Positions 1 through 24,000 of a stretch of 24,000 bases of DNA are shown here, one piece after another. The stretch is taken from contig DATBMY010000539.1 in the NCBI GenBank assembly GCA_036554605.1, positions 7,010 through 31,009 of the forward strand, written 5' to 3'. The notes beneath the pieces are model-generated. The model ran no database searches. It saw only the letters and a program-made list of their open reading frames with translations, and was not told where the DNA came from. The DNA comes from Blastocatellia bacterium (lineage in GTDB: Bacteria; Acidobacteriota; Blastocatellia; UBA7656). Positions within the stretch are counted from its first letter, which is position 1, and each line of letters starts with the position of its first letter. Both the position numbers and the translations under genes were made by a program.

Positions 1-170
1 TATGAAGAAACGCCAGCCCTTATGCTTTAGCATTCACCCGCCAGGGTGCATATAACATAAGCATACAAGCCAGATCAATTTCGTGCCGGTACGGGCGCCG
101 GTATCCTTCCGCCGGTCATTTGAAAACTGGGGTATCAAGTCGCGTAATGTATGATTGGCGAAAAAGAGTA

Positions 171-641
171 TTACTGTCTATCAAGAATGACCACGTCGTT
201 AACTGATCCTCCGGGGTTCGTTTGCTTTACATCCATGGTCATGCTCTTTTTGTCCGCCGACAGAGAGATCTTTCGCAGGAAGCTGAACCCTTCATTGTTC
301 TTGAATTCCAGGTGCAGAGACTCTCCTTCCCACCGGGCCGTGGTCTTTATATTCATACCCTCTAGCTGCTGCGCGCTTTCCTTCCCGTCCAGGGTATAGG
401 TGAAGTTATGTGTCTGTTCGCCTCGCTCATTTGTGAGAGTGAGCGTTTCATTAAGAGTTTTCTCTTGCTGATCGAACTTTATGGTAATCGCGCTCGGGCC
501 GCCTCGCTCGAACTTGCTCTTCTCGGCGTTCATCTTCCATGTCCCGCTGACATTGGTGCTGCTTTGCGCCCCCGCGATCAGCGCCGCCGAGAGTAGGAAG
601 AGGATCTGGATCAAAAGAAAGGGAGCTTTTCGGTGCTTCAT
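171..641 (-). CDS. Small secreted protein of unknown function, possibly a lipocalin-like/beta-barrel fold
   Basis: 156-aa ORF with a clear N-terminal signal peptide (MKHRKAPFLLIQILFLLSAALIAGAQS). The mature part starts with a GTWKMNAEKSKF-type motif that I recall from small secreted proteins of soil bacteria. It diverges from the TetR gene. Confidence 0.6.
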   Translation of the reverse strand: MKHRKAPFLLIQILFLLSAALIAGAQSSTNVSGTWKMNAEKSKFERGGPSAITIKFDQQEKTLNETLTLTNERGEQTHNFTYTLDGKESAQQLEGMNIKTTARWEGESLHLEFKNNEGFSFLRKISLSADKKSMTMDVKQTNPGGSVNDVVILDRQ

Positions 642-723
642 ATGCTTACTCCTTGATAGAGATTGGCTGACGGTCTTATATCACAAGCTGCCCGAAGTAT
701 AAAAAGATTCCTCTTGAATTAAG

Positions 724-737
724 CGAACGGTCGTGCT
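724..737. promoter_or_regulatory. 14-bp box CGAACGGTCGTGCT, copy 1, candidate operator
   Basis: Its exact reverse complement, AGCACGACCGTTCG, recurs at 1402-1415. Both copies are intergenic and bracket the TetR gene. Confidence 0.3.
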
Positions 738-750
738 ATTTTGGCGAAGC

Positions 751-1353
751 ATGAGCAAGGGTCAGATCACCCGGCAGCAGATACTCGACCACGCGGTGGC
801 GCTGGCGAGCAAGGTTGGCTTGAGCGGATTGACCATTGGCCGGCTGGCCGATGATCTGAAGCTATCGAAGAGCGGGCTCTTCGGCCACTTTCAATCTAAA
901 GAGGCTCTTCAGCTGAAGACGCTCGAAGCCGGAGCCGAGCGGTTCATAGACGCCGTGGTCAGACCGGCATTGAAAGCCCCGCGGGGCGAGCCCCGCTTGA
1001 GGGCCCTGCTGGATCACTGGTGCCGCTGGCCCGAGCAGAGCTCGCTACACGGCGGCTGCCTTTTTGTGCAGGCCGCGGCCGAATTTGACGATCTGGCCGG
1101 GCCGGTGAAAGATCTGCTCGTGCGGTTGCAAAAGGACTGGCTCGATGTCCTTGCCAACGCCGCGCGCGCTGCCGTCTCCGAAGGTCACCTCGCGGCTGAT
1201 CTCGACGTAGAACAGTTCGCGCACGAAATGTACGGCGTGATGCTTATGTATCATCACGCCTCTCGCCTGCTCGGCGACCCGATGGCCGAGCAACGGTCCA
1301 AAGCGGCGTTCGATTCCTTGTTCGACTCCCGCCGCCCTGGCCAATCACGCTAA
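751..1353 (+). CDS. TetR/AcrR family transcriptional regulator
   Basis: N-terminal HTH signature (ITRQQILDHAVALASKVGLSGLTIGRLADDLKLSKSGLFGHFQSKEAL). The track ORF starts at GTG 733, but the in-frame ATG at 751 (MSKGQ...) gives the typical TetR N-terminus. Confidence 0.9.
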   Translation: MSKGQITRQQILDHAVALASKVGLSGLTIGRLADDLKLSKSGLFGHFQSKEALQLKTLEAGAERFIDAVVRPALKAPRGEPRLRALLDHWCRWPEQSSLHGGCLFVQAAAEFDDLAGPVKDLLVRLQKDWLDVLANAARAAVSEGHLAADLDVEQFAHEMYGVMLMYHHASRLLGDPMAEQRSKAAFDSLFDSRRPGQSR

Positions 1354-1384
1354 TACCTATGCTCAATTCAATCTCTCAAGCGCC

Positions 1385-1398
1385 TTCTATATATAGAA
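1385..1398. promoter_or_regulatory. Perfect 14-bp palindrome TTCTATATATAGAA, candidate operator or -10 region
   Basis: Read directly from the sequence and self-complementary. It lies between the tetR stop and the TPR gene, 3 nt before box copy 2. Confidence 0.3.
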
Positions 1399-1401
1399 AT
1401 A

Positions 1402-1415
1402 AGCACGACCGTTCG
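1402..1415. promoter_or_regulatory. 14-bp box AGCACGACCGTTCG, copy 2, inverted relative to 724-737
   Basis: Exact reverse complement of 724-737. It lies 51 nt upstream of the TPR gene ATG. Confidence 0.3.
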
Positions 1416-1465
1416 GTTTCGGATTGATTCTGTTGATCTCTTATTCAACTTGAAAGGAGTCAGCG

Positions 1466-2449
1466 ATGGTCGCACAGCAACTTGAAAGAGCAATCACTTT
1501 GACGGCGCCGGGACGGGGTGCCCGTGGCCTTTTCTTGATGACAGCGCTGTTTGCGCTCACCCTCACCGCGTGGTCGCAGGTTGCGGCCTCCGCCGAGCAG
1601 TTTATTCAAGAGGGGGTCGCGCGATACAAGGCGGGAGACCTGGACGGGGCAATAGCAGACTTCACCCGGGCCATAAGCGTGAACTCGCGCGCGGCGAAAC
1701 GCGACAGGCAGGGGGTGATGAGACTGGCCGCGCGCGAGCAAGGAGATGAAGCCATAGTTGTTCACGACGCCTTCAACGCGATGGCTTATTACAACCGCGG
1801 GGTGGCCTGGTCGGCCAAAGGCGAATCCGAGAGCGCTTTGAGAGATTTCGACCGCGCCATCAAAATCGACCCGCTTTACACCGATGCTTACATCATGCGC
1901 GGCAAGGTCAGGCATGTAAAAGGCGACCTGCGAGGCGCCATCACGGATTACGACCGGGCGATTGCGCTCGATCCGGAAAACGCTTTTGCTTATAACAACC
2001 GCGGCATTGCGCGCCGCGCCCTCGAAGATATAACCGGCGCGATAAGCGATTTTGATAAGACCATCTCAATCGACCCGCGGCTTGTCGAGGCCTATATAAA
2101 CCGAGGCGCGGCAAAGTGCATCAGGGGAGATCTGGCCGGGGCGCTGTCGGACCTCGACAGGGCCCTCGACTTAGACCCGCATAACGCGATGGCGTACAAC
2201 AACCGCGGCAAGGCCCGCTTTGGCCTGGGCGACTTCGCCCGGGCCATAACCGATTACAGCCGCGCCATAATACTCGATCCCGGTTACGCGGCGGCATATG
2301 CCAACCGCGGGCTTGCTCGGCTCGTGGAAGGAAAAACGGCGGAGGCCGAAGAGGACTTTGCGCGCTGTTTGAGGCTACGACCCGAGCTCGCCCCGGTCCT
2401 GCGCGAGATGATCAGCGAGATAAAACAGGTAAAAGAAGACCGTCGTTAA
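1466..2449 (+). CDS. Secreted tetratricopeptide (TPR) repeat protein
   Basis: AAGGAG ribosome-binding site (RBS) 6 nt upstream of the ATG. Hydrophobic N-terminal signal-like segment. About 7 tandem 34-aa repeats of the form A.AY.NRG.A....GD...AI.D..RAI.LDP. Confidence 0.85.
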   Translation: MVAQQLERAITLTAPGRGARGLFLMTALFALTLTAWSQVAASAEQFIQEGVARYKAGDLDGAIADFTRAISVNSRAAKRDRQGVMRLAAREQGDEAIVVHDAFNAMAYYNRGVAWSAKGESESALRDFDRAIKIDPLYTDAYIMRGKVRHVKGDLRGAITDYDRAIALDPENAFAYNNRGIARRALEDITGAISDFDKTISIDPRLVEAYINRGAAKCIRGDLAGALSDLDRALDLDPHNAMAYNNRGKARFGLGDFARAITDYSRAIILDPGYAAAYANRGLARLVEGKTAEAEEDFARCLRLRPELAPVLREMISEIKQVKEDRR

Positions 2450-2556
2450 TTCGGTTGCGGGCTGTGGAATCCGAGTTGCGATGTAGTTTATCGATGGGCC
2501 TTTTGTGTTCGGATAAAGGTCGTTCGATATTATTTGCAACTTGGAGTGGAGGGAAA

Positions 2557-3009
2557 ATGAACGCATTCGAGTTACTAAAGCAGGATCACGAAAAAGTCTC
2601 CGGCATATTCGAAAAGCTAGAGCCCACGACCGAGCGCGCGCTCAAGACGCGCCAGGAGCTTTTTGAAAAGCTGAGAAACGAGCTGGAGATTCATACCAAG
2701 ATCGAGGAGACGATCTTCTACCCCGTGCTGAAGGAAGCGGCTGAGACGCGCGACATAACCATGGAGGCGTTTGAAGAGCATAACGTCGTCAAGTCTCTCC
2801 TCGAAGAGATGTCGGCGATTTCCGTCGACAGCGAAGAATGGACCGCAAAGCTCACCGTTTTGAAAGAGAACGTCGAGCACCACGTAGAAGAAGAGGAAGG
2901 CGAAATGTTCAAGAGCGCGCGCCAGGTATTGAGCAAAGAGCAGATTGAAGAGCTCGGCGCGCGAATGGAGGCTCAGAAGAAACGGCTATCGGCGAGCGCG
3001 CGAGCCTGA
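2557..3009 (+). CDS. Hemerythrin-like (HHE cation-binding) domain protein
   Basis: N-terminus MNAFELLKQDHEKV...., internal H/E motifs (IFYP, EEHNVV, EHHVEEEE). GGAGTGGAGGG RBS before ATG 2557. The 34-codon upstream extension in the track ORF (start 2455) looks non-coding. Confidence 0.75.
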   Translation: MNAFELLKQDHEKVSGIFEKLEPTTERALKTRQELFEKLRNELEIHTKIEETIFYPVLKEAAETRDITMEAFEEHNVVKSLLEEMSAISVDSEEWTAKLTVLKENVEHHVEEEEGEMFKSARQVLSKEQIEELGARMEAQKKRLSASARA

Positions 3010-3050
3010 TCCTTCGGCGGGCCTTGAAGACGACACTTCTTACTCTACAA

Positions 3051-3083
3051 GCATGGCGGGGTATTGCTACGGACCCGCCATGC
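3051..3083. terminator. Hairpin, candidate terminator between the convergent hemerythrin-like gene and rtcA
   Basis: Perfect 10-bp stem GCATGGCGGG/CCCGCCATGC with a 13-nt loop. There is no strong U-tract on either side. Confidence 0.35.
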
Positions 3084-3181
3084 CTGTAGAGGGGGGCTAG
3101 GCGATAAGCCTCCGTCATAGATCAATCGACATGCCCAGGCTCATACTGCCTTATCAGGTTCCTAAGATTGAAAGACGGAAT

Positions 3182-3238
3182 TCGCTCGCGCGACGATGCA
3201 CTCGGTTGTTGATAGGGAGGATCCCGAGAGGCGAGCGA
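3182..3238 (-). terminator. Nested hairpin directly 3' of rtcA, candidate end of the rsr-rtcBA operon
   Basis: TCGCTCGC/GCGAGCGA (8 bp) encloses CTCGG/CCGAG (5 bp). On the - strand it is followed by AUUCCGUCUUUCAAUCUU. Confidence 0.3.
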
Positions 3239-3247
3239 GTTGGATGG

Positions 3248-4267
3248 TTACTCGCTCACCTCTACGCGCCAGGTGCGGTCGGCGATTAAAGATGTTTCGA
3301 TGTTTACGTCGATGAATCTGCGTATGACCTCGATGTTGGTCGTGGCGTGGCGCGAGAGGCGCAGCGCCGTAAACGATCCGCCGCGCGCGAGCGCAAGTGG
3401 CACGAGAAGCTGGTCCGCGAGGTGCTCGCCGACTGCGGCGCGGGCGGCCAGGTACTCCCGCGCGTTTTTCGCCGCGCGCTCGGCAACGGCTTCGGCTCTT
3501 ACGCCTCGCTCGCCGAATCCGGTGAAGAGCTCCGAAACGTGCTCGCTTTCGATCTCGATCATCACGATGTTTCCCGGCCCGCGCGAGTTATCGACCTTCT
3601 CAGCCGCCAGCCATTCGTCGCGCCACGAAAGCTTACGATTGATGACGCCAAGCTCCCGCTCGGCGATGCTCAGAGGGAGGTTTGCGACGACGGCCCTCGC
3701 GCGCCGGCCGGTCACCTCTCCGCGTTCCAGAAGATCTAGCCTGTGAAGCGCGCCTCCGGGCTCTATGCTTACAGAGAACTTTCCGCCGCCCGCCGGATAA
3801 AAGCCCGGCCGCTCAAGCTCCGCCGTCACTCGGGCGCCCATGCGATTGATGAGCGGAATAAAGCACCTGTCGAGGAAATCGAACGGCGGCGCGAAAGGAT
3901 TGTGCGTGCCGCCTTCGAGCGTCATCGTGGCAGGCTCGGGCGCCAAAAGCAGGGCGGGCAGGACGGTTTGGAGCACGAGCGTCGCGCTCCCGGCCGTGCC
4001 TACGGCGAACGAATGGTAGCCAGCCGTTATGGTCTGCGGTGCAAAGGTAAGCTCGCGCGACCCTATTGCCGCGCCCGACACCTCCGCGCATCCGACCCTC
4101 GCGGCGGCATTCACCGCCGTCAGGTGTTGCCGGAGCAAACCCGGCGTCTTGCGCCCCGCGCGAATGTTCTCTATGCGAAAAGGCTTGCCCGTTACAAGCG
4201 ACAGCCCGAGCGCCGTGCGCAGTACCTGCCCGCCCCCTTCTCCAAATGAACCGTCGATAGTGAACAT
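3248..4267 (-). CDS. rtcA: RNA 3'-terminal phosphate cyclase
   Basis: 339 aa. The N-terminus IDGSFGEGGGQVLRTALGLSLVTGKPFRIENIRAGRKTPGLLRQHLTAV is the canonical RtcA signature. It is the last gene of the rtc operon. Confidence 0.95.
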   Translation of the reverse strand: MFTIDGSFGEGGGQVLRTALGLSLVTGKPFRIENIRAGRKTPGLLRQHLTAVNAAARVGCAEVSGAAIGSRELTFAPQTITAGYHSFAVGTAGSATLVLQTVLPALLLAPEPATMTLEGGTHNPFAPPFDFLDRCFIPLINRMGARVTAELERPGFYPAGGGKFSVSIEPGGALHRLDLLERGEVTGRRARAVVANLPLSIAERELGVINRKLSWRDEWLAAEKVDNSRGPGNIVMIEIESEHVSELFTGFGERGVRAEAVAERAAKNAREYLAARAAVGEHLADQLLVPLALARGGSFTALRLSRHATTNIEVIRRFIDVNIETSLIADRTWRVEVSE

Positions 4268-4282
4268 ATGTTAGCCGGTCTC

Positions 4283-4675
4283 TCACGTTTGAGATGATTT
4301 CTGCTCATTCCAATTCAACCCCGGACCATCAAGCAACAGCGATATGTTATTTAGAATGTCGCGTCCTAATATACCTGCCTCCTGGTTCGCTATCAGAAAT
4401 CGCCCTCTGAAGATACGCTTCAGAAAAACTAAATCGAGCTCTACAACCTGCGCAATACTCGTGCTTCCATCGAAGGTCATCAGTTCATAGTTCAGATTCG
4501 GATCAATAGATATGCCGAGCTGATTCACAGAAGCTCGCGGGACCAAGGTGACATCCGCGCCTGAGTCTATCAGCATGGGTACACCGGACAAAGTAGCGCC
4601 ATCGGTTTGATTGCGGAGAGTTACTCTTGCCAGCGGTGCGGGTGGGGTGAACAGGTCCGCATCATATGCCGGCAT
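4283..4675 (-). CDS. Retropepsin-like (clan AA) aspartic protease domain protein
   Basis: 130 aa with the catalytic-type motif LIDSGADVTLV and the C-terminal ILGRDIL motif typical of single-lobe retropepsin folds. It overlaps the upstream ORF by 14 nt. Spot counts give about 48% GC. Confidence 0.7.
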   Translation of the reverse strand: MPAYDADLFTPPAPLARVTLRNQTDGATLSGVPMLIDSGADVTLVPRASVNQLGISIDPNLNYELMTFDGSTSIAQVVELDLVFLKRIFRGRFLIANQEAGILGRDILNNISLLLDGPGLNWNEQKSSQT

Positions 4676-4877
4676 CGTTTATCTCCTCAATCACTTCTTT
4701 CTTGAAATCCCCTGCCTGCTCAGAGTGCAGCAAACGAGGGCTGCCAATATAAGCAATCGGCTGCGATTCAGCATCGGGTACGACAACATACACCTTAGCC
4801 TTTTCCGGAAGGCGGATATTCTCCGGCAGTCGAACTTTTCCGTTCTCTACGACACCTTCATAAGTAGTACCTTTCAT
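4662..4877 (-). CDS. Small DUF104/AF2212-like (AbrB-like antitoxin-type) protein
   Basis: 71 aa. N-terminus YEGVVENGKVRLPENIRLPEKAKVYVVV matches the G.YENG.I.L.E...LPEG..V.V pattern of AF2212-like antitoxin-family proteins. Strong GGAGGAG RBS 8 nt upstream. Translationally coupled to the protease-like ORF. Confidence 0.6.
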   Translation of the reverse strand: MKGTTYEGVVENGKVRLPENIRLPEKAKVYVVVPDAESQPIAYIGSPRLLHSEQAGDFKKEVIEEINDAGI

Positions 4878-4913
4878 ATTCTATTACTCCTCCGGAGTCG
4901 CTCCCTGACAACC

Positions 4914-5099
4914 TCACGAAAGTCGATTATTAATATCATACTCCTTCGACAAACTCTCGGCTTCTCGCAGGGCTCCATCTAGCGCCCACAGCGCGCTATC
5001 GCGAAATTGCGGCTCAACGCAATATGCAAATCCTTTGGTTAGTCGCAGCAAATCCTTGGCGCAGCCTGGTACTCGATACTTCAGCTGACTCGACAGCAA
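4914..5099 (-). CDS. Hypothetical 61-aa ORF, possibly a gene remnant
   Basis: The only in-frame start is TTG, there is no obvious RBS, and I recognise no motif. It fills the low-GC gap between rtcB and the small protein. Confidence 0.2.
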   Translation of the reverse strand: MLSSQLKYRVPGCAKDLLRLTKGFAYCVEPQFRDSALWALDGALREAESLSKEYDINNRLS

Positions 5100-5103
5100 A
5101 TCT

Positions 5104-7575
5104 CTAATAATGGCCGCTCGACTTCTTGCCGCCTTTCTTCATCTTTTTTATCTTTCTCTCGTCCTCGCCCTTGAGCGACGCAACGGGCCAGAGCCTGTAC
5201 TCTATCTTCGCAAGTCCCGCGCCCGTGACAGACTCGATGACCTCCGCGGAAGGCTTATAACAGGGCGCGGCTTCGTCGATAGGCACGCGGCCGTTGGTAT
5301 TGACAAGTATTCCCGCCTCCGCGTACTCGCGATCAATGTCGCGCTGGCTGAGGCTGCGCGCCGCCTCGCCCCTCGACAACCGTCGACCCGCGCCGTGGTT
5401 TACCGAATAGCCGCTGTTGACCGCCGCCGCTTCCGGGCGAAGCACGTAGCTCCAGTCCTTGTTCGAGCCGGGAATCAAGACCGGATGCCCCGCGTCTTCC
5501 CATATAGTTCCCTTGAGCCCGGGGTGCCCGGCCGGAAAAGCGCGCGTGGCCCCTTTGCGATGCACCCAAACCTGGCCAAACTCCGGGTGCCATTCCTTCT
5601 GCACCAGGTTGTGGCTGATCTCGTATATCAACTCCAGCTCGCCGCCGAATACATCGCGAAACGCTTCGGCAATCTGCTCGAATATGATCAGCCGGTTGAT
5701 GATGGCAAAGTTGCCGCCCGACGCCACCGCGTTCAGGTAATCGCGATAGTGCTCGGACTCGGGCGTGAAGTAACCGAGATCGATATCGGTTATCACCTCC
5801 GGCTTTTCCGCCTTTGCCATCTCGAAATAGTTCGTCGCGAGCCCGTGGCCCCACCCGCGCGAGCCGGTATGCGCCTGAACAAAGAGCGTGCCCGTCTCTT
5901 CGCATCGCTGAAGCTCTATGAAGTGATTGCCTCCGCCGAGCGAGCCGAGCTGCTCGATCCCGCGCTCGGGCCTGCCCTTGCCGCCGAGCGGCGGCTGCCA
6001 ATCGTCGTCAACCGGCAAGCGGTGGCGCTCGGCGCGGCTGCGGTCAAACGTCGCGCCGTATTTTTCGACATAGTATTCAGCGCCGCCGCGCACTAGGTTT
6101 TCAAACTCGCCGCGGTCGAGCCGCCCGAGCTTTACGCTCTTGCCGCCCGCGCCCATGTTGACCTTCTCCATCACCGCGCGGTTGAACGCCATCTTCTTAT
6201 CAAAGGTCGCCGCACCGGCCTCGACATCGGACTTCGCGCTGACCATCCCGCAGTTATGGACAAACACACCTGCGTCTAAAGCAAAGTTTCCGTAGCCCGG
6301 CACCGTCAGACAGTAAACCTCAGCAAATGTGTCAAGTGGCTCGACCGAAACCACTTTGTGATTATAGCCATGCTTCCAATGGCGATGGTTGTGTATGCCA
6401 AAGCCACCGCCAGGTACTTCCTCGCCGCAGTTCTCACAAGTGTATATACGGTGCGCTACTTCTGATGATTTGACCCTACCAGCCTCACTTTTGTTGTAAG
6501 CGATTAAGTACCTCCTGCCCCTCTCGCCATTGCCGTTTGCGATTGCATTTGCTTTTTCAATGCCGGGATTCTGACTTCTATACTTTGCCAGGTTGGCTCT
6601 GCCTCTTTCTGCAAAGTATGCATGACCTTCTACTGTCTGCGCTTTGGCGCCAAGTGCCGCGACTCGCTTCGTTTCAAATTCCGGCGACCTGAAATGAGCG
6701 TTCCTTTCGCTTATGGACCTGTGATAGCTCATATGATCTCTATCGCCCATGAACTGGAGGTTCTCAATTCGGTTGTCGCTCGGATTAAAGTTCTTGTGAT
6801 GTATGATCGTTCTTTGTCCCTCAATAGCAGGTATCTTGCCCAGCAACCCGCATCGGGCCATAATCCAGTGAACCTTATGATTGATACCTGTCGCGGGGTG
6901 CCGTACCATCGTATAGCCATCTTTATCTTTGCGCATATCGAATGGCATCAACGATGTGCCTTCAGACAGAACGCTTGCCTGTCGGTACGTTCCATCGCGA
7001 AGCATAAACTCGTGGTCGGGAGTGCAGATTATCTCTCGTCCATTGTCCAGCGTGACCTTAACAAGGGGAGCATTCACGCGCGTCTTTTTTGCCGTCGCCT
7101 TGGCCACCTCAATCTCATGCTCATCAGAAAGAGCGTAGACCAGTATCTCCTCGCCTGATTGAGCAAGCTGGCCGATTGGATGACTGTAGCCGTCAACCGT
7201 CGGAACAAGAGTATCGGCAACAAAGCACCCGATGTCGTAGCCGACCGGTCCCATCGCTACAGCGCCCTCCTCGCCGTCCGTCAGTATCACGCAGCCCACC
7301 GGCACGCCGTATCCGTAATGCGTGTCCGGGGTGATCACAACGAGCTTCACGCCGGGAAAGCGCGTGGCGTTTACGATCTGGCGATAGATAATATCTTCGG
7401 TCTCGCTCAGCAGCTTCGGCGTCAGAAATATTCTTACAGGCACGTCGCCCGTATCTTCGGTCTGAAGCGTGTAGTATCCTTCGCCGTTCCACCTGGCCAG
7501 ATGCTTCCAGTTGTCGGCGTTCTTCAATCTCTTCGCCAGCTTTAATGCTTTCGCGTCTTCAGTCTGCTTACCCAT
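5104..7575 (-). CDS. rtcB: RNA-splicing ligase RtcB precursor containing an intein
   Basis: 823 aa. The extein carries RtcB motifs: ITPDTHYGYG, GYDIG|CGM (split by the intein), GSRGWGH, SHNLV, IPGSNKDWSYVL, NHGAGRRLSRGEA and APCYKP. Removing the intein leaves 498 aa. GGAGG RBS upstream of the ATG. Confidence 0.95.
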   Translation of the reverse strand: MGKQTEDAKALKLAKRLKNADNWKHLARWNGEGYYTLQTEDTGDVPVRIFLTPKLLSETEDIIYRQIVNATRFPGVKLVVITPDTHYGYGVPVGCVILTDGEEGAVAMGPVGYDIGCFVADTLVPTVDGYSHPIGQLAQSGEEILVYALSDEHEIEVAKATAKKTRVNAPLVKVTLDNGREIICTPDHEFMLRDGTYRQASVLSEGTSLMPFDMRKDKDGYTMVRHPATGINHKVHWIMARCGLLGKIPAIEGQRTIIHHKNFNPSDNRIENLQFMGDRDHMSYHRSISERNAHFRSPEFETKRVAALGAKAQTVEGHAYFAERGRANLAKYRSQNPGIEKANAIANGNGERGRRYLIAYNKSEAGRVKSSEVAHRIYTCENCGEEVPGGGFGIHNHRHWKHGYNHKVVSVEPLDTFAEVYCLTVPGYGNFALDAGVFVHNCGMVSAKSDVEAGAATFDKKMAFNRAVMEKVNMGAGGKSVKLGRLDRGEFENLVRGGAEYYVEKYGATFDRSRAERHRLPVDDDWQPPLGGKGRPERGIEQLGSLGGGNHFIELQRCEETGTLFVQAHTGSRGWGHGLATNYFEMAKAEKPEVITDIDLGYFTPESEHYRDYLNAVASGGNFAIINRLIIFEQIAEAFRDVFGGELELIYEISHNLVQKEWHPEFGQVWVHRKGATRAFPAGHPGLKGTIWEDAGHPVLIPGSNKDWSYVLRPEAAAVNSGYSVNHGAGRRLSRGEAARSLSQRDIDREYAEAGILVNTNGRVPIDEAAPCYKPSAEVIESVTGAGLAKIEYRLWPVASLKGEDERKIKKMKKGGKKSSGHY
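6253..7227 (-). mobile_element. Intein (325 aa, residues C117-N441 of the RtcB precursor) with an HNH_3-type homing endonuclease
   Basis: Block A CFVADTLVPTVDG, block B TPDH, block F VYCLTVPGYGNFAL, block G VFVHN followed by the +1 Cys (CGM). HNH core DGYTMV...HKVHWIMA...IIHHKNFNPSDNRIENLQFM..DHMSYH at about nt 6721-6921. Spot counts give about 50% GC against 60-65% in the exteins. Confidence 0.9.
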
Positions 7576-7629
7576 CTGTTGAATGCCTCCCGCTTATAGG
7601 TTCCCCTACGGCTCAAGCGCGGTCAAGCT

Positions 7630-7740
7630 GGCGCGACAAGTGATGTCGAAAGATTGCTCTACCGTTGAGCTACGGCTCGCACCAGAGTGGAGCCGCCGGG
7701 ATTCGAACCCGGAACATGTACTTCCAACCGCATTCGCGCC
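7630..7740 (-). ncRNA. yrlA: YrlA-like bacterial Y RNA with a permuted tRNA-mimic domain (module 3)
   Basis: Closing helix GGCGCGA/UCGCGCC and second helix GUUGGAAG/CUUUCGAC. T arm CCGGG-UUCGAAU-CCCGG. Acceptor-like helix CGGCUC/GAGCCG closed by a loop. Then UA and the D arm GCUC-AACGGUA-GAGC. It lies between rsr and rtcB. Confidence 0.8.
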
Positions 7741-7756
7741 ACAACCGCTCATACGA

Positions 7757-7857
7757 GTGGCGACAAGATTGGTGAGAGTTCCTCCGGTTGCCCGGAGCGG
7801 GGATTCGAGCCCCAACCTTAACAGGTTGTCCATGTACTCCCACCGGCATTCGCCACC
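7757..7857 (-). ncRNA. Y-RNA-like module 2, variant tRNA-like four-way junction
   Basis: Closing helix GUGGCGA/UCGCCAC and second helix GGUGGGAG/CUCUCACC. T-arm-like GGGG-CUCGAAU-CCCC. GNRA-capped hairpin CUCCGG-GCAA-CCGGAG. Hairpin CAACC-UGUUAA-GGUUG. Confidence 0.6.
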
Positions 7858-7860
7858 GAA

Positions 7861-7922
7861 GGCCGACAAGTTTCTGTTCGAGACGATACATGTAGTAGAT
7901 GTAGTCCCGACGGCATTCGGCC
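7861..7922 (-). ncRNA. Y-RNA-like module 1, minimal 62-nt stem-loop without a tRNA-like domain
   Basis: Closing helix GGCCGA/UCGGCC, the same AUGCCG / CUUG internal-loop signature, second helix UCGGGAC/GUCUCGA and apical hairpin UACAU-CUACUAC-AUGUA. Confidence 0.5.
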
Positions 7923-7929
7923 TTAGAGT

Positions 7930-9483
7930 TTAGAGCTTCACCGCGCTGATGACGCCGACCCAGTGGTCCGCGCTCATGCGGCCCGCGGCGAACTCTGCTA
8001 TCACGTCAAACACCTGATCGGAAAAACCGCCGATGTTCATTATGTCATCGCGCTCCTTCGCCTGCGTCGTGGAGTACGGCTGTATGTCTATGCAGACGAG
8101 ACGGGCGCGCGGGTTGCGCTGTTTGAACTCGCTCCACTCGGCCATGGTAGCCGTGCCACGGCCGCGACCCGCGTCAACCCACGATTCGTTATCCGATACG
8201 TAGATGACAAGGTCGCCCCTGGCCTTGCGCCTGTTCAACAGGGCTAGCGGCGCGCTGCAATTCGTGCCGCCGCCCCCTACGGAGGCGAGCTTCCTCGCGT
8301 TCTTCATAATGCGCTCGCCTCCGTGCAACTTTATATCTACAACATCGCACTCGAACGGCAGCACCTCGGCCTCGGGGTTTGCCCTCAGGACCGATGCCGC
8401 CACCAGCGCCGCCACGTCCACGCAGCGCACCGCCGTCGTCGAGCCGCGCCTGTAGCCGGTCACGGGAGATTGCATAGATCCCGATACGTCCGGCAGTACA
8501 TAAACCTTGCCTTCAACCTTCGGCACATTCGAAGTGGCAATCTCCATCGCCTCTTCGAGCGCCTGCCTGACGGCGCGCGGCACCGCTTCGTCCGCGCTCA
8601 CATAGGCGGCGAGCAGCTGATAAGGAAAGACGCGCGCCGCCCTTATCGCCTTCGGGTCGCGCAGGCGGCCGGCGATAAGCTCCGTCATACCGCGCTTCTC
8701 AAATACTTTGTGGCGCGCAAACGTGTTCAGGTTCTGTCGCGTCATCTGCCACGTAGCGTTGCGGGCAATCTCGGCCCACTCGCTCGCGCCAAGCTCGAGC
8801 GCCGTAAGCATCTGAAACGGCACGTCGGGAACCGCGCGCGTGGCGCCTCGCTTGAACGCCTCGAAGTCGCGCACGAGTCCGGGGAGCGCATCCTCGTCGT
8901 GCTGCTTGCCTATCAAGTATCCGAACAGCGACCGGCGGCTCGCGCTACCCGGCTTCGGGTGGACCATCTTTATGATGTCGGCCATCGAAGGCTGCTGGCC
9001 CACGCTTGCCCGGAATACCGATTCATCGTCGCGCGCTTCAAGCCAGCCTCGCACCATGCGCTTCGGGGCAGACCCGAGCGACTTGCGGCCTACCGCGCCC
9101 GATCTCATTATCTGAACAAAGGTGCGCAGCATTCGGCCGTTGTCGATCACGCGCGGAAAGATCTCGGTGAACAGCTTCCGGTCGCGCACCGAAAGCAGCG
9201 CGCAAAGCAGCGCGGGCATGTCCTTCATAAACCCTCGCTCGCGACAATAAACGGCCGTCAGCGCAAGAAACTCGCCCGACACGCGGTTGGATAGCTCAAG
9301 CACGGTCTTGAGCTGATCTTCGGCCCTCGCATAGAAGGTCGAGTTCAGGCACCCGGTCGCGGCATACTGCGCAAGCTCCGCCTCGGGCGCAAACCTGTAG
9401 GCCGGCGCGCCCTCTTCGTTTCGCGCGTCCGCGGCCGCAACGAGCCAGCCGCGCAGCGAATGAAACAGATTCCTGTTTGCCAT
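7930..9483 (-). CDS. rsr: Ro60-related TROVE/vWA ribonucleoprotein (Rsr)
   Basis: 517 aa. TROVE-type N-terminus (NEEGAPAYRF...TGCLNSTFYA). C-terminal vWA domain with the metal-ion-dependent adhesion site (MIDAS) motif DVSGSM. Sits in an operon with Y-RNA-like elements and rtcB. Confidence 0.92.
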   Translation of the reverse strand: MANRNLFHSLRGWLVAAADARNEEGAPAYRFAPEAELAQYAATGCLNSTFYARAEDQLKTVLELSNRVSGEFLALTAVYCRERGFMKDMPALLCALLSVRDRKLFTEIFPRVIDNGRMLRTFVQIMRSGAVGRKSLGSAPKRMVRGWLEARDDESVFRASVGQQPSMADIIKMVHPKPGSASRRSLFGYLIGKQHDEDALPGLVRDFEAFKRGATRAVPDVPFQMLTALELGASEWAEIARNATWQMTRQNLNTFARHKVFEKRGMTELIAGRLRDPKAIRAARVFPYQLLAAYVSADEAVPRAVRQALEEAMEIATSNVPKVEGKVYVLPDVSGSMQSPVTGYRRGSTTAVRCVDVAALVAASVLRANPEAEVLPFECDVVDIKLHGGERIMKNARKLASVGGGGTNCSAPLALLNRRKARGDLVIYVSDNESWVDAGRGRGTATMAEWSEFKQRNPRARLVCIDIQPYSTTQAKERDDIMNIGGFSDQVFDVIAEFAAGRMSADHWVGVISAVKL

Positions 9484-9531
9484 TGCCGGTCACCTCATCT
9501 GATCTTTATTCTTCGCGACGTGCGTAACAGT

Positions 9532-9547
9532 CGCACGCGCCGTGCCG
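9532..9547 (-). promoter_or_regulatory. Candidate sigma54 (-24/-12) promoter of the rsr-Y RNA-rtcBA operon
   Basis: The - strand reads CGGCACGGCGCGTGCG against the consensus TGGCAC-N5-TTGC, with GG and GC at the correct 10-nt spacing. It lies 49-64 nt upstream of the rsr ATG and faces away from the sigma54 activator gene rtcR. Confidence 0.55.
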
Positions 9548-9598
9548 CGTTTTTGAGACCGGCCCGCGCCAAGGTAAAATCCCTGAGTATAAAAGAGT

Positions 9599-9627
9599 TT
9601 TGACGAGACGAAGAGAAATCTCTACTA
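9599..9627 (+). promoter_or_regulatory. Candidate sigma70-type promoter for rtcR
   Basis: TTGACG-N17-TACTAT in the AT-rich divergent spacer, about 55 nt upstream of the rtcR ATG. Confidence 0.3.
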
Positions 9628-9679
9628 TGTCAGGGTTGAAGATTTATAGCATTAACGATATTGATTTAGATTTTATTCT

Positions 9680-11284
9680 ATGACGGAAAAGGATCAGGTA
9701 ATCATAGGGTTGCTCGGCCCGTCGCTCGACAACGGGCTTGGGATGGATCGCTGGGAGCGGTGGCGGCCCTCGGTCGCGCTTTGCCAGCACCAGGATCTTT
9801 TGATAAAGCGATTCGAGCTTTTATACGAGCGGAAATTCGGGCGGCTCGCCGAGCAGGTCGCCGACGACATCGCGCACTGCTCGCCCGAAACCACGGTGCG
9901 CAAAGCGGAGGTGAAATTCGACGACCCGTGGGACTTCGAGCAGGTCTATGGGGCGCTGCACGATTTCGCGCGCGCTTACAGGTTCGACACCGAGCGCGAG
10001 CAATACCTCATACACATCACCACCGGAACGCACGTCGCGCAGATATGCATGTTCTTGCTCACCGAGTCGCGCTACTTTCCGGCGAAGCTCATACAGACGT
10101 CGCCGCCCGACCGGCGCGACAAAAAAGGGGCGGGCCGTTTCGAGATCATCGATCTCGACCTGTCGAAGTACGACCGCATAGCGTCACGCTTCCAGCAGGA
10201 GCAGCGCGAGGCGTTGCAGTTTCTCAAGTCGGGCATAGAGACGCGCAATCCGGGTTTCAACCAGCTTATAAGCCGGGTCGAGCAGGTAGCCATAAATTCC
10301 GCCGACCCGGTCTTGCTGATGGGGCCCACGGGCGCGGGCAAATCCCGCCTCGCGCGTCGCATATATGAGCTCAAGCGCGCGCGCCATCAGGTGAAGGGCG
10401 AGTTCGTCGAGGTCAACTGCGCCACCCTGCGCGGAGACGGCGCGATGTCGGCGCTGTTCGGGCACGTGAAGGGATCATTTACGGGAGCGGTGCGCGACCG
10501 CGCCGGGCACCTGCGCGCCGCCGACAACGGGCTTCTCTTTCTTGATGAGATCGGCAGCCTCGGCCTCGACGAGCAGGCGATGCTGCTTCGCGCGCTCGAA
10601 GACAAGAGCTTCTTTCCGCTCGGCGGCGACCGCCAGGTCCGTAGCGATTTTCAGCTGGTCGCCGGGACCAACAGCGACCTCGCCGTAGCGGTTCGCGATG
10701 GACGATTCAGAGAGGATTTGCTCGCGCGAATAAACCTCTGGACGTTTCGGCTGCCGGGGCTGCGCGAGCGCATCGAGGATATAGAGCCGAACCTTCAATA
10801 CGAGCTTGACGAGTACGCCCGCCGCGCCGGCAAGCAGGTGACCTTCAGCCGCGAGGCGCGCGAAAAGTTTCTGAGGTTCGCCGCCTCGCACGAAGCGCGG
10901 TGGTCGGGCAATTTTCGCGACCTCAACGGCGCGATCATTCGCATGGCGACGCTCGCGCCCGGCGGGAGAATTTCGATTGAAGTGGTCGAAGAAGAGATAG
11001 CGCGGCTGCGCCTGGCATGGCAAACTCAATCGGCGGGCGAGGGCGGCGACCTCGTCGAGCGAATCGTCGGACGCGAGCGGGCCGAAGAGATCGATTATTT
11101 CGACCGCTTGCAGCTCGCCTCGGTGCTGAAGGTATGCCGCGAGTCGCGCTCGCTTTCCGACGCGGGCCGCGCGCTCTTTACGGCGTCGCGCGGGCGCAAG
11201 AAGAGCGTCAACGATGCCGACCGCTTGAGAAAATATCTGATGCGGTTCGGGCTCGAATGGCGACAGCTTAAAGATATGCTTTGA
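9680..11284 (+). CDS. rtcR: Sigma54-dependent transcriptional activator RtcR (CARF domain, AAA+ domain, HTH)
   Basis: The N-terminus closely resembles my recollection of E. coli RtcR (RWERWRPSVALCQ...NPWDFEQVYGALHDFARAYRF...YLIHITTGTHVAQICMFLL...RYFPAKLIQTSPP). Walker A GPTGAGKS. GSFTGA (GAFTGA-type) loop. Confidence 0.95.
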   Translation: MTEKDQVIIGLLGPSLDNGLGMDRWERWRPSVALCQHQDLLIKRFELLYERKFGRLAEQVADDIAHCSPETTVRKAEVKFDDPWDFEQVYGALHDFARAYRFDTEREQYLIHITTGTHVAQICMFLLTESRYFPAKLIQTSPPDRRDKKGAGRFEIIDLDLSKYDRIASRFQQEQREALQFLKSGIETRNPGFNQLISRVEQVAINSADPVLLMGPTGAGKSRLARRIYELKRARHQVKGEFVEVNCATLRGDGAMSALFGHVKGSFTGAVRDRAGHLRAADNGLLFLDEIGSLGLDEQAMLLRALEDKSFFPLGGDRQVRSDFQLVAGTNSDLAVAVRDGRFREDLLARINLWTFRLPGLRERIEDIEPNLQYELDEYARRAGKQVTFSREAREKFLRFAASHEARWSGNFRDLNGAIIRMATLAPGGRISIEVVEEEIARLRLAWQTQSAGEGGDLVERIVGRERAEEIDYFDRLQLASVLKVCRESRSLSDAGRALFTASRGRKKSVNDADRLRKYLMRFGLEWRQLKDML

Positions 11285-11304
11285 AGAGAAGAAAGGAGCG
11301 ACGC

Positions 11305-13446
11305 TTGAAACACGCGCTTGCCGTTTTCAATATCGCAATCATGCTGCTGGCACCGGGCGCGGCAATCCACTCTCAGGGCTCGCGCGCGGCCGCCCCGCCC
11401 GGCACGGACCTCTTTCTGGTCGGGTTTTCCGAGGCGGGCGGCAGGCTCTCGTTCGGCGCGCCCAAAAATATCACCGCCCGGCCCGGCTACGACAACCAGC
11501 CCTCCTTTATGCCGACAGGTCTCGCGCTGATTTACACCTCCATGCGCGAGGGCAACCAGGCGGACATATACAGGTACGATATAAGGACCGGGACGACGAC
11601 GCGCGTGACAGGGACGAACGAAAGCGAGTATTCACCGACCGTCACGCCCGACGGCAAGCACATATCGGTCATACGCGTCGAGAAAGATTCCACGCAGCGG
11701 CTCTGGCGATTCCCGCTCGGCGGCGGCGAGCCGAGCCTCGTGCTTGAGAATATAAAACCGGTCGGGTATCACGCCTGGGCCGGAGCGGATAAGCTGGTGC
11801 TTTTCGTGCTCGGCTCGCCCAACACGTTGCAGCTTGTCGATGTCGCGACCGGCCGGGCCGAGATCGTCGCTTCAAACGTAGGCCGCTCGCTGCATCGTAT
11901 GCCGAGCAGCAAGAACGTGAGCTTTGTTCATAAGCAAGCGGCCGGTGAATGGGTAATCAAAGAGCTGGACGTTGCGACTAAGAAGATCACCCCCGTAATC
12001 AAGACGCTGCCGGGAAGCGAAGATTACGTCTGGACCCCGGCGGGCGATTTGATTATGGCCGCGGGCGCGCGGCTTTATAAATTTACCCCCGGCCGCGACC
12101 GCGAGTGGCGGATGGCCGCCGATTTTTCCAGCCGGGGTATAAATGAAATCACTCGTCTTGCCGTAAACCCTCGCGGCAACCGGCTCGCATTCGTCGCGAG
12201 CGAGCGGCGCGCCGACGCGCTGGCGGAGATGAACCAGATAGCCGAGCGATATGTGAAACTCGCTTTGGGAGTAGGCCAGCACGACTCGGATTATGTCGAC
12301 GCTTACTATGGCCCGCCCGAATGGCAGCAGGAAGCGAAGGCGAATAAAGAATCGCTTGACGACATAAAGCAGGCGGCAGACTCTTTGATTGCGCGGCTCG
12401 GCAGGCTCGACACATCGCGCGACGAAGAGATGACGCGGCTGCGCCATCAATACCTGCTCAAACAGCTTCAGGCGCTTGCGGTGCGCGTCGATATGCTCAA
12501 GGGGCGAAAGCTCACCTTTGATGAAGAATCGCTCGCGCTTTATGACGCGGTCGCGCCGCAGCTTTCCGAGGCCCATTTTAAGAGAATACTCGCGCGGCTC
12601 GAAAAGATGTTGCCGGGCGAGGGCGCGCTTGCCGAGCGGGTCGAGCGCTACAAGCGAGATTTCATCATACCGAAAGAGAAGCTCGACTCAGTCTTCAAAG
12701 CGGCCATAGAAGAGGCCCGCGCGCGCACGCGCCGCCACATAGAGCTTCCGGCGCGCGAGACGTTCGAGCTTGAGTACGTGACCGGTAAATCCTGGAGCGG
12801 CTACAACTGGTATAAGGGCAACAGCCACAGCCTGATTCAGATCAACACGGACCTGCCTATATTCATCGACCGCGCGATTGATCTGGCCTGCCACGAAGGC
12901 TACCCCGGTCATCACGTCTATAACGTGCTGCTCGAACAGCATATGGTGAAGGGCCGCAACTGGGTAGAGTTTTCGGTATATCCGCTATTCAGCCCTCAAT
13001 CGCTTATCGCGGAAGGAAGCGCGAACTACGGTATAGAAGTCGCATTTCCCGGCGCCGAGCGCATAGCGTATGAAAAGCGCGTTCTTTTCCCGCTTGCGGG
13101 AATTGACCCGGCTAAAGCGGACCGGTATTACAGGGTGCAGGCGGCGCTTGCGGAGTTGAACTATGCGGGCAACGAAGCGGCGCGCCGCTATTTGAACGGC
13201 GAGATCACGCGCGAGCAGGCGGCCGACTGGCTGGTCCGCTACACGCTCGTCTCGCGCGAGCGCGCCGCTCAGCGCGTGCGTTTCTTCGATCAGTACCGCA
13301 GCTACGTTATCAATTATAATCTGGGGCTTGACCTCGTGCGACGTTACATCGAGCGAAGAGGCGGGACAAGCGCGCGGCCCGCGAAGCGCTGGGAGGAGTT
13401 CAAAAAACTGCTCTCCTCGCCGCGGCTGCCCTCGGGATTGAAATAG
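11305..13446 (+). CDS. Secreted fusion protein: TolB-like beta-propeller plus a DUF885-like putative metallopeptidase domain
   Basis: TTG start at 11305 preceded by AAGGAG; the track start at 11281 overlaps the rtcR stop. Signal peptide KHALAVFNIAIMLLAPGAAIHSQ. PD40/TolB-like repeats (GYDNQPSF, SEYSPTVTPDGKHISV). C-terminal CHEGYPGHH motif as in DUF885. Confidence 0.7.
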   Translation: MKHALAVFNIAIMLLAPGAAIHSQGSRAAAPPGTDLFLVGFSEAGGRLSFGAPKNITARPGYDNQPSFMPTGLALIYTSMREGNQADIYRYDIRTGTTTRVTGTNESEYSPTVTPDGKHISVIRVEKDSTQRLWRFPLGGGEPSLVLENIKPVGYHAWAGADKLVLFVLGSPNTLQLVDVATGRAEIVASNVGRSLHRMPSSKNVSFVHKQAAGEWVIKELDVATKKITPVIKTLPGSEDYVWTPAGDLIMAAGARLYKFTPGRDREWRMAADFSSRGINEITRLAVNPRGNRLAFVASERRADALAEMNQIAERYVKLALGVGQHDSDYVDAYYGPPEWQQEAKANKESLDDIKQAADSLIARLGRLDTSRDEEMTRLRHQYLLKQLQALAVRVDMLKGRKLTFDEESLALYDAVAPQLSEAHFKRILARLEKMLPGEGALAERVERYKRDFIIPKEKLDSVFKAAIEEARARTRRHIELPARETFELEYVTGKSWSGYNWYKGNSHSLIQINTDLPIFIDRAIDLACHEGYPGHHVYNVLLEQHMVKGRNWVEFSVYPLFSPQSLIAEGSANYGIEVAFPGAERIAYEKRVLFPLAGIDPAKADRYYRVQAALAELNYAGNEAARRYLNGEITREQAADWLVRYTLVSRERAAQRVRFFDQYRSYVINYNLGLDLVRRYIERRGGTSARPAKRWEEFKKLLSSPRLPSGLK

Positions 13447-13450
13447 CGAC

Positions 13451-13478
13451 TTGACAGTATTTCGAGCGGCAGTAAAAA
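13451..13478 (+). promoter_or_regulatory. Candidate sigma70-type promoter of the envelope cluster
   Basis: TTGACA-N16-TAAAAA, located 44 nt upstream of the ATG at 13522. Confidence 0.35.
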
Positions 13479-13521
13479 ATCGAATGGCAGTGCCCTAGAT
13501 TTAAACCGGCAGAGCAAGCAA

Positions 13522-14613
13522 ATGAAACCAACCAGAGACGCTGATATGCAAGCAAAGATCGAACCTGCGCGCGAGAAGCTCGATGCCTGGACCAGAGAAG
13601 TTGTCCAGTGGCATTTCGACCCTGAAACCGGCACGCCCTTCTGGCTTGAGTTCGCCAAAGGGCTTGATTTCGACCCGCGCCGCGAGATTCAAAGTTACGC
13701 TGATCTGGGCAAGCTCGGCCCGTTTCAGGACGAGTGGCTACGCGGCGGCCCGGTGCGCCGGTGGGTGCCTCGCGGCTATACGGGCCGGCCCGTTTACGTA
13801 TTCGAGACCGGGGGCAGCACCGGCGTCCCGAAGTCCAGAATCAACATAGAGGATTTCCGCATAGATTATTCGCTGTTCAGCGAAACGCTCCCGGACGAGT
13901 ATTTCCCGAAAGGCTCGGACTGGCTGATGCTCGGTCCTTCGGGACCGCGAAGGCTAAGGCTTTCGGTCGAGCATCTGGCGCAGCACCGCGGCGGCATAAG
14001 TTTTTGCGTCGACCTCGATCCGCGATGGGTCATAAAGCTCATCAAGTGGGGCCAGATCGATATGGTCGAAAAATACAAGCAGCACGTCATCGAGCAGGGG
14101 CTCACGCTGTTGAGGGCGCACGAAAACATACAATGCCTTTTCACCACGCCCAAGCTGCTCGAAGCCCTTTGCGAGAAAGTCTCGCTCCGCCGCATGGGCA
14201 TAAAGGGCGTCTTCTGCGGCGGCACGGAGATGACCCCGCAGTTTCATCGCTTCGCGGTCGAGGAGTTGCTCGACGGCGTCTATTTCGCGCCGACCTACGG
14301 CAATACGCTCATGGGGCTTGCGACGCACAAGCCGCCCACGCCCGAAGATAATTACGCGATCATTTATTACCCCCCGTCGCCGCGCGCGATGATAGAGGTG
14401 GTCGATCCGGACAACCCTGATCGCGTGGTCGAATACGGCGCGACGGGTCGCGTGCGGCTAACGACGCTCACCAAAGAGTTCTTCATGCCGCGCTTTCTCG
14501 AACGCGACGAGGCCGAGCGCGAGCCTCCGTGCGACCTTTACCCGTGGGACGGGGTCCGCAATGTCCGGCCCTTCTCCCGCTTCCAGACAACCGTAGTAGA
14601 AGGAGTCTACTAA
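13522..14613 (+). CDS. LuxE/PaaK/F390-synthetase-like adenylate-forming enzyme (acyl-protein/CoA synthetase-like)
   Basis: 363 aa. P-loop-like ANL (adenylate-forming) superfamily motif ETGGSTGVPKS, FCGGTEM and YGNT. The size and motif order resemble my recollection of LuxE. The start is uncertain, with an alternative ATG at 13546. Confidence 0.6.
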   Translation: MKPTRDADMQAKIEPAREKLDAWTREVVQWHFDPETGTPFWLEFAKGLDFDPRREIQSYADLGKLGPFQDEWLRGGPVRRWVPRGYTGRPVYVFETGGSTGVPKSRINIEDFRIDYSLFSETLPDEYFPKGSDWLMLGPSGPRRLRLSVEHLAQHRGGISFCVDLDPRWVIKLIKWGQIDMVEKYKQHVIEQGLTLLRAHENIQCLFTTPKLLEALCEKVSLRRMGIKGVFCGGTEMTPQFHRFAVEELLDGVYFAPTYGNTLMGLATHKPPTPEDNYAIIYYPPSPRAMIEVVDPDNPDRVVEYGATGRVRLTTLTKEFFMPRFLERDEAEREPPCDLYPWDGVRNVRPFSRFQTTVVEGVY

Positions 14614-14640
14614 TCTCAGATTTGCAATCTCAGATTTGAA
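14612..14640 (+). repeat. Tandem direct repeat, 2 x 14 nt AATCTCAGATTTG(C/A)A, each unit containing the palindrome AATCT-C-AGATT
   Basis: Read directly. It fills the whole spacer between the LuxE-like stop and the LuxC-like start. A related copy, TCTGAGATTTGAA, lies at 16115-16127. Confidence 0.7.
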
Positions 14641-14650
14641 ATCCAAACTT

Positions 14651-16081
14651 ATGCTTCACATACCGATCTTGAGAAAAGGCGAGCCCTACCGGAGTCTCGA
14701 CGTTGCGCGCGTCCCGCATCATCGCACGCGCGAGCCATTTGTCGAAATAAGCCAGGCAAACAGCGGTCTTGTGCGCCGCGACCTGCTCGACCAGCAGACG
14801 GCGCGCGACGCGCTCGCGCGCTTTACGGTCGCCGAGCTTATTGATATATGCAAACGCGCGGGCGAGCATTTCCTCAACGACGCGCTGCCTATAGGCGACC
14901 ACGATCAATTGCCGGACGATTACGTCGAGCAGGTGTCGGCCACGACCGGCCTCCCCTACGCGCTCGCGCGAAAAAACATGCGCAAGATTTACAACATGTT
15001 CGTCGAGATGCAAAGCGTGCTCGAAGGGCTCACGCGCGGTCTCGACCTTTCGGTGCTCGACCGCGGATACGGCGAGGCGGGCGGCCACGCGCTGAGCTTT
15101 TACCCTCGCGCGCTTTCGCTCGGCGTGGTGCTGCCGAGCAATTCGCCGGGGGTCCATTCGTTGTGGATACCGGCCATCGCGCTCAAGACCCCGCTCGTGC
15201 TAAAGCCCGGCAGCGCAGAGCCGTGGACGCCTTATCGAATAATCCAGGCGCTCGTGCGCGCGGGCTGTCCTCGCGAGGCGCTCAGCTATTACCCGGCCGA
15301 CCACGCGGCGGCGGGCGAGATACTGCGTCACTGCGGTCGCGGGATGTGGTTTGGCGACGTGTCGTCGGTAGGCAAGTGGGCGGGCGATCCTCGAATAGAG
15401 CTGCACGGGCCCGGCTACAGCAAGGTGGTCATAGGCGAAGACCTGGCCGATGATTGGGAGAAGTACCTCGATGTAATCGAGGCATCGATCGTTGAAAACG
15501 GCGGCCGCTCCTGCATCAACGCCTCGGGCGTCTGGGTCACGCGCCACGCGAAAGAGATAGCCGAGGCGCTGGGCAAAAGGCTTGCCGCCATCACACCCCG
15601 CGCGTCCGATGATACGGATGCGCGGATCGCGCCGTTCGCCGACCCGAATGTCGCCCGGCGAATCTCGCAGTTGATCGATCAGGGACTCGCGGAGGAAGGC
15701 GCGCGCGATGTGACGGGGGCTTATCGCGACGGCGAGCGGCTTGTAGAGTGGCAGGGCTGTTCTTATCTGCTGCCGACAATCGTTTATTGCGAGCGGCCGG
15801 ACCACCCGCTCGCCAATAGGGAATTCCTTTTTCCTTATGCGAGCGTCGTCGAGGTCGCGCCCGCCGAGTTGCCAAAGATACTGGGGTCGAGCCTCGTAGT
15901 GAGCGCGATAACGTCTGACCGGGACTTGATACGCCGCATGGTCAGCTCTCCGCACGTCGACCGGCTCAACATCGGCGCGGTGGCTACAAACCAGGTAAGC
16001 TGGGACCAGCCGCACGAAGGGAATCTCTTTGAACATTTATATGCTCGCAGAGCGTTCCATGCTCAGGGGTCGGGGGTCTGA
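14651..16081 (+). CDS. LuxC-like acyl-CoA reductase / aldehyde dehydrogenase superfamily protein
   Basis: ALDH-fold motifs LPSNSPGV, LKPGSAEPWTP, ELHGPGYSK and the catalytic-Cys region GGRSCINASG. The overall order resembles my recollection of LuxC. ATG 14651 is preferred over the TTG at 14636, which lies inside the repeat. Confidence 0.7.
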   Translation: MLHIPILRKGEPYRSLDVARVPHHRTREPFVEISQANSGLVRRDLLDQQTARDALARFTVAELIDICKRAGEHFLNDALPIGDHDQLPDDYVEQVSATTGLPYALARKNMRKIYNMFVEMQSVLEGLTRGLDLSVLDRGYGEAGGHALSFYPRALSLGVVLPSNSPGVHSLWIPAIALKTPLVLKPGSAEPWTPYRIIQALVRAGCPREALSYYPADHAAAGEILRHCGRGMWFGDVSSVGKWAGDPRIELHGPGYSKVVIGEDLADDWEKYLDVIEASIVENGGRSCINASGVWVTRHAKEIAEALGKRLAAITPRASDDTDARIAPFADPNVARRISQLIDQGLAEEGARDVTGAYRDGERLVEWQGCSYLLPTIVYCERPDHPLANREFLFPYASVVEVAPAELPKILGSSLVVSAITSDRDLIRRMVSSPHVDRLNIGAVATNQVSWDQPHEGNLFEHLYARRAFHAQGSGV

Positions 16082-16198
16082 AGTCAGGGGCAAGGGATTC
16101 TTTGTGGGAGAGCCTCTGAGATTTGAATCGGCATATTTGGACTTTGAAGTTAAGGATGCTCTGACCTCTGACTCCCGGCCCCTGTCCCCTGTAATGTT

Positions 16199-17494
16199 AT
16201 GAAGATCGTCTATATCACAGCCGGGGCCGCGGGGATGTACTGCGGCAGTTGTTTGCGCGATAACGCGCTGGCGGCCGAGTTGCTCGCGCGCGGGCACGAT
16301 GTCACGCTCGTGCCAATCTACACGCCGACTCTAACGGACGAAGAGAACGTTAGTATGGACCGCGTCTTCTTCGGCGGCATAAGCGTATATCTTCAACAGC
16401 ATTCGGCTCTATTTAGAAAGACCCCCTGGTTGCTTGACCGGTTGTGGGATTCGAAGCTCGCGCTAAGGATGGCCTCGCGACGCTCTATCCCTGTTGACCC
16501 GCGGCTGCTCGGAGAATTGACCGTATCGATGTTGCGCGGCGAAGAGGGCTTCCAGCGCAAAGAGATTCAAAAACTCGTTCACTGGCTGAAGGGCGAGCAA
16601 GCGCCCGACCTTATCAACCTGCCCAATTCACTCTTAATATCTCTGGCGCGACCGCTCAAGGAGGCGCTCTCGTGCCCGGTAGTCTGCACGCTCCAGGGCG
16701 AAGACCTCTTTTTAGAGGGACTCGAAGACTCATATCGCGCGTCGTCGCTCGAACTGATTCGCGCAAACGTCAAGTACGTCGACGCATTTATAGCCGTGAG
16801 CCGCTACTGCGCCGACTTCATGTCGGATTACCTGGAGATTCCTCCGGAAAAGATTCATGTGGTGCCGCTCGGAATAAAACTCGAAGGTTATGACCGGAAG
16901 CCGCGCGAGCAAAACGGAGAGTTTCGCGTGGGCTATTTCGCCCGCGTCGCGCCCGAGAAGGGGCTCGACGCGCTCGCCGAAAGCTACATCCGAATGCGTG
17001 AGCGGGAAGATGCCCCCGCGGCGCGGCTCGAAGTTGCGGGCTATCTCGCGCCCGAACATAAAGCGTACCTCGCCGGCGTAGAGCGCGATATGAAAGAGCG
17101 AGGCTACGGCGACGAGTTTCATTACCGGGGAGCGCTCGACCGCGAGCAGAAGATAGAGTTTCTCCAGTCGCTCGATGTGCTGTCGGTCCCGGCGACCTAT
17201 GACGAGCCGAAGGGAATGTTTCTGCTAGAGGCGATGGCCAGCGGCGTTCCCGTCGTGCAGCCTCGGCGGGGCGCGTTTCCCGAGATCATCGAAAAGACTC
17301 TCGGAGGCTTGCTAGTCGAGCCGGATGACCCCGACGCGCTTGCCGAAGGGCTGCATTCAATCTGGCGAGACCGCGCGCTCAGGGAAGAGCTCGCGCATAA
17401 CGGGTATGAACGGGTGCGCAAGTATTACAGCGCCGCCGCCGAAGCGTCGCGCGCGCTAGAGGTCTATGCCACTCAAGTAAAAAGTAAAAAGTAA
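16199..17494 (+). CDS. GT4-family glycosyltransferase
   Basis: 431 aa. MKIVYIT start and the C-terminal GT-B E-x7-E region EPKGMFLLEAMASGVPVV. There is no SD upstream. Confidence 0.9.
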   Translation: MKIVYITAGAAGMYCGSCLRDNALAAELLARGHDVTLVPIYTPTLTDEENVSMDRVFFGGISVYLQQHSALFRKTPWLLDRLWDSKLALRMASRRSIPVDPRLLGELTVSMLRGEEGFQRKEIQKLVHWLKGEQAPDLINLPNSLLISLARPLKEALSCPVVCTLQGEDLFLEGLEDSYRASSLELIRANVKYVDAFIAVSRYCADFMSDYLEIPPEKIHVVPLGIKLEGYDRKPREQNGEFRVGYFARVAPEKGLDALAESYIRMREREDAPAARLEVAGYLAPEHKAYLAGVERDMKERGYGDEFHYRGALDREQKIEFLQSLDVLSVPATYDEPKGMFLLEAMASGVPVVQPRRGAFPEIIEKTLGGLLVEPDDPDALAEGLHSIWRDRALREELAHNGYERVRKYYSAAAEASRALEVYATQVKSKK

Positions 17495-17546
17495 AAAGTA
17501 AAAAGTTGAAAGATCTTTTACCTTTTTACTTTTTACTTTTTACTTT
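17481..17546. repeat. 66-nt AT-rich near-perfect palindrome built from GTAAAAA heptamers, candidate terminator or attenuator hairpin
   Basis: The left arm (GTAAAAA)x4 overlaps the last codons and stop of the GT4 gene. The centre is AGATCT. The right arm is (TTTTTAC)x3. I checked pairing position by position: 33 pairs with one mismatch and one G-T. Confidence 0.8.
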
Positions 17547-17564
17547 CAATCAGGGGTTTCTGTA

Positions 17565-18230
17565 TTGCTCGATGTTTCCAACCTGTCAAAGCAATACCCT
17601 ACGCCGCGAGGCCCGCTTACGGTCTTGTCGAATGTGTCGCTTCGACTTGACCGCGGCGAGGCGGCCTCCATTATGGGGCCGTCGGGCAGCGGCAAAAGCA
17701 CATTGTTGCATATCATCGGCGCGCTTGAGCCGCCGACCTCCGGCACCGTAACGCTCGACGGCACGGACCCCTACCAGCTCGAAGAGAGAGAGCTTGCCGG
17801 CTTCAGGAATAAGAAGATCGGCTTCGTATTTCAGGACCATTGTCTACTCCCGCAATGCACCGTGCTTGAAAACGTGCTGACGCCGACGCTCGTTACGCGC
17901 TCGACCAACAACGCGAGTGAGCGGGCGCGAAAGCTGCTCGATCAGGTAGGTCTTTCCGAACGCGTTGATCATCGTCCGGCTGAACTGTCGGGCGGCGAAA
18001 AACAGCGCGTGGCGCTTGCTCGCGCGCTGATCAACGAGCCGCTCGTGCTGCTTTGCGACGAGCCTACCGGCAATCTCGATCACCGGGCGGCCGAGACCGT
18101 GGCGCGGTTGCTCATAGACCTGCACGCGCGCCGTGAGACTATTCTCCTGGTGGTTACTCATAGCGCCGAGCTTGGTTCGAGATTTCCAAAGCGGTTCGAA
18201 GTGGTCGAGCAGCATCTACGGCAGGCGTGA
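17565..18230 (+). CDS. ABC transporter ATP-binding protein, MacB/LolD type
   Basis: Walker A GPSGSGKST, signature LSGGEKQRVALARAL, Walker B LLCDEPTGNLD, H-loop VTHS. TTG start with AGGGG 8 nt upstream. Confidence 0.95.
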   Translation: MLDVSNLSKQYPTPRGPLTVLSNVSLRLDRGEAASIMGPSGSGKSTLLHIIGALEPPTSGTVTLDGTDPYQLEERELAGFRNKKIGFVFQDHCLLPQCTVLENVLTPTLVTRSTNNASERARKLLDQVGLSERVDHRPAELSGGEKQRVALARALINEPLVLLCDEPTGNLDHRAAETVARLLIDLHARRETILLVVTHSAELGSRFPKRFEVVEQHLRQA

Positions 18231-21200
18231 TGAAGACTTCTACCCTCATACTTCGCAATCTGACATATTACTGGCGGACCAACCTTGCCGTCGTGCTCGG
18301 GGTCGCGACCGCCGTGGCGGTGCTTGCCGGCGCGCTCGTCGTAGGCGATTCGGTGCGCGCGAGCCTGGGCCAAATATTTCTTAACCGCATAGGCAAGACC
18401 GACCACGTTATCTCGGCCACGGGGTTCTTTCGCGAGCAGCTTGCCGGCGATATTCAATCTAAGGACGAATTCAAATCGCGCTTTAGCGGCGCAGCCCCGA
18501 TTATCGCGCTCAACGCTTTCGTAACGCACGAAAAGAGCCGGCGGCGCGCTTCTTCGGTTCAACTCTATGGCGTTGATGATCGCTTCTGGCAGTTCCACTC
18601 TCTCCAAGGAGTTAAAGCGCCGGGCGAGCGAGAGGTTTTAATCAGCCCCGACCTCGCGCGCGAGCTTGGAAGCGAGCCCGCCGATTCGATACTGCTGCGC
18701 GTGGAAAAACCATCGGCCATTCCAGCCGAATCTTTGCACGGGCGGAAAGAAGAGCTTGGCCGCACCATCCGCCTCACCATTCGCGAAACATTAGAGCCCG
18801 CGGCGCTCGGCGAGTTTTCGATACGCCCCAGGCAAGGCGGCGTGCGCGCCGTCTTCGTATCGCTCGCGAGACTTCAAAAAGATCTCGAACAACCCGGCAA
18901 AGCCAACGCCATATTGATCTCTGAAAATATGCCGGGAGCATCCGGCGGCGCCGCGGCGGTAGAGGACCTGCTCAGGGAGACATTCGCGCTCGAAGACCTC
19001 GGCGTTCGCTTGCGCGCGCTTGACGCCGAGCGCGGCATATCGCTCGAAAGCGAGAGCGCCCTTATCGGCGACAAGCTCTTTGCGAGCGCGCAGGCCGCGG
19101 CCCAAAAATCTGACCTTTCGATTTCTCCCGTACTGAGCTACCTGGCGAATTCGATCCGCTCGGGTGAAGGCAACATCCCTTATTCGCTTGTCACCGGCGT
19201 CAGCGCCGGACGTTTCGGCGCCCTCGATAACGCGGGCGGCAATCCGATCATATTAAACGAATGGGCCGCGTCGGACCTCGGTGTGCGCCCGGGCGACGAG
19301 GTTACGCTCGAATACTATTTATGGAAAGATGACGGGCGGCTCGTCACCGAAACGGCCAGGTTTCAATTCGCCGCCGCGGTAACCATAGCGGGCGCGGCCT
19401 CGGACCGCGACCTCATCCCCGATTATCCCGGCATCACCGAAACCGAGAGCCTGTCGGATTGGGACCCGCCTTTCCCAATAGACCTTGAGCGCGTGCGCCC
19501 CAAAGACGAAGAGTACTGGGAGCAATATCGCACCACGCCAAAAGCTTTCATCAAGATCGAAGCCGCCGGGCGCCTGTGGCAATCGCGTCACGGTAGGCTT
19601 ACTTCCGCGCGGATACTTTCAAGCGAGCGCGCTGATCCCGCGTCTTACTTGCAGCTCTTTAAAGATAATCTGCGGCGCGAGCTTGACCCCGTCTCGACGG
19701 GGCTTGTGGCAAGCGCGGTTCGCGCCGAAGGACTCGACGCCGCCGAAGGCGCTACGGACTTTGGAGAGTACTTTGTCTATTTCAGCTTTTTCATAGTCGT
19801 CGCGGCATTACTGCTTGCAAGCCTCTTCTTCAAGCTCGGGGTCGAGCAGCGGCTGCGCGAGATAGGTCTGCTTCGGGCCGTGGGGCTTCGGGCCTCGCTC
19901 GTTCGCTCGATCTTTTTGCGGGAGGGCGTATTGCTTGCCGCTCTGGGGAGCCTGCTTGGTGTTGCGGGCGCGCTCGGCTACGGCTCGCTGATGGTTTATG
20001 GGCTGCGAACGTGGTGGGTCGGCGCGATCGGCACGACCGCGCTCGAACTGCACGTCTCGCCGGTCTCGCTTCTGCTCGGCGCGGCGGGCGGCATTGTCGC
20101 CGCCGTGATCGCCGTGGTGTTGACGCTAAGGCGGCTCAAAGATGCGACGGCGCGCGGGCTGCTTGCCGGAGTTATAGAGCCGCAAGCAACGGGCGATAAT
20201 TCATCTTTCGATCATCCGGCTGCCCGCACAGATTCGGGCAAGAGAGCGCGGCGGGCTTCGATGCTGATCGCATTGATCGCGGTACTGCTGCTCGCGGCCG
20301 CGTGGTCAGGTCTTATAAGCCAGGTGGCCGGATTTTTCGGCGCGGGCGCGATGCTTCTTGTGGCGCTTCTGGCTTACCAGTACGCGTGGCTCAAGCGACA
20401 GCAGAAGCGGTTGATACACGGCAGCGGCGCGTGGCCGCTCTCGCTTATGGGATTTCGCAACGCCTCGCACAGGCCGGGCCGCTCGATACTCTGTATCGCA
20501 TTGATAGCGTCGGCCGCTTTCATAATCGTCGCCGTCGACGCATTCAGGCGCGAAGGGCGCGAAACCGATCTCGATAAAAGATCCGGGACGGGCGGCTACC
20601 CGCTAGTCGCCGAGTCGCTCCTGCCGCTTTATCACAACCCGAATACGGAAGAGGGGCGCGAGGCGTTGACGCTTTCGGCGCAGAAAGATTTCGACCCCGC
20701 CGAAGTGGCCTTCACCAGATTTAGAGTCAGGCCCGGCGACGACGCCAGCTGCCTGAACCTCTACCAGCCGCGCCGGCCGCGAGTGCTTGGAGCGCCGGCC
20801 GAGTTTATACAGAGCGGGCGCTTCAAGTTTCAGGCATCGGAGTCTCGGACCGCCGAGCAGGAAGCGAACCCGTGGCTTTTGCTCGACGCCGCGCGTGATG
20901 ACGAAGCGATTCCGGTTATAGCCGACGCTAATTCGATGACCTATGTTCTGCACCGCAAGCTCGGCGACGAGATCGTGATTGAGGGCGATGATGGCGAGAT
21001 GTTGAGACTGCGGCTGGTCGCGGCGCTTTCAGACAGCATTCTTCAAAGCGAGCTGGTAATGTCGGAAGCGAACTTCATAAGGTTATTTCCAGGCCGCGGA
21101 GGTTACAGCTTCTTCCTGCTTGATGTCGATGCCGCGAGGGCCGGGCAAGTGGTCGGCGTGCTTGAAGAGCAGCTATCGGATTTTGGGTTCGACGCCGCTT

Positions 21201-21622
21201 CGACCGCCGAGCGGCTGGCGAGCTTTCACCGCGTCGAGAATACTTACCTGTCGGTCTTTCAGACGCTCGGCGCGCTTGGGCTCGCGCTCGGGACTTTAGG
21301 GCTTGCGACCGTATTGCTCAGAAATGTGCTTGAGCGAAGAAAAGAGCTGGCGCTGCTCAGGGCGGTCGGATACAACTCGCGACATTTCGCGCTGATGGTT
21401 ATAGCTGAAAATGCGTTTCTCGTTTTTTGCGGGCTCGCGACAGGGGTGCTGTCGGCGGCGCTCGCAATCGCGCCTGCTTTCATAACCAGGGGCGGGCAGC
21501 CGGCGACGCTTTCGCTCGCGGTGATGCTTTTGCTCGTTATAATCACGGGGCTGCTGGCCTCGATACTCGCTACGCTTGCCGCGCTCCGCGCGCCGCTCAT
21601 ACCGGCGCTTCGCGCGGAGTGA
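18227..21622 (+). CDS. Large ABC permease with two FtsX/MacB-type domains and two periplasmic domains
   Basis: 1131 aa. The start overlaps the ATPase stop (GTGATGA). There is an N-terminal TM segment, a periplasmic domain of about 470 aa and a first FtsX 3-TM block (LREIGLLRAVGL). Two further TM segments and a second periplasmic domain of about 230 aa follow. The protein ends with a second FtsX block (RKELALLRAVGY). Confidence 0.9.
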   Translation: MMKTSTLILRNLTYYWRTNLAVVLGVATAVAVLAGALVVGDSVRASLGQIFLNRIGKTDHVISATGFFREQLAGDIQSKDEFKSRFSGAAPIIALNAFVTHEKSRRRASSVQLYGVDDRFWQFHSLQGVKAPGEREVLISPDLARELGSEPADSILLRVEKPSAIPAESLHGRKEELGRTIRLTIRETLEPAALGEFSIRPRQGGVRAVFVSLARLQKDLEQPGKANAILISENMPGASGGAAAVEDLLRETFALEDLGVRLRALDAERGISLESESALIGDKLFASAQAAAQKSDLSISPVLSYLANSIRSGEGNIPYSLVTGVSAGRFGALDNAGGNPIILNEWAASDLGVRPGDEVTLEYYLWKDDGRLVTETARFQFAAAVTIAGAASDRDLIPDYPGITETESLSDWDPPFPIDLERVRPKDEEYWEQYRTTPKAFIKIEAAGRLWQSRHGRLTSARILSSERADPASYLQLFKDNLRRELDPVSTGLVASAVRAEGLDAAEGATDFGEYFVYFSFFIVVAALLLASLFFKLGVEQRLREIGLLRAVGLRASLVRSIFLREGVLLAALGSLLGVAGALGYGSLMVYGLRTWWVGAIGTTALELHVSPVSLLLGAAGGIVAAVIAVVLTLRRLKDATARGLLAGVIEPQATGDNSSFDHPAARTDSGKRARRASMLIALIAVLLLAAAWSGLISQVAGFFGAGAMLLVALLAYQYAWLKRQQKRLIHGSGAWPLSLMGFRNASHRPGRSILCIALIASAAFIIVAVDAFRREGRETDLDKRSGTGGYPLVAESLLPLYHNPNTEEGREALTLSAQKDFDPAEVAFTRFRVRPGDDASCLNLYQPRRPRVLGAPAEFIQSGRFKFQASESRTAEQEANPWLLLDAARDDEAIPVIADANSMTYVLHRKLGDEIVIEGDDGEMLRLRLVAALSDSILQSELVMSEANFIRLFPGRGGYSFFLLDVDAARAGQVVGVLEEQLSDFGFDAASTAERLASFHRVENTYLSVFQTLGALGLALGTLGLATVLLRNVLERRKELALLRAVGYNSRHFALMVIAENAFLVFCGLATGVLSAALAIAPAFITRGGQPATLSLAVMLLLVIITGLLASILATLAALRAPLIPALRAE

Positions 21623-21641
21623 TTAATAAGGTAGAAACATT

Positions 21642-22892
21642 ATGCGATCACCGGTCAATAGATTATTCAAAGCCGCGCTCTTTTGCGCGTTGCTTTCGAG
21701 CATAAATCAAGATTCTCTCGCGCAGGACTGGCCGGGGTGGCGAGGGCCCGCGCGCGACGGCGTGCTTACATCCTTCACCGCGCCAAAGTCGTGGCCCGAT
21801 CAGTTGAAGAGAATATGGAAAGTCGAGATCGGCGCGGGCCATTCGTCGCCGGTAGTCGCGGGCCGTCGTGTATATACGCATTCGAGGCAAGGTGATAAAG
21901 AGGTTGTCTCCTCATTCGAGCTTGATACGGGCAAGGCGGTATGGCAGGACACCTACCCCGCGGCTTACACGATAAACCCGGCGGCGATGGGGCACGGCAA
22001 AGGACCGAAATCGACGCCGGTGATTTCAAACGGGCGCCTGTACACGCTCGGCATAAGCGGCATACTGTCGTGTTACGACGCGGCGGCCGGAAGGCTGAAG
22101 TGGCGCAAGGAGTTTTCGAAAGAGTATAAGGCCACCTCACCGCTTTATGGGACGGCGATGTCGCCTATAGTCGAGGGCGGGCTTCTCATCGCTCACCTAG
22201 GCGGGCAGGATAGCGGCGCGCTGGTGGCATTTGACGCCGGGACAGGCAACGAGCGATGGGCGTGGAAGGGCGACGGGCCGGGCTATGCGTCGCCAATAGT
22301 GATCGATATCGAAGGCGTCCGCCAGATAGTCACTCAATCCCAGGATAACGTCGTGGGCGTGCGAGTGAGCGATGGACAGTTGCTCTGGCAGATACCTTTC
22401 ACGACCGAGTACACGCAGAACATCATCACGCCTGTAGTCTATAAGCAAACGATAATCTATTCGGGTCTCGACAAAGGCGTGACCGCTATCAGGGTGACAA
22501 GTCGCGCGGGCAAGTGGACGGCCGAGCGGGTCTGGCATAATCCGCAGGTCGCGATGTATATGAGCAGCCCCGTAGTCATTGGCGATTACATTTTCGGACT
22601 ATCGCACAAGCGCAAGGGGCAGTTCTTCTGTCTCGACGCGCGGACGGGCGAGGCGCGCTGGATGACGGAAGGGCGCGAAGGCGATAACGCGGCGATACTG
22701 GCGGGCGCGGGATTCCTCTTTTTATTGGACGACAGCGCGGAGCTGACCATAGCTAAGAGTGACGGCGGTGCTTTCGAGCCGTTGAAGAAATACAGCGTTG
22801 CCGACAGCGCCACCTGGGCGCATCCAGTGGTCGTGGGCAATCGCATATTGATAAAGGATGCCGGGTCGCTGGCGATGTGGAGTATTGAATAA
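21642..22892 (+). CDS. Secreted PQQ-like (BamB-like) beta-propeller repeat protein
   Basis: Signal peptide, then DWPGWRGPARDG and repeated W..../G..Y beta-propeller blades. It lies 19 nt after the permease gene. Confidence 0.8.
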   Translation: MRSPVNRLFKAALFCALLSSINQDSLAQDWPGWRGPARDGVLTSFTAPKSWPDQLKRIWKVEIGAGHSSPVVAGRRVYTHSRQGDKEVVSSFELDTGKAVWQDTYPAAYTINPAAMGHGKGPKSTPVISNGRLYTLGISGILSCYDAAAGRLKWRKEFSKEYKATSPLYGTAMSPIVEGGLLIAHLGGQDSGALVAFDAGTGNERWAWKGDGPGYASPIVIDIEGVRQIVTQSQDNVVGVRVSDGQLLWQIPFTTEYTQNIITPVVYKQTIIYSGLDKGVTAIRVTSRAGKWTAERVWHNPQVAMYMSSPVVIGDYIFGLSHKRKGQFFCLDARTGEARWMTEGREGDNAAILAGAGFLFLLDDSAELTIAKSDGGAFEPLKKYSVADSATWAHPVVVGNRILIKDAGSLAMWSIE

Positions 22893-22962
22893 GTAAGCGG
22901 GCGCTTCATGTTTTCCGGCGGATGTTCTACTATAACTTCACACTTTCACAAGGAGGAGACAA

Positions 22963-24000
22963 GTGAGCAGGAAAGTACTCTTCGCTTTTTTCGCAGCCCT
23001 TTTATCAAGCAAGATGATACTGGCCGATAACTGGCCGCAGTGGCGCGGTCCCGCGCTCAACGGCATAAGCTCGGAAAAGAACCTGCCGGCGCGATGGACC
23101 GCCGAAGAGAACATAACATGGAAGCTCGCGCTTCCTGCCTGGAGCGGCTCGACGCCGATCATATGGGGCGAGCGGATTTTTCTCAACGTCGCCGAGGGCG
23201 ATAACCTTTACGTGTGGTGCGTAGACCGCGCGAAAGGAGAACTCTTGTGGAAGCGCCCGCTCGGGAGCGGCAACGTCAAACTGCGCAAGCAGAACATGTC
23301 GTCGCCTTCGCCGGTAACCGACGGCAAGAGCGTTTACGTGATGACCGGGACGGGCGTGCTCAAAGGCTTCGACTTCAGCGGCAAGGAGCTATGGTCGCGC
23401 GACGTGCAGAAAGATTATGGCCAGTTCGGATTGAACTGGGGCTACGCCTCTTCGCCGCTGCTTTATGAAGACGCGCTGTTCGTGCAGGTGCTTCATGGTA
23501 TGAAGACTGACGATCCTTCCTACGTGATGCGGATTGATAAGAATACTGGAAAGACGCTCTGGAAAGTAGAGCGGCCCACACCTGCGATAAAGGAATCGCC
23601 CGATTCTTACACGACCCCGGCGCTGCTGCGCTACGACAACAAGATCGAGATTGTAATCACCGGCGGCGACATCGTGACCGGGCACGACCCCGTGACCGGA
23701 AAAGAGCTCTGGCGGGCGGGCGGGCTCAATCCGGAGAATCACCCGTTTTATCGCATAGTCGCTTCGCCGATAGTTTTCGACAACATCATCTACGCGCCCA
23801 CGCGCGTAAAGCCGCTTCTGGCGATCAAGGCGGGCGGCCGCGGCGACATAACCGAGACGCACCGGCTCTGGGCTTTTCCCAACGGCCCGGACGTTCCCAC
23901 GCCGGTCACCGACGGGAAGTATTTCTACGTAGTTGACGACAGGGGCGTTGCCTGGTGTCTGGACGCTAAGACGGGACAGGCCATCTGGGGCCCGCAGCGA
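22963..24000 (+). CDS. Secreted PQQ-like beta-propeller repeat protein, paralog, 3' end outside the window
   Basis: Absent from the ORF track because it runs off the window. GTG 22963 is preceded by AGGAGGAG. I translated it by hand as [34 protein letters not shown]...[11 protein letters not shown]...GKELWSRD...GKTLWKVE and found the frame open to position 24000. Confidence 0.8.

Follow-up and report, generated by a model that had tools for sequence, protein, structure and literature searches.

The rtcB gene in the window (the whole stretch of 24,000 nucleotides analyzed here) raises the question of how a ligase interrupted inside its catalytic motif could become active, and what kind of element the interruption is. 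From its sequence and predicted structure, we consider the insertion to be a full-length mobile class 1 intein that encodes, in frame, a homing endonuclease of the HNH type, with a probability of about 0.85. The features on which this reading is built are collected in Table 1. The DNA of the window is of the soil-type Acidobacteria.

TABLE 1 Features of the rtcB locus, in window coordinates
Feature	Position	Strand	Content	Basis
rtcA, RNA 3'-phosphate cyclase, downstream of rtcB	3248..4267	-		Pfam RTC E=1.2e-77, RTC_insert
rtcB precursor ORF, intein included	5104..7575	-	823 aa, ~91 kDa	ORF list
C-extein	5104..6252	-	382 aa + stop codon; GC3 0.78	
+1 Cys	6250..6252	-	Cys442 (precursor numbering), Cys117 (spliced RtcB numbering)	
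Whole intein, putative class 1, precursor residues 117-441	6253..7227	-	325 aa, ~36 kDa	
C-terminal Hint half, intein residues 291-325	6253..6357	-	block F 'EVYCLTVPGYGNF', block G GVFVHN	
C2H2-like zinc finger (predicted), intein residues 259-290	6358..6453	-	C264-x2-C267-x13-H281-x4-H286	
Helical linker/DNA-binding region (predicted), intein residues 181-258	6454..6687	-		AF2 models
HNH (beta-beta-alpha-metal) nuclease core, intein residues 96-180	6688..6942	-	H143, H144, N152, N156, H165, H169	
N-terminal Hint half, intein residues 1-95	6943..7227	-	block A Cys1; block B T69-P-D-H72	
N-extein, residues 1-116	7228..7575	-	C-terminus GPVGYDIG; holds Asp113; GC3 0.73	
YrlA-like Y RNA between rsr and rtcB	7627..7740	-		Rfam RF02553 full-length, 67.3 bits (gathering 69), E=2.7e-14
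rsr (Ro60-like), first operon gene	7930..9483	-		Pfam vWA_Ro60 E=5e-17; TROVE 25 bits, cutoff 23
rtcR, sigma-54-dependent activator, divergent	9680..11284	+		Pfam RtcR E=2.8e-86; Sigma54_activat E=6e-47

Splicing domain

Pfam recognizes RtcB in the precursor (E=1.6e-90) alongside Intein_splicing and HNH_3. The limits of the insertion are those given by the first-pass annotation, with the codon for Cys117, the start of CFVADTLV, at 7225..7227, TPDH at intein residues 69-72 of the translation, and Asn441, the end of VFVHN, at 6253..6255, directly followed by the +1 Cys. The other motifs that it had listed (HKVHWIMA, IIHHKNFNPSDNRIENLQFM, DH..YH, and CENC...HNHRH) are all found in the precursor translation. 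The comparison with curated models that it had proposed also came out in its favor, as HNH_3 and the three splicing models score above their cutoffs: Pfam Intein_splicing (PF14890) with 75.8 bits against 35.8 (E=4e-21), NCBIfam intein_Nterm (TIGR01445) with 43-46 bits against 24.5, and intein_Cterm (TIGR01443) with 22-25 bits against 15.6.

The AF2 model of the intein has an overall pLDDT of 90.1, rising to 95-98 across both Hint halves, and Foldseek matched it to the Hint domains of the DnaE, DnaB, and RecA inteins (E ~1e-6, probability 1.00). Searched against the PDB with Foldseek, the whole intein returned Hint domains alone and left the nuclease insert unmatched, so the insert was modelled separately. 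Searched by sequence against the PDB, the intein yielded Hint matches of marginal significance, the best at E=0.007, and none for the nuclease.

Among 30 homologous inteins, C1, T69, C306 (position 4 of block F), H324, and N325 are invariant and H72 is conserved in 29, while the +1 position is occupied by Cys in the window and in each of the 29 intein-bearing relatives aligned. The sequence and fold features that define class 1 are all present (Cys1, TxxH, HN plus Cys at +1, a Hint fold, and a host protein that is contiguous after excision). The invariant block F Cys prompted us to consider class 3, which is defined by a WCT triplet (Trp at B:12, Cys at F:4, and Thr at G:5), usually without a residue-1 nucleophile (PMC6195587). 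This assignment was rejected, as B:12 is Phe74, G:5 is Val323, and Cys1 is present.

Predicted spliced RtcB and its active-site cysteine

Excising residues 117-441 leaves an RtcB of 498 aa and ~55 kDa that aligns without gaps across the junction to the Pyrococcus horikoshii (Pho), Thermus, and human RtcB structures (including 1uc2/4dwr). The insertion point, GYDIG/CGM, lies directly before the codon of the metal-bridging Cys. Counting along the alignment, the +1 Cys corresponds to Pho Cys98, and Asp113, three residues upstream, to the metal ligand Asp95, while the GGGNHF, HTGSRG, ISHN, and NHGAGR motifs of the C-extein supply the equivalents of Pho His203, His234, His329, and His404. Every metal and GMP ligand is present in the spliced sequence, including the equivalent of the His404 nucleophile. 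The metal ligands of RtcB are, in Pho numbering, Asp95, Cys98, His203, His234, and His329, and Cys98 bridges metals M1 and M2 and is oxidation-prone (PMC9745838). In Pho RtcB, Cys98 is also the splice junction (PMC4150793). The equivalence with Cys98 and the insertion point shared with Pho, both proposed by the first-pass annotation, agree with both papers and with the alignment. A double role is predicted for the +1 Cys, as the nucleophile in splicing and as the active-site Cys that bridges the metals.

Endonuclease module

We found no LAGLIDADG signal in the intein. The assignment to the HNH type made in the first-pass annotation holds, with Pfam HNH_3 at 26.8-27.4 bits (cutoff 24.8) and the HNH endonuclease family phrog_7545 at E=1e-11. 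The best PDB fold for the isolated insert is I-HmuI (1u3e), a weak match (E=0.057, probability 0.97, TM ~0.3, 17% identity). In the AF2 model, the HNH core contains a strand at 140-144, a strand at 157-161, and a helix at 162-175, the layout of an HNH motif (His closing strand 1, a structural Asn, and His or Asn on the helix), and the six His and Asn residues listed for it in Table 1 are invariant in the 30 inteins and in 5/5 free-standing relatives. The linker that follows is all-helical in both AF2 models (pLDDT ~70-90) and matches no family.

The module ends in what had been described as a possible CCHH Zn knuckle. The four putative ligands C264, C267, H281, and H286 are indeed there, conserved in 29-30 of the 30 inteins, but a C2H2-like finger is the likelier reading of the segment than a knuckle, with a beta-hairpin and a helix (274-286) in the AF2 models. 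The x13 spacing in the window is one residue longer than the canonical C-x2-4-C-x12-H-x3-5-H. Pfam zf-C2H2 did not match the finger segment of the window itself, while the 39-aa segment of a relative covered positions 1-23 of the 23 in that model at 17.8 bits (E=0.0046), below the cutoff of 25.2.

Against intein relatives, pN is 0.12-0.35 across all intein domains (0.23-0.35 in the linker) and pS is saturated; we report pN and pS rather than dN/dS, as the saturated synonymous sites block the ratio for nearly all segments. Low pN with saturated pS indicates purifying selection across every domain of the intein, and the HNH and zinc finger pN/pS values are as low as those of the Hint halves. Some free-standing ORFs keep the nuclease module though the splicing residues have been lost. 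The complete module (HNH, helical linker, and C2H2-like finger) was found in 162 representative relatives (E<=1e-3) in 1.84 billion clusters, and its full-length matches are mostly proteins of ~700-800 aa, comparable in length to precursors of RtcB with an intein.

Distribution and composition

The intein has 525 relatives, the closest with 77% identity, and nearly all of them lie in RtcB at the same DIG/CG site, across phyla. Homologous inteins occupy this site in Acidobacteria, Cyanobacteria, Chloroflexota, and viral contigs. The rtcB genes of the viral contigs carry the same intein at the same site with up to 54% identity, which makes such contigs a possible vector. At the same site, 29 mini-inteins have differing deletion end-points, a pattern that is, as far as sequence comparison goes, the signature of a homing cycle. 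The 80 nearest genomic rtcB genes found (Blastocatellia/Pyrinomonadaceae, 72-87% identity) are all uninterrupted at D[IV][GS]/C, with the proviso that the scan was queried with the extein and ranks contiguous matches first, so it may under-sample intein-bearing genes among the 201 relatives found.

The composition of the insertion also differs from that of its host gene. The GC content of the intein is 0.502, close to the 50% of the first-pass annotation, and that of the C-extein is 0.618, while the 60-65% given there for the exteins is slightly high for the N-extein (0.572). The GC3 of the intein, 0.53, falls below those of both exteins (0.73 and 0.78) and of 15 host gene segments (0.65-0.79). 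Averaged over a sliding 40 codons, GC3 drops from 0.80 to 0.57 across the N junction and climbs from 0.50 to 0.90 across the C junction. We looked beside the intein for low-GC extein flanks that would mark a co-conversion tract and found none, the extein GC3 values next to the intein being 0.80 and 0.90. From these data the intein looks foreign and mobile. The recent horizontal invasion suggested earlier draws its support from this composition and from the patchy distribution (the 80 nearest rtcB genes being empty). Saturation of the synonymous sites in comparison with each of the intein relatives available prevents a donor or a date from being assigned.

Operon context

Judged from its gene content, the locus is the typical rtcR/rsr-Y RNA-rtcB-rtcA arrangement, which is stress-related. 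The Y RNA surfaced in an E-value search alone, as Rfam at gathering thresholds gave no matches in the window. A GG-N10-GC sigma-54-like site upstream of rsr is suggestive and indistinguishable from chance; the sigma-54 promoter motif has 20 matches in the window versus 21 expected by chance.

Proposed mechanism and alternatives

The splicing steps of the mechanism that we propose are taken from established intein chemistry and those of cleavage and homing from homing-endonuclease biology. The rsr-Y RNA-rtcB-rtcA transcript would be translated into the 91-kDa precursor, in which Asp113 and Cys442 are 325 residues apart, so the binuclear Mn site could not form before splicing. An N-S acyl shift at Cys1 would produce a thioester, whose attack by the +1 Cys would give the branched intermediate. 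Cyclization of Asn325 would then free the 36-kDa intein, and an S-N shift would restore the GYDIG-CGM peptide, yielding the active 55-kDa RtcB. In the free intein, the HNH domain, which the helical region and the zinc finger would position, may nick or cut intein-less rtcB around ...GGCTACGACATCGGG/TGCGGGATGGTC..., the reconstituted target site of the intein-less gene being predicted as GCGATGGGACCGGTCGGCTACGACATCGGG/TGCGGGATGGTCAGCGCGAAGTCCGATGTC, and repair of the cut allele would copy the intein into rtcB. As the intein sits on an invariant catalytic motif, the target should stay conserved and imprecise loss should be lethal to RtcB function.

We weighed this mechanism against an insert that is no intein at all, either a permanently retained domain or one of the bacterial intein-like (BIL) type, able to cleave but not to ligate. 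BIL and Hedgehog Hint domains do appear among the weaker Foldseek matches of the intein model. This explanation is nevertheless extremely improbable, as the splicing residues (Cys1, TxxH, HN, and the +1 Cys) are canonical and kept by 29-30 of the 30 inteins, both terminal models specific to inteins score above cutoff, the homologous sites of relatives are empty, and a retained domain splitting the catalytic DxxC motif would destroy RtcB. An intein that splices yet is immobile, a fixed passenger whose HNH/zinc finger module is kept for splicing support or generic DNA binding, is a more serious competitor, though still rather unlikely. The saturated synonymous divergence from all known relatives implies an old lineage, and the many mini-inteins at the site show an endonuclease that can often be dispensed with and that degenerates. 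Yet the catalytic-type His/Asn residues and the zinc ligands are all intact and invariant, the nuclease domains are as constrained as the Hint halves, and the preservation of the module in free-standing ORFs without splicing residues argues that selection acts on the nuclease activity as such. Unameliorated GC3 and the 80/80 empty sites in the nearest relatives further argue against long vertical residence.

A different possibility, raised in the first-pass annotation as a posttranslational delay or control step, concerns the function of splicing rather than mobility. The intein could double as a redox- or metal-gated fuse for RtcB, in which oxidation or Zn/Cu would reversibly block splicing via Cys1, the +1 Cys, and Cys306, so that oxidative or Zn/Cu stress would hold the ligase back as precursor and recovery would set the active enzyme free. 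There is a precedent in the Mycobacterium smegmatis DnaB intein, which is reversibly blocked by H2O2 via a disulfide of the catalytic Cys (PMC6195587), and here the +1 residue would be the RtcB metal ligand that is prone to oxidation (PMC9745838), the block F Cys306 is invariant in all 30 inteins, and the surroundings (rtcR, rsr, Y RNA, and rtcA) are genuinely stress-related. We regard such a conditional switch as improbable, and the fuse that it would make of the intein as a long shot. A regulated intein and a constitutive one look alike in sequence, the 80 closest rtcB genes function without an intein, so the host needs no such switch, and the distribution of the family with its decay into mini-inteins is the pattern of a selfish element. 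If the fuse did exist, induction of the RtcR-controlled Rsr/Y RNA/RtcB operon would be coupled to a posttranslational checkpoint.

Comparison with known inteins

Inteins in RtcB, inteins of the HNH type, and the insertion site itself have been described or curated before. RtcB inteins have been tabulated in bacteria and archaea (PMC4760082), and NCBI holds two curated "intein-containing RtcB" models, so the novelty implied by the first-pass annotation was overstated. Among the closest known systems, the P. horikoshii RtcB (PH1602) intein has the same host enzyme, insertion point, and Cys98-equivalent +1 Cys; the likeness is one of site, and the window intein bears an HNH nuclease and resides in a bacterial, Rsr-linked RtcB. 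NCBIfam NF052663 ("RtcB_rel_intein2") shares the insertion site and matches the window intein with E=5e-85 at profile positions 78-310. The window protein as a whole nevertheless falls outside this exact family, scoring 413 bits where the curated cutoff is 1050, its intein having 325 residues versus the ~233 positions of the intein segment in the model, and its extein belongs to another RtcB subfamily, of the GPVGYDIG type with a Lys-rich tail. The RtcB family model NF038162 has a much longer insert with the same profile start, and to this model the window intein shows a weak match (E=0.008) confined to its first 82 residues.

Phage and cyanobacterial in-frame HNH inteins likewise combine a Hint domain with HNH and not with LAGLIDADG, and the whole-intein model resembles in architecture the inteins that phages carry in terminase, DNA polymerase, and RNR, the best match (TM 0.71) being a Hint protein of Bacillus phage SP-15. 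In-frame HNH inteins were reportedly first described by Dalgaard et al. in 1997. I-HmuI of phage SPO1, a free-standing, intron-encoded and site-specific homing nuclease, shares the beta-beta-alpha-metal core; we liken it to the window module by this core, with a weak fold match, while for our module we propose a C2H2-like finger. In-frame HNH inteins are considered a rare, noncanonical architecture, mostly of phages (bioRxiv 10.1101/2025.01.02.630785).

The window gives no sign of a new mechanism. For annotation, the gene should be read as a 498-aa RtcB plus a 325-aa intein and not as an 823-aa enzyme. A compact cysteine-dependent intein with a presumably specific nuclease may be of use in protein engineering, and this one could serve to probe for conditional splicing at an active-site Cys that is sensitive to redox state. 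It adds an Acidobacteria example to the pattern of inteins placed at the most conserved catalytic residue of nucleic-acid enzymes. For the family, the picture is of a coherent lineage of HNH and zinc finger inteins at one RtcB site across Acidobacteria, Cyanobacteria, Chloroflexota, and phage-like contigs, in which the full homing cycle appears to be visible, from full-length elements through deletion-derived mini-inteins to empty sites.

The intein and its boundaries in RtcB

The rtcB gene codes for a precursor in which Pfam recognized RtcB in two pieces (E=1.6e-90), together with an Intein_splicing domain (E=4.9e-20) and an HNH_3 domain. The 325-aa insert interrupts GYDIG|CGM, and both NCBIfam intein models, N-terminal and C-terminal, score above their cutoffs. 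The first-pass annotation had placed an intein at this site; the domain models and boundary codons agree with it, and its coordinates match the string positions exactly.

Removal of residues 117-441 leaves a 498-aa protein whose alignment with RtcB structures from Thermus, Pyrococcus, and human (E=1e-59 to 1e-50) has no gap at the junction. By residue counting in the 1uc2/4dwr alignment, Asp113 of the precursor corresponds to Asp95 of Pyrococcus horikoshii RtcB and the +1 Cys to Cys98; the Cys98 equivalence given in the first-pass annotation is correct. The remaining ligands and the GMP-accepting His are kept in the spliced protein (GGGNHF, HTGSRG, ISHN, and NHGAGR), and the Pyrococcus RtcB intein occupies the same insertion site. 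In published structures, Cys98 is a ligand shared by metals M1 and M2, and Asp95 binds M2 (PMC9745838); Cys98 is also reported as the splice junction of the Pyrococcus protein (PMC4150793). As the intein splits off the equivalent of the bridging Cys98 from that of Asp95, we infer that the binuclear metal site cannot assemble in the unspliced precursor. RtcB also extends past its usual ...SLKG end in a Lys-rich tail, and comparable tails ending in HY or HF are found in Acidobacteria RtcB relatives (P0061, P0068, P0103, and P0115).

Features of the window and of relatives (window or contig positions unless residues are indicated)
Feature	Position	Strand	Remarks
rtcR	9680..11284	+	RtcR and sigma-54 AAA+ domains; divergent from remaining genes
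GG-N10-GC element CGGCACGGCGCGTGC	9533..9547	-	Faces rtcR; ~50 nt before the rsr start codon
rsr	7930..9483	-	First of minus-strand genes
Weaker Y-RNA-like matches	7754..7856, 7856..7928	-	rsr-rtcB spacer; YrlA 25.6 bits and YrlB 24.4 bits
YrlA-like Y RNA with tRNA-like module	7627..7740	-	67.3 bits, E=2.7e-14, just below Rfam gathering score of 69
rtcB precursor	5104..7575	-	823-aa ORF, after Y RNA region
Cys117	7225..7227	-	Start of CFVADTLV
Cys306 (intein numbering)	6310..6312	-	Block F position 4
Asn441	6253..6255	-	End of ...VFVHN
+1 Cys	6250..6252	-	Codon after Asn441
Lys-rich tail EDERKIKKMKKGGKKSSGHY	5107..5166	-	~20 aa
rtcB-rtcA spacer	4268..5103		836 bp, low GC, two small ORFs
Overlapping small ORFs	4283..4877	-	GC3 0.47-0.51
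rtcA	3248..4267	-	Last gene
HNH core	Intein residues about 96-180		Above HNH_3 cutoff
All-helical stretch	Intein residues 181-258		Model
Hairpin plus helix	C264-x2-C267-x13-H281-x4-H286		Model and sequence pattern
GGG|NHF insert, L001 (Phormidium sp. CP143273.1)	About 7431..7821		~390 nt; preceding exon ends in U, insert in G
GGG|NHF insert, relative L002	7563..8590		Weak or faint LAGLIDADG_3 ORF
Free-standing ORF, L085 (Kofleriaceae JABFXX010000408.1)	4001..4996
Free-standing ORF, relative L164	2095..3075
RtcB intein, viral contig L158	3001..3984

Anatomy and class of the intein

An AlphaFold2 model of the intein, built on 35 homologues, reached a mean pLDDT of 90.1, with 95-98 in both splicing halves. 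Foldseek matched it in the PDB to the Hint domains of the DnaE, DnaB, and RecA inteins (E about 1e-6), and among viral structure models, phage inteins match the entire architecture (best TM 0.71). Related Hint-HNH inteins also occur in other phage proteins on viral contigs, where their junctions include ...GKSTYAR|C and ...LFRDYD|C.

Three elements lie between blocks B and F: the HNH core, an all-helical stretch for which family searches gave no match, and a hairpin-plus-helix finger. The core, strand-strand-helix in the model, matches phrog_7545 ('HNH endonuclease', E=1e-11), in keeping with the HNH type first proposed; modelled alone, the core comes closest among solved structures to the homing enzyme I-HmuI, a weak match (E=0.057, prob 0.97). 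Of the possible CCHH 'Zn knuckle' suggested earlier, the Cys/Cys/His/His ligands stand, but their pattern is that of a putative C2H2 zinc finger rather than a knuckle, and the x12 version in relatives matches Pfam zf-C2H2 end to end, below cutoff.

Over 30 bona fide homologous inteins, the splicing residues C1, T69, H324, and N325 and six His/Asn residues of the HNH core are invariant, H72 is kept in 29/30, and the Zn ligands in 29-30/30; all aligned intein-bearing relatives have Cys at +1. Because the WCT triplet is missing and Cys1 is present, class 3 is ruled out and the intein is assigned, by its sequence, to class 1. Block F position 4 is usually Asp in class 1 inteins; here it is Cys306, invariant in all 30 inteins and in five of five free-standing relatives, and it could provide catalytic assistance or act as a redox partner of Cys1.

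Operon context

The locus has the canonical organization rtcR / rsr-Y RNA-rtcB-rtcA, a gene set that justifies the initial description as a stress-induced repair operon. The three Y-RNA-like matches in the spacer suggest that Y RNAs are arrayed in tandem in this Acidobacteria rsr-rtcB operon. The GG-N10-GC element is a plausible candidate sigma-54 promoter; two-mismatch matches to the sigma-54 consensus are no commoner in the window than in shuffles. Of the two spacer ORFs, whose GC3 is low like that of the intein, one (130 aa) is retropepsin-like (gag-asp_proteas, 31.8 bits; Asp_protease_2) and the other (71 aa) gave no match in a family search; together they resemble a further piece of foreign DNA inserted into the operon. 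Conditional intein splicing has a precedent in another system (PMC6195587); the initial suggestion that splicing might exert extra control over RtcB has no specific support in the window.

Composition and origin

The GC content of the insert is 0.502, against 0.572 and 0.618 in its flanks, and GC3 is 0.73 and 0.78 in the exteins, 0.53 in the intein, and 0.65-0.79 in fifteen other host gene segments, with sharp steps at both junctions; no low-GC extein flank was found beside the intein along the gene. In four other hosts the intein GC3 is also lower than that of the extein, yet follows the host, the gap being widest in the window. Compared with the intein DNAs of four relatives (L083, L084, L001, and L002), pS is 0.69-1.16, saturated in nearly every segment, and pN is 0.11-0.35 in every intein domain, which points to purifying selection on all parts, nuclease and finger included. 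It follows that no close donor is among the sampled inteins, and support for the 'recent' invasion proposed at first is limited to composition and patchy distribution.

Relatives and spread

A published table counts RtcB among intein-containing proteins in 27 cases from bacteria, Cyanobacteria included, and 10 from archaea (PMC4760082), and in-frame HNH inteins, known since 1997, are considered rare and phage-associated (bioRxiv 10.1101/2025.01.02.630785). Two 'intein-containing RtcB' models are curated at NCBI; our intein is homologous to the intein portion of one, NF052663 (E=5e-85), although the whole protein scores below the model cutoff. With the Pyrococcus site also known, it is well supported that the window intein adds one more member to a known kind.

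An intein-only query against 5.8 billion proteins gave 525 matches. Of the best 120, nearly every one is a fragment or precursor of RtcB, from Pyrinomonadaceae and further Acidobacteriota, Cyanobacteria, Chloroflexota, Armatimonadota, and additional groups (closest among these 120, 77% identity). Wherever both junctions are visible, the common site is ...D[IV]G|CG..., in RtcB subfamilies of both GPVGYDIG and AAVGVDIG types. Few proteins have the whole nuclease module (162 representatives at E<=1e-3 in 1.84 billion clusters), and its full-length matches are mostly proteins of ~700-800 aa, the expected precursor size. The same site holds 29 mini-inteins of 150-250 aa, whose internal deletions have many differing end-points and so mark independent decay of the endonuclease. 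When the spliced extein was scanned against one genome per GTDB species (201 relatives), the best 80 were Blastocatellia, Pyrinomonadaceae, or Acidobacteriota MAGs (72-87% identity), and the site was uninterrupted in all 80, not a frequency estimate, as the ranking prefers contiguous matches. The nearest known rtcB alleles are empty at the intein site.

Many intein-bearing rtcB genes, the window gene not among them, carry a further interruption at GGG|NHF, the motif of the metal ligand His203. The L001 insert matches Rfam Intron_gpI below gathering (29 bits, E=1.6e-5), the L002 insert gave no Rfam match, and weak or faint LAGLIDADG_3 ORFs lie in the gap in L002, L084 (the P0003 contig), and the P0001 contig. 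These inserts are probably group I introns coexisting with the intein in bacterial rtcB, for which our literature search found no description at this motif. Free-standing ORFs of 326-331 aa (L085, L164, and the P0056 contig) are homologous to the entire intein (45-48% identity) and keep all HNH and zinc-finger residues; T69, H324, and N325 are lost, and H72 in four of five. Wherever the context could be read (3/3), an uninterrupted ~405-aa rtcB follows 80-120 bp downstream of them. They resemble former inteins that have escaped from the host ORF and survive as independent HNH endonucleases next to the gene they once occupied. Viral contigs (IMG/VR, L087-L163) carry RtcB with the same intein at DIG|CG (<=54% identity), and phages are a plausible vehicle for its spread between phyla.

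Follow-up and report, generated by a model that had tools for sequence, protein, structure and literature searches.

Three Y RNA-like modules with graded tRNA mimicry in the rsr-rtcB spacer of an acidobacterial RNA-repair operon

The window, meaning the whole stretch of 24,000 nucleotides analyzed here, carries on its minus strand an rsr gene encoding a Ro60 orthologue of 517 aa (positions 7930 to 9483; Pfam Ro60 vWA, 5e-17; TROVE, 1e-5), whose nearest homologues are annotated as 60 kDa SS-A/Ro ribonucleoprotein or TROVE-domain protein and come from metagenome-assembled genomes of Pyrinomonadaceae and Blastocatellia (Acidobacteriota). On the same strand follows rtcB, encoding an RNA ligase of 823 aa (5104 to 7575). 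The Pfam RtcB match (1.6e-90) is in two stretches, the gene being split by an intein with an HNH endonuclease (Intein_splicing, 4.9e-20, residues 130 to 441; HNH_3). A small retropepsin-like reading frame (4283 to 4675, minus strand) separates rtcB from the final gene of the operon, rtcA, which encodes an RNA 3′-phosphate cyclase (3248 to 4267, minus strand; RTC, 1.2e-77, and RTC_insert). The gene for the sigma-54-dependent activator RtcR is divergent from rsr (9680 to 11284, plus strand; RtcR, 2.8e-86; Sigma54_activat, 6e-47). This layout of a divergent rtcR followed by rsr, rtcB and rtcA on one strand, established here by Pfam matches, recurred at approximately 35 related loci and on plasmids of Rhizobium etli, Methylosinus and Xanthomonas. 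It identifies the locus as the RNA-repair operon rsr-Y RNA-rtcB-rtcA, already known to be controlled by RtcR, here in a Blastocatellia-like soil acidobacterium.

A candidate sigma-54 −24/−12 element, GGCACG-N5-TGC, is located at 9533 to 9546 on the minus strand, some 50 nt 5′ of where rsr translation starts. This is the single match in the 24-kb window against 0.32 expected by chance, which taken alone is weak evidence. Sigma-54-like elements were detected upstream of rsr where the locus also gave an RtcR match and in none of the loci confirmed to lack rtcR; one further match is at L063, a locus assigned to neither group. Neither terminator-like sites nor a sigma-70-like promoter were detected on the minus strand between 7400 and 9800, a region that includes the rsr-rtcB spacer. 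The absence of a terminator-like site, together with the sigma-54-like element upstream of rsr, was counted in favor of co-transcription.

The spacer between the end of rsr (7930) and the start of rtcB (7575) is 354 nt in length. An earlier note on this DNA had placed in it three tandem modules resembling Y RNAs, the non-coding RNAs that partner the Ro60 protein, and the coordinates, the sequence and a motif count confirmed their presence. All are on the minus strand: module 1 (7861 to 7922, 62 nt) is an unbranched hairpin, module 2 (7757 to 7856, 100 nt) a partial tRNA mimic without a D arm and module 3 (7630 to 7740, 111 nt) a compact permuted tRNA mimic of the YrlA type. Gaps of 4 nt and 16 nt separate modules 1 and 2 and modules 2 and 3, respectively, and the array occupies the interval 8 to 300 nt 3′ of the rsr stop codon, which agrees with the position of YrlA-type RNAs (same strand as rsr, at a distance of up to about 4 kb). 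Immediately 5′ of the array, on its strand, is rsr and immediately 3′ is rtcB; between the array and the start codon of rtcB, close to the latter, is GGGAGG, which resembles a Shine-Dalgarno sequence.

The three modules have a core in common, consisting of a closing helix that ends in CGA/UCG, the sequence CGAAUGC opposite CUUGUCG, a second helix and then UACAU. The closing helices (helix 1) are GGCCGA/UCGGCC in module 1, GUGGCGA/UCGCCAC in module 2 and GGCGCGA/UCGCGCC in module 3, while the second helices (helix 2) are UCGGGAC/GUCUCGA, GGUGGGAG/CUCUCACC and GUUGGAAG/CUUUCGAC, respectively. Between them lies an asymmetric internal loop, AUGC opposite (N)nCUUG, and YUACAU is present after the second helix. 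The earlier description of these helices, of AUGC(C)G on the 5′ strand facing CUUG on the 3′ strand and of UACAU behind every second helix was thus accurate in each particular, and RNAfold without constraints returned the proposed helices of each module. The motif CGAATGC-N9-TACAT occurred three times in the 24-kb window, always on the minus strand of the spacer, as compared to 0.09 expected from shuffled sequences, none of which (0/100) contained three. The resemblance to a Ro-binding helix, which the earlier note had pointed out, also held: the 5′ motif corresponds to GNCGAAN0-1G, proposed as the Rsr recognition site by Chen et al. (2014; PMC4201824), and UACAU to the YUAY that opens the variable region in the same work. 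Near the 5′ end, the match to GNCGAAN0-1G is exact in module 1 (GCCGAAUG) and module 2 (GGCGAAUG); in module 3 (CGCGAAUG) the first base is a C. The core contains the published Rsr recognition motif and is predicted by homology to be bound by Rsr.

Module 1 is built from helix 1, the internal loop and helix 2, with UACAU/AUGUA pairing to lengthen the stem up to a 7-nt loop. Its description as a bare 62-nt stem-loop was borne out by the sequence and by RNAfold (−19.4 kcal/mol; z = −2.3, matched by 5/200 shuffles). The Rfam YrlB model aligned with the module over its full length, far under the cut-off of 97 (24.4 bits, E = 0.014), and a model of the corresponding class in related genomes (R2, see below), whose seed alignment includes module 1 itself, gave 67.9 bits. 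The traits of the YrlB type, namely a long unbranched hairpin, an Rsr motif and a location between rsr and YrlA, are present, and module 1 is a YrlB-like plain hairpin Y RNA. The loop, CUACUAC, has pyrimidines at 5/7 positions; a pyrimidine-rich loop was considered as a trait of the class and rejected, the mean pyrimidine fraction across the class being 0.54.

Module 2 contains, beyond the two core helices, an extra hairpin (CAACC-UGUUAA-GGUUG), a T arm (GGGG-CUCGAAU-CCCC) and, capped by GCAA, a hairpin that resembles an acceptor stem (CUCCGG/CCGGAG). The earlier note had the D arm of this module replaced by other hairpins, including one with a GNRA cap resembling an acceptor stem. These hairpins are present, but the D arm is absent rather than replaced: the extra hairpin is 5′ of a T arm that has been retained, at the position of a variable arm. 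RNAfold gave −48.0 kcal/mol (z = −4.3). Rfam YrlA matched module 2 at 25.6 bits (E = 0.0028; cut-off, 69), with confident alignment of the outer stem only, whereas a model of its own class (R1), seeded in part with module 2, gave 78.7 bits.

Module 3 has a T arm (CCGGG-UUCGAAU-CCCGG), a loop-closed acceptor stem of 6 bp, one bulge and 3 bp, then UA and a D arm (GCUC-AACGGUA-GAGC), all as the earlier note had given them; RNAfold gave −46.5 kcal/mol (z = −3.05). It is the only one of the three modules with a T arm, an acceptor-like stem-loop and a D arm in that order after YUAY. The proposal that this is the permutation of bacterial YrlA was supported by an end-to-end match to the Rfam YrlA model (RF02553; 67.3 bits, E = 2.4e-15, model positions 1 to 114), which is 1.7 bits under the cut-off of 69, and by RNAalifold on orthologues. 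Four orthologues, at loci L006, L035, L001 and L003, scored 85.6, 81.7, 69.9 and 69.4 bits, all over the cut-off. The check with covariance models suggested in the earlier note came out in its favor. Module 3 is a YrlA-type Y RNA with a tRNA-like domain permuted at the anticodon loop. Binding and stabilization by Rsr and tRNA-like modification by TruB and DusA also belong to the definition of YrlA. Strictly speaking, neither of the other two modules is a YrlA, as module 2 has no D arm and module 1 no tRNA-like domain.

At gathering thresholds, Rfam detected no family in the entire window; the matches to the modules were visible in E-value mode only, in which each covered the full length of its model. 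That nothing in the window reaches a gathering score, with modules 1 and 2 far short of it, is a point against the Y RNA reading. The animal-type Y_RNA family was absent among the nine matches with E values up to 10 in positions 7500 to 8000. No tRNA was detected in the window by Rfam at gathering level and no tRNA or tmRNA by ARAGORN, the latter as expected for a permuted arm order. Weak matches to the Rfam tmRNA and mascRNA models merely reflected the T arm and were set aside. Searches of the spacer against plasmids by blastn and of module 3 against E. coli genomes detected nothing, and in a blastn search of phages with the spacer the sole match, to two Streptomyces phages, covered 44 nt of module 3.

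Related loci were collected into a sample of 86, comprising 80 from species-representative genomes and 6 from metagenomes, in which Rsr was 62 to 79% identical to the query; the metagenome scan, which yielded the latter six, used a single Rsr protein. Modules were identified by motif alone, with no reference to pairing, as CGAATGC, 8 to 11 nt, TAC and then the next TTGTCG. This procedure found 199 modules in 75 loci. When placement was scored over 804 kb, 194 modules were on the rsr strand and no more than 1.5 kb downstream of the gene, 10 were elsewhere on that strand and none was on the opposite strand. Two covariance models, R1 (built on class B, defined below) and R2 (class A), were searched over both strands of 834 kb at E ≤ 0.01 and gave 268 and 158 matches, respectively, all on the rsr strand, the seeds of these models including the window's own modules. 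Approximately 68 R1 matches of at least 58 bits belong to class B.

Modules were assigned to four classes by the sequence of helix 1; these definitions are ad hoc and class C is mixed, but the classes also differ in independent features. Class A (5′ strand of helix 1, GGCCGA) consists of hairpins of about 62 nt that lack T and D arms. Class B (UGGCGA) has a T arm in 51/60 members and a D arm in 1/60. Class C (GCGACGA or GCGGCGA) is longer, with a variable hairpin, a T arm, an acceptor-like stem and a D arm. Class D (GCGCGA) is a compact YrlA with both T and D arms in 9/9 members. The classes follow one another along the DNA in a set order, which is A-B-C at 20 loci, A-B at ten and B-C at nine; other loci show ABCCD, ABCD or comparable arrangements. 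The order in the window is A-B-D. Among its closest relatives, L001 and L082 have a further YrlA-like module inserted between B and D, which brings their number to four, whereas L081 and L083 have A, B and this further YrlA-like module.

The number of modules per locus was counted from the merged R1 and R2 matches at the 75 loci with at least 1.2 kb of sequence downstream of rsr. One module was present at one locus, two at 10, three at 33, four at 17, five at 7, six at 6 and seven, the maximum, at one. At least three modules were thus present at 64/75 loci and three was the commonest number, so that the idea of three modules as something unusual was rejected. Intermodule gaps in these relatives ranged from 4 to more than 300 nt. 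Many relatives have an array that is not followed by rtcB, and some have arrays of 25 to 35 tRNA genes beside rsr.

Pairing was evaluated helix by helix. In the 199 motif-defined modules, for the 4 nt of helix 1 outside the CGA/UCG core, 3.84/4 positions were paired as compared to 2.18 ± 0.14 in permuted pairings and 1.3 to 1.9 in register-shifted ones, a signal that is due in part to sequence conservation and not to covariation, since the core and much of helix 1 are near invariant within a class. Helix 2 had 6.5/7 positions paired versus 5.33 ± 0.05 after permutation, with the register left free for both the real and the permuted sequences. Its pairing was also above that of within-class permutations in classes A, B and C; for class D, the seven sequences available were too few for this comparison to be informative. 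When the T stem was anchored on the loop motif, 4.18/5 positions were paired versus 2.89 ± 0.12.

Alignments of the individual classes gave similar indications. The class A alignment (45 sequences) had 95.2% of its cells paired and six pairs changed on both sides, and none of 500 shuffles reached the observed values; slid controls were 27 to 55% paired. A single hairpin was the predicted fold of 42/45 members, with a median loop of 7 nt. For class B (53 sequences), RNAalifold on a MAFFT alignment returned no more than helix 1 and a portion of the T stem due to misplaced gaps; hence, pairs were counted on a structure that was written out explicitly. By this count, 92.2% of cells paired, and both partners had changed in nine pairs and 83 cells; 0/500 shuffles reached either the observed paired fraction or the covariation score and slid controls were 42 to 62% paired. 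The acceptor-like hairpin of class B had at least 5 bp in 51/53 sequences (mean z = −3.5 in a per-sequence test), often with a GNRA cap, and GG directly followed UACAU in 51/60. For class D, RNAalifold on nine orthologues returned helix 1, helix 2, the T arm, the acceptor stem and the D arm, with 9/31 pairs changed on both sides. Covariation in homologous spacers, the second check suggested in the earlier note, was therefore seen in all of the helices tested.

Arrays of this kind are not limited to uncultured bacteria, and the Rsr lineage includes Acidobacteriota and Verrucomicrobiota as well as several Proteobacteria. In R. etli IE4771, rsr and rtcB are separated by five modules, three of which matched Rfam YrlA at 97.9, 63.4 and 32.8 bits. 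Four modules were found in Methylosinus trichosporium OB3b and four in Xanthomonas sacchari, while Pseudomonas amygdali has five short hairpins. Four- or five-module arrays are present on plasmids of Rhizobium etli, Methylosinus, Xanthomonas and Pseudomonas.

Taken together, these analyses make it very probable that the spacer comprises three distinct Y RNA genes within an RNA-repair operon controlled by RtcR and probably sigma-54, where binding by Rsr and processing into separate RNAs are predicted by homology. By analogy with Salmonella, Mycobacterium smegmatis and Deinococcus, rsr, the Y RNAs and rtcB would be co-transcribed when RtcR senses damaged tRNA. The modules would then be trimmed from the shared transcript and stabilized through binding of Rsr to the core, and, by the same homology, their apical portions may gate the Rsr ring or tether different partners, such as the exonuclease PNPase or proteins that recognize tRNA. 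One Rsr protein could in this way form several distinct ribonucleoprotein complexes.

The principal alternative is that the spacer is never cut and acts as one long structured RNA, either a scaffold of about 300 nt with three Rsr-binding sites or a cis-acting element that influences stability of the rsr message or translation of rtcB. The gaps of just 4 and 16 nt are in keeping with a single RNA, as are the lack of any site resembling a terminator or a sigma-70 promoter on the minus strand of 7400 to 9800 and the GGGAGG between the array and the rtcB start; the 4-nt gap between modules 1 and 2 means, moreover, that separate Rsr-bound RNAs would need precise processing. We nevertheless consider this alternative improbable. 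Each module is closed by a terminal helix of its own, and the Y RNAs found by rsr in Salmonella and M. smegmatis are cut from a common precursor and accumulate as discrete Rsr-bound RNAs (PMC4201824). Furthermore, both module number and gap length vary freely in relatives, many of which have no rtcB behind the array, which argues against a fixed cis-acting structure.

Still less probable is an origin as degenerate repeats derived from tRNA, or as a small element of mobile or repetitive nature, that came to lie beside rsr by chance and has no role with Rsr; we regard this as very unlikely. The tRNA-like arms of modules 2 and 3 and the large tRNA gene arrays beside rsr in some relatives might suggest such an origin. 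However, at no fewer than 75 loci modules were found only beside rsr and on its strand, and the rest of the 24-kb window contains none; a core that is foreign to tRNA and the permuted order of the arms are conserved with compensatory changes; and module 1 contains no tRNA-like part, with ARAGORN detecting no tRNA in the window. Chance resemblance in G+C-rich intergenic sequence, for which only the modest z score of module 1 (equalled by 5/200 shuffles) could be cited, is already refuted by the Rfam match (E = 2.4e-15), the motif count (3 versus 0.09 expected) and the conservation of the modules in dozens of genomes.

Three distinct Y RNA genes remain the preferred reading of the spacer, and a broader interpretation of the ordered arrays can be put forward tentatively, as one that is possible but on balance doubtful. 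The arrays might form a conserved adaptor cassette of Ro60 whose classes, namely a hairpin, a T-arm mimic without a D arm, at least one full tRNA mimic and a less common class whose permutation is at the D loop, would steer the Rsr ring to different partners or serve as decoys for enzymes or toxins that target tRNA. In class B, the conserved GG after UACAU could stand in for G18-G19 of the D loop and dock on the T loop, producing a tRNA-like elbow without a D arm. The whole would then be part of a wider tRNA-damage-response island, which, if true, would explain why the array is beside rtcB and rtcA in some genomes and beside 25 to 35 tRNA genes in others.

Bacterial Y RNAs have been studied experimentally in few species, with two RNAs in each. 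At least in this large Rsr lineage, it is usual for three to seven paralogous Y RNAs to form an ordered set graded in its mimicry of tRNA, among them two classes, the widespread hairpin and the D-arm-less class, that are outside the reach of Rfam. Such sets amount to a natural deletion series of the tRNA-like domain, with which the role of each arm can be addressed, and the culturable carriers of four or five modules (Rhizobium etli, Methylosinus trichosporium OB3b, Xanthomonas sacchari and Pseudomonas amygdali) are suited to direct pull-downs with Rsr.

The earlier note had judged a series of three to be richer than the one or two Y RNAs of Deinococcus and Salmonella. As a statement on what is known, this is true only in part. 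Experiments have demonstrated two Y RNAs per species in Salmonella, M. smegmatis, D. radiodurans and the Thermus phage phiLo; three is usual in this clade, and Chen et al. (2014; PMC4201824) reported every YrlA-like match within 4 kb of rsr, a total of 355 sequences in 276 genomes, so that multiple YrlA copies were already on record. These authors also noted the T arm of M. smegmatis YrlB and anticipated further Y RNAs. In the literature searched, arrays of three to seven modules in a set order were not described, nor was a widespread hairpin class, YrlB homologues being reported in Salmonella only, or a coherent D-arm-less class; the name YrlC was likewise absent.

Of the known systems, the RNA-repair operon rsr-yrlBA-rtcBA published for Salmonella (Hughes et al., 2020; PMC7790460) has the same layout of a divergent rtcR followed by rsr, Y RNAs, rtcB and rtcA; the sigma-54-type promoter candidate is a further, possible similarity. 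The operon in the window differs in the number of Y RNAs, three as compared to two, in the intein of rtcB and in the extra retropepsin-like frame between rtcB and rtcA. YrlA itself (RF02553), known from Salmonella Typhimurium and from more than 250 homologues in Chen et al. (PMC4201824), has in common with module 3 the location 3′ of rsr on the same strand, the 5′ CGAAUG, the YUAY, the order of the arms and a match over the full length of the model. Module 3 departs from it in starting its motif with C instead of the G of GNCGAA and in its acceptor-like stem, which has 6 bp, a bulge and 3 bp where that of YrlA has 7 bp. The CUUGUCG of the 3′ strand is strongly conserved here, whereas Chen et al. 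recognized the 5′ strand alone in Salmonella and M. smegmatis.

YrlB (RF02565), the second Y RNA of Salmonella and the first RNA after rsr, resembles module 1, which is likewise first after rsr, unbranched and small-looped; the two have GAAUGC...GGGAYUACAU...UUGUCG in common over the full length of the consensus. The differences are the low score of module 1 (24.4 bits against a cut-off of 97), a pyrimidine-rich loop that is not general in class A and the distribution, homologues of YrlB in Chen et al. being confined to Salmonella while the class A hairpin was present in approximately 60 of the loci examined here. Module 2 finds its counterparts in M. smegmatis YrlB and D. radiodurans Yrn1, which are Y RNAs with a T arm but without a full D arm (PMC4201824) and which, as here, accompany a full YrlA. 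Compared by description rather than by sequence, class B differs from both in its own signature of UGGCGA/UCGCCA, GG and an acceptor-like hairpin, and the arm orientation of Yrn1 has been described as different. The system is of a known kind; as compared to the literature searched, what is new is a third class that lacks the D arm and the occurrence of ordered multi-class arrays as the norm in this clade.

Examination of the rsr loci fetched from relatives, plasmids and a phage (L-numbers, each locus with its own coordinates) detected an additional class of Y RNA in which the permutation of the tRNA-like domain lies at the D loop, not at the anticodon loop. In this class, UACAU-GGUAGAGC is followed in turn by an anticodon-arm-like hairpin, a T arm, a loop-closed acceptor stem and finally UAGCUCAG, so that the D stem encloses the entire tRNA-like domain. 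Such RNAs were present in L027 (4888-5014), L047 (7752-7879), L055 (2251-2387), L062 (7095-7207), L074 (6709-6828) and a Rhizobium etli plasmid, L088 (6045-6179).

The R. etli plasmid was one of four replicons of cultured Proteobacteria with four or five tandem Y-like modules downstream of rsr, the others being plasmids of M. trichosporium OB3b (L089) and X. sacchari (L091) and a megaplasmid of P. amygdali (L090). The arrays occupied 5610-6289 in L088, 5572-6117 in L089, 5632-6283 in L091 and 5659-6035 in L090, within spacers of 640 to 800 nt, and none of these modules was annotated in the plasmid gene tables. The next gene was rtcB in L088, L089 and L091, while no rtcB followed the array of P. 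amygdali, which consisted of five short hairpins and nothing else. Rfam tRNA matches of 32 to 41 bits spanned two neighbouring Y modules in L012 (7223-7341), L091 (5965-6100) and L088 (5689-5814), each combining one module's D arm with the following module's T arm. These module-straddling pseudo-tRNAs are a trap for the annotation of Y RNA arrays.

Rsr proteins with 62 to 70% identity, each with a Y array made up of the same classes downstream, were found in L003, L025, L027, L039, L043, L047, L066 and other loci, whose record titles assign them to Acidobacteriota, Verrucomicrobiota, Planctomycetota, Sumerlaeota, Thermodesulfobacteriota, Clostridia and Heliomicrobium. This distribution is due either to horizontal movement of the entire cassette or to mislabelling of some of the bins.

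Lone class A hairpins (the plain type of ∼62 nt) were also detected on the rsr strand 2.6 to 6.2 kb upstream of rsr, apart from the main array, in L004 (1689-1759), L005 (3882-3952), L009 (385-449), L033 (2375-2441) and L048 (1548-1612). There was no RtcR match in these five loci.

In several Pyrinomonadaceae genomes, ∼25 to 35 tRNA genes were densely packed on the rsr strand in the 5 kb immediately upstream of rsr (548-4862 in L017, 571-4930 in L049, 79-4892 in L054 and 1129-4766 in L064, rsr starting at 5001 in each). Ro60, tandem Y RNAs that resemble tRNA and an array of tRNA genes are therefore co-located in these genomes. RtcR matches were absent from the tRNA-array loci, and RtcB matches were absent as well from four of the five (L004); the window contained no tRNA genes.

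Within the window, an intein with an HNH endonuclease was located inside RtcB (5104-7575, minus strand; residues ∼130 to 441). In L001, the closest relative, the stretch that separates the C-terminal RtcB match from the end of the Y array was too short for an intein, so that the insertion looks specific to the window's genome. A 130-amino-acid retropepsin-like aspartyl protease frame lay between rtcB and rtcA (4283-4675, minus strand), and spacing suggests that it is missing from L001 and L081.

Finally, an unannotated stretch of Streptomyces phage Moab (L087 3001-3044; record positions 70586-70629), adjoining a phage tRNA gene cluster and 0.7 kb upstream of the gene for a phage Ro-like protein, had 89% identity to the 5′ half of module 3, the YrlA-type tRNA mimic of the window, and is probably a phage YrlA.
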